Below are positions 1 through 64,000 of a DNA stretch of 64,000 nucleotides, piece by piece. Where the stretch lies: the NCBI RefSeq assembly GCF_022846255.1, contig NZ_AP025682.1. One strand, given 5' to 3'. The translations under genes were made by a program, and so were the position numbers. Origin of the DNA: Escherichia coli. Lineage in GTDB: Bacteria > Pseudomonadota > Gammaproteobacteria > Enterobacterales > Enterobacteriaceae. The notes beneath the pieces are model-generated. The model ran no database searches, was not told where the DNA came from, and saw nothing but the letters and a program-made list of their open reading frames with translations. Within the stretch, counting starts at the first letter, position 1. Every line of letters starts with the position of its first letter.

Positions 1-830
1 TTGCCGAAGACCAGATTAATCAGCAGATATCCCGCCAGCACCAGCAACGCTTCGTAGAAGCCATTAAACACCAGTACCTGAGCGATAGGGGGGATTGCCG
101 CGAGAACTGAACCAATATTCGGGATGTAATTAAGCGCAAAGGCCAGCAATCCCCAGACAAAAGCGAAGCGAACATCGAGTGCGGCGAGCATCGCCCAGGC
201 GACCAGGCCGGTGATGATGCTGATGGCTGTTTTCAGCACCAGATAATGAGACACACTGTCAATCGCACGCTGAATCGCCGCCATCCCTTCAACCGGACGC
301 GCCATCATTTGCTGAAATTTTCCGGGCAATTGTGGCACTTCGAGCAACATAAACAGCACCGTCAGCAGCAATAAAAATATTGATGACATGGCATTAGATA
401 ACTGCGTCAATAAGTTGGTGAGCAACGTCATCGCCGCGTTCGGATCAATGTAATGCGCCAGTTGGTCAACTGAGACATCAATCCCTACGCGTTGCAACAA
501 CGGTTCAATCGCTTTCAGTGGCGTCATAATAGAGTTGCGATATTGCGGTAACGTCCGCGTCAACTCATTGAGCGCGGAACCCAGATAAGCTAACAGCAAC
601 ACCATCGCCATCACGATGATGGTCATCAAAATTGACACTGCCAGTACACGCGGCACACGCCAGCGGACCATGTGTTGCACCAGCGGGTTAAGAATAACAG
701 CAATAAATAATGCGAGAATAAACGGCACGATGATCTCGGCGGCAAAACGGATACCGCAGAGAATAATGACCAGCATTCCCAACATAATGACGATTTTTAG
801 GCCATTGAGTGTGATGATCGGCTTTGCCAT
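1..830 (-). CDS. tqsA: AI-2 transporter TqsA (YdgG), partial; 3' end lies beyond window start
   Basis: Minus-strand frame open from window edge to ATG at 828-830; hand translation gives [10 protein letters not shown]... at the start and ...[12 protein letters not shown] near position 1; recognised from memory as TqsA. Confidence 0.85.
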
Positions 831-1241
831 GCTTGTCCCCGTTTTTTCTTCCTTTGCTAATAATAATGTCTTTTTCGCTCCGTCATCATAACGAAAATCA
901 AACCGCTCAGGTAAAGAAGTGAAAATATTTTGAGTTAATTCTTAAGCTATGATACAAATCAGGCGTGTTCAACTACCGAGGACAATTATCATCCGCGATG
1001 ACGAGAAGCAACACTGCGGATAATTGTAATATTATGGACAATTTGTTCAGGACGTTATTTTCTACATTTACCCATCTTCGTACCTCATCCACTATCTTGC
1101 TCGTAGGTGAGCAGCACTGGCGCAACGCGCTTTAGTCCTTTCTTCTGCCAAAGCTTGCGCCATGCGCGGAGCTTGACCACTTTACTTTGGTTTCGCTGAA
1201 TTAAGCGAAAATTAAAATAATTCTCTTGCAGGAGAAGGACA

Positions 1242-1607
1242 ATGTATATTTATTGGATTTTATTAGGTCTGGCTATTGCTACGGAAATTACCGGTACGCT
1301 GTCAATGAAATGGGCGAGCGTCAGTGAGGGAAATGGCGGCTTTATTTTAATGCTGGTGATGATTTCTCTGTCGTATATATTTCTCTCTTTCGCCGTTAAA
1401 AAGATCGCCTTAGGCGTGGCTTATGCGCTGTGGGAAGGTATCGGTATTTTATTTATTACCTTGTTTAGCGTTTTGTTATTCGACGAAAGTTTATCGCTGA
1501 TGAAAATTGCCGGGTTAACCACCCTGGTGGCCGGGATTGTATTGATCAAATCAGGTACCCGTAAAGCGCGTAAACATGAACTGGAGGTGAACCATGGCGC
1601 AGTTTGA
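1242..1607 (+). CDS. mdtJ: SMR-family spermidine exporter subunit MdtJ
   Basis: 121 aa ORF, four-TM small multidrug resistance protein; overlaps mdtI by 14 nt. Confidence 0.9.
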
Positions 1608-1923
1608 ATGGGTTCACGCCGCCTGGCTGGCATTGGCAATCGTGCTGGAAATCGTTGCTAACGTCTTTTTGAAATTTTCTGACGGCTTTCGTCGCAAAAT
1701 ATTTGGCTTGCTCTCTCTGGCGGCGGTGCTGGCTGCCTTTAGTGCGCTTTCTCAGGCCGTTAAAGGGATCGACTTGTCTGTCGCTTATGCATTGTGGGGC
1801 GGGTTTGGTATTGCCGCCACGTTAGCCGCAGGTTGGATCTTGTTTGGTCAAAGGTTAAATCGTAAAGGCTGGATTGGCCTGGTGCTGCTGTTGGCTGGAA
1901 TGATCATGGTGAAACTTGCCTGA
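1594..1923 (+). CDS. mdtI: SMR-family spermidine exporter subunit MdtI
   Basis: 109 aa ORF, SMR family, translationally coupled to mdtJ. Confidence 0.9.
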
Positions 1924-1961
1924 TGAACACGCTGCCCGCGCTGTCGGGCAGCGTTTGAACA

Positions 1962-2783
1962 TTATTTTTGCGACAGTTGATCCAGCTTGTCGCGAAAACC
2001 GGTAACAGAAATGGCCCGGTTATCGGCGCGCCAGCGATCTTTCGCGGCAGGAGCCGAGCTTTGCACCCCAATTAATTGCCAGCCGTCATCGGTATGCAAC
2101 ATCAGAGGCGAACCGCTGTCACCCGGCAAGGTATCGCACTGATGCGACATCACCGACGTTTGCGCCCAGCCAGTCACTTCACAGTTTTGATGACTGTACA
2201 ACGTATCGAGATGATCTTCAGGGTAGCCCGCCTGAGTCACTTTACGACCAGCCGCTTTTAATGCGGCGGTAAGCGCGGCTTTATCTCCCTCAAATAATGG
2301 CAACGGTGTAATGCCAGAAGGGGGATTACGTAGCACAATCAAACCGAAGTCCCAGGGCGCAGCTGCGGGAGGTACAATCCAGCCATCCCCATCTGCTTTT
2401 AACCGCTTTCCCAGTGTCGGATCAACGCGGCCTTCTATGTCGTGGATCTCATAGCGCCAAAGACCTTTATTTGACACGAAACGCAGCGCTACCGCTTTAT
2501 CGGCTTTACCCTTTGGCGGCGTCAATAAACAGTGTCCTGCCGTTAATGCCAGATTGGGTGCAATCAGCGTCGCCGTACATAAATTGCCGCTGGCCGTTTC
2601 CAGTTGGCCAACCGCATCCCACGGTGATTGGGTCGTGTCATTCACTGGCACACGATCATCATGACCAAAAAACAGGGTGCTGACCTCATCGTTTGCCGAT
2701 TTGGCAACGTCTGGTTTATCTGCAAACACAAAAGCAGACGTCAAACTAATTGCACCCAACACTACAGCAATGGTTGTACGCAT
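1962..2783 (-). CDS. ydgD: secreted trypsin-like serine protease YdgD
   Basis: 273 aa ORF with N-terminal signal peptide and TAGHC-type active-site His motif. Confidence 0.85.
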
Positions 2784-2882
2784 ATCACACTCTGGTGGGT
2801 AATTATGATTATTAAAAGCAAACCCTCATAAATACTATAGACGGGACGGGATGAAAGTGGGAGTAAAATCAGATAACTACGA

Positions 2883-2966
2883 TCAGGAAAGATAAAAACG
2901 GGTGGCAATCAGTGCGCATAAAATAAGGATGATAAGAATGAACTCAAAGCGATAACGGCCCACCAT
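2883..2966 (-). CDS. ydgU: small hydrophobic protein YdgU (27 aa)
   Basis: Hand translation of minus strand: MVGRYRFEFILIILILCALIATRFYLS, preceded by GGAGGG Shine-Dalgarno; below the ORF-track length cutoff; position between ydgD and asr matches K-12. Confidence 0.6.
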   Translation of the reverse strand: MVGRYRFEFILIILILCALIATRFYLS

Positions 2967-3058
2967 ACTACCCTCCGCTAAAGGCGGTGCTAAACGTTAC
3001 CCGCTTAGCACCGTAATTTTCAGGCGCGAGGGGGCGCGCCAGCATTACTGTTGAAAAC

Positions 3059-3367
3059 TTACGCTGCGGGTTGTGCAGCAGGTTTTGCCGGTTGCTGATG
3101 GCTGTGTTTCTTGGCGTGTTTCTTCGCTGCCTGCGCTTTTTGTTCAGGAGCTTTCTGTTCAGCTTTCGCATTTTTATGATGCTTTTTAGCCGCCTGCGCT
3201 TTCTGGGCAGGTGCTGCTTTATGCTGTTTTTTATGATGTGTAGTTTTCGCCGGCGCTGCTTTGGTGGTCGTCGCAGTCGGAGCAGGTGTGGTCACAGTTT
3301 CTGCAGCAAAGGCGGCAGAAGACAGACCCATAGCAGCGGCAACAACCAGAGCTAATACTTTTTTCAT
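3059..3367 (-). CDS. asr: acid shock protein Asr
   Basis: 102 aa from [17 protein letters not shown] signal peptide; Lys/Ala/His-rich low-complexity periplasmic protein; track ORF starts 9 codons upstream. Confidence 0.9.
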
Positions 3368-3470
3368 TGTCATACCCTCAATTTGTTTTTTCATTTAACC
3401 CCACTGCGGGGCCGTTGAAATAACTATATCCCTGGGAATGGCAGACTTCCGTGAGTGGTTGGTTTCAGCG

Positions 3471-3484
3471 TGTAACGATATGTA
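3471..3484 (-). promoter_or_regulatory. RstA-box-like site upstream of asr
   Basis: Minus-strand sequence TACATATCGTTACA matches the RstA box consensus TACATNTNGTTACA as I remember it; about 105 nt upstream of the asr start codon. Confidence 0.45.
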
Positions 3485-3751
3485 CAAACGCTGAATAAAT
3501 TACAGCGTTGATAATAACGTATTGTGACTTAAGGGAAATTTAGCTACCAATAATAGTAGTCTTGATCGGGTTAACTATTTTACTACTTACAAAGCGGTAG
3601 AATAACTGCGCATCAGTAATAAATGACACATAGCAAAATGAATCCGTTTATTTGGGTACTTATAATCCTGATGACACTAGATGCGCTGCGGGAATTGGCT
3701 GGCGCTTCGTCTATTTTAGGATGGCTATTAACGTTGGTTTGAGCAGGCAAT

Positions 3752-3792
3752 AAGTCCGGACGGGTATTTACCGCAGTCCGGACTTATTTTTT
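3752..3792. terminator. stem-loop at the 3' end of ynfM; strong T-run on + strand, weaker U-tract on - strand
   Basis: 10-bp perfect stem AAGTCCGGAC/GTCCGGACTT with 14-nt loop, followed on + strand by ATTTTTT. Confidence 0.6.
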
Positions 3793-5045
3793 CAGGCGTG
3801 CAGACGATGATGCAAACGCGTCCCGACCAGCAGAGCAATGACCAGCATCAGAGCAATAAATGCGCCGACGCCGTTCCAGCCATAGTTATGCCAGAAAACA
3901 CCACCCAGCGTCCCGGCAATACTCGACCCCAGATAGTAACTGAACAGATACAGCGAGGAGGCCTGGCCTTTAGCGCGTTTTGCTCGGGGGCCGATCCAGC
4001 TGCTGGCTACTGAGTGGGCTGCGAAGAATCCGGCTGAGAAGAGTAACATTCCGGCAAAGATCAGCCACAGCGAGCTGAATAAGGTCATCAATAAACCAAA
4101 CAGCATAACCCCCGTCGAAAACAACATCACCGGACCGCGCCCATAGCGGGTGGTCATGGTTCCGGCTTTTGGTGAGCTCCATGTACCGGTCAAATAAGCC
4201 AGCGATAATAAGCCAACCACGGCCTGGCTGACATGCCAGGGGGAGAGCATCAACCGATAGCCGACGTAATTAAACAGCGTGACGAACGACCCCATCAGCA
4301 AAAAGCCTTCTGCGAACAATAACGGTAATCCCCGGTCACGCCAGTGCAGACGAAAGTTGATGAATAACGTCTTAGGGCGCAGTGAAGTCGGGCGAAAATG
4401 GCGTGATTCAGGGAGGATTTTCCAGAACATTAACGCCGAGGCCAGCGCGAAACAACCGATTGCCGCCAGCGCAATTCGCCAGTTGAAAAAGTCCGTGAAG
4501 ACACCGCTAATTAAGCGTCCGCTCATGCCGCCAATTGAGTTGCCGCTGATATACAACCCCATCGAAAAGGCCACGAAACTGGGGTGGATTTCCTCGCTAA
4601 GATAAGTCATGCCAACAGCTGCTACGCCACTTAACGAAAGCCCAATCAAGGCGCGCATAATCAAAATGCCGTGCCAGCTGGTCATCATTGTCGAAAGTAA
4701 CGTACAAATGGAGGCCAACAGTAGCGCCGTGACCATCACTGGTTTGCGACCAATGGCATCGGATAACGGGCCAGTAAACAGCAAACCGATAGCCAACATC
4801 GCCGTAGAAATGGACAGTGAAATACTACTGTTCGCGGGCGTTAAGCCAAACTCCTGCGAAAGCACCGGAAGGATAGGTTGCACACAATAGAGAAGTGCGA
4901 AGGTTGCCAGTCCGGCAGAGAACAGCGCCAGGGTGACGCGCATAAATTGCGGCGTACCGCGTTTAATAAATTGATTTGGCTGAGAAATGCTTTGCTTGTC
5001 AGTGTCGCTTGCCGGAGCGCCATCAACAGTTGTAGTACGGCTCAC
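3792..5045 (-). CDS. ynfM: MFS transporter YnfM
   Basis: 417 aa ORF, multi-TM MFS-like. Confidence 0.9.
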   Translation of the reverse strand: MSRTTTVDGAPASDTDKQSISQPNQFIKRGTPQFMRVTLALFSAGLATFALLYCVQPILPVLSQEFGLTPANSSISLSISTAMLAIGLLFTGPLSDAIGRKPVMVTALLLASICTLLSTMMTSWHGILIMRALIGLSLSGVAAVGMTYLSEEIHPSFVAFSMGLYISGNSIGGMSGRLISGVFTDFFNWRIALAAIGCFALASALMFWKILPESRHFRPTSLRPKTLFINFRLHWRDRGLPLLFAEGFLLMGSFVTLFNYVGYRLMLSPWHVSQAVVGLLSLAYLTGTWSSPKAGTMTTRYGRGPVMLFSTGVMLFGLLMTLFSSLWLIFAGMLLFSAGFFAAHSVASSWIGPRAKRAKGQASSLYLFSYYLGSSIAGTLGGVFWHNYGWNGVGAFIALMLVIALLVGTRLHHRLHA

Positions 5046-5151
5046 TTGAAATCCTTGCTAAATATGCCTGTGGTTCAGGCTTATGAATAGATTAGGAAAA
5101 TCGAATTGTTCTGTCTAATATATTAATAATCTCAAATAAGATGTTTTAAAT

Positions 5152-6045
5152 ATGAATATTGAACTTCGTCATCTGCGTTACTTTGTTGCGGTTGCAGAAG
5201 AGCTGCATTTCGGGCGCGCCGCTGCCCGCCTGAATATTTCGCAACCACCGCTAAGTCAGCAGATTCAGGCGCTGGAGCAACAAATTGGTGCCCGACTGCT
5301 GGCACGGACCAATCGCAGTGTATTGCTGACGGAAGCAGGAAAACAGTTTCTTGTAGATAGTCGGCAAATCCTGTCTATGGTGGATGATGCTGCCGCTCGC
5401 GCTGAAAGGCTGCATCAGGGCGAAGCGGGGGAGTTGCGCATTGGTTTTACTTCGTCCGCTCCTTTTATTCGGGCGGTGTCCGATACGTTATCGCTGTTTC
5501 GCCGTGATTATCCCGATGTCCATTTACAAACCCGCGAAATGAACACTCGCGAGCAAATCGCTCCGCTCATTGAAGGAACGCTGGATATGGGATTGCTGCG
5601 TAACACAGCGTTACCGGAGACGCTTGAACACGCAGTCATCGTCCATGAACCGCTTATGGCGATGATCCCGCACGATCATCCCCTAGCAAATAACCCGAGT
5701 GTAACGCTGGCTGAACTGGCGAAAGAACCCTTTGTCTTTTTTGATCCGCACGTCGGAACAGGGCTGTATGACGATATTCTCGGGCTGATGAGACGTTACA
5801 ATTTGACGCCCGTCATCACTCAGGAGGTGGGTGAGGCAATGACCATCATCGGTCTGGTTTCCGCTGGTCTGGGTGTTTCAATTTTGCCTGCGTCATTTAA
5901 ACGTGTTCAGCTCAACGAAATGCGCTGGGTGCCGATTGCTGAAGAGGATGCGGTTTCTGAAATGTGGTTGGTCTGGCCGAAACATCATGAACAAAGTCCG
6001 GCTGCGCGTAACTTTCGTATTCATCTGCTGAATGCTCTCAGGTGA
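5152..6045 (+). CDS. ynfL: LysR-family transcriptional regulator YnfL
   Basis: 297 aa, N-terminal HTH (LRYFVAVAEELHFGRAA), divergent from ynfM. Confidence 0.9.
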   Translation: MNIELRHLRYFVAVAEELHFGRAAARLNISQPPLSQQIQALEQQIGARLLARTNRSVLLTEAGKQFLVDSRQILSMVDDAAARAERLHQGEAGELRIGFTSSAPFIRAVSDTLSLFRRDYPDVHLQTREMNTREQIAPLIEGTLDMGLLRNTALPETLEHAVIVHEPLMAMIPHDHPLANNPSVTLAELAKEPFVFFDPHVGTGLYDDILGLMRRYNLTPVITQEVGEAMTIIGLVSAGLGVSILPASFKRVQLNEMRWVPIAEEDAVSEMWLVWPKHHEQSPAARNFRIHLLNALR

Positions 6046-6179
6046 GGGAAATTTCAGCGAAAAAGCCCGAAAAATGTGCTGTTAATCACATGCCTAAGTA
6101 AAAATTTGACGACACGTATTGAAGTGCTTCACCATAGCCTACAGATTATTTCGGAGCGCGAAAATATAGGGAGTATGCG

Positions 6180-7400
6180 GTGGTTGCTGAAAATCAGCCT
6201 GGGCACATTGATCAAATAAAGCAGACCAACGCGGGCGCGGTTTATCGCCTGATTGATCAGCTTGGTCCAGTCTCGCGTATCGATCTTTCCCGTCTGGCGC
6301 AACTGGCTCCTGCCAGTATCACTAAAATTGTCCGTGAGATGCTCGAAGCACACCTGGTGCAAGAGCTGGAAATCAAAGAAGCGGGGAACCGTGGCCGTCC
6401 GGCAGTGGGGCTGGTGGTTGAAACTGAAGCCTGGCACTATCTTTCTCTGCGCATTAGTCGCGGGGAGATTTTCCTTGCTTTGCGCGATCTGAGCAGCAAA
6501 CTGGTAGTGGAGGAGTCGCAGGAACTGGCGTTAAAAGATGACTCGCCATTGCTGGAGCGTATCATTTCCCATATCGATCAGTTTTTTATCCGCCACCAGA
6601 AAAAACTTGAGCGTCTGACTTCGATTGCCATAACCTTGCCGGGAATTATTGATACGGAAAATGGTATTGTACATCGCATGCCGTTCTACGAGGATGTAAA
6701 AGAGATGCCGCTCGGCGAGGCGCTGGAGCAGCATACCGGCGTACCGGTTTATATTCAGCATGATATCAGCGCATGGACGATGGCTGAGGCCTTGTTTGGT
6801 GCCTCACGCGGGGCGCGCGATGTGATTCAGGTGGTTATCGATCACAACGTGGGGGCGGGCGTCATTACTGATGGTCATCTGCTACACGCAGGCAGCAGTA
6901 GCCTCGTGGAAATAGGCCACACACAGGTCGACCCGTATGGGAAACGCTGTTATTGCGGGAATCACGGTTGCCTTGAAACCATCGCCAGTGTGGACAGTAT
7001 TCTTGAGCTGGCACAGCTGCGTCTCAATCAATCCATGAGCTCGATGTTACATGGACAACCGTTAACCGTGGACTCATTGTGTCAGGCGGCATTGCGCGGC
7101 GATCTACTGGCAAAAGACATCATTACCGGGGTAGGCGCGCATGTCGGTCGCATTCTTGCCATCATGGTGAATTTATTTAACCCACAAAAAATACTGATTG
7201 GCTCACCGTTAAGTAAAGCGGCAGATATCCTCTTCCCAGTCATCTCGGACAGCATCCGTCAGCAGGCCCTTCCTGCGTATAGTCAGCACATTAGCGTTGA
7301 GAGTACTCAGTTTTCTAACCAGGGCACGATGGCAGGCGCTGCGCTGGTAAAAGACGCGATGTATAACGGTTCTTTGTTGATTCGTCTGTTGCAGGGTTAA
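6180..7400 (+). CDS. mlc: ROK-family global regulator Mlc (DgsA)
   Basis: 406 aa ORF with GTG start, ROK family with Cys/His zinc motif. Confidence 0.92.
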   Translation: MVAENQPGHIDQIKQTNAGAVYRLIDQLGPVSRIDLSRLAQLAPASITKIVREMLEAHLVQELEIKEAGNRGRPAVGLVVETEAWHYLSLRISRGEIFLALRDLSSKLVVEESQELALKDDSPLLERIISHIDQFFIRHQKKLERLTSIAITLPGIIDTENGIVHRMPFYEDVKEMPLGEALEQHTGVPVYIQHDISAWTMAEALFGASRGARDVIQVVIDHNVGAGVITDGHLLHAGSSSLVEIGHTQVDPYGKRCYCGNHGCLETIASVDSILELAQLRLNQSMSSMLHGQPLTVDSLCQAALRGDLLAKDIITGVGAHVGRILAIMVNLFNPQKILIGSPLSKAADILFPVISDSIRQQALPAYSQHISVESTQFSNQGTMAGAALVKDAMYNGSLLIRLLQG

Positions 7401-7524
7401 CATTTTTTAACTGTTCTACCAAAATTTGCGCTATCTCAATTTGGGCCAGGAAAGCATAACTTAGACTTTCAAGGTTAATTATTTTCCTGGTTTATATTTG
7501 TGAAGCATAACGGTGGAGTTAGTG

Positions 7525-8220
7525 ATGCTGAAGCGTTTCTTTATTACCGGTACAGACACTTCTGTAGGGAAAACGGTGGTTTCCCGCGCATTGCTACAAG
7601 CGTTAGCCTCCCAGGGAAAAACGGTTGCGGGATATAAACCCGTAGCGAAGGGGAGCAAAGAGACACCCGAAGGGCTGCGTAATAAAGATGCCCTGGTGTT
7701 GCAGAGTGTTTCAACCATCGAACTGCCTTATGAAGCAGTTAATCCTATCGCGTTAAGCGAAGAAGAAAGTAGCGTGGCGCACAGTTGCCCAATCAATTAC
7801 ACCCTCATTTCAAACGGCCTGGCAAACCTGACCGATAAAGTCGATCATGTCGTGGTAGAAGGGACTGGCGGCTGGCGCAGTCTGATGAATGATTTGCGTC
7901 CGCTCTCTGAATGGGTGGTGCAGGAACAACTGCCGGTGTTGATGGTTGTCGGTATTCAGGAAGGTTGCATTAACCATGCACTGCTAACAGCTCAGGCGAT
8001 TGCCAACGACGGGCTGCCGCTCATTGGCTGGGTGGCTAACCGAATCAACCCAGGACTGGCGCATTATGCGGAAATCATTGATGTGCTCGGTAAAAAACTT
8101 CCGGCACCGCTCATTGGTGAACTGCCTTATCTGCCGCGCGCCGAACAGCGTGAACTGGGGCAATACATCCGCTTAGCTATGCTTCGCAGTGTGCTGGCGG
8201 TAGATAGAGTCACGGTGTAA
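7525..8220 (+). CDS. ynfK: dethiobiotin synthetase paralog YnfK
   Basis: 231 aa from [17 protein letters not shown] (P-loop); track ORF begins 4 codons upstream at GTG. Confidence 0.85.
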
Positions 8221-9429
8221 CGTCCGCGAAATTACCGACGCAATTACGCAGGCAATCAATAAACCGGGGAGTAGCTGATACTCCCCGGTCATTTCACATA
8301 TCATCAACGTCGACATAATCGGCGCGTGCGTTGTTGCCGCCAACAGTGTCGCCATCCCTGTCAATCCGAGTAAAAGCGTAATTTCTTCGCCATCAGGGAA
8401 CCATAATCCCAGGCTACGACCATACAACATGCCAATGGCAAGACCGATAAATAGCGTCGGTGTAAAGACACCACCGGGCGCGCCAGAACCACTACTCGCC
8501 AGCACGGCAAACAGTTTACAGAGGAAGATCCCGGCAATGATCATTAACAGTGGCGGGGCGGTTAAAAAGGATTGTACGGTGCTATAGCCGTTGCCCCACA
8601 CTGCAGGTGTGAACAGGGAAAGCAGACCCACGATCAACCCGCCCAGTGCCAGTTGCCAGGGCGGCGCAAGTTTGAGACTTACAAATCCACGATGACAGGC
8701 GTTCATTAACGTTAACAACAGTGGTCCGCACAGACCTGCCAGCACACCTGTACTGATAATCAGCGCATAGTCACGAGCCTGAACCGTCACTGAGAGTTGT
8801 ACGCTGTAGAGTAACGCGTCGCTATGATTAATAAGATTGCTAACCAGCAACGCCACGACGGCGGAAATAATCACCGGGCCGAGAGAGGCCAACATCATAG
8901 TGCCAAACAGCACTTCGGCTATAAATAAACTGCCAGCAAGCGGGGCGCGATAGGCCGCAGCCATTCCCGCCGCAGCTCCACAGGCGATCCATAATTTCCA
9001 CTCCTGGCGTGGCGTAAGACGTTGGGCAAAACACGAGGCTGCAAGGGCAGCTAAAAGAATCATCGCACCTTCGCGACCAATTGCACTGCCGCTGGTTACT
9101 ACCAGTAGAGAGGCAAGCGATTTAACCAGGCTTGCTGCGTAATCAAACTGACCATCGGTTTGCAACGCTTCCATGTAATCGGTCGGCGCATGAGGGCGTT
9201 GCTGGGTAAATTTCTGCCAGCCCATCAGCAACAAACCCGCCGCCAGTCCGCCGAGCGCCGGGGTTAGCAGCCGTCGCCATGGGGAAAGATTTGTAGCTGC
9301 ATTGACCAGACTGCCGGAGTCATTATTGAGGAACAACCACTCCAGTAGCAGCATTGCATGACGAAACCCGGCAACGGCAAAGGCCGCGAGAATACCGACG
9401 ACTGTTGCGATAAGCAGACGGCGGAACAT
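8173..9429 (-). CDS. clcB: ClC-family voltage-gated chloride channel ClcB
   Basis: 418 aa from [11 protein letters not shown]; ClC motifs GSGIP/GREG-like; track ORF extends 20 codons upstream. Confidence 0.88.
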
Positions 9430-9625
9430 AGTGCGCAGATCCGGATAGATGTGTAGATAATGCATGAGCAGAAATGGGCAATGAAACACGGGCGACTATT
9501 TTGCGGCAAAAGAGGCCAGCCGCAAAAGCAGTGCGTGCTTTAAGAGATAAAAAAAACGTGACACTGTAACCTATTAATTGCCGAATTGCGTGTAATCGTC
9601 ACCATCCGGCAATAATACGGTGATC

Positions 9626-10240
9626 CTATCGAAACAGCGGTTTAACCGCGACAGGAATCAACAGTTGTGATTGCCATTGCGCCAGCGTTAAGCGAGCGAG
9701 TTCACCCAGTGCACGGTAGAAAGGGTGTTCTGCTTTTTCGATAAAAACGTCAAGAAAACGTGTTGACCACGGAAAAAGGTGCCATGCCAGCAATTCTTCG
9801 CATTCTGTCTGGCGACCATTCTCCGCCAACCACGCAGCCATCAGCAGCAGTGAACCAAAATGATCTTCCGGTTCGTTTTGCTTCATTTCGAACTGAATTC
9901 CTTTCTCGCGCATCCACTGACGAAGTGCCAATGTTGAATCGCCAAACAGCACAGATTCGCGATCCAGCCAGACCGATCCCCACGGCGGAGACGGCAGTGC
10001 CCACGGGCCGACAAACAAACGCTGCCAGGCCTGGGCGTGAGTCTCTTCACTCTGTGTCTGAAAAGCCGTCACCAGCGGCGCTAATGACGCTTCTGGTAGA
10101 GGCCACTGAGTTTCCCAGCCGTCACGGGTGAGTACCGCAACCAGAGGTGCGGCTTCTGCACTCTCTGGAGCGTAATAAAACAGCGCGCCCAACACGCGCG
10201 CCGCAACAGAAAAATTATCTTGCTGTGAAAAATGGGTCAT
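9626..10240 (-). CDS. dmsD: Tat proofreading chaperone DmsD
   Basis: 204 aa from MTHFSQQDNF; TorD/DmsD family. Confidence 0.9.
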   Translation of the reverse strand: MTHFSQQDNFSVAARVLGALFYYAPESAEAAPLVAVLTRDGWETQWPLPEASLAPLVTAFQTQSEETHAQAWQRLFVGPWALPSPPWGSVWLDRESVLFGDSTLALRQWMREKGIQFEMKQNEPEDHFGSLLLMAAWLAENGRQTECEELLAWHLFPWSTRFLDVFIEKAEHPFYRALGELARLTLAQWQSQLLIPVAVKPLFR

Positions 10241-10282
10241 TCCTAACATCCTGAAATGTGCGGGTTGCCCCGCACCAATTTG

Positions 10283-11137
10283 TTAACCTGCAATAGCCAT
10301 TCCTACCGTCATGTGCAGGCCATAAAAGAGCACACGCCCGATTATCTCACCGCCAAGTATGAGGATTAGCCCCAGAACAAGTCCGGCAACGTGAGGTTCA
10401 CGGCGACGAATGAGCGGACAAAGCCAGCATCCAAGACCTGCGCATAACAATACCACACGCCAGACCTGTAAGGAGGCGTAATCTGGTACCAGTGTGCTGG
10501 CTTGTTGTACGGATGAGTGAATAGACGCCAGAGACAAACCTTGCAGCACAATCAACCCGGCACAAGCGATCAGCGCCAGAATGCTAATGATGGCAAATGG
10601 TGTGGTATTAAATGTAACGCGGGCTGCACGTAGAATTGTGGCAGCAAGTATTGGACCGCTCAACAATACCGTCAGGAAGAAAGCCAGCGTAGTGTAACCG
10701 TTATGCCAGGTTGGCACAGTGTCGATTTGATACACGCAGGTCATCATCCAGACGAAAATGACGCCGAGCGCCATGCTGACAAGTAACCAGAGTTTCCCCA
10801 ACGCTTGCGGCATTTTACCGATGACCGCCACCAGCCACCATAATCCGCCAACGGCAAAAAATATGGAACCGGCAGCAATCTCGTTACTCAGACCAGAAGC
10901 TCCGATTCTATTCAGCGAGTTAAACGCCCGCAGTGGCGATCCCAGGTGCATGACAGAGGCAATAAACCCGATGCCCATCAACAGCCAGAGGAAAAACATG
11001 CCACGAATAATGTGCTGACGGTCTGCGTTATTTTTGGCGGCGAACCAGCCAATTCCGCTAACAATCAGCGCGCCTACTACGCATTGACCCAATACGGTAA
11101 AGATAACCAGTGGCCATTCATGCCATCCATTTCCCAT
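10283..11137 (-). CDS. ynfH: DmsC-like membrane anchor subunit YnfH
   Basis: 284 aa from MGNGWHEWPLVIF; the 364-aa track ORF is an upstream extension overlapping ynfG. Confidence 0.85.
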   Translation of the reverse strand: MGNGWHEWPLVIFTVLGQCVVGALIVSGIGWFAAKNNADRQHIIRGMFFLWLLMGIGFIASVMHLGSPLRAFNSLNRIGASGLSNEIAAGSIFFAVGGLWWLVAVIGKMPQALGKLWLLVSMALGVIFVWMMTCVYQIDTVPTWHNGYTTLAFFLTVLLSGPILAATILRAARVTFNTTPFAIISILALIACAGLIVLQGLSLASIHSSVQQASTLVPDYASLQVWRVVLLCAGLGCWLCPLIRRREPHVAGLVLGLILILGGEIIGRVLFYGLHMTVGMAIAG

Positions 11138-11138
11138 T

Positions 11139-11756
11139 TTACACTTCCTCCGGATTAGCCAGATAACCAGTGGTATCGCCGGTCGGGCGGCTGTTGGCGT
11201 TAGGTTTGATAACGATATTGGGTTTTGTGAAATGCGCGCGCGGTAGTGGCGCGACGGCAGCAAGAGTGCCGTGCTTCTGGCGCAGCTCTTCAATTGGACC
11301 GAACTCAAGTGCACGCAGCGGGCAGGATTCGACACATATGGGTTGTTTCCCCTCGGCGACGCGCGAATAACAACCATCGCACTTCGTCATGTGTCCTTTT
11401 TCAGCATTGTACTGTGGCGCGCCGTACGGACAAGCCATGTGGCAGTAGCGGCAGCCGATACAAACATCTTCATCAACCACCACAAAGCCATCTTCACGCT
11501 TATGCATTGCGCCGCTGGGGCAGACTTTTGTACATGCGGGGTCATCGCAATGGTTACAGGAGATGGAGAGATAATAAGCGAACACGTTCTGGTGCCAGAC
11601 GCCATTATCTTCCTGCCAGTCGCCGCCAGCATATTCATAAATACGGCGGAAACTGACTTCCGGGCCAAGATCTTTAAAATCTTTGCACGCCAGTTCGCAG
11701 GTTTTACAGCCAGTACAGCGGCTTGAATCGATAAAAAATCCATATTGTGTGGTCAT
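11139..11756 (-). CDS. ynfG: 4Fe-4S ferredoxin-type subunit YnfG (DmsB paralog)
   Basis: 205 aa with four Cys clusters (CxxCxxCxxxCP). Confidence 0.9.
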   Translation of the reverse strand: MTTQYGFFIDSSRCTGCKTCELACKDFKDLGPEVSFRRIYEYAGGDWQEDNGVWHQNVFAYYLSISCNHCDDPACTKVCPSGAMHKREDGFVVVDEDVCIGCRYCHMACPYGAPQYNAEKGHMTKCDGCYSRVAEGKQPICVESCPLRALEFGPIEELRQKHGTLAAVAPLPRAHFTKPNIVIKPNANSRPTGDTTGYLANPEEV

Positions 11757-11766
11757 GGGCTACTCC

Positions 11767-14193
11767 TTAAACCTTTTCGATCTGGACAAGATTGCTGTGC
11801 GACGGGTTTCCCTTTGCCAGCGGTGAAGGGCGGTGCGAGGTCAGAATATTGATACTGCCGCCGTGATCGACCCGGTCACCAAACATATCCGCTTTAAGCC
11901 ACGCACCTTGCCCGATGGCGGTAACGCCAGGCAGAATACGCGGAGTCACTTTCGCGGCAATCAACATTTCTCCATTATTGTTAAATACCCGCACGGTATC
12001 GCCATGACGGATACCGCGTGCCTGAGCATCAATAGGGTTGATCCACACCTCTTGTGGGCAGGCTTGCTGTAATACATCAATATTGCCGTAACTGGAGTGG
12101 GTACGCGCTTTGTAGTGGAAGCCCGTTAGCTGCAGTGGAAAGGTTTTCCGCAGGGGATCGTCCCAGCCATCAAAACCTGGCGTATAAGCTGGAAGGGGAT
12201 GAATAATTTCATCTTTTTTCAATTCCCAGGTATCCGCAATCTTCGCCAGTCGTTCAGAATAAATTTCGATTTTTCCCGAAGGTGTTTTCAATGGGTTTGC
12301 CTGTGGATCTTCACGGAATGCGCGGAAAGCGACGTAGTGTTCTTCCGGGCATTTTTTCTTAAAGATCCCGGTCGTTTTCATCTCCTCGTAGTCGGGCATC
12401 TCAGGGTTACGTTCCTTCGTTTTCGCATGGAGATATTTGATCCATTCATGCTGACTGCGACCTTCAGTAAAGGTTTGATAAACGTCTGGTCCTAAGCGTT
12501 TGGCGACTTCACTCAGCATCCAGTAGATGGGTTTGCGTTCAAATTTTGCTGAGGTTGCGGGTTGGGCGAGGATCACATAGCCCATATTCCCGGCAGACTC
12601 ATGAGAGATGAGGTCTTCTTGCTCTGTTGGCATCAGGTCGGGTAACAGGATATCGCAATACTTAGCCGAGGCAGTCATGAAGTGGTCAATGCCAACAATC
12701 ATCTCGCACTTGCTGTCATCCTGAAGCACCTCATGGGTGTGATTGATGTCGCCATGTTGATTGATCAATGTGTTACTGGCGTAGCACCATAAAAACTTGA
12801 TGGGGACATCCAGTTTTTCTTTTCCACGAACACCATCACGGGGCGCGGTCATTTCCGTACCATGGTCGATAGCATCTGTCCATGTAAAGACGGAAATCTG
12901 CGTTTTAACAGGATTCTCGAGCATCGGGAACCATTCTACCCCCAGATCCCAGCTACCTTCGCGTACACCTGAGTTGCCGCCGTTTATGCCGACGTTACCG
13001 GTGAGAACGGAAAGCATGGCAATAGCGCGGGACGTTTGCTCGCCGTTGGAATGTCGTTGTGGCCCCCACCCCTGACAAATATAAGCCGGTTTTGCTGAAC
13101 CGATCTCTCGTGCCAACTGGATAATTTTTTCTGCCGGGATGCTGGTGATTTTTGCTGCCCATTCCGGCGTTTTAGCTATGCCGTCAGGCCCTTCGCCCAG
13201 AATATAGGCTTTATAATGCGCGTTACGTGGAGCGTTAGCTGGCAGCGTTTTTTCATCGTAACCAACACAATATTTGTCGAGAAATGGCTGATCGACCATG
13301 TTTTCAGTAATCAGTACCCAGGCAATTGCACAGGCCAGTGCGCCATCAGTGCCAGGGCGAATGGGCAGCCATTCATCTTCACGCCCGGCAGCTGTGTCGT
13401 TATAACGTGGATCGATGACGATCATGCGTGCGTTTGAACGTTCGCGGGCTTGCTCGACGTAGTAAGTGACACCACCGCCGCTCATCCGTGTTTCTGCCGG
13501 GTTATTTCCGAACATAACGACCAGTTTCGTATTGGCGATATCATCCGGGCTGTTGCCATCATTGGCACCGAACATATAACTCATTGCGGCACTGATCTGT
13601 GCGGTACTGTAGCTGCCATAGCGACTGAGAAAACCACCGCAAGAGTTCATCAGACGGTACGGGACGTTTGAGTTGGTGATGTTTCCGCCATCTACGCCTG
13701 TTCCATAGAGAACATGTACAGCCTCATTGCCGTAATCTTTTAGGATCCGCCGAAGATTATCACTGATGGTATCCAGGGCTTCGTCCCAACTTATCCGTTC
13801 AAATTTACCTTCACCGCGCTTGCCGACGCGCTTCATGGGATATTTCAACCTGTCAGGATGATTCATCCGTCGGCGGATAGAGCGCCCGCGTAAACATGCC
13901 CGAACCTGATGATTACCGTAAACGTCGTCACCTGTCGTATCAGACTCCACCCAGTACACGGTGTCATCTTTCACATGCAAACGTAACAGACAGCGGCTCC
14001 CGCAGTTAACGGTGCAGGAACTCCAGACCGCTTTCTCTTCTACCGGTGCCTGTGCCGCTCGGACCATTTGGGAAAACGGCAAAGTGAAAGCACTGCTTGC
14101 CAGCGCGAGACTGCCAAGTGCGGAGGTTTTCATCAGACTTCTACGACTGATTTCAGCCGACATGAGCGCCTCTGTGTTATGGATTTTCATCAT
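11767..14193 (-). CDS. ynfF: molybdopterin oxidoreductase catalytic subunit YnfF (DmsA paralog)
   Basis: 808 aa, twin-arginine signal (RRSLMK), molybdopterin-binding domains. Confidence 0.9.
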   Translation of the reverse strand: MMKIHNTEALMSAEISRRSLMKTSALGSLALASSAFTLPFSQMVRAAQAPVEEKAVWSSCTVNCGSRCLLRLHVKDDTVYWVESDTTGDDVYGNHQVRACLRGRSIRRRMNHPDRLKYPMKRVGKRGEGKFERISWDEALDTISDNLRRILKDYGNEAVHVLYGTGVDGGNITNSNVPYRLMNSCGGFLSRYGSYSTAQISAAMSYMFGANDGNSPDDIANTKLVVMFGNNPAETRMSGGGVTYYVEQARERSNARMIVIDPRYNDTAAGREDEWLPIRPGTDGALACAIAWVLITENMVDQPFLDKYCVGYDEKTLPANAPRNAHYKAYILGEGPDGIAKTPEWAAKITSIPAEKIIQLAREIGSAKPAYICQGWGPQRHSNGEQTSRAIAMLSVLTGNVGINGGNSGVREGSWDLGVEWFPMLENPVKTQISVFTWTDAIDHGTEMTAPRDGVRGKEKLDVPIKFLWCYASNTLINQHGDINHTHEVLQDDSKCEMIVGIDHFMTASAKYCDILLPDLMPTEQEDLISHESAGNMGYVILAQPATSAKFERKPIYWMLSEVAKRLGPDVYQTFTEGRSQHEWIKYLHAKTKERNPEMPDYEEMKTTGIFKKKCPEEHYVAFRAFREDPQANPLKTPSGKIEIYSERLAKIADTWELKKDEIIHPLPAYTPGFDGWDDPLRKTFPLQLTGFHYKARTHSSYGNIDVLQQACPQEVWINPIDAQARGIRHGDTVRVFNNNGEMLIAAKVTPRILPGVTAIGQGAWLKADMFGDRVDHGGSINILTSHRPSPLAKGNPSHSNLVQIEKV

Positions 14194-14250
14194 TACTCAC
14201 TTATTGCTTTTCAAACAAAATGTCATGTCAAAATTTATGGTCGTAGTGGG

Positions 14251-16677
14251 TTATATTTTTTCGATCTCGACCAGATTAGTGTGCTGCGGGTTTCCCTTCG
14301 CCAGTGGTGAAGGGCGCAGAGTGGTTAGCGTATTCACACAGCCGCCGTGGTCGATTTTATCGCCAGACATATTGGCCTCGTGCCAGGCTCCCTGGCCCAT
14401 AGCACTAACTCCAGGGAGAATGCGTGGTGTCACTTTGGCTGGTAGCCGAACTTCGCCACGATGGTTAAACACCCGCACCATATCGCCGTTGGCAATCCCA
14501 CGTTTCTGTGCATCTATAGGGTTGATCCACACTTCCTGACGGCAGGCTGCCTTCAGGACATCAATGTTGCCGTAGGTCGAGTGCGTACGGGATTTGTAAT
14601 GGAAACCAAACAGTTGCAGTGGGAAGGCACTACGTTCAGGGGAGTCCCAGCCTTCAAAGGTTGAGGCATAAACCGGCAGTGGGCTTATCACTTCATCTTT
14701 TTCCAGTTCCCAGGTACGGGCAATTTCCGCCAGCTTGCTGGAATAAATTTCAATCTTACCGGAAGGCGTTTTAAGTGGATTTGCCTCGGGGTCGTCACGA
14801 AATGCTTTGTAGGCGACAAAATGACCATTGGGATCTTTACGCTTATAGATACCCATTTTTTTTAATTCGTCGTAAGACGGTAACGCCGGATCTTTGGCAA
14901 GCATTTTGGCGTACAGATGTTGTAACCATTGTTCCTGCGTGCGACCTTCAGTGAACTTTTGATAGACGTCAGGTCCAAGACGTTTCGCGACTTCACTCAG
15001 GATCCAGTAAATTGGTTTGCGTTCGAATTTTTCGCTGGTGACAGGCTGGAGGAAAATGAGATATCCCATGTTACCGGCGTAGTCGTTAGGAATAATATCT
15101 TCCTGCTCAACGGTCATCAGGTCTGGCAGCAGAATGTCGGCATATTTTGCCGATGAGGTCATAAAGTTTTCGATGACCACAATCATTTCGCATTTCGATT
15201 CGTCCTGCAGAATTTCATGCGTTTTGTTGATGTCAGAATGCTGATTAACCAGGGTATTTCCCGCGTAGTTCCAGATGAACTTAATGGGCACATCCAGTTT
15301 ATCTTTGCCCCGGACGCCGTCGCGGATTCCCGTCATTTGCGGGCCATGATCGATAGCATCTGTCCAACTGAAGCAGGAGATTGACGTTTTGACCGGATTA
15401 TCAAGCACCGGCAGGCGTTCTATGGTAATGGTATAGGTCGATTCACGCGCGCCACTATTTCCGCCGCTGATGCCGACATTGCCCGTCAGAATAGGCAACA
15501 TCGCAATAGCGCGTGCAGTCAGCTCGCCGTTTGCCTGGCGTTGCGGTCCCCAGCCCTGGCAGATATAAGCGGGTTTTGCTGTGCCAATTTCACGCGCCAG
15601 TTTGATGATACGGTCCACCGGGATACCGGTAATTTGCGAAGCCCACTGCGGCGTTTTCGCTGTTTTATCATCACCTTCACCAAGAATATAGGCTTTATAG
15701 TGACCATTTTTGGGTGCATCTGCGGGTAAGGTTTTTTCGTCATAGCCGACGCAGTATTTATCGAGAAAAGGTTGATCAACGAGATTTTCGTTAATCAATA
15801 CCCAGGCAATACCCGCAACCAGCGCGGCATCGGTGCCCGGGCGAATAGGAAGCCATTCATCTTCACGACCAGCAGCCGTATCGGTATATCGCGGATCGAT
15901 AACAATCATTTTGGCGTTCGATTTCTCGCGCGCTTTTTCAAGAAGATAAGTGATGCCACCGCCGCTCATGCGGGTTTCTGCCGGGTTGTTACCAAACATC
16001 ACGACCAGCTTGCTGTTTTCAATATCCGTGGTGCTGTTGCCATCATTACTGCCGTAGGTGTAGGGCATGGCACAGGAAATTTGCGCGGTGCTGTAGGAGC
16101 CATACTGGTTGAGTGAACCGCCGTAGCAGTTCATCAGGCGTTTGACCGCCGAGGCGGATGGCGAAGAGCGGGTCATATTGCCGCCAACGATCCCTGAAGA
16201 GTACTGAATATATACAGCCTCATTGCCATATTGTTCGACGGTTTTTTTCAGGCTACTGGCGATAGTATCCAGGGCTTCATCCCAGCTAATCCGTTCGAAT
16301 TTGCCTTCGCCGCGTTTGCCCACGCGTTTCATTGGGTAATTCAGGCGATCGGGATGATTAATACGCCGACGGATGGAGCGACCGCGCAAACAGGCACGTA
16401 CTTGATGATTGCCATACTCGTCGTTGCCGGTGTTGTCAGTTTCCACCCAGGTCACTTCATTATCTTTAACATGCAGACGAAGTGCACAGCGGCTACCACA
16501 GTTGACGGAACAGGCACCCCAGACCACTTTCTCGCTGGCCTGTTGTACCGCTGCCGCTGCACTGCGCAGGGTGAACGGTAAAGAAAAACCGCCTGCAGCC
16601 AGCGCCAGAGAACCTATCGCGGTAGATTTAACGAGTGTTCTGCGGCTGATGCCCACCATTTGTTCATTTTTGGACAT
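14251..16677 (-). CDS. ynfE: selenate/DMSO-reductase-family catalytic subunit YnfE (DmsA paralog)
   Basis: 808 aa, twin-arginine signal (SRRTLVK), paralogous to adjacent ynfF. Confidence 0.9.
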   Translation of the reverse strand: MSKNEQMVGISRRTLVKSTAIGSLALAAGGFSLPFTLRSAAAAVQQASEKVVWGACSVNCGSRCALRLHVKDNEVTWVETDNTGNDEYGNHQVRACLRGRSIRRRINHPDRLNYPMKRVGKRGEGKFERISWDEALDTIASSLKKTVEQYGNEAVYIQYSSGIVGGNMTRSSPSASAVKRLMNCYGGSLNQYGSYSTAQISCAMPYTYGSNDGNSTTDIENSKLVVMFGNNPAETRMSGGGITYLLEKAREKSNAKMIVIDPRYTDTAAGREDEWLPIRPGTDAALVAGIAWVLINENLVDQPFLDKYCVGYDEKTLPADAPKNGHYKAYILGEGDDKTAKTPQWASQITGIPVDRIIKLAREIGTAKPAYICQGWGPQRQANGELTARAIAMLPILTGNVGISGGNSGARESTYTITIERLPVLDNPVKTSISCFSWTDAIDHGPQMTGIRDGVRGKDKLDVPIKFIWNYAGNTLVNQHSDINKTHEILQDESKCEMIVVIENFMTSSAKYADILLPDLMTVEQEDIIPNDYAGNMGYLIFLQPVTSEKFERKPIYWILSEVAKRLGPDVYQKFTEGRTQEQWLQHLYAKMLAKDPALPSYDELKKMGIYKRKDPNGHFVAYKAFRDDPEANPLKTPSGKIEIYSSKLAEIARTWELEKDEVISPLPVYASTFEGWDSPERSAFPLQLFGFHYKSRTHSTYGNIDVLKAACRQEVWINPIDAQKRGIANGDMVRVFNHRGEVRLPAKVTPRILPGVSAMGQGAWHEANMSGDKIDHGGCVNTLTTLRPSPLAKGNPQHTNLVEIEKI

Positions 16678-16776
16678 AACTCACTCCCTGTTCTTTATCG
16701 TTATATAAAAGTTTATATATTGAATATTTAGCGCGCTAACAATAGAGGGAGTCTACCTATTTTGGGTTAATAATTA

Positions 16777-16790
16777 TTAATCCATATCAA
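16777..16790. promoter_or_regulatory. FNR-box-like site upstream of ynfE
   Basis: TTAAT-CCAT-ATCAA, one mismatch to TTGAT-N4-ATCAA, about 105 nt upstream of the ynfE ATG. Confidence 0.45.
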
Positions 16791-16875
16791 TAGAAGGGTA
16801 TGAGTAATAAGGTGGGATTATGTTGTATATTCAAATCGCCGGATGTGTCGTATCCGGCGTGCAGTCGATAATGTA

Positions 16876-17181
16876 TTACTGCGGTTCGGCAGGCGCGCCA
16901 TCCTGGGTAGACTGCGCGGGAGCAGAGACGTTACCGCTGGTGGTGCGGGTATAGAGAATTTTATGCGTATCATTAGCGCAATGCCCGACGACCTGGGAAT
17001 CAGGCTGATCAACCTGGTCATTGGGTACAATACTTAACGTGAAGCTGCTTTCGGGTACGCCATTATTGATAATGCGCTGTGATATATCGCTCTGTATGCG
17101 CTCACAGGATCCCGGCGCGGCGAGTACCGTGGGTGAGGCGAGGGCGAGCAGAAGCGCGGCACAGCAGGTTGAGAGTTTCAT
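16876..17181 (-). CDS. ynfD: small secreted protein YnfD (DUF1161)
   Basis: 101 aa from MKLSTCCAALLLALASPTVLA signal peptide; AAGGAG Shine-Dalgarno upstream. Confidence 0.8.
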   Translation of the reverse strand: MKLSTCCAALLLALASPTVLAAPGSCERIQSDISQRIINNGVPESSFTLSIVPNDQVDQPDSQVVGHCANDTHKILYTRTTSGNVSAPAQSTQDGAPAEPQ

Positions 17182-17288
17182 CATAAGCTCCTTACGCGAA
17201 GATAACTTCTTTAAGCATAGCATTTAACGTGTAAAGTACTGTATTTGCTACTATGATTGAGAATCATCTCTACTCTCAGGTGACTGTT

Positions 17289-17999
17289 GTGAAATACAAA
17301 TTACTGCCATGCTTACTCGCGATATTCCTCACAGGATGTGACCGCACAGAGGTAACACTTTCATTTACCCCTGAGATGGCCAGTTTCTCTAATGAATTCG
17401 ATTTTGATCCGCTGCGTGGTCCGGTAAAAGATTTCACTCAGACATTAATGGATGAGCAAGGTGAAGTGACGAAACGTGTTTCGGGGACTTTGTCGGAAGA
17501 AGGCTGTTTTGATTCACTCGAATTACTGGATCTGGAAAATAATACCGTGGTTGCCCTGGTACTGGACGCCAATTATTACCGTGATGCCCAGACACTGGAG
17601 AAAAGAGTTCGTTTGCAGGGAAAATGCCAGCTAGCAGAATTACCTTCTGCTGGGGTGAGTTGGGAAACCGATGATAATGGTTTCGTGATTAAAGCCAGCA
17701 GCAAACAGATGCAGATGGAATATCGCTATGATGATCAGGGGTATCCGCTGGGTAAAACCACGAAAAGTAACGATAAAACATTATCTGTCAGCGCCACGCC
17801 ATCAACGGACCCGATCAAAAAATTAGATTACACAGCGGTTACTTTACTGAATAATCAACGGGTTGGTAATGTAAAACAGAGCTGTGAATATGACAATCAC
17901 GCCAATCCGGTGGACTGTCAGCTAATCATTGTTGATGAAGGAGTAAAACCCGCCGTCGAACGGGTTTACACCATCAAAAATACGATCGATTATTATTAA
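17289..17999 (+). CDS. ynfC: lipoprotein YnfC (UPF0257)
   Basis: 236 aa from GTG start, lipobox LTGC at the signal peptide end. Confidence 0.8.
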   Translation: MKYKLLPCLLAIFLTGCDRTEVTLSFTPEMASFSNEFDFDPLRGPVKDFTQTLMDEQGEVTKRVSGTLSEEGCFDSLELLDLENNTVVALVLDANYYRDAQTLEKRVRLQGKCQLAELPSAGVSWETDDNGFVIKASSKQMQMEYRYDDQGYPLGKTTKSNDKTLSVSATPSTDPIKKLDYTAVTLLNNQRVGNVKQSCEYDNHANPVDCQLIIVDEGVKPAVERVYTIKNTIDYY

Positions 18000-18001
18000 T
18001 A

Positions 18002-18562
18002 CTATTGTGCGGTCGGCTTCAGGAGAGTCTGACCCGGTGTTTTGTGCTCTGCCAGATACTGATGCTGGAATATACACATGCGAATGGCATTACGATATTG
18101 ACCATTAATAAAGAACTCATGCATCAATTCACCTTCAACCGTAAAGCCAAGCTTGCGGTAAATGTGAATCGCTTTTTCATTCTCTTTATCAACGATCAGA
18201 TACAGCTTATAGAGATTGAGAACGGTGAAGCCATAGTCCATTGCTAATTTGGCGGCACGGGTTGCCAGACCTTTCCCCTGATACTCTGGGGAGATAATTA
18301 TCTGAAATTCTGCGCGGCGATGAACATGGTTAATTTCCACCAGCTCCACCAGACCGGCTTTTTCGCCGTCACATTCCACCACAAAGCGCCGTTCGCTCTG
18401 ATCGTGAATATGCTTATCATACAGATCAGAGAGTTCAACAAAGGCTTCGTAGGGTTCCTCAAACCAGTAACGCATCACACTGGCGTTATTGTCGAGTTGA
18501 TGTACATAGCGTAAATCTTCACGCTCCAGCGGGCGTAGCTTAACACTGTGGGCGCTTGGCAT
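18002..18562 (-). CDS. speG: spermidine N1-acetyltransferase SpeG
   Basis: 186 aa GNAT acetyltransferase; sequence recognised as SpeG. Confidence 0.95.
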
Positions 18563-18596
18563 AACGTGTCCTTACATTCCTTAAATCAATAACAGG

Positions 18597-18938
18597 TTAG
18601 GGGATAATAACGCGGCCAGTTCGACGGTCCAGGCAGCGCAAAGTATTTGGCTCCCAGTAGGCATTGATGTTGGCGCTTTGCTCACATTTATCGCGGTTAT
18701 CAAAAGCAGCGTCGGCTTTATCCCACTCTTTTTCAGTGCGTTTATTCACTTTCTGGCGCAGATTACGCGTGTCATTCCATTGCTCTTTTTCCATAGCGGC
18801 GCGCTGGCGGCTTTGTGCACTGTCGCCAGACTCAATCACCAGTTTGTTAGTTTCGGCATGAACAGTTGTGCTCAATGCCAGTGCGCAAGGCAGCAGAAAA
18901 GCGAGCAGGCCGATTCGTTTGCTGAGAGTGATTTTCAT
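18597..18938 (-). CDS. ynfB: secreted protein YnfB (UPF0482)
   Basis: 113 aa with signal peptide. Confidence 0.85.
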
Positions 18939-19072
18939 AATTCATTCCCTGTATGAATGATTAAAGCTGATTCTACACCATCCACTGCGAACGCAAAACG
19001 TTCAAGGAGGGTGTTTATATTGATGATATTATGTCGCCCTATAACTATACGTGATGTCAATAAGTGACAAAG

Positions 19073-19399
19073 ATGATTAAAACAACGTTACTATTTTTTG
19101 CTACTGCGCTGTGTGAAATTATTGGATGCTTTTTGCCCTGGCTGTGGTTGAAGCGAAACGCCAGTATCTGGCTGTTGCTTCCGGCGGGGATTTCACTGGC
19201 GCTGTTTGTCTGGTTGTTAACGTTGCATCCTGCGGCGAGTGGGCGTGTTTACGCGGCTTATGGTGGCGTTTATGTCTGCACGGCGTTGATTTGGCTGCGC
19301 GTTGTGGATGGCGTGAAACTGACTCTTTATGACTGGACGGGGGCGTTAATTGCGCTTTGCGGCATGTTGATCATTGTTGCGGGCTGGGGGCGCACGTAG
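19073..19399 (+). CDS. ynfA: inner membrane protein YnfA (UPF0060)
   Basis: 108 aa from MIKTTLLFF, four TM segments; track ORF starts 3 codons earlier. Confidence 0.85.
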
Positions 19400-19604
19400 G
19401 AACATAAATCCATTTTATCAATAAGATACGAGGAAGTGTCAGCTGACAAAAGGTATTCTATTTCATCTTTTGTCAACCATTCACGGCGCAAATATACGCC
19501 TTTTTTTGTGATCACTCCGGCTTTTTTTAATCTTCATACTTGTATGGTAGTAGCTCAGTTGCGTAGATTTCATGCATCACGACAAGCGATGCAAGGAATC
19601 GAAC

Positions 19605-20819
19605 ATGAAGATCGTAAAGGCTGAAGTTTTTGTTACCTGTCCGGGGCGTAATTTCGTCACATTAAAAATCACCACTGAGGACGGTATTACGGGCCTTGGG
19701 GATGCCACCCTAAATGGACGTGAGCTTTCCGTGGCCTCTTATTTGCAGGATCACCTTTGTCCGCAGCTTATTGGTCGCGATGCACACCGTATCGAAGATA
19801 TCTGGCAGTTTTTCTATAAAGGTGCTTACTGGCGTCGCGGTCCGGTTACGATGTCGGCCATTTCAGCGGTTGATATGGCGCTGTGGGATATTAAAGCCAA
19901 AGCTGCCAACATGCCGCTTTACCAGTTACTCGGCGGCGCGTCTCGTGAAGGGGTGATGGTTTATTGCCATACCACCGGTCACAGTATTGATGAAGCTCTG
20001 GATGATTATGCCCGTCATCAGGAGCTGGGATTCAAAGCCATCCGCGTGCAGTGCGGAATCCCTGGTATGAAAACCACCTACGGCATGTCGAAAGGTAAAG
20101 GTCTGGCTTATGAACCCGCAACCAAAGGACAGTGGCCGGAAGAGCAGCTGTGGTCGACGGAGAAATACCTCGATTTCATGCCGAAATTGTTTGACGCGGT
20201 ACGTAACAAGTTTGGTTTTGATGAACATCTGCTGCATGACATGCACCATCGCTTAACGCCTATTGAAGCGGCGCGCTTTGGTAAGAGCATTGAAGATTAT
20301 CGCATGTTCTGGATGGAAGACCCGACACCTGCGGAAAACCAGGAATGCTTCCGTCTCATTCGCCAACATACCGTCACACCCATCGCGGTGGGTGAAGTCT
20401 TCAACAGCATCTGGGACTGCAAACAACTGATTGAAGAGCAACTCATCGATTATATCCGCACTACGCTGACCCATGCAGGCGGAATTACCGGTATGCGTCG
20501 GATTGCCGATTTTGCTTCGCTGTATCAGGTACGTACTGGCTCACACGGTCCTTCCGATTTGTCACCAGTCTGCATGGCTGCGGCGCTGCACTTTGATCTG
20601 TGGGTCCCCAATTTCGGTGTCCAGGAATACATGGGTTATTCCGAACAAATGCTCGAAGTCTTCCCGCACAACTGGACTTTCGATAACGGCTATATGCATC
20701 CGGGAGAAAAACCGGGTCTTGGCATCGAATTCGATGAAAAGCTGGCGGCGAAATATCCCTATGAACCTGCTTATCTGCCAGTCGCTCGTCTGGAAGATGG
20801 CACGCTGTGGAACTGGTAA
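19605..20819 (+). CDS. rspA: starvation-sensing protein RspA (enolase superfamily, mannonate dehydratase family)
   Basis: 404 aa from [11 protein letters not shown]; AAGGA Shine-Dalgarno 8 nt upstream. Confidence 0.92.
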
Positions 20820-20830
20820 GGAGTAAGGTA

Positions 20831-21850
20831 ATGAAAAGCATTTTAATTGAAAAACCGAATCAACTGTCGATTATCGAACGTGAAATACCCACCCCGTCAG
20901 CGGGTGAAGTACGAGTAAAAGTGAAACTTGCCGGAATTTGTGGTTCAGATAGCCATATTTACCGTGGGCATAATCCTTTTGCGAAATATCCGCGCGTCAT
21001 TGGTCATGAATTCTTTGGCGTCATTGATGCAGTGGGTGAAGGCGTGGAAAGCGCCAGAGTCGGTGAACGCGTTGCTGTCGATCCGGTGGTCAGCTGTGGG
21101 CATTGCTATCCGTGCTCTATAGGTAAGCCGAACGTTTGTACGACACTTGCTGTATTAGGTGTGCACGCTGACGGTGGTTTCAGTGAATATGCCGTGGTTC
21201 CGGCAAAAAATGCGTGGAAAATTCCTGAAGCAGTGGCCGATCAATATGCGGTGATGATCGAACCTTTTACCATTGCGGCTAACGTTACCGGTCATGGTCA
21301 ACCGACTGAAAATGATACCGTTCTGGTTTACGGTGCCGGCCCAATCGGCCTGACGATCGTTCAGGTATTAAAAGGCGTCTATAACGTTAAAAATGTGATT
21401 GTTGCCGATCGCATTGATGAACGACTGGAAAAAGCGAAAGAGAGCGGGGCAGACTGGGCGATTAATAACAGCCAGACACCGCTTGGCGAGAGTTTCGCTG
21501 AAAAAGGCATCAAGCCGACTTTAATTATCGATGCCGCTTGTCATCCTTCAATCTTGAAAGAGGCCGTAACGCTGGCTTCTCCAGCGGCACGTATTGTATT
21601 GATGGGCTTCTCCAGTGAACCGTCTGAAGTGATTCAGCAAGGAATTACCGGAAAAGAACTCTCTATTTTCTCTTCACGCTTAAATGCAAATAAATTCCCG
21701 GTCGTTATCGACTGGTTAAGTAAAGGGTTAATTAAACCAGAAAAACTAATTACCCATACGTTTGATTTCCAGCATGTTGCGGATGCCATTAGTTTATTTG
21801 AACAGGATCAAAAACATTGCTGCAAAGTCTTACTCACTTTTTCTGAATAA
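20831..21850 (+). CDS. rspB: zinc-dependent alcohol dehydrogenase family protein RspB
   Basis: 339 aa from MKSILIEKPN; GHE/Cys zinc motifs; 12 nt after rspA. Confidence 0.92.
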   Translation: MKSILIEKPNQLSIIEREIPTPSAGEVRVKVKLAGICGSDSHIYRGHNPFAKYPRVIGHEFFGVIDAVGEGVESARVGERVAVDPVVSCGHCYPCSIGKPNVCTTLAVLGVHADGGFSEYAVVPAKNAWKIPEAVADQYAVMIEPFTIAANVTGHGQPTENDTVLVYGAGPIGLTIVQVLKGVYNVKNVIVADRIDERLEKAKESGADWAINNSQTPLGESFAEKGIKPTLIIDAACHPSILKEAVTLASPAARIVLMGFSSEPSEVIQQGITGKELSIFSSRLNANKFPVVIDWLSKGLIKPEKLITHTFDFQHVADAISLFEQDQKHCCKVLLTFSE

Positions 21851-21907
21851 TACCAATAACGGCGAGTAAGTAGTACGCATCTTACCTCTTTTTTAGAGAT
21901 AACCATT

Positions 21908-23275
21908 ATGACAATAGAAAAACACGAAAGAAGCACTAAGGATTTGGTGAAAGCAGCAGTATCGGGATGGCTGGGCACTGCGCTTGAATTTATGGATTTC
22001 CAGTTATATTCGCTCGGCGCAGCGTTAGTGTTTCATGAAATATTTTTTCCTGAATCATCAACGGCAATGGCGTTAATTCTGGCAATGGGGACCTATGGTG
22101 CAGGTTATGTGGCACGTATTGTCGGAGCATTTATTTTCGGCAAAATGGGCGACAGAATAGGGCGTAAAAAAGTGCTCTTTATTACCATCACCATGATGGG
22201 GATCTGTACCACCTTAATTGGTGTGTTACCGACCTATGCACAGATTGGTGTTTTTGCACCCATCTTGCTGGTGACGCTTCGTATTATTCAGGGGTTGGGT
22301 GCAGGTGCGGAAATTTCCGGTGCCGGTACGATGCTGGCGGAATATGCGCCAAAAGGTAAGCGCGGAATTATCTCCTCATTTGTGGCTATGGGAACTAACT
22401 GCGGAACCTTGAGCGCAACGGCAATCTGGGCCTTTATGTTCTTCATTCTCAGTAAAGAGGAACTGCTGGCGTGGGGATGGCGTATACCTTTCCTGGCGAG
22501 CGTTGTCGTGATGGTCTTTGCTATCTGGTTGCGTATGAATCTGAAAGAAAGCCCGGTCTTTGAGAAGGTTAACGACAGTAACCAACCGACAGCAAAACCT
22601 GCACCTGCTGGTAGCATGTTCCAGAGCAAATCCTTCTGGCTGGCAACAGGGCTGCGTTTTGGTCAGGCTGGTAACTCAGGTTTAATTCAGACTTTCCTTG
22701 CAGGCTATTTAGTGCAGACGTTATTGTTTAACAAAGCAATTCCAACAGATGCATTGATGATCAGTTCGATTCTCGGCTTTATGACCATTCCGTTCCTTGG
22801 TTGGTTATCCGATAAAATTGGTCGCCGGATCCCGTATATTATTATGAATACCTCTGCAATTGTGCTGGCATGGCCAATGCTTTCTATCATCGTAGATAAA
22901 AGCTATGCCCCGAGCACCATTATGGTTGCACTGATTGTGATTCATAACTGTGCGGTGCTTGGATTATTTGCTCTGGAAAACATTACCATGGCAGAAATGT
23001 TCGGCTGTAAAAACCGCTTTACCCGAATGGCTATTTCTAAAGAAATTGGTGGTCTTATCGCTTCCGGTTTTGGTCCTATCCTGGCGGGGATTTTCTGCAC
23101 CATGACGGAATCCTGGTATCCGATCGCCATTATGATCATGGCATATTCTGTGATTGGTTTAATCTCTGCGCTGAAAATGCCAGAAGTGAAAGACCGTGAT
23201 TTAAGTGCGCTGGAAGACGCCGCAGAAGATCAACCACATGTTGTAAGAGCTGCGCAACCGTCCAGAAGTCTGTAA
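21908..23275 (+). CDS. ydfJ: MFS transporter YdfJ, intact
   Basis: 455 aa uninterrupted 12-TM-like ORF. Confidence 0.85.
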   Translation: MTIEKHERSTKDLVKAAVSGWLGTALEFMDFQLYSLGAALVFHEIFFPESSTAMALILAMGTYGAGYVARIVGAFIFGKMGDRIGRKKVLFITITMMGICTTLIGVLPTYAQIGVFAPILLVTLRIIQGLGAGAEISGAGTMLAEYAPKGKRGIISSFVAMGTNCGTLSATAIWAFMFFILSKEELLAWGWRIPFLASVVVMVFAIWLRMNLKESPVFEKVNDSNQPTAKPAPAGSMFQSKSFWLATGLRFGQAGNSGLIQTFLAGYLVQTLLFNKAIPTDALMISSILGFMTIPFLGWLSDKIGRRIPYIIMNTSAIVLAWPMLSIIVDKSYAPSTIMVALIVIHNCAVLGLFALENITMAEMFGCKNRFTRMAISKEIGGLIASGFGPILAGIFCTMTESWYPIAIMIMAYSVIGLISALKMPEVKDRDLSALEDAAEDQPHVVRAAQPSRSL

Positions 23276-23284
23276 ATCCTCAAT

Positions 23285-23315
23285 CCCTTCTCTTACCGGA
23301 GAGGGGATTTTTATT
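23285..23315 (+). terminator. intrinsic terminator after ydfJ
   Basis: stem CCCTTCTC/GAGAGGGG followed by ATTTTTATT. Confidence 0.6.
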
Positions 23316-23363
23316 CATATAACAAAACATGTAGCTTGCTATATTTAATTTTAAGGAATTGTT

Positions 23364-24824
23364 ATGGGAAATCATTTGTTATCAGCAAAAGCGACGCTCC
23401 CTGTTTATGATCGTAATAACCTGGCCCCAAGAATTGTTCATTTAGGCTTTGGTGCATTTCACCGTGCGCATCAGGGCGTGTATGCCGATATTCTTGCTAC
23501 GGAACATTTCAGTGACTGGGGATATTATGAGGTCAACTTAATCGGCGGCGAACAGCAAATTGCCGATTTACAACAGCAAGATAATCTTTATACCGTTGCG
23601 GAAATGTCGGCTGATGCGTGGACGGCTCGCGTCGTTGGCGTCGTTAAAAAAGCCTTGCACGTACAAATAGATGGCTTAGAAACCGTGTTGGCTGTGATGT
23701 GTGAACCGCAAATCGCGATTGTCTCTCTGACAATCACCGAAAAAGGGTATTTCCACTCTCCGGCGACCGGACAGTTAATGCTCGATCACCCGATGGTCGT
23801 TGCCGACGTACAAAATCCCCACCAGCCGAAAACTGCAACAGGGGTGATTGTCGAGGCGCTGGCTCGCCGTAAAGCGGCAGGACTTCCCGCATTTACCGTC
23901 ATGTCATGTGACAACATGCCAGAAAACGGTCATGTTATGCGTGACGTTGTCACTTCCTACGCGCAAGCTGTTGATGTAAAACTGGCACAATGGATCGAAG
24001 AAAACGTGACTTTCCCATCAACAATGGTGGACCGTATTGTGCCCGCAGTGACGGAGGATACGCTGGCGAAAATCGAACAACTTACCGGTGTGCGCGATCC
24101 TGCGGGCGTTGCCTGTGAACCTTTCCGCCAGTGGGTAATAGAAGATAACTTTGTTGCCGGACGTCCGGAATGGGAAAAAGCGGGAGCCGAACTGGTTAGT
24201 GATGTGCTGCCTTATGAAGAGATGAAGTTGCGCATGCTCAACGGCAGTCATTCATTCCTGGCGTATCTGGGGTATCTTGCCGGATATCAGCACATTAATG
24301 ACTGCATGGAAGATGAACATTATCGTCATGCAGCGTATGCCTTGATGTTGCAGGAACAAGCGCCGACGTTGAAAGTGCAGGGCGTTGATTTGCAAGATTA
24401 CGCTAACCGATTAATTGAACGCTATAGCAACCCGGCGCTACGTCATCGAACCTGGCAGATTGCGATGGATGGTAGCCAGAAATTGCCACAGCGGATGTTG
24501 GATTCTGTTCGCTGGCATCTGGCGCATGACAGCAAGTTCGATCTGCTGGCGCTGGGCGTCGCAGGTTGGATGCGTTATGTCGGTGGTGTTGATGAACAGG
24601 GAAATCCGATAGAAATCAGTGACCCACTGTTACCTGTTATTCAGAAGGCTGTACAAAGTAGTGCCGAAGGGAAAGCGCGCGTCCAGTCATTGCTGGCGAT
24701 TAAGGCGATCTTTGGTGATGATTTGCCAGACAATAGCTTGTTTACTGCAAAAGTGACGGAAGCGTACTTGTCTTTATTAGCGCATGGTGCGAAAGCGACC
24801 GTGGCGAAATATTCCGTGAAGTAA
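23364..24824 (+). CDS. ydfI: mannitol-dehydrogenase-family oxidoreductase YdfI
   Basis: 486 aa, long-chain mannitol/mannonate dehydrogenase family. Confidence 0.88.
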
Positions 24825-24852
24825 AAAAAGCAATGCCGCCATCGGCGGCATT
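24823..24852. terminator. bidirectional stem-loop between convergent ydfI and ydfZ
   Basis: AATGCCGCC/GGCGGCATT perfect stem preceded by A7 on + strand (U-run on - strand). Confidence 0.55.
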
Positions 24853-24859
24853 CACACGC

Positions 24860-25063
24860 TTAGTTCATGCCGAGACGAATCAGGTCCAGAGGTGCCAGTT
24901 TCTCTTCACAACCTTCAACAACTACGGTTTTTCCGCGGCGGATTTGCTCAGCGGTCAGACCTTCAGTATCAATCGACAGGATCTTGCCAGTGTGACCGGT
25001 GCCGCTAACCATAACACGGCTGCCAGTGGTGATTGCGTTACGGTTACGATCGTAGGTCGTCAT
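24860..25063 (-). CDS. ydfZ: putative selenium-binding protein YdfZ
   Basis: 67 aa ORF, sequence recognised as YdfZ. Confidence 0.85.
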
Positions 25064-25239
25064 AGGTGTTTTCTCCTTTCTGATTTACAGTCGAAGCCCA
25101 CGTAACGGGCGCACTATAAATACTCCTGTCGAGTGAAATATTTTTTGTTTTTGATCAAGCTCACATCTTTTTTGATGCATGCATGAGCCATATGACGGAG
25201 GGAAAAACTCTCACCCCGGATGGGATGAGAGGAAATGAA

Positions 25240-25926
25240 TTACTCTTCGCTAAACCAGTCGCTGTTTTCCTGACGGATCTGGCGCACGGATTCGCTGATT
25301 TCCTGCAAATGGTGCGTCATTGCACGTTCTACCGCATCGCCATCACGTTTTTGCAGGGCAGAGAAAATCTCAAGATGCTGGCGTAACAGCATTTCTGGTG
25401 GAGAAACGTGGTCGAAACTCATATAGCGCACGCGATCAACGGTCGCTTTCAGGTTCTCAATGGTATCCCACGCCAGTTGACAGTCGGCAATCTGCGTCAG
25501 GAGTTGATGGAAGTTGTCATCAAGTTCAAAAAAATCATCCAGTTGCTTGCGCTCTATGGCAATGCGTTGCTGGTGAAGATTTTGTTCCAGTTGGTAGCAC
25601 TGGCTTTCGGTAATCATGCTCGCCGCCCGACGCGCCACCGCGCACTCAATGGCCTGACGGATAAAACTGCCGTTGCGCACCTGGGCCATGGAAATTTTGT
25701 TGACGTAGCTGCCACGCTGCGGACGAATTTGAATCAGGCCGTTTTCCGCCAGTTTAATAAAGGCTTCACGAACCGGCTGGCGTGACACATTGAAACGAAC
25801 AGAAACTTCTTTTTCCGACAACGGTGTGCCTGGTGCAATCAGGCAATGGACAATGTCGCGACGAAGAATACGATAAATCTGCTGATTGACAGGCTGTGTG
25901 GGATTAAGTTGCGTTTCGACGGTCAT
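25240..25926 (-). CDS. ydfH: GntR/FadR-family regulator YdfH (RspR)
   Basis: 228 aa, N-terminal GntR HTH and FCD domain. Confidence 0.88.
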
Positions 25927-26014
25927 TCGTTCTTGCTTGTGAGTGAGTTAACTGCATGAGTCTACCACTTTTTTGTGACAAGCAATAACCCGGCAGTTAC
26001 GCCGGGTATAAAAA

Positions 26015-26761
26015 TTACTGACGGTGGACATTCAGTCCGGCATAGCTTTGGGTAACCGGCATCATTTCCAGGGTATTGATATTGACGTGAGCAGGCAGCG
26101 TTGACACCCACCAGACGGCTTCGCTGACATCTTCCGGCGTCAATGCAACGGTATTTTGATAGGTTTTTTCCGCTTTACTGTCATCGCCTTTAAAGCGGAC
26201 ATTGGAAAACTCGGTGCCACCCACCAGACCCGGTTCGATGTCGGTGACGCGCACCGCCGTACCATGCAGGTCCGTACGCAGATTCAGGCTAAACTGACGA
26301 ACAAACGCTTTCGTCGCACCGTAAACGTTACCACCGGCATACGGCCAGCTGCCTGCCGTTGAGCCAATGTTAATAATATGACCATGATTACGTTCAACCA
26401 TACCCGGTAAGACGGCGCGCGTCATATATACCAGGCCTTTGTTGTTGGTATCAATCATCGTTTCCCAGTCTTCAACGCTGGCTTTATGCGCAGGCTCCAT
26501 GCCCAACGCCAGGCCGGCATTATTTACCAGGATATCAATATTGCACCACTCGGCAGGAAGCGATGCCAGCATCTCTTCAATAGCGGCGCGGTTGCGAACG
26601 TCCAGTTGGGCGATATACAGATTATCTCCCAGTTCGTCTTTTAACTCCTGTAACCGCTCCTGGCGACGGCCAGTGGCGATAACTTTATGCCCTTGTTGAA
26701 TAAAACGACGAGTAATGCATTCACCAAAACCTGCCGTTGCTCCAGTTACTAAAACGATCAT
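26015..26761 (-). CDS. ydfG: NADP-dependent 3-hydroxy acid dehydrogenase YdfG (SDR family)
   Basis: 248 aa from MIVLVTGATAGFG (Rossmann TGxxxGxG), YxxxK active site. Confidence 0.9.
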   Translation of the reverse strand: MIVLVTGATAGFGECITRRFIQQGHKVIATGRRQERLQELKDELGDNLYIAQLDVRNRAAIEEMLASLPAEWCNIDILVNNAGLALGMEPAHKASVEDWETMIDTNNKGLVYMTRAVLPGMVERNHGHIINIGSTAGSWPYAGGNVYGATKAFVRQFSLNLRTDLHGTAVRVTDIEPGLVGGTEFSNVRFKGDDSKAEKTYQNTVALTPEDVSEAVWWVSTLPAHVNINTLEMMPVTQSYAGLNVHRQ

Positions 26762-26897
26762 CTCACTGTTCCTCAACGCTTTTGTGTGTCAATAACATAG
26801 CACGTGATGCTTAAGAGCGGGTAATACTGGTTTGCAAGATTGCACTCCGTTATCAGTAAGCCTACGCTATGGAACACCTCGCGTTCAGGAGAAGAAA

Positions 26898-28943
26898 ATG
26901 ACAACAATGAATCCTTTCCTTGTGCAAAGCACACTGCCGTATCTGGCTCCCCATTTTGATCAAATTGCCAACCATCACTATCGCCCGGCATTCGATGAGG
27001 GAATACAGCAAAAGCGGGCAGAAATTGCTGCCATCGCGCTTAACCCGCAAACACCTGATTTTAAAAATACTATTCTGGCACTGGAACAAAGCGGAGAATT
27101 ACTTACCCGCGTTACCAGCGTCTTTTTTGCGATGACTGCGGCGCATACCAATGATGAATTACAGCGTCTTGATGAACAGTTTTCCGCTGAACTGGCGGAA
27201 CTTGCGAATGATATCTATCTGAACGGGGAATTATTCGCGCGGGTAGATGCTGTCTGGCAACGCCGTGAATCCCTGGGGCTTGATAGTGAATCCATCCGCC
27301 TGGTGGAGGTGATTCATCAACGTTTTGTCCTTGCCGGAGCCAAACTTGAGCAAGCTGATAAAGCAAAATTAAAAGTACTGAATACAGAAGCTGCGACCCT
27401 GACCAGCCAGTTTAACCAGCGGTTACTGGCAGCAAATAAATCCGGCGGTCTGGTTGTGAACGATATCGCGCAGCTGGCAGGAATGAGTGAACAAGAGATT
27501 GCGCTGGCGGCAGAGGCGGCTCGCGAGAAAGGTCTGGATAACAACTGGCTGATTCCGCTGCTGAATACCACCCAGCAACCAGCGCTTGCTGAACTGCGCG
27601 ATCGCGCGACGCGTGAAAAACTGTTTACTGCGGGCTGGACGCGAGCGGAAAAAAATGATGCCAATGATACCCGCGCTATCATTCAACGTCTGGTGGAGAT
27701 CCGCGCGCAGCAGGCGAAACTGCTTGGTTTTCCTCATTATGCCGCATGGAAAATCGCCGATCAGATGGCAAAAACGCCAGAAGCAGCGCTCAACTTTATG
27801 CGGGAAATTGTTCCAGCGGCGCGTCAACGTGCGAGCGATGAATTAACCTCCATACAGGCGGTTATCGATAAGCAGCAGGGCGGGTTTAGCGCGCAGCCGT
27901 GGGACTGGGCATTTTATGCCGAGCAGGTAAGACGTGAGAAATTCGATCTCGATGAAGCGCAGCTCAAGCCTTATTTCGAATTAAACACGGTGTTGAATGA
28001 AGGCGTATTCTGGACTGCGAATCAGCTCTTCGGTATTAAGTTTGTCGAACGTTTTGATATTCCTGTCTACCATCCTGACGTTCGTGTGTGGGAAATTTTT
28101 GATCATAATGGCGTGGGGCTGGCGTTATTTTACGGTGATTTCTTCGCCCGTGATTCAAAAAGCGGCGGCGCATGGATGGGCAATTTTGTTGAGCAATCAA
28201 CGCTGAATGAAACGCACCCGGTAATTTATAACGTCTGCAATTATCAGAAACCCGCTGCCGGTGAGCCTGCGTTGTTACTCTGGGATGATGTAATAACCTT
28301 ATTCCATGAATTTGGTCATACGCTGCACGGCCTTTTTGCCCGCCAGCGTTATGCCACGCTTTCCGGCACCAACACGCCGCGTGATTTTGTCGAATTTCCG
28401 TCGCAAATCAACGAACACTGGGCAACACATCCGCAGGTATTCGCTCGCTACGCCCGGCATTATCAGAGCGGGGCCGCAATGCCTGACGAACTTCAACAGA
28501 AAATGCGTAATGCCAGCCTGTTCAATAAAGGGTATGAGATGAGCGAACTGCTTAGCGCCGCACTTCTCGATATGCGCTGGCATTGTCTGGAAGAAAACGA
28601 AGCAATGCAGGACGTCGATGATTTCGAATTGCGGGCGCTGGTGGCGGAAAATATGGATCTTCCTGCTATACCGCCACGCTATCGCAGCAGTTATTTCGCC
28701 CATATTTTTGGTGGCGGATATGCCGCAGGTTATTACGCTTATCTGTGGACGCAAATGTTGGCCGATGATGGTTACCAGTGGTTTGTTGAGCAGGGCGGAT
28801 TAACGCGTGAAAATGGGCGGCGTTTTCGCGAGGCGATTCTTTCCAGAGGTAACAGCGAAGATCTGGAACGCCTGTATCGACAATGGCGCGGTAAGGCACC
28901 TCAGATTATGCCGATGCTGCAACATCGTGGCTTGAACGTATAA
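26898..28943 (+). CDS. dcp: dipeptidyl carboxypeptidase II Dcp (M3 family)
   Basis: 681 aa from [10 protein letters not shown] with AGGAGAAG Shine-Dalgarno; HEFGH zinc motif. Confidence 0.92.
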
Positions 28944-29449
28944 ACACCACCAATGGCTGGCCTGGATTTATCGCCAGACCAGCTTCGTTATAGCAGTAAT
29001 TGCAGCAACTGGGCGAGGGCAAACTTCACCGCTAATGCGAATGCCGTTTCGCAGTCGCCAGCAAAATTACTTTTTTTGTATACTCTTCCGTTATAATAAT
29101 TTTCAAATTCAGCCGGACCAGATGATCAACATTAGCGGCAGTCTGGATAAGAAAAGCGCGCCGGCCGTCGTTCGGGTCACTCAGTTGCAGAAATAAAAAT
29201 AAATTAGCCTGATGGCCTGAACTACTGGGCCATTAGGGTATTGGGTTATGCTATTTGTCATCCTTTTAATTGCGATAATGCAGAGTTAATTTATAGAATT
29301 AAACACTTTTTTATCTGCTGATTTTGTTTTAAATCACAATGTTATCTCAGAGATGCTCATAACTCCGGATTTCTATGAAAATATTGACGTAATTTTGCTT
29401 TTCTCTCGTTAGAATAGCGCGCACAAGGAACTGTGAAAAAGGAGTGGCA

Positions 29450-30340
29450 ATGATCAAGAAGACAACGGAAATTGATGCCATCTTGTTAAATCTCAATAAG
29501 GCTATCGATGCCCACTACCAGTGGCTGGTAAGTATGTTTCACAGCGTGGTCGCGAGAGATGCCAGTAAGCCAGAAATAACGGATAACCATTCTTATGGGC
29601 TGTGCCAGTTTGGTCGGTGGATTGATCATCTGGGGCCACTCGATAACGATGAATTACCTTACGTTCGGCTAATGGATTCTGCCCATCAACATATGCATAA
29701 CTGTGGTCGGGAATTAATGCTGGCTATTGTTGAAAATCACTGGCAGGACGCGCATTTCGACGCTTTTCAGGAAGGGTTGCTTTCTTTTACTGCGGCATTA
29801 ACCGATTACAAAATTTATTTGCTGACGATCCGTAGCAGTATGGATGTTCTGACGGGATTGCCGGGTCGTCGGGTTCTTGATGAATCCTTCGATCATCAGT
29901 TACGCAATGCTGAACCTCTGAATCTTTATTTAATGTTGTTGGATATAGACCGATTTAAATTGGTTAATGATACCTACGGGCATTTAATCGGCGATGTAGT
30001 ATTACGCACCCTCGCAACTTACTTAGCCAGTTGGACGCGCGATTACGAAACGGTTTATCGCTACGGGGGCGAAGAATTTATCATTATTGTCAAAGCGACT
30101 AATGATGAAGAAGCATGTCGTGCAGGTGTCAGAATTTGCCAGTTAGTCGATAACCATGCCATCACACATTCTGAAGGGCATATCAACATTACCGTGACTG
30201 CTGGTGTGAGTCGTGCATTTCCTGAAGAGCCTCTGGATGTGGTCATTGGAAGAGCGGACAGGGCAATGTATGAGGGTAAGCAAACCGGAAGGAATCGCTG
30301 CATGTTTATTGACGAACAAAATGTGATTAACCGAGTTTAA
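29450..30340 (+). CDS. dgcZ: zinc-sensing diguanylate cyclase DgcZ (YdeH)
   Basis: 296 aa; N-terminal CZB domain, C-terminal GGDEF with GGEEF motif. Confidence 0.9.
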   Translation: MIKKTTEIDAILLNLNKAIDAHYQWLVSMFHSVVARDASKPEITDNHSYGLCQFGRWIDHLGPLDNDELPYVRLMDSAHQHMHNCGRELMLAIVENHWQDAHFDAFQEGLLSFTAALTDYKIYLLTIRSSMDVLTGLPGRRVLDESFDHQLRNAEPLNLYLMLLDIDRFKLVNDTYGHLIGDVVLRTLATYLASWTRDYETVYRYGGEEFIIIVKATNDEEACRAGVRICQLVDNHAITHSEGHINITVTAGVSRAFPEEPLDVVIGRADRAMYEGKQTGRNRCMFIDEQNVINRV

Positions 30341-30350
30341 GCTCCGTTTA
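30334..30350 (+). promoter_or_regulatory. PhoP-box-like direct repeat upstream of candidate MgrR
   Basis: aGTTTA-agctc-cGTTTA, GTTTA cores match the (T/G)GTTTA-N5-(T/G)GTTTA pattern; overlaps the dgcZ stop codon. Confidence 0.4.
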
Positions 30351-30374
30351 ACATTCATTGAGAAAACTGATGCT

Positions 30375-30483
30375 ACTGTGTCAACGATCCGTTATCAGTG
30401 CAGGAAAATGCCTGTTAGCGTAAAAGCAAAACACAAATCTATCCATGCAAGCATTCACCGCCGGTTTACTGGCGGTTTTTTTT
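30375..30483 (+). ncRNA. mgrR: candidate MgrR small RNA (5' end approximate)
   Basis: Roughly 100-nt + strand interval between a PhoP-box-like repeat and a strong intrinsic terminator; K-12 encodes the PhoP-dependent sRNA MgrR between dgcZ and mgtS (memory); 5' end not determined. Confidence 0.45.
30458..30483 (+). terminator. intrinsic terminator, 3' end of candidate MgrR
   Basis: 7-bp GC-rich stem CCGCCGG/CTGGCGG with 4-nt loop followed by T8. Confidence 0.7.
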
Positions 30484-30490
30484 CGCCGTC

Positions 30491-30531
30491 ATAAAAATCA
30501 GGCCCCTTGTACACAACTGTAACAAGGGGCC
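30491..30531 (-). terminator. intrinsic terminator after mgtS
   Basis: 10-bp perfect stem GGCCCCTTGT/ACAAGGGGCC; on minus strand followed by TGATTTTTAT. Confidence 0.6.
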
Positions 30532-30558
30532 GGTTAGGTGAGGGATTATCTCCGTTCA

Positions 30559-30654
30559 TTAGTCATCCCATTTGTGGCTGAAATACGCGGCCAGAAACCC
30601 AGAAAATAAAATTATTCCCAGTACGGCCATAAAAACATTCATATTACCCAGCAT
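30559..30654 (-). CDS. mgtS: small membrane protein MgtS (YneM), 31 aa
   Basis: Hand translation of minus strand: MLGNMNVFMAVLGIILFSGFLAAYFSHKWDD with GGAGG 6 nt upstream of ATG; recognised as MgtS; below ORF-track cutoff. Confidence 0.8.
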   Translation of the reverse strand: MLGNMNVFMAVLGIILFSGFLAAYFSHKWDD

Positions 30655-30780
30655 TATTTGCCTCCGTTTATGGTGTGGTGTGTTTCCTCGCTTACCTTAA
30701 TTTTCATCTCAATGAGAAAGATATTAGCAGAGGTAACCTAAACGAAGGCTGAATTAAATTCTTATTGTGTTCGACTTAAA

Positions 30781-31968
30781 TCAACAAAGCGCGGGCTGCC
30801 CCCACGGTCTTGCACGAATTCCTTTTAACATCAGCACCCACGCAACAACGATCACCAACGCTAAGATGATAAACAGCGAGAAAGGCGGCAGACTGGTAAG
30901 TACTATGCCACTCACTAATGGGTTAATCGCAGCACCAAGCCAGCCTAAAGACTGGGCGGAAAAATAGCTGGCTTTCATTCCTGGCGGCGCAATATGGTCA
31001 ATCAACATATACTCGCCCGGCGCATAAATGATTTCACCGACAGTAAATACCGCAGCTGACATACCCCACAATAGCAGGCTGTTGCCGGAAAAAATAAAAC
31101 CGACCAGCCCGATGACGAAACAGAGGGTGCCTGCTGTCATCAGCGCGCGGATGTTAGCCGGGTTAAGGCGGCGGCCCACGGAATATTGCAACGTAACCAC
31201 CATGGCAGCATTCACCGGAAGAACAACCGCGACCACCTTTTCGGCAAAATCACCATCAGCAATCACCATCACATATTGTGAAATGCATGAAGCAAATGCG
31301 CCGCTAACAAAAGAAGCCAGAAAGCCAGAGCAGGTAAACCACAACAGTGCTTTATCTTGTAATAAAACTTTCGGCGACCAGACACTGCCTGTTTCCGTGG
31401 CGATGATTTTCTCGCTGCGCTTTACCCAAATTTGAATGAAAAGCATGGGGAACGCGGAACAGATAGCTGCCAGCCAGAAGGGCAGATTGATGCTCTGCAT
31501 CACCAACAGCGTGCCGAGTGGCGGACCGATGGTCCAGCCAATGTTGAGCATGGTGTAGTTGATTGAGAAAATCTTCGTTTTGCTGGTGGACGAAAGATTG
31601 TCGGCAAACCAGGCTTTCAGCACGGTAGCAAAAACGGAGTAGGCGCAGTTAATAAGGGCAAAAAAGAGCACCACCAGCGTCACGTTATTCACTAAAGGAA
31701 TGGCAATAAAACCGCTAGCGAAGGCGGTAATTGCCAGTAACATATAGCGTTTCTTGTCGAACTTATCCGCCAGGATACCAAAACCGAGGCTAAAAACGAC
31801 GCCAATAGTGAGCGCAATTGTCATCGCATAACCGATTAGATCGACACTCAGGCTGTACTGGCGACTCAAGTAAATGGTCATAAACGGCAGCGTAGCGCCG
31901 CGTCCGATGGTTAATAACAACGACGAGGCAAGAAGGGCGCTGGTAGAGCGTCGTAAGGATAAGTTCAT
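30781..31968 (-). CDS. ydeE: MFS transporter YdeE
   Basis: 395 aa multi-TM ORF. Confidence 0.9.
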   Translation of the reverse strand: MNLSLRRSTSALLASSLLLTIGRGATLPFMTIYLSRQYSLSVDLIGYAMTIALTIGVVFSLGFGILADKFDKKRYMLLAITAFASGFIAIPLVNNVTLVVLFFALINCAYSVFATVLKAWFADNLSSTSKTKIFSINYTMLNIGWTIGPPLGTLLVMQSINLPFWLAAICSAFPMLFIQIWVKRSEKIIATETGSVWSPKVLLQDKALLWFTCSGFLASFVSGAFASCISQYVMVIADGDFAEKVVAVVLPVNAAMVVTLQYSVGRRLNPANIRALMTAGTLCFVIGLVGFIFSGNSLLLWGMSAAVFTVGEIIYAPGEYMLIDHIAPPGMKASYFSAQSLGWLGAAINPLVSGIVLTSLPPFSLFIILALVIVVAWVLMLKGIRARPWGQPALC

Positions 31969-32162
31969 TTGTCTGTCCGGCAGTGCGTTTCGTTATGTTT
32001 TGTTTTAGAGATGTAAAGGAATAGCATGGCAAAAATCCGAAGTATAGCGACTTATTTGCGCATTAATGCCGTCGTAAACGGTGACCAACGAATCAACTGT
32101 TAAAGAAAAGTAAATTCAGCTAAGTTGATTGCTTACAAAAGATGAAATTCAGAGGCGGTAGA

Positions 32163-33062
32163 ATGTCGCGAAAAGATGGGGTGTTGGCGCTACTGGTAGT
32201 GGTTGTATGGGGGCTAAATTTTGTGGTCATCAAAGTGGGGCTTCATAACATGCCACCGCTGATGCTGGCCGGTTTGCGCTTTATGCTGGTCGCTTTCCCG
32301 GCCATCTTTTTTGTCGCACGACCGAAAGTACCACTGAATTTGCTGCTGGGGTATGGATTAACCATCAGTTTTGCGCAGTTTGCCTTTCTGTTCTGCGCCA
32401 TTAACTTTGGTATGCCTGCTGGACTGGCTTCGCTGGTGTTACAGGCACAGGCGTTTTTTACTATCGTGCTTGGCGCGTTTACTTTCGGTGAGCGACTGCA
32501 TGGCAAACAATTGGCGGGGATCGCCTTAGCGATTTTTGGCGTACTGGTGTTAATCGAAGATAGTCTGAACGGTCAGCATGTGGCGATGCTCGGCTTTATG
32601 TTGACCCTGGCGGCAGCATTTAGTTGGGCGTGTGGCAACATCTTCAATAAAAAGATCATGTCGCACGCAACGCGTCCGGCGGTGATGTCGCTGGTAATCT
32701 GGAGCGCATTAATCCCAATCATTCCCTTCTTTGTTGCCTCGCTGATTCTCGATGGTTCCGCAACCATGATTCACAGTCTGGTTACTATCGATATGACCAC
32801 CATCTTGTCTCTGATGTATCTGGCATTTGTGGCGACAATCGTTGGTTATGGGATCTGGGGAACACTGCTTGGACGCTATGAAACCTGGCGGGTTGCACCG
32901 TTATCGTTACTGGTGCCTGTAGTTGGACTGGCAAGTGCGGCACTATTGTTGGATGAACGCTTAACGGGTCTGCAATTTTTCGGTGCGGTGCTCATTATGA
33001 CCGGGCTGTATATCAATGTATTTGGCTTGCGGTGGCGTAAAGCGGTAAAGGTCAGAGGCTAA
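32163..33062 (+). CDS. eamA: cysteine/O-acetylserine exporter EamA (YdeD), DMT superfamily
   Basis: 299 aa from MSRKDGVLALLVVVVWGLNFV; two EamA repeats. Confidence 0.9.
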   Translation: MSRKDGVLALLVVVVWGLNFVVIKVGLHNMPPLMLAGLRFMLVAFPAIFFVARPKVPLNLLLGYGLTISFAQFAFLFCAINFGMPAGLASLVLQAQAFFTIVLGAFTFGERLHGKQLAGIALAIFGVLVLIEDSLNGQHVAMLGFMLTLAAAFSWACGNIFNKKIMSHATRPAVMSLVIWSALIPIIPFFVASLILDGSATMIHSLVTIDMTTILSLMYLAFVATIVGYGIWGTLLGRYETWRVAPLSLLVPVVGLASAALLLDERLTGLQFFGAVLIMTGLYINVFGLRWRKAVKVRG

Positions 33063-33067
33063 ACCAT

Positions 33068-33110
33068 ACGCACAGAATGTGATGCCAGCACTCTGTGCGT
33101 CTGCTTTTAT
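33068..33110 (+). terminator. stem-loop terminator after eamA; left edge of accessory island
   Basis: 9-bp stem ACGCACAGA/TCTGTGCGT followed by CTGCTTTTAT. Confidence 0.55.
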
Positions 33111-33805
33111 CGCGGGAAAAAGTACTTTACCTGGAACTCGAAAATATTGCTGTAAAGTAACGAATAATCCAGCGGAATAGAGTTACTATCCACAGCCTGG
33201 GTCTGAATTTTAAGTATGGGATCCCGTGGGCTGATCCGTAAAATACTGGCGATTTCTGGGGTAGGAAAAGTCGGGGAGAAAGTTTCAAAGGTGCCAATGA
33301 TTTTGATCCCGCATTCGTTCTCAATATACGAAAATTTGGATTTTTGCATATGCGATACGGTTAAATCAGGAAAACGTGCCACTGACATCCACGTTTCTTC
33401 TAATTGTGCTGCATTATCCTCAATGAATCGCAGTCTCTTTATGTAATAAACCTGCTCACCAGTCACTAAATTCAGCTCAGTCGCAATAGTAGGAGAAGCA
33501 TCCTGCACTTCAAATTTCATAATCTGACTTCCTGCCTCTTTGCCGCTTTTATGTGCAATTTCACTGAAACTGTTCATGTGATCAATGTGTGCAACAAAAT
33601 TCTTTTTTTGAATGTATGTTCCTGAACCATGCTTTCTGTGAATAATTCCTTCGCCTTCCAGCAGGGATAATGCCTTACGCAGGGTATTACGCGAAACATT
33701 ATAACGAACAGCGAGTTCCGCTTCTGACGGCAACAAATCACCAACATGCCATGAATTGCCATTGATCTCGGATTTAAGTAAGCGGGCAATCTTTTGAAAA
33801 ATCAC
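33107..33805 (-). CDS. GntR/HutC-family transcriptional regulator (HTH plus UTRA effector domain)
   Basis: 232 aa, GTG start; N-terminus IFQKIARLLKSEINGNSWHVGDLLPSEAELAVRYNVSRNTLRKAL is a typical GntR HTH; divergent from PTS operon. Confidence 0.8.
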   Translation of the reverse strand: MIFQKIARLLKSEINGNSWHVGDLLPSEAELAVRYNVSRNTLRKALSLLEGEGIIHRKHGSGTYIQKKNFVAHIDHMNSFSEIAHKSGKEAGSQIMKFEVQDASPTIATELNLVTGEQVYYIKRLRFIEDNAAQLEETWMSVARFPDLTVSHMQKSKFSYIENECGIKIIGTFETFSPTFPTPEIASILRISPRDPILKIQTQAVDSNSIPLDYSLLYSNIFEFQVKYFFPR

Positions 33806-34003
33806 TTTTGCACCTTTTAAGAGCCATTGAAAACAAGGAGTTGAGACCTGATTAGTTTATCGTATGGCCGAGTCGTTTAATTATCACCCTGTTGTTGAAC
33901 AACTTTATTGCTGTATTACTGTGATCAATGTACCAGGACGTGTAGCTACTGTGGGATATGATATTTACACAATGTAGTCTGTTATATACCAGTAAGGAAA
34001 AAT

Positions 34004-34315
34004 ATGAAAAAGATATTGTTAGTTTGCGCTGCGGGCATGTCAACCAGTATGCTGGTTAAACGTATGATTGATCATGCTACCGCTATTTCACTTGAAGTTA
34101 ATATTTCCGCATTGGCGATTGCAGAGGCTAAAGGGAAAATTAAAAATAACGAAGTTGACGTTGTTTTACTTGGTCCGCAAGTTCGCTTTCAGAAACCAGA
34201 GATTGAAGCCGTTGCACAGGGGAAAATGCCTGTAGCCGTTATCGAGATGAAAGACTATGGCACAATGAACGGACAGGCAGTTCTTGAATTTGCGATGAAA
34301 CTACTGCAAGAGTAA
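34004..34315 (+). CDS. PTS EIIB, lactose/cellobiose family
   Basis: 103 aa, MKKILLVCAAGMSTSM with the phosphorylatable Cys; AAGGAAA Shine-Dalgarno. Confidence 0.85.
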   Translation: MKKILLVCAAGMSTSMLVKRMIDHATAISLEVNISALAIAEAKGKIKNNEVDVVLLGPQVRFQKPEIEAVAQGKMPVAVIEMKDYGTMNGQAVLEFAMKLLQE

Positions 34316-34429
34316 GAATCTAATATTATTAAACTATTACCTGAACTAACTTTTCACACATCATAAAATGGATATGGCATACATGCTTTATTGGGATGTA
34401 TAAATATCCAGGACAACAGGTATAAAAAA

Positions 34430-35752
34430 ATGGGATTAATGGCATCATTCGAACGTGGAATGGAACGTTTTCTTGTTCCAGTTGCTATCAAGTTAAACTC
34501 ACAAAAACATGTTGCAGCGGTGAGAGATGGATTCGTTTTTACGTTTCCAATTATCATGGCAAGCTCATTAATTATATTAATTAACTTTGCCATATTATCG
34601 CCCGACGGTTTTATTGCCGGATTACTGCATCTGAACAGCATTTTCCCCAACCTTGAAAAAGCACAAGCTATTTTTACTCCGGTAATGAATGGTTCTGTAA
34701 ATATCATGTCAATTATGATTGCTTTCCTGGTCGCCAGGAATGTGGCGATTAGCTATGAGCAAGATGATCTTTTATGCGGATTAACGGCAATAGGAGCATT
34801 TTTTATTGTTTATACCCCATACCAGATGATAGATGGGCAGGCATTCCTGACGACCAAATATCTCGGCGCGCAGGGGTTGTTTGTTGCTGTTATCGTTGCA
34901 TTGATCACCAGTGAAATATTTTGTCGCTTAGCTCGAAACCCCAAAATCACCATAACGATGCCGGCAGCTGTACCTCCTGCGGTAGCGCGTTCATTTAAAG
35001 TTTTATTGCCAATATTTTTTGTCATGGTGTTCTTTTCCGCACTTAATTATTGCCTGACATTGATATCCCCGGCAGGATTAAATGATCTCATTTACACATT
35101 AATCCAGACGCCGCTCAAACATATGGGAACGAATATCTTTGCGGTAATTATCCTGGGGGCTGTGGGTAATTTCCTCTGGGTGCTGGGGATCCACGGACCT
35201 AATACAACGTCGGCAATTCGAGAAACCGTTTTTTCTGAGGCTAATCTGGAGAATCTCTCCTGGGCCGCTCAACACGGCACTACCTGGGGCGCGCCATATC
35301 CGATTACCTGGACTTCTATTAATGATGCATTCGCCAACTGCGGCGGTTCAGGTATGACGTTGGGGTTATTGTTGGCTATTTTTATCGCTTCTAAGCGTGC
35401 GGAATACCGTGATCTGGCAAAAATGTCATTTATCCCCGGTATTTTCAATATCAATGAACCGATAATGTTCGGCCTTCCTATTGTACTTAACCCCATCATG
35501 ATGGTGCCGTTTATTATGGTTCCCATTGTTAACTGTGCCATTGGTTACTTCTTTGTTTCGATGGAAATTATTCCACCGGTTGCTTATGCCGTGCCCTGGA
35601 CTACGCCCGGACCTTTAATTGCTTTCCTCGGAACCGGGGGAAACTGGCTGGCATTACTGGTTGGTTTTTTATGTTTAGGTGTGGCGACAATGATCTATTT
35701 ACCTTTTGTTATCGCCGCCAACAAAGTCAATAACATGACAACTAACGGATAA
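34430..35752 (+). CDS. PTS EIIC permease, lactose/cellobiose family
   Basis: About 440 aa multi-TM ORF; start uncertain (ATG 34430 or 34439; track ORF begins at TTG 34391). Confidence 0.85.
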   Translation: MGLMASFERGMERFLVPVAIKLNSQKHVAAVRDGFVFTFPIIMASSLIILINFAILSPDGFIAGLLHLNSIFPNLEKAQAIFTPVMNGSVNIMSIMIAFLVARNVAISYEQDDLLCGLTAIGAFFIVYTPYQMIDGQAFLTTKYLGAQGLFVAVIVALITSEIFCRLARNPKITITMPAAVPPAVARSFKVLLPIFFVMVFFSALNYCLTLISPAGLNDLIYTLIQTPLKHMGTNIFAVIILGAVGNFLWVLGIHGPNTTSAIRETVFSEANLENLSWAAQHGTTWGAPYPITWTSINDAFANCGGSGMTLGLLLAIFIASKRAEYRDLAKMSFIPGIFNINEPIMFGLPIVLNPIMMVPFIMVPIVNCAIGYFFVSMEIIPPVAYAVPWTTPGPLIAFLGTGGNWLALLVGFLCLGVATMIYLPFVIAANKVNNMTTNG

Positions 35753-35779
35753 TTCCATTTACCCAGGAAGGAGATTGTG

Positions 35780-36091
35780 ATGTTTGCAGATGAAGAACTT
35801 GTTATGGAGTTACTGATCAACGCGGGACAGGCTCGTTCTGATGCGATGGAAGCCATACGTTGTGCCGGGCAAAAAGACTGGCAGGGCGCAACTAAACTAA
35901 TGGCCAGCTCTGAATCTGCCTGTCTTCAGGCGCATAAGATTCAGACCGCGTTAATTAGTCAGGATGAAGGCTGTGGCAAAATAGAAGTTAATTTAATTCT
36001 GATACATGCACAGGATCATTTGATGAATGCAATATTATGCCAGGATTTAGCCAGGGAAATTATTTCATTAAGAAAAGAGCTCCATGCCTGA
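35780..36091 (+). CDS. PTS EIIA, lactose/cellobiose family
   Basis: 103 aa, conserved His in HAQDHLM context; AGGAAGGAG Shine-Dalgarno 7 nt upstream of ATG. Confidence 0.85.
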   Translation: MFADEELVMELLINAGQARSDAMEAIRCAGQKDWQGATKLMASSESACLQAHKIQTALISQDEGCGKIEVNLILIHAQDHLMNAILCQDLAREIISLRKELHA

Positions 36092-36142
36092 TTTTTTCTC
36101 CAGTGCGATATCTGGAGGAAATTACTACACTCTTAAGGATAA

Positions 36143-39287
<3,145 letters not shown>

Positions 39288-39312
39288 GACTTCAGGAAGA
39301 TATTACGGAAAT

Positions 39313-39338
39313 GTCAGGCTCTGTGATCAGAGCCTGAC
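39313..39338 (-). terminator. stem-loop terminator of marRAB; right edge of accessory island
   Basis: 11-bp perfect stem GTCAGGCTCTG/CAGAGCCTGAC with 4-nt loop; U-rich on the minus-strand side. Confidence 0.6.
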
Positions 39339-39343
39339 AATAA

Positions 39344-39562
39344 CTACATAGCGTGTTGATTGTAATAGGGCACGCCGAGCGCATCCGACTTATCACTGCC
39401 AGTACCCATGTGATTTAAATCAAACGGTGGTTGTTCCTGCGATGTGGGAACAACCACGACATTGCCACAGGAAGTAACAACCGGCTGCGTGGTTTGTTCC
39501 GCAACGCCCTGCGCAGAAAAGAGAATAAGCGCAGTTGCTATTGCGGATAAAAGTGGTTTCAT
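39344..39562 (-). CDS. marB: periplasmic protein MarB
   Basis: 72 aa with signal peptide, recognised as MarB; downstream of marA. Confidence 0.9.
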   Translation of the reverse strand: MKPLLSAIATALILFSAQGVAEQTTQPVVTSCGNVVVVPTSQEQPPFDLNHMGTGSDKSDALGVPYYNQHAM

Positions 39563-39593
39563 GATTGCCTCAGTGACGTTGTCACGTTATCAA

Positions 39594-39977
39594 CTAGTTG
39601 TTGTAATGATTTAATGGATGTAAAAAACGCGATTCACCTTGCATATTGGTCATCCGGTATTTATGCGGCGGAACATCAAAGTAATTTTTGAAGGTTCGGG
39701 TCAGAGTTTGTTGGGACTCGAAGCCATATCGTTCTGCCAGATAGAGTATCGGCTCGTTACTTTCCTTCAGCTTTTGCGCGATTTCCGTCATCTTACGGCT
39801 ACGGATGTATTGACCTAATGAATGACCGGTTTCTTTTTTAAACATCCGTTGCAGGTGCCATTTGGAGTAACCCGAACGCTCTGACACTTTCTCCAGTGAC
39901 AGTGGCGATTCCAGGTTGTCCTCGATCCAGTCCAAAATGCTATGAATGGTAATAGCGTCAGTATTGCGTCTGGACAT
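39594..39977 (-). CDS. marA: AraC/XylS-family multiple antibiotic resistance activator MarA
   Basis: 127 aa from [31 protein letters not shown]; track ORF has two extra N-terminal codons. Confidence 0.93.
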
Positions 39978-39997
39978 CGTCATACCTCTTTTTTCGT

Positions 39998-40432
39998 TTA
40001 CGGCAGGACTTTCTTAAGCAAATGCTCAAGTGTTGCCACTTCGTCCGCCGTCAGGTTTTTTGTTAATTCTTGATGCAGGTCCTGGCCAACTAATTGATGG
40101 CATTGTTCACATATTGCCGCGCCGCTGGTGGTAAGTTTTACCAGTACGCCGCGCTTATCATTCGGGTTCGGCAACCTTTCCACCCAGCCTTTACAGACCA
40201 GGCGATCCAGCATACGGGTCAGTGCCCCCAGGTCGACCGACAACACTTTTTTCAGTTCAACCGGAGTAATACACGCCGCGCAGCGGATAGAGCAGAGCAC
40301 CTTAAACTGTGCCGCGGTAATATCCAGCGGAGACAGATACTCGTTAAGCAGGCGATCTTTCTTCTGATTAACCATATGGATTAAGCGACCCAATGGAATA
40401 ATTTCATTGAACAGATCGCTGGTACTTTTCAC
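39998..40432 (-). CDS. marR: MarR repressor
   Basis: 144 aa, GTG start, winged-helix MarR family; sequence recognised. Confidence 0.93.
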
Positions 40433-40437
40433 ATTAG

Positions 40438-40484
40438 TTGCCCTGGCAAGTAATTAGTTGCAGGGGATAATATTGCCCAGGCAA
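40438..40484 (-). promoter_or_regulatory. marO: MarR operator sites II (40438-40449) and I (40473-40484) with -10 TATTAT and -35 TTGACT of the marRAB promoter
   Basis: Palindromes TTGCCCTGGCAA and TTGCCCAGGCAA; site I sits in the 17-nt spacer between -35 (40490-40495) and -10 (40467-40472), site II between promoter and the GTG start. Confidence 0.7.
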
Positions 40485-40510
40485 GTATAAGTCAAATGAA
40501 TGAATTGACC

Positions 40511-40530
40511 GATGCCACGTTTTGCTAAAT
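40511..40530 (-). promoter_or_regulatory. marbox (MarA/SoxS/Rob binding site) upstream of marRAB promoter
   Basis: Minus-strand ATTTAGCAAAACGTGGCATC matches the mar promoter marbox from memory. Confidence 0.65.
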
Positions 40531-40643
40531 CGGTTCAAGTTTTGGTCAATGCGATGCAAGGTTAGCTAAAGAGTGACACTTTATCCTTGTTTACCCCTTA
40601 TACTTTTCGCTGATAAACCAGATACACAGGATAACAACCACCA

Positions 40644-41309
40644 ATGTTAGATTTGTTTAAAGCAATAGGCCTGGGGCTGGTGGTGTTACTGCCGTTAGCT
40701 AACCCATTAACAACTGTCGCGTTATTTCTTGGCCTGGCAGGCAACATGAACAGTGCCGAACGTAATCGTCAGTCGTTGATGGCCTCGGTGTACGTATTTG
40801 CCATCATGATGGTGGCGTATTACGCCGGGCAACTGGTGATGGATACATTTGGCATTTCGATTCCCGGTCTGCGAATTGCAGGCGGCTTAATCGTCGCGTT
40901 TATCGGTTTTCGGATGCTCTTTCCGCAACAGAAAGCGATTGATTCACCGGAAGCGAAAAGCAAGTCGGAAGAGCTGGAAGATGAACCCAGTGCCAATATT
41001 GCTTTTGTACCACTGGCAATGCCAAGTACCGCCGGTCCGGGAACCATTGCGATGATTATTAGCTCGGCCTCCACAGTGCGTCAGAGTTCAACCTTCGCTG
41101 ATTGGGTACTGATGGTTGCGCCGCCGCTGATCTTTTTCCTGGTGGCGGTTATTTTGTGGGGAAGTCTACGCAGCTCTGGCGCAATTATGCGGCTGGTGGG
41201 CAAGGGGGGTATTGAAGCGATCTCCCGTCTGATGGGATTCCTGCTGGTATGTATGGGCGTGCAGTTTATTATTAACGGCATCCTGGAAATCATTAAAACG
41301 TATCATTAA
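40644..41309 (+). CDS. marC: inner membrane protein MarC (UPF0056)
   Basis: 221 aa multi-TM, divergent from marRAB. Confidence 0.9.
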
Positions 41310-41333
41310 AAAAGGCCCGAATGGGCCTTTCAA

Positions 41334-42524
41334 CTATTGCGTCTGTTCTTCGAGTGTCACTGGCCAGCGGCGAAAAATGATGATTGACCATATTAACGCA
41401 GCAAAAGCAGGCACCGCGCCCACATAACCAATCATCGACATTGACCAGTGCAGACTCACCTGATTACCTACCAACGCACCCGCGCCGATTCCAATATTAA
41501 ATATCCCGGAGAATAGCGCCATCGCGACGTCGGTGGCATCTGGTGCCAGCGCCAGCACTTTAACCTGCATACCAAGCCCGATGATCATCATCGCGATCCC
41601 CCAGAAAATACTCAGCACCCCGAGGTGTATTTCACTGTTCGCCGCAGGTAGCAGCAGTGCCAGGCACACCAGCAATAGCGCAATCGCTGTACTCACCAAC
41701 GCAGACGCATACTGATTACCCAGTTTACCGAAAATCACGCTGCCAATAATGCCCGCACCACCGAGTAATAACAGTAATGCCGTGGCAAAGTTGGCGCTGA
41801 ATCCCGCAATGTTTTGTACAAAAGGCTCGATATAGCTGTATGTCGTGTAATGGGCGGTGACAACCACCACAGTTAACAAATAAATGCTCATCAATGCCGG
41901 GCGGCGGAACAATAGCGGGAGGCTTTTCAATGAACCGGAATGCTCACTGGGCAGCAAGGGAAGTAACTTAATCAGGCACAAAAGGGTAATAAGCGCCCCG
42001 ATACCAATCGCGAAGAAGGTCATTCGCCAGCCAAAATACTGCCCCACAATGCGCCCGAGAGGTAAACCTAATACCATTGCCAGTGCTGTACCGGTGGCAA
42101 TTAAACTCAATGCCTGTGCTCGCTTCCCGGCCGGAGCCATACGGATCGCCAGAGACGCCGTAATCGACCAGAAAATCGCATGTGCAAAAGCCACACCAAT
42201 GCGACTGATCACCAGAACGGTAAAACTCCACGATAAAAACGACAGTACGTGGCTGGCAATAAACACCACAAACAGGCAGATCAGTAATTTGCGGCGTTCA
42301 ACCTGGCTGGTCATTAACATAAACGGCAATGACATTAGCGCCACTACCCATGCATAAATTGTCAACATGATGCCGACCTGAGCGGTTTGCATGTGAAAAC
42401 TATGCGCAATGTCAGAGAGCAGGCCAACAGGGACAAATTCGGTGGTATTGAAGATAAAGGCGGCGACTGCCAGCGTAACGACCCGTAGCCACGCTACTTT
42501 GCGGGAAACAGTGTTTGTTGTCAT
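41334..42524 (-). CDS. sotB: MFS sugar efflux transporter SotB (YdeA)
   Basis: 396 aa, 12-TM MFS. Confidence 0.88.
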
Positions 42525-42862
42525 AACAGATTATCGGGTGAGTTGCGAAAAAGTGATGAAATGATCTTAAAACGGTTAATGATGTGAATACAATGCATTT
42601 GTGATCTGGATCGCATTTCCATCTCTCTGACGGTTGTTCTGTCACGCATCAGAGAGTTGTTAACATCACATTTTAATGACGATCAGGAAGGGGGCCTGTT
42701 CTTCTTTTACTTGAGGTGCAATATTACGAACGGGAAAATCATCAGGAAGAGATATGTAATTGCTGATGCTTACTGGCGTAACCATATTTGCCCCATATAG
42801 TCATAAGTCATCGGAACATCACTATATAGAGCATATTAGCCGTATGAACTATCAAAAATAGC

Positions 42863-43744
42863 TCATTGGTAACCCTGTTTTGCCGAGTCAGGCGCATCCA
42901 GCAGTTGAATAAATGCCTCAAGCGGACGCGTTTTCGCACCACGACGCCAGACCAGCCAGGTTGTTAACCAACGCCATTGCTCAGCTAACGGCCACGCTTC
43001 AACCTGGTGATGCCCCGGCATACTTTCCAGCATTGAGCGTGGAATAAGCGCAATGCCTGCTCCTGCGACCACACAGGCCAACATCCCGTGATAAGACTCC
43101 ATCTCGTGAATAGTTCCCGGAGCGGCACCGTCAGCATGAAACCAGCTTTCGAAGTGGCGACGATACGAACAATTGGCGCGGAAGGCATAAATGTTACTGC
43201 CATTCACCTGACTGGCACGGGTTACTGGCGCATGTCCTTGTGGCGTGACGATCATCAGTTCCTCGCGGTATACCGGTATCCCGTCAATGGCAGTATGGTT
43301 AATGGGCCCATCAATAAATGCCGCATTCAGTTTTCCCTCCAGCACACCTTCCAGCATAGTGCCGGAAGGGCCGGTGGAAAGTGAAAACTGAATTTTGGGA
43401 TAACGACGGTTAAATTCCGCCAGCGTGGCCGGAATGCGCACTGCAGCGGTGCTTTCCAGCGATCCCAGAGAAAATAAACCTTGCGGCTCATCGCCAGCGA
43501 CAACGCTCCGCGCTTCATCCACTAACGTGAGAATTTGTTGGCTATAGCGTAAAAAGTTATGCCCGGCAGGCGAGAGACGTAAACGCTGATTCTCGCGAAT
43601 AAACAGATCAACCCCTAGTTCTGTTTCCAGCTGACGTAGACGGGTAGTGAGATTCGACGGCACGCGATGCACTTTTGCTGCAGCCTGGGTAATGCTGCCA
43701 GCTTCGGCAACCGCGTTGAACATCTCCAGTTGGGTCAGATCCAT
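42863..43744 (-). CDS. yneJ: LysR-family regulator YneJ
   Basis: 293 aa, N-terminal HTH; divergent from sad. Confidence 0.85.
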
Positions 43745-43844
43745 AACATTCTCGATTCGTGAATAAGTGGCTTAATATTATTCATTTTAAAGCAAGAGTA
43801 AATCTGCGTATCTTCATACCATGACTCATAAAGGAGATACCCCG

Positions 43845-45233
43845 ATGACCATTACTCCGGCAACTCATGCAATTTCGATAAATCCTGCCACCGGTGAACA
43901 ACTTTCTGTGCTGCCGTGGGCTGATGTTGACGATATCGAAAACGCGCTTCAGCTGGCGGCAGCAGGCTTTCGCGACTGGCGCGAGACAAATATAGATTAT
44001 CGTGCTGAAAAACTGCGTGATATCGGTAAGGCTCTGCGCGCCCGTAGCGAAGAAATGGCGCAAATGATCACCCGTGAAATGGGCAAACCAATCAACCAGG
44101 CGCGCGCTGAAGTGGCGAAATCGGCGAATTTGTGTGACTGGTATGCAGAACATGGTCCGGCAATGCTGAAGGCAGAACCTACGCTGGTGGAAAATCAGCA
44201 GGCGGTTATTGAGTATCGACCGTTGGGGACGATTCTGGCGATTATGCCGTGGAATTTTCCGTTATGGCAGGTGATGCGTGGCGCTGTTCCCATCATTCTT
44301 GCTGGTAACGGCTACTTACTTAAACATGCGCCGAATGTGATGGGCTGTGCACAGCTCATTGCCCAGGTGTTTAAAGATGCGGGTATCCCACAAGGCGTAT
44401 ATGGCTGGCTGAATGCCGACAACGACGGTGTCAGTCAGATGATTAAAGACTCGCGCATTGCTGCTGTCACAGTGACCGGAAGTGTTCGTGCTGGAGCGGC
44501 TATTGGCGCACAGGCTGGAGCGGCACTGAAAAAATGCGTACTGGAACTGGGTGGTTCGGATCCGTTTATTGTGCTTAACGATGCCGATCTGGAACTGGCG
44601 GTGAAAGCGGCGGTAGCCGGACGTTATCAGAATACCGGACAGGTTTGTGCAGCGGCAAAACGCTTTATCATCGAAGAGGGAATTGCTTCGGCATTTACCG
44701 AACGTTTTGTGGCAGCTGCGGCAGCCTTGAAAATGGGCGATCCCCGTGATGAAGAGAACGCTCTCGGACCAATGGCTCGTTTTGATTTACGTGATGAGCT
44801 GCATCATCAGGTGGAAAAAACACTGGCGCAGGGTGCGCGTTTGTTACTGGGAGGGGAAAAGATTGCTGGGGCAGGTAACTACTATCCGCCAACGGTTCTG
44901 GCGAATGTTACCCCAGAAATGACCGCGTTTCGGGAAGAAATGTTTGGCCCCGTTGCGGCAATCACCATTGCGAAAGATGCAGAACATGCGCTGGAACTGG
45001 CTAATGATAGTGAGTTCGGCCTTTCAGCGACCATTTTCACCACCGACGAAACACAGGCCAGACAGATGGCGGCACGTCTGGAATGCGGTGGGGTGTTTAT
45101 CAATGGTTATTGTGCCAGCGATGCGCGAGTCGCCTTTGGTGGCGTTAAGAAGAGTGGCTTTGGTCGTGAGCTTTCCCATTTCGGCTTACACGAATTCTGT
45201 AATATCCAGACGGTGTGGAAAGACCGGATCTGA
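43845..45233 (+). CDS. sad: NAD-dependent succinate-semialdehyde dehydrogenase Sad (YneI)
   Basis: 462 aa from [10 protein letters not shown] with AAGGAG Shine-Dalgarno; aldehyde dehydrogenase catalytic Cys/Glu motifs. Confidence 0.9.
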
Positions 45234-45296
45234 CGCTACATATTCAGCTCTGATATACTCGCAGGTCTTTTCAGACCTGCGGTCCAGGAGTAGAAA

Positions 45297-46223
45297 GTGG
45301 CAGTCGCCATGGATAATGCAATTTTAGAAAACATCTTGCGGCAAGTGCGGCCGCTCATTGGTCAGGGTAAAGTCGCGGATTATATTCCGGCGCTGGCTAC
45401 GGTAGACGGTTCCCGATTGGGGATTGCTATCTGTACCGTTGACGGACAGCTTTTTCAGGCCGGAGACGCGCAAGAACGCTTTTCCATTCAGTCTATTTCC
45501 AAAGTGCTGAGTCTCGTTGTCGCCATGCGTCATTACTCCGAAGAGGAAATCTGGCAACGCGTCGGCAAAGATCCGTCTGGATCACCGTTCAATTCTTTAG
45601 TGCAACTGGAAATGGAGCAGGGTATTCCGCGTAATCCGTTTATTAATGCCGGTGCGCTGGTGGTCTGCGATATGTTGCAAGGGCGATTAAGCGCTCCTCG
45701 GCAACGTATGCTGGAAGTCGTGCGCGGCTTAAGTGGTGTGTCTGATATTTCCTACGATACGGTGGTAGCGCGTTCCGAATTTGAACATTCCGCGCGAAAT
45801 GCGGCTATCGCCTGGCTGATGAAGTCGTTTGGCAATTTCCATCATGACGTGACAACCGTTCTGCAAAACTACTTTCATTACTGCGCTCTGAAAATGAGCT
45901 GTGTAGAGCTGGCCCGGACGTTTGTCTTTCTGGCGAATCAGGGGAAAGCTATTCATATTGATGAACCTGTGGTGACGCCAATGCAGGCGCGGCAAATTAA
46001 CGCGCTGATGGCGACCAGCGGTATGTACCAGAACGCGGGGGAGTTTGCCTGGCGGGTGGGACTACCGGCAAAATCTGGCGTTGGTGGCGGTATTGTGGCG
46101 ATTGTTCCGCATGAAATGGCCATCGCAGTCTGGAGTCCGGAACTGGATGATGCCGGTAACTCGCTTGCGGGCATTGCAGTCCTTGAACAATTGACGAAAC
46201 AATTAGGGCGTTCAGTTTATTAA
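45297..46223 (+). CDS. glsB: glutaminase 2 GlsB (YneH)
   Basis: 308 aa, serine-dependent glutaminase family, GTG start. Confidence 0.9.
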
Positions 46224-46582
46224 TGCAGTCTCTCGATCCACTCTTCGCGCGTTTATCCCGTTCAAAATTTCGCTCTCGCTTTCGTTTGGGTGTGAAAGAG
46301 CGTCAGTATTGTCTGGAGAAAGGCGCGCCAGTCATTGAACAACATGCGGCGGATTTTGTCGCTAAACGTCTTGCTCCGGCATTACCGGCTAACGACGGTA
46401 AGCAAACCCCCATGCGCGGGCATCCGGTTTTTATCGCTCAACACGCCACCGCGACCTGTTGTCGCGGTTGTCTGGCTAAGTGGCATAACATTCCTCAGGG
46501 GGAAGCGTTAAGTGAGGAGCAACAACGTTATATTGTGACGGTAATCTACCACTGGCTGGTTATACAGATGAATCAGCCATGA
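46223..46582 (+). CDS. yneG: DUF4186 protein YneG
   Basis: 119 aa ORF overlapping the glsB stop by 1 nt. Confidence 0.8.
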   Translation: MQSLDPLFARLSRSKFRSRFRLGVKERQYCLEKGAPVIEQHAADFVAKRLAPALPANDGKQTPMRGHPVFIAQHATATCCRGCLAKWHNIPQGEALSEEQQRYIVTVIYHWLVIQMNQP

Positions 46583-46720
46583 TAATTACGGAAATCGATA
46601 AAATGGCATTCATTAGGTATCTTTAGTTGCCGCCGTTGTCAGCGAACATGCTATCCTTTCTAAGAATTTACTTATTGCGTTGAGATAATTGCCACCCGCA
46701 ATTGTATGGACAGATAATTA

Positions 46721-48139
46721 ATGCATGTACAGCCCATTTCAACTTTCCGTTTGTTCCAGGAAGGTCATCTGCTACGTAATAGCATCGCTATTTTTGTGCT
46801 AACCACGCTGTTCTATTTTATTGGTGCAGAGTTACGGCTGGTTCACGAACTTTCTCTTTTCTGGCCGCTGAATGGCGTAATGGCGGGGGTGTTTGCCCGC
46901 TATGTCTGGCTTAATCGACTGCATTACTATGCGATCAGTTATGTGGCGATGCTGGTTTATGATGCCATAACCACCGAATGGGGGCTGGTTTCACTGGCTA
47001 TCAATTTCTCCAATATGATGTTTATTGTTACCGTCGCCTTACTGGTCGCGCGGGATAAGCGTCTGGGGAAAAATAAGTATGAGCCAGTAAGTGCCTTACG
47101 GCTATTTAATTACTGTCTGATTGCCGCATTATTATGCGCTATTGTCGGGGCGATTGGTTCGGTCAGTATTGATAGTCTGGATTTCTGGCCTTTGCTTGCG
47201 GACTGGTTCAGTGAGCAATTCTCAACGGGCGTGTTGATCGTGCCTTGTATGCTGACGTTGGCAATTCCTGGAGTGCTGCCGCGCTTTAAAGCAGAACAGA
47301 TGATGCCCGCTATCGCGCTTATTGTGTCGGTTATTGCCTCGGTAGTCATTGGCGGAGCGGGGAGTCTGGCGTTCCCGCTGCCTGCATTAATCTGGTGTGC
47401 AGTGCGCTATACGCCGCAGGTAACATGTCTGTTGACCTTTGTCACCGGTGCGGTGGAAATCGTACTGGTGGCAAATTCGGTGATTGATATCTCGGTCGGT
47501 TCGCCGTTCTCCATTCCGCAAATGTTCTCCGCACGTCTCGGTATTGCCACGATGGCGATATGCCCAATTATGGTTTCTTTTAGCGTGGCAGCGATCAATT
47601 CGCTAATGAAGCAAGTTGCGCTGCGAGCCGACTTTGATTTTCTGACCCAGGTTTACTCACGGTCCGGTCTTTATGAGGCGCTGAAAAGTCCATCGCTGAA
47701 ACAGACACAACATCTGACGGTCATGCTGCTTGATATCGACTATTTCAAAAGCATTAACGATAACTATGGACATGAATGTGGCGATAAAGTGTTAAGCGTG
47801 TTTGCCCAGCATATTCAGAAGATTGTCGGTGATAAGGGGCTGGTGGCGCGAATGGGCGGCGAAGAATTTGCTGTTGCAGTGCCATCGGTGAATCCTGTCG
47901 ATGGTCTGCTAATGGCGGAAAAAATCCGTAAAGGCGTTGAACTGCAACCGTTCACCTGGCAACAAAAAACGCTTTATCTCACGGTAAGTATTGGCGTCGG
48001 TAGTGGTTGCGCATCGTACCGAACGCTGACCGATGACTTTAATAAATTGATGGTTGAAGCCGATACATGTCTGTATCGCTCGAAGAAAGATGGGCGCAAC
48101 CGTACCAGCACTATGCGTTACGGTGAGGAAGTTGTCTGA
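46721..48139 (+). CDS. dgcF: membrane-bound diguanylate cyclase DgcF (YneF)
   Basis: 472 aa, N-terminal multi-TM domain plus C-terminal GGDEF (GGEEF); exact start uncertain. Confidence 0.8.
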   Translation: MHVQPISTFRLFQEGHLLRNSIAIFVLTTLFYFIGAELRLVHELSLFWPLNGVMAGVFARYVWLNRLHYYAISYVAMLVYDAITTEWGLVSLAINFSNMMFIVTVALLVARDKRLGKNKYEPVSALRLFNYCLIAALLCAIVGAIGSVSIDSLDFWPLLADWFSEQFSTGVLIVPCMLTLAIPGVLPRFKAEQMMPAIALIVSVIASVVIGGAGSLAFPLPALIWCAVRYTPQVTCLLTFVTGAVEIVLVANSVIDISVGSPFSIPQMFSARLGIATMAICPIMVSFSVAAINSLMKQVALRADFDFLTQVYSRSGLYEALKSPSLKQTQHLTVMLLDIDYFKSINDNYGHECGDKVLSVFAQHIQKIVGDKGLVARMGGEEFAVAVPSVNPVDGLLMAEKIRKGVELQPFTWQQKTLYLTVSIGVGSGCASYRTLTDDFNKLMVEADTCLYRSKKDGRNRTSTMRYGEEVV

Positions 48140-48366
48140 CATCTTTATTCATTCACAGCGATTTAAATGGAATGTGTTCTACCACTTTATTGAGCGAATA
48201 AAAGGCGTAGTTCCTCGATTAAACCATGATCCGCGCCACACTTTTCTCATAAAACTGCTCATTAATCATCAGGAGTTGATCAAAACAGGGGTTCGGCGTA
48301 TTAAAGTTTGCTAACCTGTCGTACCAATTCAAACAGGTTGTATGACTAATCAGAAGGGAACCCATT

Positions 48367-49818
48367 GTGAAAACACTAAATCGTCGCGATTTTCCCGGTG
48401 CACAGTATCCAGAACGTATCATTCAGTTTGGTGAAGGTAACTTCCTGCGCGCCTTTGTTGACTGGCAAATTGATCTCCTGAATGAGCACACCGATCTGAA
48501 TTCTGGCGTGGTCGTTGTTCGTCCGATTGAAACTTCATTCCCACCGTCACTGAGCACACAGGATGGTCTGTACACCACCATTATCCGTGGCCTGAATGAG
48601 AAGGGTGAAGCGGTCAGCGATGCGCGTCTGATTCGCTCGGTTAATCGTGAAATCAGCGTCTACAGTGAATACGATGAATTCCTGAAACTGGCGCACAACC
48701 CGGAAATGCGCTTTGTTTTCTCTAACACCACCGAAGCGGGTATCAGCTACCATGCGGGCGATAAATTCGATGACGCGCCGGCGGTAAGTTATCCGGCAAA
48801 ACTGACCCGTCTGCTGTTCGAACGTTTTAGCCATTTCAACGGTGCGCTGGATAAAGGTTGGATCATCATCCCGTGTGAGTTGATCGACTACAATGGCGAC
48901 GCGTTGCGTGAACTGGTGCTGCGCTATGCGCAAGAGTGGGCACTGCCAGAAGCATTTATTCAATGGCTGGATCAGGCTAACAGCTTCTGTTCTACGCTGG
49001 TGGACCGTATCGTTACCGGTTATCCGCGCGATGAAGTGGCTAAACTGGAAGAAGAACTGGGTTATCACGATGGTTTCCTCGACACCGCTGAACACTTTTA
49101 CCTGTTTGTGATTCAGGGGCCGAAATCCTTAGCGACTGAGCTGCGCCTGGACAAATATCCACTCAACGTGCTGATTGTTGACGATATTAAACCGTATAAA
49201 GAGCGCAAAGTGGCAATCCTCAACGGTGCGCACACCGCGCTGGTGCCGGTGGCGTTCCAGGCAGGGCTGGATACCGTAGGTGAAGCGATGAACGATGCTG
49301 AAATTTGCGCATTCGTTGAAAAAGCCATCTACGAAGAAATTATTCCGGTACTGGATTTGCCACGCGATGAGCTGGAGTCTTTCGCCAGTGCAGTCACCGG
49401 ACGTTTCCGTAACCCGTACATCAAGCATCAACTGCTGTCTATCGCGCTCAACGGTATGACCAAGTTCCGCACACGCATCCTGCCGCAGCTGCTGGCAGGG
49501 CAGAAGGCAAACGGCACACTTCCGGCGCGCCTGACTTTCGCATTAGCGGCATTGATTGCGTTCTATCGCGGTGAGCGTAATGGAGAAACATATCCGGTAC
49601 AGGACGATGCACACTGGCTGGAACGTTATCAGCAACTCTGGAGCCAGTATCGTGACCGTGTTATCGGGACCCAGGAACTGGTAGCGATTGTGTTGGCAGA
49701 AAAAGACCACTGGGAGCAGGACCTGACGCAAGTGCCTGGTCTGGTCGAGCAGGTTGCTAATGACCTGGATGCGATTCTCGAAAAAGGGATGCGCGAAGCT
49801 GTACGCCCGTTGTGCTAA
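48367..49818 (+). CDS. uxaB: altronate oxidoreductase (tagaturonate reductase) UxaB
   Basis: 483 aa, GTG start, mannitol dehydrogenase family; sequence recognised. Confidence 0.92.
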
Positions 49819-49825
49819 TACTCTG

Positions 49826-49854
49826 AACCCGGTTTCGACCGGGTTTCTTATTTC
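49826..49854 (+). terminator. intrinsic terminator after uxaB
   Basis: stem AACCCGGT/ACCGGGTT with TTCG loop followed by TCTTATTTC. Confidence 0.65.
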
Positions 49855-49864
49855 ACTATATTAG

Positions 49865-49928
49865 TTACAACATTCTATGCGTCTTTATCATTAACAGGTG
49901 CCACATGCAGCACCTGTTAATGTTGTAA
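49865..49928. repeat. interrupted long inverted repeat between uxaB and yneE
   Basis: 13-bp perfect IR CATTAACAGGTGC/GCACCTGTTAATG (49889-49901 and 49910-49922) nested in outer IR TTACAACATT/AATGTTGTAA (49865-49874 and 49919-49928). Confidence 0.5.
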
Positions 49929-50014
49929 GCTTGTAGGTAATTTGTAAGTAGTGTCTTGAGAATGTGATCGTAATCACGTTTAATAGGGCGACTTTTCCAC
50001 GCCTGAAGATAACC

Positions 50015-50929
50015 ATGATTGTTCGTCCACAACAACACTGGCTGCGCCGTATTTTTGTCTGGCACGGTTCAGTATTATCCAAGATATCCTCGCGCTTACT
50101 ACTCAATTTTCTCTTTTCTATCGCTGTTATTTTCATGCTGCCCTGGTACACGCATTTGGGCATTAAATTCACCCTCGCACCGTTCAGCATTCTCGGTGTC
50201 GCCATCGCCATTTTTCTTGGTTTTCGTAATAATGCCGGTTACGCCCGTTACGTTGAAGCGCGAAAACTTTGGGGGCAGTTGATGATTGCCTCGCGGTCGT
50301 TACTGCGCGAGGTAAAAACGACATTGCCGGATTCGGCAAGTGTAAGGGAGTTTGCCCGGCTGCAAATCGCCTTCGCCCACTGTTTACGCATGACATTACG
50401 CAAACAGCCACAGGCGGAAGTGCTGGCTCATTATCTCAAGACTGAAGATCTTCAGCGTGTACTGGCTTCTAACTCTCCAGCTAACCGCATCTTGTTAATA
50501 ATGGGGGAGTGGTTGGCGGTTCATCGACGCAATGGACAACTTTCAGATATCCTGTTTATTAGCCTCAACGATCGGCTTAATGATATTTCAGCGGTCCTGG
50601 CAGGATGCGAGCGCATTGCCTATACGCCAATTCCCTTTGCCTACACCCTGATTTTGCATCGCACCGTGTATCTGTTTTGTATCATGCTGCCGTTTGCGCT
50701 GGTCGTGGACCTGCATTACATGACGCCTTTTATCTCTGTGCTGATTTCCTACACTTTTATTTCGCTGGATTGTCTGGCGGAAGAACTGGAAGATCCCTTC
50801 GGTACTGAAAACAATGATTTACCGCTGGATGCCATCTGCAACGCTATTGAAATTGACCTGTTACAGATGAATGATGAAGCAGAAATTCCAGCGAAAATTC
50901 TTCCCGATCGCCATTACCAGCTGACGTGA
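50015..50929 (+). CDS. yneE: bestrophin-like membrane protein YneE (UPF0187)
   Basis: 304 aa from MIVRPQQHWLRRIF; track ORF starts 17 codons upstream at GTG. Confidence 0.85.
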   Translation: MIVRPQQHWLRRIFVWHGSVLSKISSRLLLNFLFSIAVIFMLPWYTHLGIKFTLAPFSILGVAIAIFLGFRNNAGYARYVEARKLWGQLMIASRSLLREVKTTLPDSASVREFARLQIAFAHCLRMTLRKQPQAEVLAHYLKTEDLQRVLASNSPANRILLIMGEWLAVHRRNGQLSDILFISLNDRLNDISAVLAGCERIAYTPIPFAYTLILHRTVYLFCIMLPFALVVDLHYMTPFISVLISYTFISLDCLAEELEDPFGTENNDLPLDAICNAIEIDLLQMNDEAEIPAKILPDRHYQLT

Positions 50930-50932
50930 TAA

Positions 50933-51691
50933 TTACTCCGTACGGCGGGCAACAATAAACAGACGCGGAAATGCCAGCAATATCTGTCCGTTCTCCTGGA
51001 GGGGATATTGCTCTTCCAGCATCTGATGGTAGCGCGTAAGAAAATGCTGCTGTTCGCTCTCGGTCAGATCCTGTAACCACGGACGTAATCCAGTGGCGGT
51101 CACCCAATCGATAATCGCCTGGTGCGACGGCATCTGGTGATAGTAAGTGGTTCGCCAGATATCGACCTCACATCCGGCTTCACTCAGAATATCGTAGTAA
51201 GCATGAACGCCAGCCAGCGGCTCACGCCCGCGATCCGGGTAGTTTTGTTCCCAGGCAACTTCGCGCATGAGCACATGGGTCGGCTCCAGCCAGTTATCTG
51301 GCATCTGTACTGCCAGCACGCCCAGCGGACTGAGTAACGAAACCAGATGAGGAAACAATTCGTAGTGGTCGGGCAGCCATTGCAGCGAGGCATTAGCAAA
51401 AATCAGATCGAGTGCCTGTTCCGGTTGCCAGTTGCGGATATCTGCTTCCACAAACAGGCAGTCTGGCAAAGCACTGCGCGCTTCAGCAATCATCGCCGGA
51501 GATGAGTCGATGCCCGTTATCCTGGCAGCAGGCCAACGTTGGTGTAGAAGGGCGGTGCTGTTACCTGGGCCACAGCCAAGATCGGCAATGTATTCGATAT
51601 TCTCCAGCGGCACTCTGGCAAGCAGCTCCACCGCCGGACGCGATCGTTCAGCAGCGAAGTGCAGATATAAAGAGGGGTTCCAGTCAGACAT
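50933..51691 (-). CDS. tam: trans-aconitate 2-methyltransferase Tam
   Basis: 252 aa, SAM-dependent methyltransferase motif LGCGPGN. Confidence 0.88.
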
Positions 51692-51747
51692 ATTTTTACT
51701 CCCGTCAGCGCGTTACCCCAAGTGTAGATAAAACTGATAAATTCGCC

Positions 51748-52038
51748 TCACGGCATCAACCCATTGAACAGACGTTTTTTACGCGGCCCGGTCATTAAAG
51801 ATTCCAGTTTTGCGACACAGGTTTTGTAGTGGGGCGTGGTTTTATGGAATGCCACTGCGTCTTCATCTTTATAGGCTTCGTAGATATAAAAGCGCGAATT
51901 CACTTCCGGGTCCTGTAAGACATCGAAGCGCAAATTGCCTTCTTCCTGTACAGAGCCCAGGTGGTTCTGGCGAAAAACTTCGATAAACTCGTCAACCTTG
52001 TCTTCATGAACGTTAATTTCAACCAGTGTGACGTGCAT
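51748..52038 (-). CDS. lsrG: AI-2 degradation enzyme LsrG
   Basis: 96 aa from [18 protein letters not shown]; AAGGAGAAG Shine-Dalgarno upstream. Confidence 0.9.
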
Positions 52039-52060
52039 GTTTCTTCTCCTTAATCCGCAG

Positions 52061-52936
52061 TTACTGTTTTTCACTCAGATAGAGTTCATATGCCCGATCA
52101 GCCGTTTCGTTATGGTGTACCACCGCCTGTACGGCTTTCATCATCGCCACCGGATGGTCAGACTGGAAAATATTACGCCCCATATCCACACCAGAAGCGC
52201 CCTGATCGATAGCCTGCCAGCACATTTCCAGCGCCTCGCGCTCCGGTAATTTTTTACCGCCAGCAATGACAATGGGTACCGGACATCCGGCAACAATCCG
52301 TTCAAAACCTTTATCGACATAATAAGTTTTGATAATCTGCGCCCCCATTTCAGCGGCGATTCGAGTCGCGAGCGAGAAATAACGTTGGTCGCGCACCATA
52401 TCTTTGCCCACGCCAGTGACGGCCATGGTCGGCATTCCCGCTTTCATTCCGGCATCGACCAGCTGAATAATATTTTTGATCGACTGATGTTCATATTCGC
52501 TGCCGATATAAACCTGCGCCGCCACCGCGCAACTGTTCAGGCGCACGGCATCATCCATCGATAACGCCACGGCTTCATTACTTAATTCCGCCAGAATAGA
52601 GTTCGCACCTGACGCCCGCAGTACCACCGGCTTATTGGTCGCAGGGGGGACTACGCTGCGCAAAATACCGCGCGTACACATTAATACATCGGCATGTTCA
52701 AACAGCGGGGCGATATTTATATCAATGCGTTCAAGTCCGGTAGTCGGCCCCTGAAAATAACCATGATCAAAGGCCAGCATCACGGTTTTACCCGTTTTCG
52801 GATTAAATATCCGCGATAAGCGTGACTGCATTCCCCAATCCAGTGCACCGCAACCTTTCAGGGTAAAAGGGATATTTTTTTGCGGTTGATCGGTACGAAA
52901 ATCTTTACCATCTTTAATATCGTCTAAATCTGCCAT
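52061..52936 (-). CDS. lsrF: phospho-AI-2 thiolase/aldolase-family enzyme LsrF
   Basis: 291 aa, DeoC/class I aldolase family. Confidence 0.9.
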
Positions 52937-52962
52937 AACGTACTCCGGTTAAGTAATGCACA

Positions 52963-53985
52963 TCAGAAATCGTATTTGCCGATATTCTCTTTGTTGAATA
53001 TCACGCGCTCCGGTAACAGTACGATGCCATTACCATCCGCTTCGTAGTCATAGCCCTGAACGCTGTTTGGCGAGACTTCCACCTGACCTACGCCCTGAAT
53101 ATCCAGCTTGTCGCCCGTTTTCATTGATCCTTTTTTCAATAATGCATCCGCGACATAAACTGATATTTTGCCTTGCTGAACCACATCCCACAGGCCAAAT
53201 TCTTTCACCGTGCCGCGTTCCACATATGGACGCATCACGTTTGGCGTACTGAATCCGACAATCGCAACTTTGTCATTTTTCAGGTTTTCTGCGGCTTGTG
53301 CGGCAGCGGGCAGGGCATTGGCATCGGGGGCGATAATGGCGTCGAGATCGCTATAGGCTTTTAATATTCCTTCTGCGGTTTGTAACGATTTAGTGGCATC
53401 GTTATAGCCAAACTGCGTAGTGACAATTTCCCAGCCTGGATGCTCTTTGGCGATTTTCGCTTTCGCTTCTTTCACCCACTGGTTTTGGTCCGTAACGGTG
53501 GGGCTTGAGTAGAAAAACGCGACTTTGGCTTTGTCTTTATTCACCTGACGCGCCGCCATATCCACCAACATACCTCCCAACTGGGCGGGCGTTCCCTGAT
53601 TAATGTAGTAAGAGCGGCACTCCGGTTTAGTATCAGAGTCCCAGGTCAGCACTCTCACACCACGTTGCATGGCGCGTTTCAGTGCCGGACACAAGCCATC
53701 AGGCGAAACCGCAGAAACGATAATGGCGTTATACCCCTGATTGACGAAGTTATTAATCAACTGTACCTGACCAGAAACACTGGGTTCTGTCGGCCCGTCG
53801 TAGGTCACATCAACGCCCAACTCTTTACCCGCTTGTTGTGCGCCGTTGCCACCGCTGGTAAAAAATCCCACGCCAACCAGTTTGGGAATAAATGCAATAC
53901 GCTCTGCCGCCTGCACATTCATAGAGATTACGGCAATGCCAAGCGCGCTAAGTAAGGCGATTTTCTTAAAGCGATGAAGTGTCAT
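52963..53985 (-). CDS. lsrB: AI-2 periplasmic binding protein LsrB
   Basis: 340 aa with signal peptide. Confidence 0.92.
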
Positions 53986-53996
53986 GAAGATATCCT

Positions 53997-54989
53997 TTAT
54001 GGCAATGGGTTATTGGCCCGACGCGCCAGCCACTCTTTAATTTGCTGGCGATGCAGGCTAACGGAACGACCTACGACAACGACGATAAGTAGCGCACCGG
54101 AAAGGGCGCTGGACACCTGATTTGGCACTCCTGCCATTTGCAAACCTTGTTGCAAATATCCCACTAATAAAACCGCTATGGCGGTGCCGATAATGGAACC
54201 AGAACCACCATAAATATTGGCACCGCCGAGCACTACGGCGGTGATGGCGGGCATCAGAAACGACGCACCGAGATCGGAACGTGCTGAACCAAAATACGAT
54301 ACCAGCAGCACAGCGGCGACCGCAGACGCCAGCCCCGTCATGGCATAGAGCGCACACAAGGTGCGGTTAACTGGAATCGCGCTATAAACCGCCACACGCG
54401 GGCTTTGCCCAATTAAAAACACGTTACGTCCGGCATGGGTTTTATGCAGCCAGAGCCAGAAAACGAGGAGACATATCAGGAAGATAATCAGCGGAACGGG
54501 GAGCCCCAGCACATCCAGGTTAGCGAAATCTGTAAACGCCATCGGGAATCCACCAATACCTTCGTACCCCGTCGCTCCGGCCATCCCGGAAAGCAGCAGG
54601 GCGCTTCCGGCAAACAGATACAGCGTGCCAAGCGTAATCACCAGCGGGTTAACTTTGGTATAGATAATTAATCCGGCGTTGATCAGCCCGCACAATGCGC
54701 CGAGCAGTAAGGTCAGAAGAATCGCCAGCGGCATCGGCACACCACTTTGAAACAGTACGCCCAATGCAATGGCGCAGAGGCCGATGGTCGAACCAAACGA
54801 AATATCGATCCCACCACTGACAATCACCATCGTCAGCGGTAGGGCGACAATGCCAATGCAGATAAAGTCACTGGTGCTGAACAGCAACATATTGAGATCT
54901 AACATCCGCGGGTTAATTGCACCAAATGCGACAATCTCAATAACGAGCAGTGCGGCAAGAGCCAGTTCCCAACCGTAGCGAATACGCAT
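53997..54989 (-). CDS. lsrD: AI-2 ABC transporter permease LsrD
   Basis: 330 aa multi-TM permease. Confidence 0.9.
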
Positions 54990-56017
54990 TATGCAGCCTC
55001 CCGTTTTTTACCTGACGAAGCGGGTTTAACGGATGGCGGAGGCGTCATAAAGCGGGCATATTTTTGCCGCCGCAGATTACGTTCCAGCGCACAACGCAGG
55101 CGTCCATCAAACACCAGCACCGCCAGCAGAACCAGGCCCGCGATAAAATCGTTCCACCATGCCGGAATGCGCAACAGCACCAGTACACTATCGATCTGCG
55201 TCAGGAACCATGCGCCGAGTACCGCACCGATGATCGCACCGGAACCGCCGAGCAAACTAATGCCGCCCAGCACGCAGGCTGCAATTGCTTTCATCTCCAG
55301 CCCGGTACCGGTCTGGTTGGGGATAAAACCAATCTGCGAAGCAAACACAATTCCCGCCACTGCCGCCATGCAGCCGTTCAACGAAAATGCCACAATGCGA
55401 ATGGCTTCCGTACGAACGCCCAGTTGACGAGCGCCCTGTAAATTATCGCCCGTGGCATAAAAACTGCGTCCAAACGCCGTCTTCGCCAGCAGCCAGGCCA
55501 TAAATGCCACCAGAATTATCGTCAACCAACCAATCGCGGAAACGCCAAACAGCAGCGGGGCAGAGAGTTGTTTCAGTTCGGCGGGTAATCCCTCAATCCA
55601 TTTACCGCCAGTCCACAGCAACATGATGCCTCTGTACAACCCTAACGAGCCAAGGGTGGCGACAATGGCAGGGATCTTTAGCCACGCGACCAGGACACCG
55701 TTGAAAAATCCCGCGAGCAAACCAAGCAGTAGAGTCGCGACACAAGCAACAGGTAGTGAATACCCCGCGTTCAGTAACATCCCCAACAGCACCGCGCACA
55801 TTCCGGTAATCGAACCCACTGAAACATCAATATTGCGCGTAAGCATTACCAGCGTCGCGCCCATTGCCAGCAGGATCAGGATTTGCGCGCTGCTATAAAC
55901 CATGGTCAGCGTTTGCACACTTAAATACTGACGGTCGAGAAAACCGGGTAATACAAACAGCAGCACCACCGCCAGCAGTGCCGTGATTTCACGGTTGTTC
56001 TGGATAAACTTCAGCAT
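54989..56017 (-). CDS. lsrC: AI-2 ABC transporter permease LsrC
   Basis: 342 aa multi-TM permease. Confidence 0.9.
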
Positions 56018-57546
56018 GACGCCTCCTGACGCTGACTATCTCCGAAGGCAACGCGCATAATGGTCTCGACATTAATATCGCGCCCGGTCAGTGCAGAGTG
56101 GGCAATTTCGCCCTGATGCATCACATACACGCGATCTGCCATCAGTTCGATCTCTTCGAGATCAGAGGAGATAAGCAGCACAGCCACATTCTGTGCGGCG
56201 ATGCTGCGCAACAGTTGGTAGATATCATTACGCGCCGAGACATCCACGCCGCGCGTCGGCTCATCGACAATCAATACTTGCGGCGAAGCTTCCAGGCATT
56301 TGGCAATCAGGATTTTTTGCTGGTTGCCACCGGATAATGTCCGTGCAGCTTGTTCCGGTTGGTTAAATTTAATATTCAGCGCCCGACGATATCGTTCCAG
56401 GGTGGCATTATCTTTCGCGGTTTTCGCCCAGAATCCACGAAGGTTATGAGTAAGGGCGCAGACGTTCCAGGCCAGCGAAGCATCGAGATTCAGTCCGGAT
56501 GACTGGCGATCTTCCGGCAGATAAACCAGACCGCGCAGTAAACGTTCTCCGGTGGATAATCTATTGATATCTTTACCATTCAGCATAATGCGTCCGCCAC
56601 GCAAAGTACGCAGACCATAGAGCGTCTCGGCCAGTTCTGTGCGTCCGGCTCCCACCAGTCCAGCCAGGCCCAGAATTTCTCCGGCATTGAGCGTCAGGCT
56701 GACATTCCTGAAACCTTCGCCGGTCAGATTTTCCAGTGTCAGCACCGGCGTTCCGGCGGCATGTTGTGGGCGGTTGCCAGGTAATTCCAGCCATAATTTT
56801 TGGCTGGCAGAGAGCGATTTTTCCCGTAGCGCTGGCGTGATGGCCTGAATAATGTCGTCGGTAGACAGTTCGCTGGTTTTGCCGCTTAAGGCGATGGTTC
56901 CGTCGCGCATCACGCTAATCCGATCGGCAATCTGGCGAATTTCCGGCAGCTTATGCGAGATAAAAACAATACCCACGCCAGTAGCAAGCAGCTCTTGCAA
57001 GCGACTAAACAAGCGTTCGGTTTCCGCAGGGGTAAGCGAGGCGGTAGGTTCATCGAGGATCAGAATCTGCGAGTCGCGCATCAGCCCACGGAGGATTTCC
57101 ACCATTTGGCGATCGGCGACATCCAGCGATCCTGCCAGACTATGCAGATCAAACTGGCAGCCCAGCGCCACCAGCAAGTTATTCATTTTCTGTATGGAGA
57201 GTTGTTTTTTTGCCAGACCAAACAGGATGTTTTCTTTTATCGACAGGCTTGGAAAAAGCAGCGGTTCCTGGGGAACGAGATAAATGCCCAGCTGATGAGC
57301 ATGAACTGGCGTTAATCTGGTGTAGTTGTTGCCCCCAATCTCCAGCGTACCGCTATCAGCAGGGGTAATACCGGCAATAATCTTCATTAACGTCGATTTA
57401 CCGGCACCATTGCCGCCGAGCAGTGCGTGGACCTCCCCCTGATGCAACGTAAAATCGATGCCTTTCAGGACATTAACCCCTGAATACTGTTTATAAACCG
57501 AGCGGGCGCAAAGTAGCGGTAACGCGCGGGTATCACTCGTTTGCAT
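56011..57546 (-). CDS. lsrA: AI-2 ABC transporter ATP-binding protein LsrA
   Basis: 511 aa with two ABC cassettes (Walker [10 protein letters not shown] and GLVGAGRTE). Confidence 0.92.
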
Positions 57547-57710
57547 ATTTCCCCCGTTCAGTTTTGCAGGTGAGTTTTGAACAAATGTATTTCTGCTTTT
57601 AATTTGTTCATAACCTTAGGTGGACATTGCACATATTTCCGACGAATAGATCACAATTTATGCTATTTTGATTTTCACGGTTGCGTTTGTTCATGCTCGT
57701 AGAGTCAAAC

Positions 57711-57726
57711 TGTGGTTGCTATCACA
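57711..57726. promoter_or_regulatory. CRP-site-like sequence in the lsrA/lsrR divergent intergenic region
   Basis: TGTGG-ttgcta-TCACA, near match to TGTGA-N6-TCACA. Confidence 0.45.
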
Positions 57727-57794
57727 GATATAAATGCGCAAGAACTGAACAATTGCATTAAAGATTTAAATATGTTCAAAGTGAAGAATGAATT

Positions 57795-58748
57795 ATGACA
57801 ATCAACGATTCGGTAATTTCAGAACAGGGAATGTGTGAAGAAGAACAGGTCGCGCGGATTGCGTGGTTTTACTACCACGACGGGCTGACCCAGAGTGAGA
57901 TCAGCGATCGTCTCGGCCTGACCCGTTTGAAAGTGTCGCGATTACTGGAGAAAGGGCATCAATCCGGCATTATTCGCGTACAGATTAATTCACGCTTTGA
58001 AGGCTGTCTGGAATATGAAACACAATTACGTCGTCAGTTTTCGCTGCAACATGTCCGGGTGATCCCAGGGCTTGCGGATGCTGATGTCGGCGGGCGACTA
58101 GGGATAGGCGCGGCGCATATGTTGATGAGTTTACTTCAACCACAACAGATGCTGGCGATTGGTTTTGGCGAGGCAACCATGAATACGCTGCAACGCTTAA
58201 GTGGTTTTATTTCGTCACAGCAAATTCGCCTGGTCACGCTCTCCGGTGGAGTCGGTTCTTATATGACGGGTATCGGGCAGCTTAACGCGGCGTGCAGTGT
58301 GAATATTATTCCGGCTCCGTTGCGGGCATCCTCCGCTGACATTGCCCGTACGCTAAAAAATGAAAATTGCGTCAAAGATGTTCTGCTAGCCGCGCAAGCA
58401 GCGGATGTGGCGATTGTCGGCATTGGGGCTGTGAGTCAACAAGACGACGCAACAATCATTCGCTCCGGCTATATCAGCCAGGGCGAACAGTTAATGATTG
58501 GTCGAAAAGGGGCGGTTGGCGACATTTTAGGCTACTTTTTTGATGCAAAAGGTGACGTTGTCACGGATATCAAAATACATAACGAACTGATTGGCTTACC
58601 TTTAAGCGCGCTGAAGACCATACCCGTCCGGGTTGGCGTGGCAGGGGGAGAAAATAAAGCCGAAGCAATTGCCGCTGCAATGAAAGGCGGTTATATCAAC
58701 GCACTGGTTACCGATCAGGACACAGCAGCGGCGATTTTACGTAGTTAA
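57795..58748 (+). CDS. lsrR: lsr operon repressor LsrR (SorC family)
   Basis: 317 aa, N-terminal HTH. Confidence 0.92.
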
Positions 58749-58826
58749 ATTTGCATGACCTTGTTACCGGGAATGATGGAGAACGTATAGAGGAACAGAC
58801 AGAACGCATAAGCCGAGGATAATCTA

Positions 58827-60419
58827 ATGGCTCGACTCTTTACCCCTTCAGAATCAAAGTACTACCTGATGGCGCTGGATGCAGGCACCGGAAGTATTAG
58901 GGCTGTGATATTCGACCTGGAAGGCAATCAAATAGCCGTGGGACAGGCGGAGTGGCGGCACCTGGCAGTACCGGACGTTCCTGGTTCTATGGAATTTGAT
59001 CTCAACAAAAACTGGCAACTGGCGTGTGAGTGTATGCGCCAGGCGCTGCACAACGCCGGCATAGCCCCGGAGTATATCGCTGCCGTTTCGGCATGTTCGA
59101 TGCGCGAAGGCATTGTTTTATATAACAATGAAGGAACACCGATCTGGGCCTGCGCCAATGTGGATGCCAGAGCGGCACGCGAAGTTAGCGAACTTAAAGA
59201 ACTGCACAACAATACCTTTGAAAACGAAGTTTATCGAGCGACCGGGCAAACGCTGGCTTTAAGCGCCATCCCCAGATTACTTTGGCTGGCGCACCATCGT
59301 TCCGATATTTACCGTCAGGCATCAACCATCACCATGATCAGCGACTGGCTGGCCTATATGCTCAGCGGCGAACTTGCGGTGGATCCCTCTAACGCTGGCA
59401 CCACGGGACTTCTTGATCTAACCACCCGTGACTGGAAACCTGCATTGCTGGATATGGCTGGCCTGCGTGCCGATATTCTTTCTCCTGTCAAAGAAACCGG
59501 CACATTGCTGGGTGTGGTAAGTTCACAAGCGGCGGAACTCTGCGGTCTGAAGGCGGGCACTCCGGTGGTCGTTGGAGGAGGTGACGTGCAGCTTGGTTGC
59601 CTGGGGTTAGGCGTTGTACGTCCGGCACAAACCGCGGTTCTTGGCGGCACATTCTGGCAGCAAGTTGTAAACTTAGCCGCGCCGGTGACAGACCCAGAAA
59701 TGAACGTGCGCGTTAATCCCCATGTTATTCCTGGCATGGTACAAGCTGAATCTATAAGCTTTTTTACCGGACTCACCATGCGCTGGTTCCGCGATGCTTT
59801 CTGTGCCGAAGAAAAACTGATTGCCGAACGTTTAGGCATCGACACCTATACGCTGCTGGAAGAGATGGCCAGTCGGGTGCCGCCTGGGTCGTGGGGCGTA
59901 ATGCCGATATTCTCCGACAGAATGCGCTTTAAAACCTGGTATCACGCTGCGCCTTCCTTTATTAACTTGTCCATTGACCCGGATAAATGTAACAAAGCGA
60001 CATTGTTCCGTGCGCTGGAAGAAAATGCGGCGATTGTATCAGCGTGTAACTTACAGCAAATTGCTGATTTCTCGAATATTCATCCCACCTCGCTGGTTTT
60101 TGCTGGCGGAGGTTCAAAAGGGAAATTATGGAGTCAAATTCTCGCTGATGTCTCGGGATTACCCGTCAATATTCCGGTGGTCAAAGAAGCCACTGCATTA
60201 GGATGTGCCATTGCAGCTGGCGTCGGTGCCGGAATTTTTTCATCAATGGCAGAAACCGGAGAACGCCTGGTTCGCTGGGAACGGACGCACACACCAGACC
60301 CGGAAAAGCATGAACTTTATCAGGATTCACGCGATAAGTGGCAGGCAGTTTATCAGGATCAGCTGGGGCTGGTTGATCATGGACTGACGACGTCGTTATG
60401 GAAAGCGCCAGGGTTATAG
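58827..60419 (+). CDS. lsrK: autoinducer-2 kinase LsrK (FGGY family)
   Basis: 530 aa, FGGY carbohydrate kinase family. Confidence 0.92.
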
Positions 60420-60502
60420 TTTCATTGACAGCCACACCATGATGACCGTGGCTGTTAGTTTTTGAGTATTGGTATTCTCATTTCCCTTCTTTTAGAGCTG
60501 GC

Positions 60503-62800
60503 TTGTTAAATGCCAGCTTGCAGATTCATCGTTCCATCACCAGTACTATATTCAAGGGGAAATTGCTATTCACGCTGATCAATGCGCTCAAAGGCGATGG
60601 CTTGATGCGAGTGCAGCTGTCATCCTCCGACAAAATGTTTGGCTTTACCCATGCAGCAGGGACTGAATTCGCCGGTGTTGCCCAACTGAAAGCCAGTACC
60701 TTCGCACTGGAACGCGACAACACCGCTGCGCTTACTTACGCGATGCTGCAGTCTGACAGTGAAAATACCACATTGGTAAAAGTGGGAGAGCAATCCATTG
60801 GTGGACTAGCCATGAATGGCGGTACGCTCACGTTCGATACGGATATACCTGCTGCGACGCTTGCGGAGGGATATATCAGCGTCGATACGCTGGTTGTCGG
60901 CGCGGGTGACTACACCTGGAAAGGCCGTAACTATCAGGTAAACGGGACGGGCGACGTGCTTATCGACGTGCCTAAACCGTGGAATGATCCCATGGCGAAT
61001 AACCCTCTGACGACGCTCAATTTTATGGAACACGACGATAGCCATGTCGGCGTTCAACTGGTGAAGGCGCAAACGGTTATTGGATCGGGTGGTTCATTAA
61101 CGTTACGTGATTTACAGGGCGACGAGGTGGAAGCGGACAAAACGTTACATATTGCGCAAAACGGAACGGTGGTCGCCGAGGGTGATTATGGATTCCGACT
61201 CACGACCGCACCTGGTGATGGTTTGTATGTTAACTATGGGCTGAAAGCGCTGAACATCCATGGTGGGCAAAGCTGACGTTAGCCGAACATGGCGGAGCCT
61301 ATGGCGCAACGGCCGATATGTCGGCAAAAATCGGTGGCGAAGGGGATCTGGCAATCAATACGGTACGACAGGTTTCGCTTTCCAACGGTCAGAACGACTA
61401 TCAGGGGGCAACCTACGTTCAGATGGGGACATTACGTACCGATGCGGATGGCGCGCTGGGCAACACCCGGGAACTGAACATCAGCAACGCGGCCATCGTC
61501 GATCTTAATGGATCGACCCAGACGGTAGAGACATTCACCGGGCAAATGGGTTCGACTGTTTTGTTTAAAGAGGGGTCGCTGACGGTGAATAAAGGTGGGA
61601 TCAGTCAGGGCGAACTGACAGGTGGCGGAAACCTGAATGTTACAGGGGGAACACTGGCTATCGAGGGGCTTAATGCACGCTACAATGCGTTAACCAGCAT
61701 TAGCCCAAATGCGGAAGTCAGCCTCGATAATACGCAGGGGTTAGGCAGAGGAAATATTGCCAATGACGGTCTGTTAACGCTAAAAAATGTGACCGGCGAA
61801 CTGCGTAATAGCATAAGCGGGAAGGGTATCGTGAGCGCAACCGCCAGGACAGACGTAGAGCTGGATGGCGATAATAGCCGCTTTGTGGGGCAATTCAACA
61901 TATACCGGAAACAATGGCCTGATGACGTTCAACGCGACGCTGGGCGGCGATAATTCACCCACGGATAAAATGAACGTGAAAGGCGATACCCAAGGGAACA
62001 CTCGCGTTCGGGTTGATAACATTGGCGGCGTCGGTGCACAAACGGTCAACGGTATTGAACTCATTGAGGTTGGCGGTAATTCTGCAGGTAACTTCGCGCT
62101 GACCACCGGAACTGTCGAAGCTGGGGCTTACGTCTACACGCTGGCTAAAGGGAAGGGGAATGACGAGAAAAACTGGTATCTGACCAGTAAATGGGACGGC
62201 GTAACGCCACCGGATACACCAGATCCCATCAATAATCCTCCTCAGCTGGGCGCTGTATAACTGGTTTGATAACAGCGTCAGTTCCGATAACCGTTCTGCT
62301 GACGACTATGATTCTCGCGGTGTGACGGCCTCTGTTGAGGGTGGGTATACCTTTGACGGGGAACATTTAGTGGCAGCGAAGGGACGCTGAATACCTGGTA
62401 CGTCCAGCCACAGGTGCAAATCACCTGGATGGCTGTGAAAGATTCTGACCATACCCGGAAAGACGGAACACGCATTGAAACGGAAGGTGACGGAAACGTG
62501 CAAACGCGACTTGGGGTGAAAACCTACCTGAACAGTCATCACCAGCGTGACAATGGTAAACAGCGTGAGTTCCAGCCTTACATTGAAGCGAACTGGATCA
62601 ACAACAGCAAAGTCTACGCCGTGAAGATGAATGGTCAAACTGTAAGCCGTGATGGTGCGCGTAATCTCGGTGAAGTACGTACCGGGGTTGAGGCGAAAGT
62701 AAATCACAACCTTAGCCTGTGGGGGAATGTCGGTGTGCAACTAGGTGATAAAGGCTGTAGCGATACTCAGGGCATGCTGGGTGTGAAATATAGCTGGTAA
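60503..62800 (+). pseudogene. yneO: autotransporter adhesin remnant (yneO/ydeK-like), 5'-truncated and multiply frameshifted
   Basis: Four + strand track ORFs in different frames (60503..61276, 61318..61953, 61865..62260, 62414..62800); Gly/Asn-rich passenger-like repeats; last fragment ends ...LGVKYSW typical of autotransporter beta-barrels; no signal peptide at 5' end. Confidence 0.7.
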
Positions 62801-62808
62801 ACCGTATA

Positions 62809-62842
62809 AGCCGCATGTCGAAGATGCATGCGGCTTAATATT
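62809..62842 (+). terminator. stem-loop after the autotransporter remnant
   Basis: 9-bp stem AGCCGCATG/CATGCGGCT followed by TAATATT. Confidence 0.5.
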
Positions 62843-62875
62843 GCCGACTTCAAACGACTTTTAAATCCTCCTTTT

Positions 62876-62921
62876 TATCCGCGATCGCGGATATCACAGT
62901 GTTTATCCCGTAGAGCGGATA
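62876..62921. promoter_or_regulatory. two HipB operator palindromes (TATCC-N8-GGATA) upstream of hipB
   Basis: TATCCgcgatcgcGGATA (62876-62893) and TATCCcgtagagcGGATA (62904-62921), exact matches to the HipB operator consensus. Confidence 0.65.
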
Positions 62922-62942
62922 AATATGCTGTGGACGTATGAC

Positions 62943-63209
62943 ATGATGAGCTTTCAGAAGATCTATAGCCCAACGCAATTAGCGAATGCAATGAAACTGG
63001 TTCGTCAGCAAAATGGCTGGACGCAGAGCGAGCTGGCGAAAAAAATCGGTATTAAGCAGGCGACAATTTCCAATTTCGAAAACAACCCTGACAATACCAC
63101 GCTCACGACATTTTTTAAGATTTTACAGTCGCTTGAACTCTCAATGACGCTATGCGACACGAAAAATGCCTCGCCAGAATCAACAGAACAGCAAGATCTG
63201 GAGTGGTAA
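62943..63209 (+). CDS. hipB: antitoxin HipB (Xre-family HTH)
   Basis: 88 aa from MMSFQKIYSPTQLANAMKLV; track ORF starts 6 codons earlier. Confidence 0.9.
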   Translation: MMSFQKIYSPTQLANAMKLVRQQNGWTQSELAKKIGIKQATISNFENNPDNTTLTTFFKILQSLELSMTLCDTKNASPESTEQQDLEW

Positions 63210-64000
63210 TGCCTAAACTTGTCACTTGGATGAACAACCAGCGGGTAGGCGAGTTAACGAAGTTAGCCAATGGCGCGCACACCTTTAAGTATGCACCGGA
63301 GTGGTTAGCCAGCCGTTATGCCAGACCGTTGTCACTTTCGCTGCCATTGCAGAGGGGGAATATCACCTCTGATGCCGTATTTAACTTCTTCGATAACCTG
63401 TTACCCGATAGCCCGATTGTACGTGATCGGATCGTTAAACGTTATCATGCTAAATCCAGACAACCGTTTGATTTATTGTCAGAAATAGGGCGAGACAGCG
63501 TTGGTGCCGTAACGTTATTACCCGAAAATGAAACCATAACGCGCCCGATAATGGCATGGGAACAGCTCACTGAAGCCAGGCTTGAAGAAGTATTAACGGC
63601 TTATAAAGCAGATATCCCTCTGGGCATGATTAGAGAAGAAAATGACTTTCGCATCTCGGTTGCTGGCGCGCAGGAGAAGACAGCGCTGCTCAGAATAGGC
63701 AATGACTGGTGCATTCCGAAAGGAATAACGCCGACGACGCACATCATTAAATTACCGATTGGCGAAATCAGGCAGCCCAATGCGACGCTCGATCTCAGCC
63801 AAAGCGTTGATAATGAGTATTACTGTCTGCTGCTGGCGAAAGAACTTGGGTTGAATGTGCCGGACGCAGAAATCATTAAAGCGGGAAATGTGCGCGCGTT
63901 AGCGGTCGAACGTTTTGACAGGCGTTGGAATGCTGAGCGAACGGTTTTACTTCGCTTGCCACAGGAGGATATGTGTCAGACATTCGGTTTATATTCATCG
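63209..64000 (+). CDS. hipA: toxin kinase HipA, partial (3' end beyond window)
   Basis: ATG overlaps the hipB stop by 1 nt (TAATG); hand translation MPKLVTWMNNQRVGELTKLANGAHTFKYAPEWL recognised as HipA; open to window end. Confidence 0.9.
   Translation, partial: MPKLVTWMNNQRVGELTKLANGAHTFKYAPEWLASRYARPLSLSLPLQRGNITSDAVFNFFDNLLPDSPIVRDRIVKRYHAKSRQPFDLLSEIGRDSVGAVTLLPENETITRPIMAWEQLTEARLEEVLTAYKADIPLGMIREENDFRISVAGAQEKTALLRIGNDWCIPKGITPTTHIIKLPIGEIRQPNATLDLSQSVDNEYYCLLLAKELGLNVPDAEIIKAGNVRALAVERFDRRWNAERTVLLRLPQEDMCQTFGLYSS

Follow-up and report, generated by a model that had tools for sequence, protein, structure and literature searches.

The asr promoter of the Escherichia coli DNA analysed here, a stretch of 64 kb that we call the window, carries an RstA box on the minus strand, and we put the probability that RstA activates asr from this box, at -68..-55 from the inferred transcription start, at about 94%. 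The box is real and deeply conserved, and it is not new: it is the archetypal RstA site, already known from footprinting and mutagenesis and, in its Klebsiella version, from crystals, and it serves in synthetic pH-responsive circuits. It was reportedly described in E. coli K-12 by Ogasawara et al. in 2007, as cited in later papers. We regard it as a useful positive control, a reading of the sequence alone having found a real regulator site at the right place, and the comparison between genera adds a few small refinements, namely a core of TACA-N4-GTTACA, a rigid spacing of 42 bp, a Pho half-site specific to Escherichia and a conserved block at -54..-31.

Sequence and position of the box

The box core TACATATCGTTACA agrees with the consensus TACATNTNGTTACA at 12/12 specified positions when read from 3484 to 3471, which bears out the claim of the initial annotation that the minus strand matches the consensus at every specified position. 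That consensus is identical to the one quoted in PMC4117788 and PMC6824119, which comes from genomic SELEX and has tandem TACA sites. The asr box is built in the same manner, as a tandem direct TACA repeat with a 6-bp gap and 10-bp periodicity. Counted upstream from the A of the asr ATG, the box has its 3' end at 104 nt and its 5' end at 117 nt, close to the 105 nt or so that had first been estimated. On either strand of the 64 kb window, a pattern search for TACATNTNGTTACA found no other site, whether exact or with 1 mismatch. The consensus was presumably derived partly from the asr site itself, so the perfect match is expected and partly circular, and does not count as independent evidence. 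The independent support for the box is its conservation together with the published binding data, not the consensus match alone.

Over the 235 nt that precede the asr ATG, the window has the same sequence as E. coli K-12 MG1655 (asr start at 1,671,376), so the promoter coordinates published for K-12 can be used unchanged. The K-12 promoter has the same 14-mer at the same position (-68..-55 within -77..-55) and the same gene pair, asr-ydgU/samT; the window differs from K-12 by a few substitutions and 1 indel further upstream, in the ynfM-proximal part, and by a few Asr residues. In K-12 the RstA box has been assigned to -77..-55, and a PhoB box that overlaps the -35 position to -39..-22, with a 9-bp spacer from the PhoB box to the -10 and a wild-type sequence that has A at -17 and -13 and bases other than A at -16..-14 (PMC9026648). 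Only one assignment of +1, to position 3416, fits all of these positions and base statements, and we adopted it; the transcription start inferred in this way is second-hand, as are the footprint coordinates, both being taken from the numbering of that paper. The comparison with the published asr promoter that the initial annotation had proposed thus finds the 14-mer within the RstA region as published, so that neither of the two refutations it had named, an RstA site published at another place or a wrong consensus, applies. The features of the locus are as follows.

3471..3493, minus strand: published RstA region CAGCGTTTGTACATATCGTTACA, -77..-55, K-12 coordinates 1,671,250-1,671,272 (PMC9026648, via 100% identity with K-12 MG1655)
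3471..3484, minus strand: RstA box core TACATATCGTTACA, -68..-55 from the inferred transcription start, centre -61.5
3484..3481 and 3474..3471, minus strand: the RstA box's two TACA half-sites, 10 bp apart
3447..3470, minus strand: nearly invariant block CGCTGAAACCAACCACTCACGGAA, -54..-31 (per-column conservation, 55 sequences)
3438..3455, minus strand: published PhoB (Pho) box CTCACGGAAGTCTGCCAT, -39..-22, which replaces the -35 element (PMC9026648)
3423..3428, minus strand: -10 hexamer TATAGT, -12..-7, 9 bp downstream of the PhoB box, invariant in 55/55 sequences
3416, minus strand: inferred asr transcription start (+1), from the numbering of PMC9026648, giving a 49-nt 5' UTR
3397..3413, minus strand: 5'-terminal stem-loop of the asr mRNA, GGCCCCGCAGUGGGGUU, +4..+20 (minimum free energy structure, -9 kcal/mol)
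3059..3367, minus strand: asr coding sequence, 102 aa, periplasmic acid-shock protein (NCBIfam NF033636 equivalog, 100.3 bits)
2883..2966, minus strand: samT (formerly ydgU), 27-aa membrane peptide with translation MVGRYRFEFILIILILCALIATRFYLS (K-12 annotation)

A scan of 2950..3850 found no sigma-70 consensus promoter, and the bases at -35..-30 of the asr promoter are CGGAAG, which offers no usable -35; the promoter therefore needs an activator. The box is located where such an activator could act, on the coding strand in the promoter of an RstA-dependent gene and at an activation-compatible distance (-68..-55).

The distances given here depend on the start codon of asr, which is the ATG at 3367..3365. 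The RefSeq annotation of asr is 309 nt long in the matching E. coli genomes and in K-12, and the NCBIfam Asr equivalog match begins at residue 1 of the 102-aa product. An in-frame ATG further upstream, at 3394, would give a 111-aa ORF, and we rejected it as the start because a 1-nt indel puts it out of frame in most genera and because a conserved Shine-Dalgarno sequence, GAGGGT at 3379..3374, serves the ATG at 3367.

Conservation of the box among Enterobacteriaceae

Of 5426 complete E. coli genomes, 5416 gave a match to the 47-bp segment from -77 to -31, with zero mismatches over the aligned part in 5405 of the 5426, and the whole 461-bp intergenic region was at least 99% identical in 505/5425 records only. 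For the comparison between genera we scanned one genome per species for YnfM, which gave 80 loci, 55 of them with asr downstream of ynfM; in many genera other genes are inserted between the two. The alignment holds 55 distinct upstream sequences, 54 from the YnfM loci and the window's own, and covers about 25 named genera and several unnamed Enterobacteriaceae. Among the genera sampled are Escherichia, Citrobacter, Salmonella, Enterobacter, Klebsiella, Raoultella, Kosakonia, Leclercia, Lelliottia, Buttiauxella, Cedecea, Trabulsiella, Phytobacter and Pluralibacter.

All 55 orthologous promoters have TACA-N4-GTTACA, 116-120 nt upstream of the asr ATG, and both G-TACA and GTTACA are invariant (55/55). 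The 17 variants of the box that occur among the orthologues differ at positions 5-8 only, the four spacer bases; position 5 keeps the consensus T in 38/55, and C is the commonest base at position 7. The alignment thus shows no conservation of the published T5 and T7 and points to TACA-N4-GTTACA as the functional core. The box and the -10 hexamer TATAGT are 42 bp apart in 55/55 sequences, with no indels, and the distance from the -10 to the ATG is 54-58 bp. Upstream of the box the sequences cannot be aligned between genera: homology starts abruptly at TTGTACA, at about -71, and in several genera the box directly adjoins the terminator hairpin of an unrelated gene upstream. Across the 55 orthologues, purifying selection has acted on the half-sites and not on the spacer, as for a site read by two recognition helices. 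At the level of sequence, the invariant half-sites together with the fixed spacing are the signature expected of two recognition helices whose helical phase with respect to RNA polymerase is fixed.

Four loci from Klebsiella spallanzanii, K. indica and Raoultella spp. have the canonical TACA/TACA, about 118 nt upstream of asr. In K. pneumoniae, a species absent from the 80 YnfM loci, asr is described as having an imperfect TACA/TACT repeat and no classic box (PMC4117788). We also came across an enterobacterial ynfM-asr locus, with a YnfM 83% identical and a canonical asr promoter, in CACSKA010000003.1, a record labelled 'Chryseobacterium sp. 18061' (Bacteroidota); this public record is probably mislabelled or contaminated.

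Evidence for RstA and weighing of alternatives

The published evidence on the asr site comes from an identical sequence. The canonical TACA repeat has been reported in E. coli asr, and the structure of a Klebsiella RstA-DNA complex showed two DNA-binding domains bound head-to-tail on the tandem repeat (PMC4117788). In EHEC the asr motif is listed in a genome-wide table of RstA boxes, and RstA bound the asr promoter by EMSA (PMC6824119). In AIEC LF82 the EMSA binding of RstA to this promoter was lost when the box was deleted or scrambled (PMC11135836), and in K-12 RstA clearly binds the asr promoter by DRaCALA (PMC13425233). The initial annotation had described asr as an acid-induced gene dependent on RstA/PhoB, and its RstA part agrees with published work: Pasr is expressed at pH 5 in an RstB-RstA-dependent manner and acid induction requires rstA, a phosphomimic RstA (D52E) raises Pasr >2000-fold at pH 7, and deletion of rstA or a phospho-null RstA abolishes the induction (PMC13425233).

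Three other readings of the box may be considered. Were it a chance short motif in an AT-rich intergenic region, it would have no function. Such motifs do arise easily when a mismatch is tolerated, as at least one match to TACATNTNGTTACA turned up in 23/100 dinucleotide-preserving shuffles with 1 mismatch allowed, and TACA-N6-TACA also occurs inside coding regions of the window. The exact match, however, appeared in 0/100 such shuffles, and the half-sites and their spacing are invariant across about 25 named genera in which the upstream flank cannot be aligned. With RstA binding published as well (PMC6824119, PMC11135836, PMC13425233), the probability of a chance motif is negligible, and we consider a chance origin excluded by the conservation. 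Alternatively, the main user of the tandem TACA in vivo could be not RstA but a paralogue of the OmpR family, for instance OmpR or PhoP. Members of this family recognise similar direct repeats with 10-bp spacing, and RstA and OmpR regulate csgD through the same DNA motif (PMC13425233). Some cross-talk at the asr site is conceivable for this reason, but a paralogue as its main user is highly improbable, as purified RstA binds Pasr in a box-dependent manner (PMC11135836) and Pasr responds to the phosphomimic and phospho-null forms of RstA and to the deletion of rstA as described above.

A somewhat better case, though still a very unlikely one, can be made for PhoB rather than RstA being the operative activator, acting through the Pho box at -39..-22 and leaving the TACA repeat dispensable. 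The gene is said to have been first described as phoBR-dependent by Suziedeliene et al. in 1999, as cited in later papers, and a Pho-box-like sequence does stand in for the -35. This sequence agrees with the Pho consensus at 12/18 positions, 3/7 in the distal half and 6/7 in the proximal half (CTGCCAT vs CTGTCAT). The match is weak, but its position, with a spacer of 9 bp to TATAGT, fits that of a Pho box, for which two CTGTCAT repeats 11 bp apart would stand 10 bp upstream of the -10. The initial annotation had suggested scanning for both RstA and PhoB; the RstA part of that proposal gave the single match at asr, whereas the PhoB part gave nothing, the Pho consensus having no match at up to 3 mismatches in the whole 64 kb window. 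Set against RstA half-sites that are invariant everywhere, the proximal PhoB half-site, CTG(C/T)CA(T/C) at 3438..3444 on the minus strand, is conserved in Escherichia only: it scores a mean of 6.2/7 in six Escherichia sequences and is perfect in E. albertii (CTGTCAT, 7/7), compared with a mean of 2.7/7 (maximum 5) in 49 non-Escherichia sequences, and it is absent in Citrobacter, Salmonella, Enterobacter, Klebsiella and others. Moreover, Pasr at pH 5 is RstBA-dependent (PMC13425233), and mutagenesis of the RstA box suggests that acid induction needs the TACA half-sites (PMC9026648). RstBA has been tied to mild acid and PhoRB to low phosphate at asr (PMC9026648), so RstA and PhoB are complementary and not alternatives, and we see PhoB as a further input, restricted to one lineage, when phosphate is low. 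From the distribution of the half-site, asr seems to have come under PhoB control recently, its promoter having ancestrally depended on RstA; the PhoB input looks specific to the Escherichia lineage, and the RstA input looks ancestral to the Enterobacteriaceae.

Model for activation by RstA

We favor a model in which RstA, the response regulator of the RstB-RstA two-component system, would be phosphorylated at acid pH and dimerise, the rstA gene itself being under PhoQ-PhoP control. The two winged-helix domains of the dimer would lie head-to-tail on the TACA half-sites at -68..-65 and -58..-55, and RstA centred at -61.5 would activate a promoter that has a good -10 (TATAGT) and no -35. In Escherichia, PhoB could add its input at the Pho box at -39..-22, which takes the place of the -35. 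The resulting transcript would encode both Asr and the 27-aa SamT (YdgU), and both products would feed back on RstB-RstA. For the contact with RNA polymerase we infer a class I type of activation from -61.5 because of the geometry and the lack of a -35.

Co-transcription of asr and ydgU, now samT, from the asr promoter has been reported, with the SamT peptide inhibiting RstB and Asr exerting a positive feedback (PMC13425233, 2026). As the asr promoter drives samT, whose peptide product has been known as an RstB inhibitor since 2026, the asr box acts in cis to close a feedback loop on RstB-RstA. The 93-nt spacer between asr and samT contains a GC-rich hairpin, GGCGCGCCCCCTCGCGCC at 3023..3040 on the minus strand, which could terminate part of the transcription or be a site of processing, and in this way set how many transcripts carry asr only and how many asr-samT.

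Other conserved elements around the box

Directly downstream of the box, the block at -54..-31 reads cGCcGAwACCAAtcACTCACgGAA across genera and is almost as invariant as the TACA half-sites. Its 3' part alone overlaps the published Pho box, at the distal PhoB half-site. We tentatively raise the idea, which we hold to be possible rather than probable, that this block is a separate cis-element, and that in Escherichia alone a PhoB box was recently laid over a promoter that ancestrally answered to RstA only. The block could serve for docking of the RNA polymerase alpha-CTD or sigma region 4, hold a low-affinity second RstA dimer, or bind an unknown co-activator. A second dimer in the 10-bp register would sit at -48..-35; the half-sites there match poorly (wACC 3/4, TCAC 2/4), and for this reason the idea remains speculation.

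The stem-loop GGCCCCGCAGUGGGGUU at the 5' end of the asr mRNA is essentially invariant in sequence in the 55 orthologues, and there is no covariation since nothing varies. Its folding energy is no better than that of shuffled sequences (z = -0.19), and a scan of the asr region against Rfam gave no match at E<=1, which places the hairpin outside the described RNA families. It could act as a 5'-end stabiliser of a very abundant acid-shock RNA.

Three copies of CAGCGT/ACGCTG lie around the box at 3464..3509 on the minus strand. They form AACGCTG-N9-CAGCGTT as well as TTCAGCGT-N16-ACGCTGAA, the latter bracketing the RstA box exactly. We considered whether this inverted repeat and the additional AACGCTG could be the site of another factor or a cruciform, and rejected the arrangement as a general feature because it is absent outside E. 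coli and its closest relatives.

Related sites and neighbouring features in the window

The csgD RstA box of EHEC (TACACTTAGTTACA, Table S4 of PMC6824119) has the same TACA-N6-TACA with a GTTACA downstream half and is bound directly by RstA. The csgD box differs in being shared with OmpR and in its promoter context and output, whereas the promoter of asr is a simple, activator-dependent one with the RstA box as its furthest upstream element. Pho boxes such as those of pstS and phoA, which belong to class II sites of the OmpR/PhoB family, are likewise tandem repeats bound by a head-to-tail dimer of a phosphorylated winged-helix protein at promoters without a -35, and consist of 11-bp repeats (CTGTCAT and 4 AT-rich bases) that overlap the -35 position. 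The asr RstA box, in contrast, has TACA elements spaced by 10 bp and has its centre one and a half helical turns further upstream, at -61.5.

The TACA-N6-TACA pattern occurs 6 times in the 64 kb window against 1.17 expected, a count reached in 0/100 shuffles. The sites are at 3471, 17230, 30508, 33007, 52675 and 60035; three lie inside long ORFs and one in a palindromic terminator hairpin, and a cluster of RstA sites is probably not what the excess represents. A second intergenic occurrence, TACAGTACTTTACA at 17230..17243 on the minus strand, falls in a divergent intergenic region before a 248-aa ORF (17253..). It corresponds to 'motif 8, z2572' of the EHEC RstA-box table, at the same 13.76-kb distance from the asr box (PMC6824119), and is a candidate site. 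Another match is held by the terminator hairpin GGCCCCTTGTTACAGTTGTGTACAAGGGGCC of STnc560, an Hfq-binding sRNA for which the window has a full-length Rfam match (RF01407) at 30352..30565 on the plus strand, with 281.9 bits against a gathering score of 55.

Between ynfM and asr we noted a small hydrophobic ORF of 39 aa at 3623..3742 on the plus strand, divergent from asr and convergent with ynfM, whose true start is likely the ATG at 3638 (MNPF...). It matches NCBIfam NF033695 ('KPN_01571 family / trnsprt_adja_30') with 63 bits and is annotated by PGAP in other E. coli but missing from the K-12 MG1655 record. A homologous ORF lies directly downstream of ynfM, on the opposite strand, in 27 of the loci compared, so that this small gene travels with ynfM and not with asr.

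Follow-up and report, generated by a model that had tools for sequence, protein, structure and literature searches.

What does the spacer between asr and ynfM of Escherichia coli encode, a small non-coding RNA or a small protein? The question arose from a sequence-only reading of a 64,000-nucleotide stretch of E. coli DNA (contig NZ_AP025682.1; hereafter the window, to which all coordinates refer), in which an orphan unit was flagged on the plus strand. The unit consisted of a perfect TATAAT hexamer with only a weak -35 element, a strong stem-loop with a T-run ending at 3792, and a 39-codon open reading frame (ORF) spanning the region. As the ORF had no recognisable Shine-Dalgarno sequence and started upstream of the putative -10 element, a non-coding transcript was considered more likely than a protein. 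Our analysis favors the opposite answer: the flagged stretch is most likely an independently terminated mini-gene for a conserved hydrophobic peptide of 34 amino acids, and not a non-coding RNA.

The window carries the ynfL-ynfM-asr-ydgU-ydgD region of E. coli in reverse orientation. Its strain is E. coli but not MG1655, and several differences from MG1655 fall within the ynfM-asr spacer. The features of the locus are the following.

1962-2783, minus strand: ydgD
2883-2966, minus strand: ydgU
ending at 3059, minus strand: asr
3598-3603, plus strand: candidate -10 element TAGAAT, which lies within GCGGTAGAAT and is shared by Escherichia and Citrobacter
3604-3637, plus strand: presumed leader, short, A/C-rich and without a Shine-Dalgarno sequence, holding an in-frame upstream ATG at 3623
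3623-3742, plus strand: 39-codon ORF, with a translation exactly as quoted in the sequence-only reading
3638-3742, plus strand: 34-codon ORF and stop codon, MNPFIWVLIILMTLDALRELAGASSILGWLLTLV, a small hydrophobic protein of the KPN_01571 family (NF033695) with a predicted single helix
3661-3666, plus strand: perfect TATAAT, within codons 8-10 of the ORF (CTT ATA ATC, Leu-Ile-Ile)
3749-3792, plus strand: intrinsic terminator with a 13-bp stem (3749-3761 / 3776-3788) and the U-run UUAUUUUUU (3784-3792)
3749-3794, minus strand: the hairpin as read in the direction of ynfM, immediately behind its stop codon (3792-3794), with the weaker tail UUAUUGCC
3792-5045, minus strand: ynfM, an MFS exporter gene, stop codon 3792-3794
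5152-6045, plus strand: ynfL

The stop codon of the small ORF lies 49 nt from the convergent stop codon of ynfM. The sequence-only reading knew of no annotated feature here in K-12, and this is true of MG1655 (NC_000913.3), where nothing is annotated between ynfM and asr. It does not extend to the species, as RefSeq/PGAP annotates the small ORF in many other E. coli genomes, under the names 'KPN_01571 family protein' or 'hypothetical protein'. The annotation is inconsistent across E. coli: in strain 7/2 the annotated CDS is the full 39-codon ORF (WP_001299090.1), while for strain MP1 the PGAP call is confined to the final 23 codons, even with an intact DNA sequence. In the protein collection, the 39-aa and the 34-aa sequences both have exact copies, on no fewer than 1000 contigs apiece, and the identical protein in RefSeq bears the name 'KPN_01571 family protein'.

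By BLAST, the spacer was present in 5422 of the 5426 complete E. coli genomes, and an intact core segment of the small ORF in 5348 of them. A 13-bp deletion (window 3701-3713) that cuts the peptide to 22 residues was found in 73 of the 5426 genomes, its carriers including Nissle 1917, CFT073, and ATCC 25922. Because of this truncation, the small gene must be dispensable in at least one lineage; it is widely maintained, yet dispensable in at least one successful lineage.

The small ORF, its family and its mode of evolution

Searched against NCBIfam, the ORF scored 63.3 bits (curated cutoff 35, E = 1.2e-17) with NF033695, the 'KPN_01571 family protein', whose model is named trnsprt_adja_30. Residues 6-34 of the 39-aa reading align with positions 1-29 of the 30 in the profile. 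NF033695 was the sole NCBIfam match to the ORF, and no toxin family was among the hits. Pfam had no match to the ORF and PADLOC none to the peptide, a profile search of the PDB gave nothing below E = 1, and a literature search found no paper that names 'KPN_01571' or contains the peptide sequence. The ORF shows the layout of the family, which is about 30 residues long, starts with M-N/S-P-F/I-I-W/Y-V and has an invariant L-D-A-x-R-E ... G-A-x-S core. The E. coli form is 34 aa long, and the Escherichia members have four extra C-terminal residues compared with the 30 of the others. In an alignment of 18 members, M1, P3, V7, L14, D15, A16, R18, E19, G22, and S25 are invariant.

Protein searches together with a genome scan found members outside E. 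coli in E. albertii, E. whittamii, E. marmotae, cryptic Escherichia lineages, and Shigella; 8 loci came from the scan, which was run with a single strict peptide pattern. The homologues of Citrobacter (MNPIIWVVFVLLALDAIREMVGASSILGMW), Kosakonia (MNPFIWVICSLMALDAMRELMGASSVFALF), and Cronobacter (MSPFIYVFGLLLTLDALRELAGASSVIGLW) each have 30 residues. From Klebsiella no genuine member was returned by the word-indexed protein searches, which reached Escherichia, Shigella, Cronobacter, and Citrobacter. Within the window, tblastn revealed no paralogue, so the small ORF is single-copy there, and the median number of places per E. coli genome is one. In Citrobacter the small gene likewise converges on the ynfM orthologue, and in Kosakonia one extra gene lies between the two. 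In Cronobacter the small gene is situated in another locus (copC-copD-yebY ... pphA) with no transporter adjoining. The transporter adjacency implied by the name trnsprt_adja_30 is thus real at the window locus but not universal, and the adjacency to ynfM in Escherichia, Citrobacter, and Kosakonia could be inherited synteny.

The NF033695 score is by itself partly circular, since E. coli sequences are probably part of the family HMM. The substitution analysis is evidence independent of that score. Nei-Gojobori counts over the 28 codons aligned without gaps gave, in the frame of the ORF against Citrobacter and Kosakonia, a pS of 0.76-0.91, which is near saturation, and a pN of 0.16-0.22; in both other frames, pN exceeded pS. 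Against other Escherichia the dN/dS of the ORF was 0.05-0.16. The differences at codon positions 1/2/3 numbered 10/2/17 in the comparison with Citrobacter R56, and 10-11, 1-3, and 16-17, respectively, over four Citrobacter-type sequences; position 2 is also tallied at 0-3 changes, against 16-17 at position 3. Inside the ORF, every difference between the window and MG1655 is a synonymous third-position change. In the more divergent Escherichia the ORF retains 86-93% identity, as opposed to 68-78% for the spacer 41-140 nt upstream. Such a pattern of substitutions indicates what would be a translated gene under purifying selection rather than a base-pairing RNA.

An Rfam search yielded no match above noise at E <= 10, with only noise-level matches to snoRNAs and hammerheads. 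The preference for a non-coding transcript is contradicted from two sides, by the coding substitutions across genera and by the curated NF033695 family. Among the entries listed, the ORF was not found in the supplement text of Stringer et al. 2021 or in the supplement of an acid-stress Ribo-seq study; both are weak negatives.

Start codon, promoter and terminator

Two in-frame ATG codons, 3623 and 3638, could start the peptide, and by direct reading neither is preceded by a Shine-Dalgarno sequence, as had been said of the 39-codon ORF. The Cronobacter homologue has AAGGAG nine nucleotides upstream of its start. The comparison of relatives separates the two codons. In E. whittamii and Escherichia sp. 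E1V33, a 1-nt deletion between them turns the upstream ATG into the start of a 5-codon mini-ORF, the TGA of which overlaps the main ATG, and the same arrangement has arisen independently in Citrobacter sp. NCU1. E. albertii has GTG where E. coli has the upstream ATG, and the other Citrobacter lack this ATG. The NF033695 profile starts at the second Met (3638), and in a fold predicted for 3610-3792 the AUG region stays free of base pairing. Judged by these alignments, it is the ATG at 3638 that is conserved as the start, and not the upstream one at 3623. Owing to the indel between the ATGs and the missing upstream ATG in relatives, the product would be the 34-residue peptide translated from 3638. 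A leaderless mRNA beginning with the ATG at 3623 was also considered, and was dropped because 19 nt after the -10 element is too far.

Upstream of the ORF, no block shared by Escherichia and Citrobacter in the alignment is longer than AAGCGGTAGAAT, and the spacer flanking it is only 60-62% identical. The TAGAAT at 3598-3603 is located 34-35 nt before the conserved ATG in both Escherichia and Citrobacter; one Citrobacter has TAAAAT in its place, and Cronobacter has TATAGT 29 nt before its ATG. No recognisable -35 accompanies this element, the best match being 2/6, so that transcription may depend on an activator or on an alternative sigma factor. From the conservation we infer that TAGAAT is likelier to be the -10 element than the internal TATAAT, and that transcription would start near 3610 and give a transcript of about 180 nt. 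Among the entries listed in the Cappable-seq supplement there is no transcription start site on the plus strand here, which is a weak negative. Reading the sequence upstream of TAGAAT for PhoP or CpxR boxes brought up no convincing match, and a Salmonella sigma-S paper that mentions ynfM deals with the ynfM promoter only.

The perfect TATAAT on which the sequence-only reading had built its promoter is present at 3661-3666. Perfect TATAAT hexamers are depleted and not enriched in the 64-kb window, which has 8 of them against 34 +/- 6 expected from shuffles, and this strong depletion makes the perfect copy at 3661 not trivial. Of the properties of a sigma-70 promoter, it has the complete -10 (6/6); the others fail. 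The best -35, ATGAAT with a 17-nt spacer, matches at 3/6 positions, in line with the weak -35 that had been noted, there is no TG extension, and the element is not conserved: the site reads TATTAT in E. whittamii, Escherichia sp. E1V33, strain E69, and E. albertii, and is absent in Citrobacter. A consensus promoter scan found nothing on the plus strand in the spacer. Lying inside codons 8-10 of the ORF, TATAAT is probably incidental and not the promoter, and a start of the ORF upstream of the -10 counts against coding only if this internal hexamer is the promoter.

At the other end of the unit, the stem-loop and T-run ending at 3792 proved as strong as described. The 13-bp stem begins at 3749, six nucleotides after the stop codon of the small ORF, has the GC-rich core GUCCGGAC/GUCCGGAC and is followed by UUAUUUUUU through 3792. 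Its folding energy on the plus strand ranges from -22.9 kcal/mol (centroid) to -24.8 kcal/mol (MFE), with z = -4.5 relative to shuffles, none of which folded as well (0/200). A simple terminator scan that considers only loops of 3-8 nt did not report the hairpin, the loop of which is probably longer. Covariation across relatives, a check proposed together with the original claim, bears the stem out. Within Escherichia, 98.2% of the cells in the 13 pairs are paired, and three pairs show a change in both partners (U-A to C-G, A-U to G-C, and C-G to U-A); with Citrobacter added, six stem pairs have changed on both sides. In controls where the 3' partner was slid by 1-3 columns, only 23-52% of cells were paired. 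RNAalifold also proposed a helix inside the ORF (columns 68-72 with 123-127), which we rejected, as this region is not homologously aligned between Escherichia and Citrobacter.

A published 3'-end map places a terminus at this hairpin. The tables of the TRS study (PMC10687069) list 3' termini on the minus strand of MG1655, 1670951 in Supplementary Data 2 and 1670950 in Supplementary Data 3, the latter drawing on exponential-phase cells grown in LB and EG media and profiled by RNAtag-seq and term-seq. These termini carry the label 'Antisense' relative to ynfM, and the sequence printed for the region upstream of them is this very hairpin. These positions correspond to about 3793-3794 of the window, one to two nucleotides past the U-run. 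In addition, Raghavan et al. 2011 are said to report an Hfq-independent RNA with a Rho-independent terminator from the ynfM-asr spacer (PMC4070566). EcsR1 and EcsR2, from the same laboratory, are sited at other loci. Among the entries listed in the term-seq tables of Adams et al. 2021 there is no 3' end here, again a weak negative. Taken together, the covariation and the published 3'-end map establish a working plus-strand terminator for the small gene. The autonomous plus-strand unit ending at the hairpin, as the sequence-only reading had it, agrees with both sources, and the lack of a plus-strand transcript ending at 3792, named there as refuting the idea, is contradicted by the mapped terminus.

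On the ynfM strand the hairpin folds at -23.4 kcal/mol with z = -5.8. Its tail is weaker in this direction, and among the entries listed in the TRS tables there is no ynfM-strand terminus at 167099x-167102x. From its anatomy and position, the hairpin probably also terminates ynfM, less strongly, and would thus be used in both directions.

Competing readings and the likely role of the peptide

We regard it as very probable that window 3598-3792 on the plus strand is a monocistronic small-protein gene converging on ynfM. According to this model, transcription would start about 7 nt downstream of the conserved -10 element TAGAAT (3598-3603), and an A/C-rich, unstructured leader of about 28 nt without a Shine-Dalgarno sequence would precede the start codon at 3638. 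The ORF (3638-3742) would encode a 34-residue, very hydrophobic one-helix peptide of the KPN_01571 family residing in the inner membrane. The 13-bp hairpin and UUAUUUUUU end the transcript, six nucleotides past the stop codon, and the hairpin, which abuts the ynfM stop codon, would serve the ynfM transcript too. The peptide itself may bind and modulate a larger membrane protein, for example the MFS exporter YnfM. The architecture of such a small gene is in no way unusual.

This model has to be weighed against other uses of the same elements. The internal TATAAT (3661-3666) could drive a non-coding RNA of about 120 nt to the terminator, either alone or beside the mRNA as a 3'-derived or dual-function sRNA, and to this we give only a small chance. 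The lack of a usable -35 and of a TG extension, the loss of the hexamer beyond E. coli, the codon periodicity of its evolution, which is unlike that of a base-pairing RNA, and the lack of an Rfam family even at E <= 10 all speak against it, in spite of the perfect -10 and its rarity in the window (8 vs 34 expected). The hexamer arose by a synonymous ATT-to-ATA change found in five of the five E. coli sequences compared, and ATA is a rare codon in E. coli. A terminated plus-strand transcript is recorded in the tables (PMC10687069), and an 'sRNA' is reported in the spacer, the latter being described as Hfq-independent (PMC4070566). The marks of an Hfq-dependent trans-acting sRNA are lacking, given the absence of an Rfam match above noise, the reported Hfq-independence, and the codon-periodic substitutions.

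A membrane-damaging type I toxin, silenced by an antisense or overlapping RNA for which ynfM read-through would be the candidate, is a far less likely identity for the peptide. Its small size, strong hydrophobicity, and single predicted helix would fit, it is apparently poorly expressed in standard conditions, as suggested by the weak negatives from the published supplements, and the convergent ynfM transcript would be antisense if the terminator were read through. No antisense promoter was found, however, and there is no long structured 5' UTR, the inferred leader being short; the gene is single-copy in the window, without a paralogue, and has a median of one place per E. coli genome; and neither NCBIfam nor PADLOC gave a match to a toxin family. 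The peptide also has conserved Asp, Arg, and Glu residues in the middle of its helix, and we know of no such conserved mid-helix charges in Hok, TisB or Ibs-type toxins. The remaining view, that the hairpin is merely the terminator of ynfM, with the ORF and the hexamer being chance features of an AT-rich spacer, we find scarcely credible. The hairpin does follow the ynfM stop codon directly, and a 39-codon ORF in a 400-bp spacer would be unsurprising alone, but the canonical U-run is on the plus strand, with only UUAUUGCC on the ynfM strand, and the sole 3' end at the site among the entries listed is on the plus strand. Purifying selection on the ORF across genera is a further objection; the coding signature and the mapped plus-strand 3' end together contradict the chance-feature reading.

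For a small-protein gene, the properties of the product give some idea of its function. The peptide has a GRAVY of 1.48 and a net charge of -1, and AlphaFold2, run on the 18-sequence alignment, predicted one helix covering residues 3-33 with a mean pLDDT of 88. In the model, the helix could be long enough to span a bilayer, in which case the conserved Asp15, Arg18, and Glu19 would be located mid-membrane. The residues A21, G22, A23, S24, S25, and G28 appear to line its C-terminal half, compatible with helix-helix packing. The peptide is probably inserted in the inner membrane, as far as the prediction goes. By analogy, its likeliest role may be in binding or modulating a larger membrane protein, for which YnfM is the nearest candidate. 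A more specific proposal is that the peptide serves YnfM as a dedicated subunit, accessory or regulatory (cf. AcrZ-AcrB), or that the transcript, with a 3' end complementary to the 3' end of ynfM, controls ynfM via convergent transcription; we put this forward as a long shot.

The family is already in NCBIfam and RefSeq, and its transcript is probably on record too; what is new is that the reference annotation of K-12 probably lacks a gene. Bacterial genetics relies on MG1655 as its reference genome, and here a conserved 34-codon gene is argued for between its ynfM and asr on comparative grounds. With its experimentally mapped terminator, the small gene is a reasonable candidate for the catalogue of K-12 small proteins; among the entries listed in the small-protein surveys checked, it does not appear. 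Should the subunit of YnfM or the control of ynfM turn out to be true, the KPN_01571 family would gain its first function and K-12 a missing gene. There is a methodological caution as well: the perfect TATAAT, together with the lack of a Shine-Dalgarno sequence, had suggested a non-coding RNA, and the codon statistics across genera led to the opposite conclusion.

Comparison with known systems

Compared with the NF033695 family as defined, the ORF of the window scores above the cutoff and has, in keeping with the name of the model, a transporter gene (ynfM) next to it. The Escherichia members differ in their length of 34 aa vs 30, and the transporter adjacency fails in Cronobacter.

E. coli has intergenic sRNAs and dual-function RNAs, such as SgrS/SgrT and AzuCR. 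The putative transcript resembles these in being an RNA of about 120-180 nt that comes from a spacer and ends at an intrinsic terminator, and the spacer RNA is reportedly a candidate sRNA of Raghavan et al. 2011 (PMC4070566). In contrast to these RNAs, the window locus has selection acting on its peptide, no Rfam family, and an RNA that is reported to be Hfq-independent.

From SEnd-seq, Ju et al. 2019 are said to have described bidirectional intrinsic terminators between convergent genes. The hairpin of the window likewise lies between two convergent stop codons and is followed by U-rich sequence on both strands, and compensatory changes have preserved it in Escherichia and Citrobacter. Its two sides are unequal, with UUAUUUUUU on the plus strand vs UUAUUGCC on the ynfM strand, and among the entries listed in the TRS tables the plus-strand terminus alone is documented.

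Small single-helix inner-membrane proteins are known to bind larger ones, as in the pairs AcrZ-AcrB, KdpF-KdpABC, MgtS-MgtA, and MgrB-PhoQ. The peptide of the window has no sequence similarity to this class. Unlike these proteins, it carries the conserved charged residues Asp15, Arg18, and Glu19 mid-helix, and its gene and ynfM are convergent, not co-transcribed. What the predicted protein would share with the class is its size, one hydrophobic helix, and a tiny stand-alone gene that has its own terminator and occupies an enterobacterial spacer next to a transporter gene.

Start codons and annotation of the small gene

The KPN_01571-family small gene between asr and ynfM (window 3638-3742, + strand, 34 aa) has been annotated unevenly by PGAP. 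Among E. coli records one intact ORF is given three different starts, resulting in products of 39, 34, and 23 aa, and two product names are in use depending on the record. Such length variants are numerous within the protein clusters. Two E. coli loci illustrate the differing starts:

L001 1729-1848, PGAP CDS of the intact ORF
L002 1777-1848, PGAP CDS of the same ORF

The upstream ATG, in frame in E. coli, is out of frame with the small gene in E. whittamii (L010), Escherichia sp. E1V33 (L011), and Citrobacter sp. NCU1 (L015), where it opens a mini-ORF:

L010, L011, and L015, about 2986-3003, five-codon mini-ORF from the upstream ATG, MTHSK* or MHTAR*

In these three loci the mini-ORF TGA overlaps the main start codon of the small gene (ATGA), an arrangement present in two separate lineages. 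The overlap could allow translational coupling of the mini-ORF to the small gene.

Variation among genomes and a second locus

A 13-bp deletion (window 3701-3713) that cuts the peptide to 22 residues, ending in …RELAF*, is carried by 73 of the 5426 complete E. coli genomes. The carriers include Nissle 1917, CFT073, ATCC 25922, and clone D, all of which we take to belong to the ST73 lineage. When E. coli genomes were searched with the chromosomal ynfM-asr spacer, some were found to contain two copies, and 4 of the 5475 matches were on plasmid-typed records.

On the Cronobacter-type contig L004 the family member is preceded by a canonical ribosome-binding site, AAGGAG, and lies at a different locus (copC-copD-yebY ... 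pphA), where two upstream genes (186 and 95 aa) had no match in NCBIfam. Convergent with it, within the noted region L004 4001-4246, is:

L004 4115-4246, - strand, unannotated 43-codon hydrophobic ORF

RNA signals and the asr neighbourhood

TATAAT, which the sequence-only reading had proposed as a -10 at 3661-3666, is depleted about four-fold in the whole 64-kb window (8 occurrences on both strands versus 34 ± 6 expected from dinucleotide-preserving shuffles). Within the ORF, RNAalifold predicted a helix from the Escherichia and Citrobacter alignment, two pairs of which change on both sides between the genera; it joins alignment columns 68-72 to columns 123-127, which correspond roughly to window positions 3676-3680 and 3728-3732. 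This helix is probably an artefact, because its 3' arm lies where Escherichia and Citrobacter are not homologously aligned.

Just downstream of asr is another small-protein gene:

window 2883-2966, - strand, ydgU, 27 codons

Thus, asr is flanked by two tiny hydrophobic-peptide genes within a short region. For the stretch at window 3395-3560, a genomic SELEX study listed the ynfM-asr spacer as H-NS-associated and assigned to asr the promoter GTCACA-18-TGTAAT, on the - strand at about window 3528-3499 (PMC3946193). This association could be why the small gene appears to be weakly expressed in laboratory cultures.

Follow-up and report, generated by a model that had tools for sequence, protein, structure and literature searches.

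How do two convergent genes end their messages when their coding sequences run into one another and leave no DNA in between? The question is raised by ynfK and clcB, which lie in a 64,000-nt stretch of the Escherichia coli contig NZ_AP025682.1 (the window, to which positions refer unless K-12 is named) and which a preliminary description had read as ending tail to tail, ynfK (+) at 8220 and clcB (−) at 8173, with 48 nt in common and no room for terminators. The open reading frames, the sequence and the K-12 annotation agree on that geometry (Table 1). The arrangement is real, ancient and already known: the reference annotation shows it, and the pair has been listed as a convergent excludon. 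As a finding the overlap is not new, and its modest value is that of a clean teaching example. What seems to be the only addition made here is a conserved RNA hairpin inside clcB that would end the ynfK message.

The overlap and its two genes

Where ynfK and clcB share their 3′ ends on opposite strands, they do so in exact codon-for-codon antisense register, such that the ynfK codons are the reverse complements of clcB codons throughout the overlap and the TAA stop of each gene lies opposite a TTA leucine codon of its partner. The ynfK stop occupies 8218–8220 on the + strand; that of clcB occupies 8173–8175 on the − strand and reads TTA on the + strand. An identical 48-nt overlap is found in K-12 RefSeq (clcB 1665315..1666571 (+), bidA 1666524..1667219 (−)) and in the PGAP annotation of the closest genome, strain MS20657, and about 5,420 of 5,426 complete E. 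coli genomes carry the overlap.

YnfK belongs, by homology, to the dethiobiotin synthetase (BioD) family: its residues 3–220 align to residues 2–224 of the E. coli BioD structure 1a82 (E 5e-65). BioD ends opposite YnfK residue 220, and residues 221–231 form a YnfK-specific tail; the idea that this tail is a mere run-on made by the overlap was rejected, its length and DR motif persisting in genomes without clcB. The gene is directly activated by FNR (PMC3688515), and a search for the FNR box TTGAT-N4-ATCAA with up to two mismatches gave no match within 7400–7525. ClcB can be assigned on its predicted domain content to the CLC chloride channel/antiporter family, the Voltage_CLC domain PF00654 being precomputed on all ClcB homologues retrieved, including clusters 99% identical to the query. 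PGAP places its start 12 codons upstream of the K-12 start (9465), and the longest open reading frame begins at GTG 9489; its C-terminus, ...SRTL(R/H)xDSIY(R/G)QH, is kept across genera. A first homologue search with ClcB returned only close relatives (at least 74% identity) that were of no use as a control, and a representative-sequence search was used instead; distant ClcB-like proteins, too, end a few residues past the SIY motif.

Table 1. Features of the ynfK–clcB locus, in window coordinates (d, terminator score).
Feature	Position	Strand	Details
ynfK (renamed bidA, b1593), BioD paralogue	7525..8220	+	231 codons + TAA; start ATG 7525
clcB (b1592), CLC-type chloride channel/antiporter paralogue	8173..9429	−	418 codons + TAA with K-12 start (MFRRLL)
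48-nt dual-coding overlap	8173..8220	both	ynfK codons 217–231 + stop opposite clcB codons 404–418 + stop
Untranslated ynfK 3′ spacer, 43 nt	8221..8263	+	antisense to clcB codons 390–403; includes position 8230
T-rich run after hairpin, clcB strand	8251..8263	−	TTTATTGATTGCC; d = +15.6
GC-rich stem-loop	8264..8288	+	arm CCGGGGAGTA 8264–8273, loop GCTGA 8274–8278, arm TACTCCCCGG 8279–8288
Post-hairpin tail, ynfK strand	8289..8297	+	TCATTTCAC; poor U-tract, fixed by clcB codons Cys-Glu-Met-Thr

Selection on both reading frames

Comparison with orthologues, the check proposed in the preliminary description, bears out both stop codons as genuine and conserved. Neither gene ends earlier in such a way as to abolish the overlap: ynfK is 231 codons long, without exception, in the 80 species retrieved, and clcB, shorter in a few genera, never ends before the ynfK stop. 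Among 61 Enterobacteriaceae genomes with ynfK and an adjacent, intact clcB, none lacks the overlap, which measures 48 nt in 33 genomes, 45 nt in 14, 66 nt in 10, 27 nt in three and 39 nt in one; the position of the ynfK stop is fixed and that of clcB shifts, giving the range of 27–66 nt. The gene order ynfK–clcB is kept across most Enterobacteriaceae. A random reading frame is expected to meet a stop about every 21 codons, so a run-on of 16 codons could arise by chance in any one sequence; conservation, as read from these alignments, rules out a chance origin of the overlap.

Codon choice in ynfK differs according to whether its partner is there. Beside clcB, the ynfK stop codon is TAA in 53 cases, TAG in 12 and TGA in none, as compared with TGA in nine, TAG in three and TAA in three where clcB is absent or decayed. 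Arg228 is encoded by rare AGA (39) or CGA (17) where clcB is adjacent, because Ser408 of ClcB, lying opposite, forces the choice; without intact clcB the codons are CGC (5), AGA (4), CGT (4) and CGG (1). Val226, opposite the TAC codon of ClcB Tyr410, is GTA in 60 of 65. Synonymous diversity in ynfK is 0.27 in codons 221–230 versus about 0.5 elsewhere, and low values are confined to codons 1–10 and 221–231. At the level of sequence comparison, the data show that both frames are under purifying selection through the overlap and that the overlap is older than the Enterobacteriaceae radiation. For teaching, the locus offers 48 bp under purifying selection in two antisense frames, with the partner dictating rare arginine codons and the choice of stop.

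Convergent overlaps form a known class, and most of them are, as far as is known, shorter than 48 nt. In E. coli, 75 convergent overlapping pairs were counted among 4,131 adjacent gene pairs (PMC4161906). The ynfK–clcB pair likewise consists of annotated protein genes on opposite strands with common 3′ ends, and the shifting of stop codons from which such overlaps arise is seen here at the clcB stop only (overlap 27–66 nt). Unlike typical convergent overlaps, that of ynfK and clcB is kept in every both-intact Enterobacteriaceae genome examined, with codon-level selection on both frames.

A conserved stem-loop written in clcB codons

The statement that there is no room for terminators is misleading. 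Intergenic DNA between ynfK and clcB is truly absent, as was implied, so the 3′ end signals of ynfK sit within clcB; such signals do occur inside the partner gene, namely a stem-loop at 8264–8288 and a Rho-dependent region 10 nt past the ynfK stop. The stem-loop starts 43 nt beyond that stop, within the clcB coding sequence, and is written in the clcB codons Thr381-Gly-Glu-Tyr-Gln-Leu-Leu-Pro-Gly389. Its 10-bp helix alone has a free energy of −19.1 kcal/mol. When the ynfK 3′ region is folded on the + strand (90 nt, z −4.4), the minimum-energy structure contains the hairpin; a comparable helix forms on the − strand (71 nt, z −3.6), and the hairpin folds in every genus tested. In a consensus promoter and terminator scan of 7000–10000 the counts were not above those of shuffles, the sole terminator-like match near the overlap being the hairpin on the − strand; an Rfam search of 7300–9700 with E up to 1 gave two sub-threshold chance matches only.

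The stem is conserved, with covariation. Across 61 distinct sequences, 93% of cells in the stem are paired, versus 20–44% in slid controls. A compensatory G-C to C-G swap couples position 1 of the ClcB Glu/Gln383 codon with the synonymous position 3 of Leu387, and only about two events on the tree are needed for it. Of 80 invariant fourfold-degenerate clcB codons, with a median of about 18 third-position changes, two alone have none, namely Thr381 (ACC) and Pro388 (CCC), and Gly382 is GGG in 51 genomes, GGA in nine, GGC in one and GGT in none.

As the overall pairing is alike on both strands (93.4% in the ynfK sense vs 94.6% in the clcB sense), core pairs 5, 6 and 8, together with genomes that have lost clcB, are what assigns the hairpin to one strand; total percent paired was considered as a criterion and discarded as uninformative, since the strands can be told apart only by wobbles at individual pairs and by the genomes without clcB. 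In ynfK-sense RNA, departures at the core pairs amount to 23 wobble and 7 unpaired cells, whereas in clcB-sense RNA the same departures give 2 wobble and 28 unpaired. Stem pair 9 behaves in the opposite manner, with a U.G wobble in the clcB sense and a C.A mismatch in the ynfK sense.

In two Citrobacter genomes (L010 and L017) and one Lelliottia genome (L057), clcB is cleanly missing, and the residual 56–80 nt between ynfK and the next gene carry a lineage-appropriate stem, the homology of which is judged from 8 + 8 stem bases and short flanks. The tail after the stem in both Citrobacter genomes is T7–T8, with terminator scores d of +39 and +51. Three further genomes (L011, L052 and L059) retain remnants of clcB; compared with the nearest intact relative, their stems are the same at 46 of 48 bases, with identities of 70–74% in the spacer and 33–67% in the loop.

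How the ynfK message may end

On the ynfK strand the hairpin is followed by the tail UCAUUUCAC, with a tail score of 1.7 and a terminator score d of −11.6, and d on the + strand is below zero in every clcB-bearing genome tested. Of the clcB codons under the tail, Glu379 is GAA in 55 of 61 and Cys378 is TGT in 51 of 61. Examined as an intrinsic terminator, the ynfK strand thus has the GC-rich stem-loop and lacks a U-rich tract after the stem, except in the two clcB-less Citrobacter genomes; canonical intrinsic termination of ynfK at the hairpin appears unlikely from these features.

A Rho-dependent termination region, described as ‘primary’ for ynfK and antisense to clcB, peaks at K-12 1666514 (−), 10 nt past the ynfK stop (PMC7815308, supplementary file 2); this corresponds to window position 8230 and is approximate because the score uses 800-nt windows. 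Reads upstream and downstream of that position number 85 and 11 in untreated cells and 292 and 159 with bicyclomycin, giving, from low read counts in 800-nt windows, a Rho score of 4.2 (p 1.5e-6), that is, a 4.2-fold rise in read-through with bicyclomycin (PMC7815308). The Term-seq tables of the same study (Adams et al.), made from aerobic cultures whereas ynfK is FNR-dependent, contain nothing near the hairpin, and the TERMITe supplements have no entry for the ynfK 3′ end. On the + strand at 8221–8500, the C/G ratio in 80-nt windows is 1.15–1.67, a slight surplus of C of the kind usual for antisense coding sequence.

Where Rho terminates transcription, the resulting 3′ ends are marked and protected by stable stem-loops that lack U-tracts (Dar & Sorek 2018, PMC6061677). 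The end of ynfK has the same elements, a stable stem-loop without a U-rich tract near the stop, in a region with published bicyclomycin-sensitive read-through. It differs from those ends in that the putative end-forming stem-loop is encoded by synonymous positions in the codons of another gene.

The best explanation, and one we consider probable, is that the locus is a dual-coding overlap under selection, in which a hairpin embedded in clcB defines or protects the ynfK 3′ end and Rho does much of the termination. The ribosome would come off at the UAA of ynfK, and RNA polymerase would continue for 43 nt antisense to clcB before transcribing the stable stem-loop, which is encoded by synonymous codon choice in a conserved ClcB motif. 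The stem-loop would then define and protect the 3′ end of the ynfK mRNA; Rho would carry out much of the actual termination, in keeping with the bicyclomycin data, and the weak UCAUUU tract may contribute some intrinsic termination. Transcripts of clcB would have to pass through the hairpin and the ynfK tail and, because no conserved structure lies past the clcB stop, would presumably stop by Rho or by polymerase collision within antisense ynfK. A terminator for clcB was sought inside ynfK, where the − strand at 8030–8175 folds no better than shuffles (z +0.8) and ynfK synonymous diversity has no dip outside codons 1–10 and 221–231 that would mark one. Whenever both genes are transcribed, their mRNAs would be complementary over at least about 120 nt (8173 to about 8295).

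On this model, the locus would also illustrate how a putative RNA 3′ end hairpin can be encoded by nothing but synonymous sites in a neighbouring gene; the hairpin stays when clcB is lost and acquires a proper U-tract once the coding constraint is lifted. It further calls for caution in recoding or deletion work, as ‘silent’ changes at clcB codons 381–389, or a clean deletion of clcB, are likely to alter 3′ end formation of the ynfK mRNA.

Alternative explanations

A tentative possibility is that the pair is a regulatory excludon: when FNR drives ynfK under anaerobic conditions, clcB would be repressed, or the effect would run the other way, by colliding polymerases and by RNase III cutting the duplex of about 120 nt or more that the two mRNAs form. 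Their complementarity is obligatory, ynfK is under direct FNR activation, and the conserved gene order would fit such a role. Overlap of the two transcripts finds support in the ExcludonFinder catalogue (NAR 2025, PMC12288877), where clcB-bidA is among 165 convergent excludons called in MG1655 from RNA-seq coverage; pairs listed in Table 1 of that work, as this one is, were called in 50% or more of the RNA-seq samples. However, ExcludonFinder calls any pair with overlapping coverage boundaries, and where coding sequences overlap the transcripts must do so as well, provided that each gene is transcribed as far as its stop codon. Convergent excludons such as the E. coli precedent mscL-arfA (PMC10070815) have the same transcript overlap, and in them, too, one gene carries its 3′ end signal within the partner's transcription unit; typical excludons overlap in their 3′ UTRs, whereas ynfK and clcB overlap in coding sequence, with the hairpin inside the partner reading frame. 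Excludons are named for mutual exclusion and RNase III processing; ynfK–clcB has the layout of a convergent excludon, and the antisense interference raised in the preliminary description is plausible. Against a regulatory role, the literature yielded no reciprocal-expression, RNase III, dsRNA or collision data for clcB-ynfK. Moreover, clcB has been lost independently in several lineages with ynfK unchanged, so ynfK does not need its partner, and Rho curtails transcription of the ynfK strand into clcB, limiting interference.

It is unlikely that both genes use the hairpin as a canonical intrinsic terminator, perhaps a bidirectional one, at which the stem-loop would pause polymerase and head-on collision would complete termination. 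Such a role is suggested by the GC-rich 10-bp stem of −19 kcal/mol, the terminator-like match on the − strand, the A-rich run upstream and partly T-rich run downstream, and the textbook terminator seen in the two Citrobacter genomes once clcB is gone. Overlapping bidirectional terminators between convergent genes have been described (Ju et al. 2019, as summarised in bioRxiv 10.1101/2022.10.23.513370; model pair ynaJ-uspE), and the collision model needs a stem-loop in the overlap region. Like them, the hairpin is one palindrome between converging polymerases, transcribed and foldable from both strands; but those bidirectional terminators sit between the stop codons and are reported to be Rho-independent, whereas the ynfK hairpin is located before the clcB stop in a region reported as Rho-dependent. 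Being upstream of that stop, the hairpin could serve only ynfK. On the − strand in Escherichia, the hairpin and its T-run resemble an intrinsic terminator inside clcB, located 87 nt before the clcB stop, where it cannot be a productive clcB terminator; the T-run is Escherichia-specific, the score being negative in Salmonella, Citrobacter and Klebsiella, and the codons under the run vary. On the + strand, the tail is sub-threshold in all clcB-bearing genomes, and the effect of bicyclomycin points to Rho rather than to factor-independent termination.

We regard as quite doubtful a reading in which the hairpin is a dual insulator, forming the 3′ end in the ynfK sense and stopping only untranslated clcB transcripts, with FNR-induced ynfK shutting off clcB by collision and duplex cleavage. 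Were this so, the excludon would be conserved and physiologically meaningful, and would tie biotin synthesis to chloride/proton transport.

A role of the hairpin in the clcB mRNA, either as a translation-dependent intragenic terminator or pause stopping untranslated clcB transcripts before they reach into ynfK, or as a ribosome-pausing or stability element, is very unlikely. It would account for the better U-tract on the − strand in Escherichia and for pair 9, which retains U-A or U.G only in the clcB sense, and overall pairing is as high in that sense. However, departures at the core pairs are mismatched in the clcB sense (28 vs 7 unpaired cells) and the − strand T-run is unconserved beyond Escherichia, while persistence of the stem after deletion or truncation of clcB, with a T-run gained on the + strand in two genomes, is inexplicable by a clcB-specific role.

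Highly improbable, and already looking refuted, is the view that the hairpin is a functionless by-product of the conserved ClcB motif (EMTG.Y.LLPG) and codon bias. The stem is indeed built from conserved Thr-Gly and Pro-Gly residues, and the G/C swap represents only about two events. However, CCC and GGG are not the preferred proline and glycine codons elsewhere in clcB (Pro370: CCG 35, CCA 16, CCC 9; Gly358: GGA 32, GGG 14, GGT 8, GGC 7), and a complete lack of synonymous change is seen only at two stem codons among the 80 comparable sites. The hairpin was also looked for in distant ClcB-like genes away from ynfK and found in none, even in one that shares the motif (TGQY.PLPG) and has other codons, and the stem outlives destruction of the clcB frame.

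That one protein ends upstream and the overlap is an annotation artefact of frame run-on is scarcely credible: YnfK is 11 residues longer than its paralogue BioD at the C-terminus, and the ClcB tail after ...DSIYRQH varies in length, but the length of the YnfK tail does not vary among 80 species and its VDR motif persists even without clcB, ClcB is conserved to DSIYRQH, well within the overlap, with the shortest ClcB still overlapping by 27 nt, and codon choice in each gene is visibly forced by the other.

Results

The gene order ynfL-mlc-ynfK-clcB-dmsD-ynfH is found in the orientation opposite to K-12, and positions 7400-9600 are 99.4% identical to the best RefSeq E. coli match. The tail-to-tail ynfK/clcB overlap claimed in the preliminary description is real, as both ORFs span it and K-12 RefSeq annotates the same one (clcB 1665315..1666571 (+), bidA 1666524..1667219 (-); window position = 1674744 - K-12 position). 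A 151-nt segment comprising the overlap and its flank was found in 5,420 of 5,426 complete E. coli genomes, with both gene annotations covering it among the matches listed in full.

Coordinates of the features discussed
Feature	Position	Strand	Description
ynfK	7525-8220	+	start ATG, 231 codons, GGAG before start; K-12 name now bidA (b1593)
clcB (b1592)	9429 (K-12 start) to 8173 (end)	-	418 codons
Overlap	8173-8220		48 nt; identical in K-12 RefSeq annotation
Hairpin	8264-8288		perfect 10-bp GC-rich inverted repeat CCGGGGAGTA-GCTGA-TACTCCCCGG; begins 43 nt past ynfK stop, within clcB
T-rich run	8251-8263	-	UUUAUUGAUU / TTTATTGATT after stem; Escherichia only; predicted intrinsic terminator, d = +15.6

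Orthologs were surveyed at 80 loci, one genome per species (genera including Escherichia, Salmonella, Citrobacter, Klebsiella, Enterobacter, Kluyvera, Raoultella and Buttiauxella). ynfK is exactly 231 codons long at all 80, and the overlap is present in 61 of 61 genomes with an intact adjacent clcB, its length (48 nt in 33, 45 in 14, 66 in 10, 27 in three and 39 in one) varying wholly through the clcB stop. ClcB conservation runs to ...SRTL(R/H)xDSIY(R/G)QH, deep inside the overlap, and distant ClcB-like proteins (43-50% identity) likewise terminate a few residues past the SIY motif. The alignment of YnfK with E. coli BioD (structure 1a82) runs up to YnfK residue 220, opposite the BioD C-terminus; the last 11 YnfK residues, encoded by 33 of the 48 overlap nucleotides, are therefore a family-specific tail, whose length and (V/A)DR motif are kept even in genomes without clcB. 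Because ynfK length is fixed, ClcB is conserved into the overlap and the YnfK tail outlives clcB, both stops are genuine, and neither gene ends short of the overlap in orthologs. Stopping shortly after SIY is general in the ClcB subfamily; one distant member (45% identity, metagenome-assembled genome, L083 3751-3754) overlaps its convergent partner, a peptidase M28/M20 gene, by only 4 nt. Over the 80 loci YnfK is far better conserved than ClcB (86-99% vs 65-97%).

Within the overlap the codons of the two frames coincide exactly and are mutually reverse-complementary (ynfK: TTA GCT ATG CTT CGC AGT GTG CTG GCG GTA GAT AGA GTC ACG GTG TAA; clcB: TTA CAC CGT GAC TCT ATC TAC CGC CAG CAC ACT GCG AAG CAT AGC TAA) and each stop faces TTA (Leu) in the other gene. 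Codon usage indicates that both frames are under selection here. Next to clcB, ynfK ends in TAA (53) or TAG (12); TGA, which would change ClcB Leu404 to Ser, does not occur there but is the most frequent stop (9 of 15) in genomes whose clcB is missing or decayed. Arg228 of ynfK is encoded by the rare codons AGA (39) or CGA (17) when clcB is adjacent, the sole Arg codons whose complement preserves ClcB Ser408, and by CGC (5), AGA (4), CGT (4) or CGG (1) in genomes without intact clcB. Val226 is GTA in 60 of 65, facing ClcB Tyr410 TAC. Depressed synonymous diversity in ynfK is limited to codons 221-231 and 1-10. The latter (7525-7554; mean 0.29 vs about 0.5; Arg4 CGT in 65 of 65 genomes) probably reflect a translation-initiation constraint or mRNA 5' structure.

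The preliminary description also left no room for terminators between the genes. Intergenic space is indeed absent, but a hairpin sits inside clcB, encoded by codons Thr381-Gly-Glu-Tyr-Gln-Leu-Leu-Pro-Gly389. Its helix energy is -19.1 kcal/mol. When the 3' region of ynfK (90 nt, z -4.4) or of any ortholog tested is folded, the minimum-energy structure includes the hairpin. Pairing holds in 93% of stem cells over 61 distinct sequences, vs 20-44% with the partner column slid. Stem pair 6 joins position 1 of ClcB codon 383 (Glu/Gln) to the synonymous position 3 of the Leu387 codon; it is G-C in 19 sequences and C-G in 34, a switch requiring about two events on the neighbour-joining tree. At pair 8, G-C gives way via G.U to A-U in three sequences. 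The strongest signal for the hairpin is synonymous constraint at its codons. Among the 80 strictly 4-fold degenerate clcB codons whose amino acid never varies, the median is about 18 third-position changes on the tree, and only Thr381 (ACC throughout) and Pro388 (CCC throughout), both in the stem, have zero. Gly382 is fifth lowest (GGG 51, GGA 9, GGC 1 and GGT 0 in 61 genomes); the preferred codons at the other Pro and Gly sites of clcB are CCG, GGA or GGC. A sub-threshold Rfam match to the Bacillus SR6 antitoxin RNA over the hairpin (8260-8335, +; 23.5 bits vs a gathering score of 55, E 0.49) was taken as chance stem-loop similarity.

Total stem pairing is alike on the two strands (93.4% for ynfK vs 94.6% for clcB). 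At core pairs 5, 6 and 8 of the stem, departures are G.U wobbles in ynfK-sense RNA (23 wobble, 7 unpaired cells) and A.C or C.U mismatches in clcB-sense RNA (2 wobble, 28 unpaired); for example, Gly382 accepts GGA and not the commoner GGC or GGT. At pair 9 the bias is reversed. The strand question appears to be settled by genomes in which clcB is lost or decayed. clcB is cleanly missing in Citrobacter L010 and L017 and Lelliottia L057 (L-numbers denote retrieved homologous loci), where homology to relatives ends at the ynfK stop and restarts about 1.37 kb later; within the remaining 56-80 nt lies the stem expected for each lineage, GGGCAG/CTGCCC in Lelliottia and Trabulsiella and GGGGAG/CTCCCC in Citrobacter, bordered by short stretches that also match. 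Downstream of the stem, L010 and L017 need no longer encode Glu-Met-Thr, and the sequence there has turned into T7-T8 (d +39 and +51), so that the ynfK strand now carries a textbook terminator. In L011, L052 and L059 clcB is reduced to its last 56-97 codons (54-64% amino-acid identity), and relative to the nearest intact relative 46 of 48 stem bases match, with 70-74% identity in the spacer and 33-67% in the loop. The hairpin is absent from three distant ClcB-like genes not adjoining a BioD paralog, one of which codes the same TGQY.PLPG motif as ACC GGC ... CCG GGG. Retention without intact clcB and absence away from the BioD paralog thus argue that the stem is selected independently of the ClcB protein, in association with ynfK.

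More widely, clcB is absent from L010, L017, L033, L040, L041, L047, L051, L057, L062, L063, L071, L073 and L079, leaves 3' remnants only in L011, L023, L052 and L059, and lies in two frames in L076; many Enterobacteriaceae lineages are affected, among them Kosakonia, Trabulsiella, Pseudescherichia, Lelliottia, Intestinirhabdus and part of Citrobacter and Raoultella. In these cases of clcB deletion or decay, ynfK remains intact (86-94% protein identity).

Discussion

The hairpin has several possible roles in ending transcription. A canonical intrinsic terminator on the ynfK strand is unlikely in clcB-bearing genomes, where the plus-strand tail, UCAUUUCAC, makes a poor U-tract and d, a d'Aubenton-Carafa-type score (energies from ViennaRNA), is negative. 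On the opposite strand, the Escherichia hairpin and T-run could terminate untranslated clcB transcripts; this predicted terminator lies within the clcB ORF, 87 nt before its stop, and the T-run is not conserved in other genera. Folding and ynfK synonymous diversity revealed neither structure nor constraint for a clcB terminator inside ynfK. Most simply read, the hairpin would be a protective stem-loop for a Rho-terminated ynfK mRNA 3' end, perhaps adding some weak intrinsic termination. Rho-terminated E. coli mRNAs end just past stable stem-loops without U-tracts, which shield them from 3' exonucleases (Dar and Sorek 2018, PMC6061677). A published Rho termination region, assigned to ynfK as primary and running antisense to clcB, has its most significant position at K-12 1666514 (-) (Adams et al. 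2021, PMC7815308 supplementary file 2), corresponding to window position 8230, 10 nt past the ynfK stop. Upstream/downstream reads there were 85/11 untreated and 292/159 with bicyclomycin (Rho score 4.2, p 1.5e-6), the 800-nt windows making the position approximate (PMC7815308). The stem-loop and Rho sensitivity fit this class; the aerobic Term-seq tables (PMC7815308) list no RNA 3' end near the hairpin, as expected since ynfK is directly activated by FNR (PMC3688515).

Antisense interference was raised previously as a possibility. When both genes are transcribed, their mRNAs are necessarily complementary across at least the stretch from 8173 to about 8295. The transcript overlap is published, clcB-bidA being one of the 165 convergent excludons that overlapping RNA-seq coverage boundaries define in MG1655 (PMC12288877, Table 1), a call that is nearly automatic for overlapping coding sequences. 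Mutual exclusion is putative; we found no study that examines, for this pair, whether expression is reciprocal, RNase III cleaves the duplex or polymerases collide. Loss or decay of clcB at 15 of 80 loci, in at least six genera and with ynfK unchanged, argues against strong regulatory dependence, as does the limiting of ynfK-strand transcription into clcB by Rho.

The ynfK/clcB overlap is thus real, ancient, and previously annotated and catalogued. It has all the tested defining features of a convergent overlapping gene pair, a class that is ordinary given the 75 such pairs in E. coli (PMC4161906), and we regard it as a tidy example and no new kind of system. The detail added here is a hairpin encoded at synonymous sites of clcB that persists after clcB loss.

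Several minor features of the locus were also recorded. Annotation of the clcB start differs: K-12 begins at MFRRLL (418 aa; 9429, - strand), PGAP in strain MS20657 12 codons upstream (430 aa, about 9465), and the longest ORF at a GTG at 9489 (438 aa); ClcB homolog clusters in databases span 393 to 459 aa. In MS20657, the closest RefSeq genome (L001 4384-4572), ynfH is a partial pseudogene followed directly by ynfD, which suggests a ynfEFG deletion, vs a full-length ynfH-containing ORF at 10283-11377 in the window (364 aa, opening some 80 codons ahead of MGNGWHEW, where ynfH begins). The LysR-type regulator HusR (YnfL) has a weak genomic-SELEX peak (intensity 72; K-12 old coordinate 1,664,668; no HusR box listed) within ynfK, between clcB and mlc (PMC12844172). 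By approximate conversion this peak falls near 8130; HusR/YnfL is encoded at 5152-6045.

Follow-up and report, generated by a model that had tools for sequence, protein, structure and literature searches.

The regulatory spacer upstream of ynfE raises the question of whether a sequence that departs from the FNR consensus at one base is a working operator of the ynfEFGH-dmsD operon, a chance resemblance without function, or part of a promoter of another kind. The stretch of Escherichia coli DNA analysed here, 64,000 nucleotides long and called the window in the following, is 99.4% identical to several complete E. coli genomes and carries ynfD, then ynfE, ynfF, ynfG, ynfH, and dmsD in this order. 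In this work, the motif is read with high confidence as the FNR operator in a class II promoter of ynfEFGH-dmsD. The box and the two genes on either side of it are located as follows:

14251-16677, minus strand: ynfE coding sequence, first gene of ynfEFGH-dmsD (open reading frame list and RefSeq annotation of near-identical genomes)
16777-16790, minus strand: FNR box, TTGATatggATTAA in the ynfE orientation and TTAATCCATATCAA on the plus strand
16876-17181, minus strand: ynfD, the same-strand upstream gene that bounds the 198-bp regulatory spacer (annotation)

The FNR box and its published counterpart

On the plus strand, TTAATCCATATCAA has the form TTAAT-N4-ATCAA, as a sequence-only reading of the window had reported, and the change from G to A at position 3 is its sole mismatch to TTGAT-N4-ATCAA. 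Nine of the ten specified consensus bases are therefore matched. Read in the direction of ynfE, the box has the consensus TTGAT as its promoter-distal half and ATTAA in place of ATCAA as its promoter-proximal half. The centre of the box at 16783.5 was measured at 106.5 nt 5' of the A of the ynfE ATG (16677), in agreement with the earlier estimate of about 105 nt. Six one-mismatch matches to the FNR consensus were found in the 64 kb, where 3.57 were expected, and at least six were reached in 17 of 100 shuffles. The consensus match by itself is no better than chance, and its significance comes from position and conservation.

A position weight matrix (PWM) for FNR was built from 62 ChIP-bound sites in Table S6 of Myers et al. 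(2013; PMC3688515), with the ynfE site excluded. The scan with an FNR matrix that the sequence-only reading had proposed as a check gave the ynfE box 13.07 bits, which is inside the range of the training sites (11.6–20.7 bits, median 15.0) and in the lower third of the ChIP-bound sites, and the box takes rank 6 in the window. Sites scoring as high are expected about 1.35 times per 64 kb and about 0.004 times per 198-bp ynfD–ynfE spacer. Both by its inverted repeat and by its PWM score, the box belongs among FNR binding sites. A TTAAT half-site, with the same G-to-A deviation, is also present in the ChIP-bound FNR sites of ompW (TTAATCCAGATCAA), uspF (TTAATTTAGATCAA), katG, and cspA, although these sites serve other genes in other promoter contexts.

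The published data on E. coli place FNR on exactly this sequence. An FNR ChIP-seq peak was reported at ynfE, at 1,656,036, with one FNR site at −40.5, which falls inside the class II range of −41.5 ± 4 given in the same work, and ynfEFGH-dmsD was filed there under "directly activated by FNR" (Myers et al., 2013; PMC3688515). The predicted ynfE site at this peak is TTGATATGGATTAA at U00096.2 coordinate 1655980 (Table S6, PMC3688515), and TTGATATGGATTAA is the reverse complement of the window motif TTAATCCATATCAA. For the mapping of coordinates, the end of ynfD in U00096.2 (1655894) and the offset of 199 nt from the ynfD end to the ynfE start were used, which puts the ATG at 1656093. By this mapping, coordinate 1655980 corresponds exactly to window position 16790, the first T of the box. 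The ynfE operon is listed as "Activated" in the comparison of the wild type with Δfnr (Table S8, PMC3688515), and its aerobic/anaerobic expression ratio is 0.027 (Table S12, PMC3688515). The sigma-70 ChIP signal at ynfE was 27 versus 709, so occupancy is gained anaerobically (Table S2, PMC3688515). Furthermore, three papers credit a study devoted to the ynfE promoter, Xu, Busby and Browning (2009; J Bacteriol 191:3172), with its activation by FNR and its repression by NarL (PMC6561318, PMC10845959, PMC3547828).

The flagged motif is thus the known, already published FNR site of the ynfEFGH-dmsD selenate-reductase operon. The earlier assignment of the box to this operon and the description of the operon as anaerobically expressed both hold against these data. 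The inspection of sequence alone was correct in picking out a weak-looking box with one mismatch, which proves to be the operator, established by experiment, of an operon for anaerobic respiration; the worth of this result is mainly one of quality control.

Promoter architecture and conservation in Enterobacteriaceae

The elements between the box and the ynfE start codon are, in the direction of transcription:

16754-16769, minus strand: NarL-type 7-2-7 motif TAACCCA-aa-ATAGGTA, at about −26 to −11, with a 12/14 match to TACYYMT-NN-AKRRGTA
16750-16755, minus strand: candidate −10 hexamer TAGACT, with a 4/6 match including A2 and T6, starting 21 nt past the box
16743, minus strand: probable transcription start, A, placed from the −40.5 of Myers et al. 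(Table 1) and 7 nt past TAGACT, accurate to about ± 2 nt
16728-16743, minus strand: start-proximal motif A-T-Y-R-TTAGC, ATTGTTAGCGCGCTAA in E. coli (cross-genus anchored alignment)
16680-16688, minus strand: Shine-Dalgarno region GGGAGTGAG (from the sequence; GAGTGAG is kept in nearly all loci and in dmsA)

We infer that +1 is the A at 16743, which gives a leader of 66 nt and puts TAGACT at −12 to −7. This placement depends on one derived number, the published −40.5. The transcription starts used by Myers et al. (2013; PMC3688515) come from EcoCyc and from Kim et al. (2012). The tables of Kim et al. (2012) give starts for ynfC, ynfD, and ynfH and none for ynfE, presumably because the cultures were aerobic, and therefore the −40.5 rests on the EcoCyc start. 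The sequence-only reading had considered the site compatible with class II and had staked this on a start that would not place it far from −41.5 or −61.5; the published position and the −10-like hexamer 21 nt past the box bear it out. The ynfE promoter has no −35 element, and with TAGACT matching the −10 consensus in four of six bases, it has the poor core promoter of the class II type. In a scan of 16600–16950 for consensus promoters and terminators, no sigma-70 promoter and no terminator were found, a result that is to be expected of an activator-dependent promoter and uninformative for it. In E. coli 14EC033, TAGACT is replaced by TAGACC, which is awkward for the −10 assignment unless it is a promoter-down allele. 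A perfect 12-nt palindrome, TTAGCGCGCTAA, is located at 16728–16739 within ATTGTTAGCGCGCTAA in E. coli; it could form a 5' hairpin or be another operator.

The 7-2-7 motif begins 7 nt past the box in the window, and its end is overlapped by TAGACT. It has the form of a NarL site, with two inverted TACYYMT heptamers 2 bp apart. For scoring, we used TACYYMT-NN-AKRRGTA, which we take to be the NarL 7-2-7 consensus. Compared with K-12, the box is identical, and the core promoter of the window differs at 16771 (A vs C) and 16758 (A vs G), both outside the box. Position 16758 is inside the NarL-type heptamer, and either base there is still compatible with AKRRGTA. The exact 56-bp core-promoter allele of the window (16745–16800) was found in 2 of 5426 complete E. 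coli genomes. Among 5291 E. coli genomes, a 30-mer comprising the box and its flank occurs unchanged in 5034 and with a single difference in the other 257. The 14-bp box is also unchanged in E. albertii, E. whittamii, and two cryptic Escherichia lineages, in which the upstream DNA is unalignable.

One E. coli genome carries an interrupted box. In strain 2022S01-140-18 (NZ_CM125663.1, about 4519090–4522056), about 3 kb of foreign DNA is located inside the FNR box and parts the TTGAT half from the promoter. The insertion is flanked on either side by the same nine base pairs (window 16778–16786), suggestive of a target-site duplication.

By scanning species-representative genomes with the YnfE N-terminus, 80 Enterobacteriaceae loci (L002–L081) were obtained, and a ynfD homologue is located upstream in 78 of them. 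A box of the form TTGA(T/C)-N4-nnTAA is centred 93–110 nt before the ATG in 75 of the 80 loci, and conservation in orthologous promoters thus adds to the case for an FNR site. In the box-anchored alignment, TTGA and TAA hardly change, and variation is free in the N4 and the flanks. The 7-2-7 motif starts 7–8 nt past the box in 75 of 76 loci. It matches the scoring consensus in at least 12 of 14 positions in 56 of the 76, for which the shuffle null gives P = 0.004, and in all 14 positions in 10 loci, e.g., TACCTCT-AA-ATAAGTA in Enterobacter. The −10-like hexamer lies 21–22 nt past the box in 75 of 76 loci, which is the canonical class II spacing, and in 74 of 76 it is opened at this distance by the terminal TA of the 7-2-7 motif, with TAAACT, TATGAT, TATCAT, and TACCAT as examples from across the genera. 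The FNR box, the NarL 7-2-7 motif over the −10, and the leader are therefore conserved as a unit across Enterobacteriaceae, and this unit is paralogous to the dmsA control region.

Five loci have no box at 93–110 nt. In L035 (Enterobacter genomosp. O), the same box is centred at 227.5 nt, and there appears to be an insertion in the leader. The three Mangrovibacter loci (L047, L051, and L069) have only weak TTGATnCGAAATAA sites at about 190–198 nt. The Serratia locus (L080) is without ynfD and may not be orthologous.

A hairpin GCCGGAT...ATCCGGC is located 3' of ynfD in E. coli (window 16838–16858). In many other genera (L011, L031, L049, etc.), a hairpin GGGGnATnCCCC with a T-run adjoins the FNR box and is likely the ynfD terminator; its T-run provides the first bases of TTGAT.

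The two half-sites are not conserved in the same way. All 75 boxes have TTGAT or TTGAC as the distal half, and the proximal half is ATTAA in 44, GATAA in 16, GTTAA in 8, AATAA in 4, CTTAA in 2, and CATAA in 1. The consensus half ATCAA was found in none of these 75 boxes. A change from T to C would give a better FNR match, and together with the absence of ATCAA this suggests a constraint, either on a suboptimal FNR site or on some other function of that T. With a weak half-site, FNR occupancy may be tuned to a level at which the promoter can be turned off by NarL or by low FNR activity.

The box of Klebsiella, Raoultella, and Kluyvera is a degenerate TTGACCnGGGATAA with a score of 3–5 bits, and the hexamers there (TATGAT, TATTAT, and TATCAT) are near the −10 consensus. 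Across the loci, weaker boxes accompany better −10 hexamers, with a Spearman coefficient of −0.49 that is uncorrected for phylogeny and is not to be taken as a test. Given the degenerate box in these three genera, FNR control may not be family-wide, and the Klebsiella-type loci may have a different or relaxed regulation. The TTGACCnGGGATAA box is placed inside a longer palindrome, TTATCCC...GGGATAA, about 100–130 nt before the ATG (L014, L017, L027–L030, L041, L042, and L061).

Alternative readings of the ynfE promoter

The least improbable alternative, though still a very improbable one, concerns the core promoter and not the box. The TATTGT/CATCAT block at 16739–16744 could be the real −10, with a start near 16732 and FNR near −51.5, a position of neither class II nor class I. 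TATTGT has A2 and T6 and is within a conserved block, and the proposed TAGACT is a weak hexamer that differs in one strain of E. coli. However, A2 of the block is not conserved (CTCCAT in Leclercia and CTTCAT in Kosakonia), and the TA of the proposed −10 is kept in 74 of 76 loci at the class II spacing. An activator at −51.5 would be on the wrong face of the helix. The published FNR position of −40.5 (PMC3688515) also speaks against this start, and TAGACT is kept here as the −10.

It is less probable again that the conserved TTGAYA serves as the −35 hexamer in an ordinary sigma-70 promoter independent of FNR. The sequences TTGATA, TTGACC, TTGACG, and, in Salmonella, TTGACA do resemble the consensus TTGACA, and the Klebsiella-type loci combine a poor second half-site with a good −10-like hexamer. 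Nevertheless, the sequence 16–18 bp past TTGATA is ACCCAA or TACCTC, with no −10-like hexamer, and 30 bp separate TTGATA from the −10-like hexamer that is conserved. Moreover, the TAA of the second half is invariant at the FNR spacing, and expression is anaerobic and FNR-dependent (PMC3688515).

About as improbable as the −35 reading is the view that the box, or the overlapping AT-rich ATTAAtaattATTAA, is mainly bound by ArcA or a nucleoid protein and that FNR binding is incidental. A direct ATTAA repeat with 10-bp spacing does overlap the box in E. coli, and many FNR promoters are co-regulated. On the other hand, the second ATTAA is not conserved outside Escherichia, expression is fnr-dependent, and no overlap with Fis, H-NS, or IHF is recorded for the ynfE site (Table S6, PMC3688515). 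A chance match in AT-rich intergenic DNA, in line with the number of one-mismatch matches in the window and its shuffles, can be counted as already refuted by the ChIP-seq peak on exactly this sequence and by the conservation of the box in 75 of 80 loci at a fixed distance while the flanks diverge, with only 0.004 such sites expected in the spacer.

None of the four alternatives withstands the ChIP data combined with the conserved spacing, and the reading of the motif as a class II FNR operator is therefore retained. We propose that, without oxygen, dimeric [4Fe-4S]-FNR would bind TTGATatggATTAA, centred about 40–42 bp 5' of the start, and recruit RNA polymerase to a promoter without a −35 and with a weak −10 (TAGACT), with the activating contacts known for FNR at class II promoters. 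When nitrate is present, phospho-NarL would repress the promoter, most likely via the conserved 7-2-7 motif over the −10. In vivo FNR occupancy, anaerobic gain of sigma-70, FNR-dependent anaerobic expression, and NarL repression are demonstrated in the literature. The identity with the published site, the PWM score, the fixed geometry, and the family-wide conservation come from the present analysis. We infer at which nucleotide transcription starts, which hexamer is the −10, which bases NarL touches, and, from standard knowledge of class II FNR promoters, the activation contacts.

The ModE-type site, dmsABC, and other FNR sites in the window

The leader of ynfE contains a further candidate regulatory element:

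16697-16724, no strand assigned: ModE-type operator TTCAATATATA-aacttt-TATATAACGAT in the leader, at about +20 to +47, with an 18/20 match to the ModE consensus

The E. coli ModE consensus is ATCGNTATATA-N6-TATATANCGAT (PMC545781). By comparison with it, the ynfE leader site qualifies as a ModE match and is the only one with three or fewer mismatches in the 64 kb, where 0.00 are expected. A ModE-type score of 16–18/20 was obtained in 16 loci of Escherichia, Citrobacter, Salmonella, and Intestinirhabdus, with the site always centred 32–33 nt before the ATG. No such site was found in the other genera, including Enterobacter, Klebsiella, Kluyvera, and Kosakonia, in which the scores are 13 or less (the shuffle maximum was 15). 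A paralogous ModE-type site in the dmsA leader scores 17/20, and thus the element is conserved in orthologues and in a paralogue.

The dmsABC operon of E. coli is paralogous to ynfEFGH-dmsD and, like it, is activated by FNR from a class II position and repressed by NarL. The order of elements at dmsA in K-12 is the same as at ynfE: the serS terminator, the FNR box, a NarL heptamer (TACTCCT), a −10-like hexamer, a ModE-type site in the leader, and a GAGTGAG Shine-Dalgarno sequence. The dmsA box, TTGATaccgAACAA, scores 10.4 bits, and its promoter-proximal half is imperfect, as in ynfE. The −10-like TAATAC of dmsA and the TAGACT of ynfE both lie 21 nt past the box. Both the FNR-box block and the ModE block are alignable between the two operons. 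However, the arrangement of the NarL heptamers differs, and the leader is about 136 nt in dmsA and 66 nt in ynfE. The dmsA ModE site has its centre near +51 and the ynfE one near +33, in both cases downstream of the start. Furthermore, ModE control is documented for dmsA, whereas for ynfE no statement on it was found in the accessible literature, which does not include the likeliest sources. The same literature holds no statement on selection for the weak half-site, and both could already stand in RegulonDB or RegPrecise.

We hypothesize, tentatively, that the ynfE leader holds a functional ModE operator (16697–16724) and that the weak FNR half-site is under family-wide selection; taken together, these two proposals are rather doubtful. 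This operator, in the ynfE leader of Escherichia, Salmonella, and Citrobacter, would have been inherited with the dmsA/ynfE duplication. If this is true, selenate-reductase expression would respond to molybdate from a position downstream of the start, and if the ModE control is both real and undocumented, it would link the expression of a molybdoenzyme to the supply of molybdate. Such control would be relevant because the ynfE promoter is in use as a part of gut biosensors (PMC6561318, PMC12405535).

Five sites in the window outscore the ynfE box by the FNR PWM. Two of them, TTGTTTTTGATCAA and TTGATCAAGCTCAC, are the two published FNR sites of ydfZ. The highest score in the window is that of GTGATTTAAATCAA at 39410, with 17.8 bits. 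Apart from the ynfE box, the high-scoring FNR-PWM positions in the window are 25145–25164, 39410–39423, 38035–38048, and 29324–29337. In the region of about 21850–25200, rspB is followed by open reading frames of 455 and 486 aa and then by the ydfZ FNR sites. In the near-identical strain 7/2, an integrase and prophage genes come directly after rspB, and in K-12 this junction is the place of the Qin prophage. The strain of the window seems to be without a prophage at the rspB junction.

Follow-up and report, generated by a model that had tools for sequence, protein, structure and literature searches.

The window analysed here, a 64-kb (64,000-nt) stretch of Escherichia coli DNA, carries at 21985..22003, within an intact ydfJ gene, what is very probably (about 95%) the vacant attachment site (attB) of lambdoid phages with an IntQ/mEp460-type tyrosine integrase, and this vacancy would be ancestral rather than the result of Qin loss from a K-12-like genome. 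The finding is already known: it is an ordinary, documented strain difference, in which a well-known prophage site is seen in its ancestral, empty state. Prophages sharing this locus, core, and rspB-end integrase family have been described as Qin (Kim) of K-12 and as the "PPydfJ" prophages of STEC/EPEC (Nakamura et al. 2021, PMC8112680; Ramisetty and Sudhakari 2019, PMC6379469). Their attB shows no material difference from that of the window, which comes from another strain with the vacant form, and the vacant site of O104:H4 strain C227-11 has already served as a reference attB (PMC8112680, S7 Fig).

The site lies in an uninterrupted rspA-rspB-ydfJ-ydfI-rspR neighbourhood, whose features are as follows.

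19605..20819 (+): rspA, D-mannonate dehydratase of the ManD family, first gene of the cluster (ORF list)
20831..21850 (+): rspB, Zn-dependent oxidoreductase immediately 5' of ydfJ (ORF list)
21851..21907 (+): rspB-ydfJ spacer, 57 bp, equal in length in strain MCJCHV-1
21908..23275 (+): intact ydfJ, 455-aa MHS-family MFS transporter (ORF, profile, and RefSeq identity)
23282..23309 (+): terminator-like hairpin with a 12-bp stem and T-run, just 3' of the ydfJ stop (consensus match only)
23364..24824 (+): ydfI, fructuronate-reductase-like member of the mannitol dehydrogenase family (ORF list)
25240..25926 (-): rspR (ydfH), GntR-family repressor of rspAB (ORF list and K-12 annotation)

Both the ORF list and the raw sequence place the rspB stop codon (TAA) at 21848-21850, followed by the spacer and by ydfJ as a single unbroken ORF, so that the preliminary description of this region, in which rspB ended at 21850 and an uninterrupted 455-aa ORF began at 21908 without phage genes, was correct on each of these points. 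The start of rspA was set from the 404-aa RefSeq form, and that of rspB is most likely 20831, which yields the 339 aa of the RefSeq protein, rather than the upstream GTG at 20807 given by the mechanical ORF list. Family assignments were supported by NCBIfam profiles for RspA (NF043051 ManD equivalog, 744.6 bits against a cut-off of 550), RspB (NF007489 equivalog, 694 bits over residues 1-339 of 339), and YdfI (NF011611, 650 bits against a cut-off of 603). Upstream of rspA-rspB are ynfA, ynfB, and speG, and ydfG and dcp follow downstream, past rspR. According to the ORF list, no phage genes adjoin the ydfJ site, which is flanked by rspA, rspB, ydfI, rspR, ydfG, and dcp, and an Rfam scan of the whole window detected no RNA gene at or near it. 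A consensus scan of 19300-25300, which as plain consensus matching is not evidence of function, returned no promoter-like or terminator-like match in the rspB-ydfJ spacer.

The ydfJ product is identical over all 455 residues to RefSeq WP_000151242.1, annotated as "MHS family MFS transporter YdfJ", from strain MCJCHV-1, in which the start codon and the 57-bp spacer are also as in the window. It matches TIGR00883, the metabolite/H+ symporter subfamily of the MFS, with 462.9 bits (curated cut-off 443.45), the match covering residues 23-418 and profile positions 1-400 of 400. The hydrophobic segments in a crude Kyte-Doolittle scan overlapped one another, and TM1 did not stand out, with values of at most 1.13 in its region. 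From gene order and family membership, the substrate would be a sugar acid of the mannonate/gulonate type, as pointed to by its neighbours, i.e., the ManD-type RspA, the Zn-dependent dehydrogenase RspB, and the fructuronate-reductase-like YdfI. Wichelecki and colleagues, writing in Biochemistry in 2014, are said to have assigned L-gulonate catabolism to this cluster (RspB, YdfI) in strain CFT073.

The K-12 record (NC_000913.3) has a different arrangement, with a "cryptic prophage Qin" annotated at 1632277..1652745. This 20.4-kb element sits inside the 5' end of ydfJ and is flanked by ydfJ (b1543, 1631002..1632285) on one side and by ynfP (1652728..1652838) and rspB (1652896..1653915) on the other; the order on the rspB side is intQ pseudogene, the 36-aa gene ynfP, rspB. 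The placement of Qin between ydfJ and rspB, which the preliminary description had given, agrees with this annotation as to location but needs refining, since the prophage actually lies within the 5' end of ydfJ. That K-12 ydfJ is disrupted likewise holds, with a refinement: its first 31 codons are split off, but current RefSeq carries a 427-aa CDS and not a pseudogene. This CDS starts at Met29, its first 9 bases overlap the Qin feature, and its translation, beginning MDFQLYSLG, corresponds to the window protein from Met29 onward, with a single difference (H444R) over residues 29-455. The severed end persists in YnfP (MTIEKHERSTKDLVKAAVSGWLGTALEFMDFKSHAC; sequence from PMC6001520), which consists of residues 1-31 of the window YdfJ plus five phage-encoded residues. 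In strain CEC13004, the truncated form of ydfJ is flagged as a pseudogene by PGAP.

A local megablast against K-12 1580000-1685000 confirmed that the two loci differ by the prophage. Window positions 1-22003 correspond to K-12 1674742-1652743 (98.0% identity) and positions 21985-29067 to K-12 1632291-1625212 (97.7% identity). The two flanking blocks overlap by 19 bp in the window, and the K-12 DNA absent between them (1632291-1652743) is Qin. Collinearity with the K-12 backbone extends to both sides, and the missing Qin is the sole break at the site. At base level, the insertion maps to codons 26-32 of the window ORF, which locates the insertion point that the preliminary description had expected within this gene. 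The sequences that define the site, in the window and in lysogens, are listed below.

21985..22003 (+): vacant attB, 19 bp, TGAATTTATGGATTTCCAG; the left and right megablast pieces overlap here across E. coli genomes
21990..22000 (+): att core, 11 bp, TTATGGATTTC, containing the ATG of Met29
rspB-side junction in lysogens: …TGAATTTATGGATTTC-AAGAGTCATGCG…
ydfJ-side junction in lysogens: …TGAATT-ATGGATTTCCAGTTATATT…

The attB lies 78-96 nt into the ydfJ ORF and encodes L-E-F-M-D-F-Q (about residues 26-32), and the start ATG of the K-12 CDS falls inside the core. For PPydfJ, an "18- or 19-bp att sequence" has been reported (PMC8112680, S7 Fig legend), in agreement with the length of this attB. 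The 64-kb window contains a single copy each of the 19-mer and the 11-mer, and the 19-mer remains unique even with 3 mismatches. In the alignment, the 11-bp core TTATGGATTTC was identical in the window, at both K-12 junctions, at the rspB-side junction of strain 98E11, at the ydfJ-side junction of CEC13004, and in the attP of phages mEp460 and PhiR42_1. The phage attP, TGAATT-ATGGATTTCAAG, which reads …CACCTGTGAATTATGGATTTCAAGAGTCAT… in mEp460 and PhiR42_1, departs from attB only at the two edges, by one indel and one mismatch. These differences make the junctions diagnostic: on the rspB side, the bacterial TTT is retained and a phage A is gained after TTTC, whereas on the ydfJ side the phage TT is present and the bacterial C is retained. 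Each lysogen junction, those of K-12 included, is the expected attB/attP hybrid, and because these hybrids share the 11 bp, the crossover can be placed inside 21990..22000. The window has the bacterial type at both edges, with its TTT run ending at 21991 and with C22001. No phage-derived sequence was found within 21851-23275, across which related genomes align continuously at 99.5%. The alignment of attB, attP, and junctions therefore supports the unoccupied attachment site proposed in the preliminary description, and the attB-like core anticipated there is the 11-bp segment at 21990..22000.

The phage side of the reaction could be identified from both ends of the prophages. Just inside the rspB-side junction, 98E11 encodes an intact 426-aa tyrosine integrase and an excisionase remnant, and just inside the ydfJ-side junction CEC13004 encodes tail-fibre, DUF1076-domain, and DinI-like genes. 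Integrase and excisionase genes at one prophage end with tail-fibre genes at the other are the usual lambdoid layout. An attP reconstructed by joining both phage arms was searched against a phage collection and was contiguous in four free temperate phages, mEp460_ev081 (LR597641), PhiR42_1 (PV340562), HannyBb (PP925841), and Tritos (OV696610). The contiguous match in HannyBb and Tritos was at ~91% identity, the identity of the core being read in mEp460 and PhiR42_1. The attP of PhiR42_1 adjoins an integrase, and that of mEp460 a 426-aa integrase together with an excisionase gene. The mEp460 and 98E11 integrases are 98.8% identical, and K-12 intQ encodes residues 31-426 of this integrase type at 97% identity, with an IS2E at its 5' end in the K-12 record. 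All four phages are partners of the bacterial site rather than examples of it, and the window contains no DNA from them. Many records of Stx2a-converting phages (LC727840-LC727868), which are prophage extracts, matched one attP arm only, either over bases 1-200 at 100% or over 190-400 at ~90% identity. A second attP type was considered for these, and the one-arm matches may represent mosaic phage ends or prophage-in-prophage clusters; phage-in-phage clusters at the ydfJ locus have already been described (PMC8112680).

Both states were counted across the species. A 400-bp probe centred on the site matched contiguously in 2,005 of 5,426 complete E. coli genomes (37%), and in most of the others it split into two half-length pieces meeting at 21985-22003. 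The IntQ-type rspB-side junction, represented by a 300-bp 98E11 probe in which 5' ydfJ is fused to the integrase arm, matched contiguously in 2,707 of the 5,426 (50%). The remaining E. coli genomes have other configurations, for example an IS inside ydfJ or larger deletions. Only the ydfJ-side half was detected in O157:H7 (e.g., NZ_CP017438.1 and NZ_CP028680.1) and in CEC13004, with the rspB-side piece (the rspB 3' end and first 31 ydfJ codons) unmatched in the same record, a pattern that suggests a deletion on the rspB side of the prophage cluster. Prophages at the Qin locus were previously reported in about 48% of 638 strains (PMC6379469).

The site is also found, unoccupied, beyond E. coli. 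When one genome per species was scanned for exact copies of the 19-mer (~6x10^11 positions), 12 matches were obtained, six of them in the enterobacterial genomes of Siccibacter colletis, S. turicensis, Enterobacter asburiae, Buttiauxella gaviniae, Citrobacter koseri, and Escherichia sp. MOD1-EC7003. The six non-enterobacterial matches were taken as chance, the expectation being ~2 under uniform composition and more for an AT-rich pattern. By tblastn, the order rspA-rspB-ydfJ-ydfI is complete in S. colletis and E. asburiae; S. turicensis has rspB-ydfJ-ydfI, with rspA beyond the stretch compared, and C. koseri and Escherichia sp. MOD1-EC7003 have rspA-rspB-ydfJ, the compared locus ending inside ydfJ. 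In all five genomes with rspB, ydfJ abuts it and is intact over the part compared, and YdfJ in the four non-Escherichia genomes is only 81-86% identical. In Buttiauxella, the genes recovered were rspA and part of ydfJ. The C. koseri NCTC10786 homologue of RspB (767-1785) was recovered as three overlapping tblastn pieces in different frames, suggesting that this rspB is frameshifted or that the assembly contains sequencing errors. The same gene order and an identical 19-mer in other enterobacterial genera indicate that the intact state is ancestral, and the coding segment targeted by the phage, L-E-F-M-D-F-Q, is strongly conserved and lies where the match to the MHS profile begins, profile position 1 aligning with residue 23.

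An intact site could also have arisen secondarily, if it was once occupied in this lineage and then restored by precise integrase/excisionase-mediated excision. Such curing would recreate an attB indistinguishable from the original, the necessary active phages with matching attP, intact integrases, and excisionase genes exist, and with half of complete E. coli genomes occupied both gain and loss are plausible. We nevertheless regard it as unlikely: the closest genomes listed (ST131, Nissle 1917, clone D i2, and MCJCHV-1) are all uninterrupted, as are the other genera, so that parsimony favours an inherited vacancy, and the window has no scar and no phage-type base at either diagnostic edge position. 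An assembly or sampling artefact such as a collapsed prophage, in a strain that really carries a Qin-like element, was considered because repeated lambdoid prophages are often mis-assembled, but this found no support and has a negligible probability, since the same uninterrupted junction, matched at up to 99.8% identity, recurs independently in 2,005 complete genomes, the surrounding 24-kb block aligns end to end in one piece with many complete genomes, and the junction is a clean ORF identical to a RefSeq protein.

With the window's site read as an ancestral vacant attB, the integrase would exchange strands inside the 11-bp core upon integration, which is the norm for lambda-family tyrosine integrases. 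Integration splits ydfJ, leaving the promoter-proximal 31 codons with rspAB (K-12 ynfP) and depriving the remainder of its promoter and first 28 codons, including the start of the MHS-profile region; that the truncation removes the beginning of the conserved region follows from the TIGR00883 alignment, which begins at residue 23. Qin was previously reported to integrate site-specifically at the ydfJ 5' end, with loss of the promoter and 28 N-terminal codons (PMC6379469). In the vacant state, full-length ydfJ would probably share a transcript with rspAB, come under RspR control, and serve the sugar-acid cluster as its transporter, because no promoter-like or terminator-like site was matched in the 57-bp spacer and the terminator-like hairpin comes only after ydfJ. 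RspR represses the rspA promoter, and rspR and rspAB are kept apart by Qin in K-12 and not in some other strains (PMC8249747): the distance from the start codon of rspA to the rspR gene is 5.6 kb in the window and ~26 kb in K-12, with Qin between. One could further imagine ydfJ occupancy as a reversible metabolic switch ("active lysogeny"), in which the vacant state couples the transporter to RspR-controlled rspAB, integration uncouples it, and excision under particular conditions restores it. We consider such a switch highly unlikely; if it operated, a nutritional trait would set strains like that of the window apart from K-12-like ones.

Several other E. coli prophages likewise use a tyrosine integrase acting on a short conserved coding segment, including Rac in ttcA, e14 in icd, and Stx phages in wrbA, yehV/mlrA, and yecE (PMC6379469). 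As at ydfJ, occupancy of these intragenic lambdoid sites varies between strains and the end of the host gene is altered (PMC6379469). However, whereas e14 (icd) and Rac (ttcA) use phage sequence to restore a functional end of the gene, at the ydfJ site the phage replaces neither the N-terminus nor the promoter, and ydfJ is left truncated in lysogens. Lambdoid phages with nleC or nleG effector genes integrate at this locus often and variably (PMC8112680; also PMC8767318, PMC10132054), and prophages with Stx genes occupy it in O178:H19, with nleC/nleG prophages in others (PMC6379469, PMC8112680). Prophage PP_SE11-3 of strain SE11 is a further published case of ydfJ integration. For the window, the importance of the vacancy is small beyond annotation and the placement of the strain outside the K-12 lineage. 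The site would be a free landing site for lambdoid phages, and the genome retains a full-length YdfJ in an unbroken rspAB-ydfJ-ydfI-rspR neighbourhood, so that work on the function of the cluster is better based on such strains than on K-12.

The affinities of the strain were assessed from the remainder of the window. By megablast, the large backbone blocks are 97.0-98.0% identical to MG1655, interrupted by several indels: the window has an additional 6.3-kb island and a longer dgcF, and lacks ydeI-ydeJ and yneK. The best complete-genome matches listed, which include Nissle 1917, reach only 99.1% identity over 24 kb, and for the 1.7-kb locus the closest among the matches listed were ST131, clone D i2, and MCJCHV-1. 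These strains and Nissle 1917 belong to phylogroup B2. No exact match was found among complete RefSeq genomes. Judged from its sequence, the strain is outside the K-12 lineage, as Qin is absent and identity to MG1655 is not near-complete. The preliminary description had drawn the same conclusion from the missing prophage; the conclusion stands on the 97.7-98.0% identity and the several indels, but Qin absence alone is insufficient for it, as 37% of complete E. coli genomes are intact too.

The 6.3-kb block (window 33052-39342) lies between eamA and marB and is not in K-12. It contains the following genes, whose functions were judged by translations only.

33107..33805 (-): GntR-type regulator
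34004..36091: cellobiose-type PTS IIB, IIC, and IIA
36146..36703 and 36826..37824: porin-like gene, apparently split, a possible pseudogene
37818..39287: 6-phospho-beta-glucosidase-like protein

Other differences from K-12 are smaller. The dgcF (yneF) ORF at 46721..48139 encodes 472 aa, compared to 315 aa annotated in K-12, and ~500 bp at its 5' end (window 46655-47154) are missing from K-12, where dgcF may be a 5'-truncated diguanylate cyclase gene. Conversely, the window is without ~1 kb of K-12 at 29067-29108 (K-12 1624193-1625212, ydeJ and most of ydeI) and without another ~1 kb at 42691-42701 (K-12 1615847-1616860, most of yneK). Towards the K-12 yneO pseudogene (an autotransporter remnant) and hipB, window 60570-62922 is rearranged or shorter, with K-12 1595799-1598466 missing, then further small gaps. 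The sole Rfam match at gathering threshold in the window was the Hfq-binding sRNA STnc560 at 30352-30565 (+), with 281.9 bits, at a position corresponding to K-12 mgrR.

Follow-up and report, generated by a model that had tools for sequence, protein, structure and literature searches.

In Escherichia coli K-12 MG1655, two genes lie between dcp and dgcZ, and the record gives the order dcp, ydeJ, ydeI, dgcZ, in agreement with the order given in the original prediction on the DNA analysed here. K-12 ydeJ (519 nt, 172 aa) lies on the opposite strand, and ydeI has 393 nt and encodes 130 aa. K-12 YdeJ covers positions 3-155 of 155 of the Pfam family CinA (PF02464; E = 9e-48), and K-12 YdeI, a periplasmic BOF/OB-fold stress protein, covers positions 4-103 of 103 of the Pfam family BOF (PF04076). 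RefSeq names the product of K-12 ydeJ (K-12 locus 2088-2606) "2-oxo-tetronate isomerase", which looks questionable in view of the full-length CinA-family domain. The regulator RcdA binds the ydeI-ydeJ spacer and controls ydeI in K-12 (PMC3535384). Our literature search returned only K-12 work on this spacer, and none of the papers found described the deletion reported here.

Here, we analysed a stretch of E. coli DNA of 64,000 nucleotides (the window), in which the neighbourhood of dcp and dgcZ is that of the K-12 ydfG-dcp...dgcZ-mgtS-ydeE region. The gap between the two genes is only 506 bp long (28944-29449), and the longest ORF touching it on either strand has 53 aa, so the original description of a gap of about 500 bp with no ORF of 130-170 aa was accurate. 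We conclude, with a probability of about 95%, that the dcp-dgcZ interval is a deletion scar left by two nested deletions, which destroyed ydeJ and then ydeI. The features of the locus are as follows.

26898-28943, plus strand: intact dcp (peptidyl-dipeptidase Dcp, 681 aa), an ORF with which the dcp genes annotated in K-12 and in strain 536 (2046 nt) align collinearly
28955-28984, no strand assigned: retained hairpin at the convergent 3' ends of dcp and ydeJ, from folding
28988-29068, minus strand: 3' remnant of ydeJ, 81 nt, comprising the stop and the last 26 codons (aa 147-172 of 172), collinear with K-12 locus 2088-2167
29067, no strand assigned: junction of deletion 1, from blastn HSP ends and junction sequence
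29068-29109, no strand assigned: scrap of the ydeJ-ydeI intergenic region, about 42 nt (K-12 locus 2643-2683), between both deletions, from alignment
29108-29110, no strand assigned: junction of deletion 2, from blastn HSP ends and junction sequence
29110-29196, plus strand: 3' remnant of ydeI, codons 103-130 and stop, 87 nt, from alignment (RefSeq start at 29107, 90 nt)
29205-29240, plus strand: retained terminator-like hairpin of ydeI, from folding and alignment
29197-29449, plus strand: dgcZ upstream region (promoter and leader), 253 bp, outside the deletions and collinear with K-12 throughout
29450-30340, plus strand: intact dgcZ (diguanylate cyclase DgcZ, 296 aa), an ORF matching the K-12 and 536 records

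Searching the 64-kb window by tblastn with the K-12 proteins located the C-terminal end of YdeJ at 28991-29122 on the minus strand (E = 4.5e-9) and that of YdeI at 29092-29193 on the plus strand (E = 2.7e-13), and neither protein had a significant match outside the interval. The DNA alignment agrees: 81 nt match the 3' end of ydeJ and 87-90 nt the 3' end of ydeI, between the same neighbours as in K-12, which is the pattern of a unitary gene loss. The statement that ydeI and ydeJ are not present is thus right for the intact genes and wrong for their truncated 3' ends. The degraded remnants that the original prediction named as refuting it do exist; they contradict a strict absence and yet prove the deletion reading. 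Both remnants have lost the start codon, the ribosome-binding site and the promoter, as in pseudogenes derived by deletion. The 26-aa ydeJ remnant has no Pfam match and is too short to hold a complete CinA domain. Of the BOF domain, only positions 69-103 are kept in the window; the 102 N-terminal codons of ydeI are deleted, which removed the signal peptide and the greater part of the OB fold. The sequence shows that this locus can produce neither YdeJ nor YdeI. In 536, N50, ST131 MB1159 and many other genomes, RefSeq annotates both fragments as pseudogenes ("incomplete; missing N-terminus"). One substitution in the ydeI remnant, T to G at 29184 (CAT to CAG, His128 to Gln in a dead frame), is private to the window and absent from 536, JNE120442 and K-12.

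The 53-aa ORF (29035-29196, plus strand) is chimeric; it reads through the antisense ydeJ remnant and the intergenic scrap and then continues in frame into the YdeI C-terminus. It gives a weak Pfam BOF match (32 bits, model positions 69-103), and its start codon lies upstream of the sole promoter-like site in the interval (29055-29084). We rejected it as a new gene because it starts inside antisense ydeJ, lacks a signal peptide region and holds only the last third of BOF, and it is regarded as an accident of the junction.

The breakpoints were set from blastn HSPs and from the junction sequences directly; in a MAFFT alignment of four alleles, the ydeJ remnant of the window was placed opposite ydeI sequence. 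By blastn, K-12 locus 1-2167, 2642-2682 and 3183-5579 correspond to window 26900-29067, 29067-29107 and 29105-31500 as three collinear blocks, while strain JNE120442, which has lost ydeJ only, matches in two blocks (locus 1-2210 and 2710-5106 to window 26900-29109 and 29105-31500). Deletion 1 comprises 475 bp relative to K-12 (K-12 locus 2168-2642), with a 1-bp T ambiguity at the junction, and took the GTG start of ydeJ, codons 1-146 and 36 bp upstream. Deletion 2 comprises 504 bp relative to the JNE120442 allele (JNE120442 locus 2211-2714), with TT microhomology and an imperfect AA[A/G]TT, and took 198 bp upstream of ydeI, including its promoter region, and ydeI codons 1-102. Neither junction contains IS or repeat sequence, and nothing at them points to a deletion mediated by a mobile element. 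With clean breakpoints that share just 1-2 bp of microhomology and carry no trace of a mobile element, both deletions are likely to have arisen by illegitimate recombination or replication slippage. Starting from an ancestor with dcp (plus), ydeJ (minus), ydeI (plus) and dgcZ (plus), as still found in K-12, the first deletion removed the 5' part of ydeJ together with its start codon and the 36 bp upstream, giving an allele with intact ydeI that is still extant. In a descendant of this allele, the second deletion then took what was left of the divergent promoter region, along with the 5' part of ydeI. Today the interval consists of two promoterless and startless 3' fragments separated by the 42-nt scrap, of the hairpin on either side, and of the dgcZ control region, which is intact.

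The distribution of these alleles was determined in 5,426 complete E. coli genomes, 5,419 of which matched the dcp-dgcZ locus probe. The ydeJ segment removed by deletion 1 is present in 3,618 genomes and the ydeI segment removed by deletion 2 in 4,372, and since the deleted segments occur in only these genomes, a displaced copy at another site is generally absent from strains that have the deletions. Junctions were counted directly with 50-bp probes, the halves of which are too short to seed alone, so that only junction-carrying genomes are counted; long junction-spanning queries were unusable for this purpose because matches up to about 500 bp apart get joined. Junction 2 was found in 1,036 of the 5,426 genomes (19%), including Nissle 1917, S88 and an APEC O2:K1 strain, with nothing in the others, and junction 1 in 1,629, including strain 042. 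For the window allele, subtraction of the deleted-segment matches gives 1,047 genomes, and the two methods agree; for junction 1, subtraction gives 1,801 against the direct count, and the gap is probably due to SNPs near the junction that prevent seeding. Overall, both genes are kept in about 67% of the genomes (K-12 type), while the ydeJ deletion alone accounts for about 11-14% and the double deletion for 19%. The double-deletion strains 536, ST131, Nissle 1917 and S88 are, as we assume, members of phylogroup B2, and PCN033 and 042, with the ydeJ deletion only, presumably belong to phylogroup D. Identity between strain N50 and the window is only 97.5% over the probe, yet the remnant coordinates are the same, so a single old origin fits each junction. 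The double-deletion allele is neither rare nor private: it is common, is already in public annotation as two pseudogenes and is not novel. The proposal of a lineage-specific deletion holds in that a deletion took place, but two successive events occurred instead of one, and the intermediate allele lacking only ydeJ survives.

For the polarity of the change, an outgroup was sought by a degenerate-codon scan of species-representative genome contigs anchored on the zinc-site motif of DgcZ, and a single contig, NZ_JAATUR010000028.1, was returned. It is 85.6% identical to the window in dcp and 90.1% in dgcZ-ydeE. We use it as an outgroup Escherichia because no complete E. coli genome matches its locus at more than 95%, the best among the matches listed being 87.8%; its label, E. 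coli SCPM-O-B-8794, is probably wrong and the contig that of a different Escherichia species. Like the window, it has dcp and dgcZ close together, with both genes lost between them and with the ydeI terminator hairpin and the dgcZ leader conserved. Unlike the window, it has a single 1,034-bp deletion (K-12 locus 2213-3246) with breakpoints other than those of both E. coli deletions, and it keeps 125 nt of ydeJ and the last approximately 8 codons (about 28 nt) of ydeI. The loss in this lineage was independent. Because the outgroup has differently truncated remnants of both genes, the common ancestor had both at this site; the remnants, together with the wide spread of the CinA and BOF families, indicate that presence of ydeJ and ydeI is ancestral and their loss recurrent.

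With these data, other histories of the locus can be weighed. The net size difference between the window and K-12 is 978 bp, as would be expected if a single deletion of about 980 bp had produced the window allele directly from the K-12 type, the allele with intact ydeI having arisen separately. However, the intergenic scrap comes from the middle of the missing region and is kept between the junctions, and the window and the ydeI-intact allele share an identical junction 1; for these two reasons the window allele is placed as a descendant of the intermediate allele. The scrap is 85% identical to K-12 and identical to JNE120442 at 41 of 42 positions. In addition, the larger number of genomes with junction 1 than with junction 2 is the nested pattern expected of two steps, and we consider a single deletion very improbable. 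An assembly or sequencing artefact in the window deserves hardly any consideration, as an identical junction 2 occurs in 1,036 independently finished genomes, 536, Nissle 1917 and S88 among them, and nothing speaks in its favour.

The original prediction had left the choice between a deletion here and an insertion in K-12. If K-12 and its relatives had gained ydeJ-ydeI by insertion, the window would represent the ancestral empty site, and this would agree with two observations: the named genomes that presumably belong to the basal phylogroups B2 and D are those without ydeJ, and the sole outgroup retrieved is also without intact copies. However, the supposedly empty site contains the in-register 3' ends of both genes, and inserted DNA cannot extend two fragments that were already in place so that complete CinA and BOF domains result. 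The remnants in the outgroup, one longer and one shorter and with other breakpoints, likewise show that its ancestor had both genes, and the K-12 segment is not bordered by ends of IS elements or repeats. Insertion thus proved to be the wrong alternative and is extremely improbable, whereas deletion, with the 3' ends of both genes kept at syntenic positions in the window and with differently truncated ends in the outgroup, is the right one.

Outside the two deletions, the control elements of the locus were retained. The hairpin at 28955-28984 folds with -15.8 kcal/mol on the plus strand (z -2.45) and -21.6 kcal/mol on the minus strand (z -3.26) and is probably a bidirectional terminator for dcp and ydeJ; it has no T tract and was not called by the terminator consensus scan. 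The hairpin at 29205-29240 folds with -21 kcal/mol (z -3.77), none of 200 shuffles being as stable, is identical in all aligned E. coli alleles and is recognisable in the outgroup. From this hairpin to the dgcZ start, the window is collinear with K-12 apart from a few SNPs and the loss of 1 bp between 29355 and 29356. The missing base pair would lie about 94 bp before the dgcZ ATG; 536 lacks it too, but K-12 and JNE120442 do not. Since the 253 bp upstream of dgcZ are collinear with K-12, dgcZ control is expected to be unchanged, and dcp and dgcZ would be unaffected. The promoter and terminator consensus scan of the interval gave nothing above shuffle expectation. Rfam contained nothing credible for 28944-29449, the sole match being a togavirus element that scores 15 bits where the gathering score is 120. 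Downstream, Rfam STnc560, an Hfq-binding sRNA, was strongly matched at 30352-30565 on the plus strand (281.9 bits; gathering score 55); the match starts 12 nt after the dgcZ stop and is antisense to the small ORFs mgtT (30455-30559, minus) and mgtS (30559-30654, minus).

The expected consequence of the two deletions is the simple loss of YdeJ and YdeI. The RcdA-bound ydeI-ydeJ spacer of K-12 (PMC3535384) is almost entirely gone in the window. About 19% of the complete E. coli genomes, among them the lineages of 536, ST131, Nissle 1917 and S88, are without functional YdeI and YdeJ, and a further 11-14% are without YdeJ; because these strains lack the functional genes, K-12 results on ydeI and ydeJ, for example the RcdA control of ydeI (PMC3535384), do not transfer to them. 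In a large clade rich in extraintestinal-pathogen strains, the double loss has apparently reached fixation, and the three alleles can serve as a simple nested lineage marker. At least three separate clean deletions have occurred at ydeJ-ydeI in Escherichia (475 bp, 504 bp and, in the outgroup, 1,034 bp), in addition to sporadic IS events. For example, ydeI and two-thirds of dgcZ, from its 5' end, have given way to an IS1 in E. coli 99_0288 (locus 3294-4294), and an IS4-like element splits ydeJ in E. coli KMi006 (locus 2914-4770), both as independent disruptions. That a sister Escherichia species lost ydeJ and ydeI by a deletion of its own is a hint that the two genes may be dispensable or costly. 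That the gene pair is a recurrent target of loss through selection against YdeI and/or YdeJ in some niches, over neutral decay, is a tentative idea which we regard as rather unlikely. The significance of the finding is small and lies mainly in bookkeeping, and the repeated independent loss of the gene pair, with its bearing on dispensability or selection, is the only mildly interesting angle.

Compared with the described alleles, the window is closest in arrangement to E. coli 536 (NC_008253.1), in which the remnants are ECP_RS27570 and ECP_RS26855; the arrangement and the remnant coordinates are the same, and the identity is 99.5% over 1,601 bp (probe, window 28400-30000). ST131 MB1159 and N50 carry the same 81-nt ydeJ remnant and 90-nt ydeI remnant as the window and 536. 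The intermediate allele of JNE120442, PCN033 and 042 has a ydeJ truncation and a junction 1 identical to those of the window, but, unlike in the window, ydeI and its promoter region are intact. In the alignment, the dcp-ydeJ-remnant side of the JNE120442 allele has variants of the window and 536, and its ydeI-3'/dgcZ-upstream side has variants of K-12, an apparent mosaic that points either to recombination with a boundary close to the scar or to a lineage of intermediate position. K-12 MG1655 has the same flanking genes, hairpins and dgcZ upstream region at about 97% identity, and differs in having the 475-bp and 504-bp segments missing from the window, with which it retains intact ydeJ (172 aa, CinA) and ydeI (130 aa, BOF).
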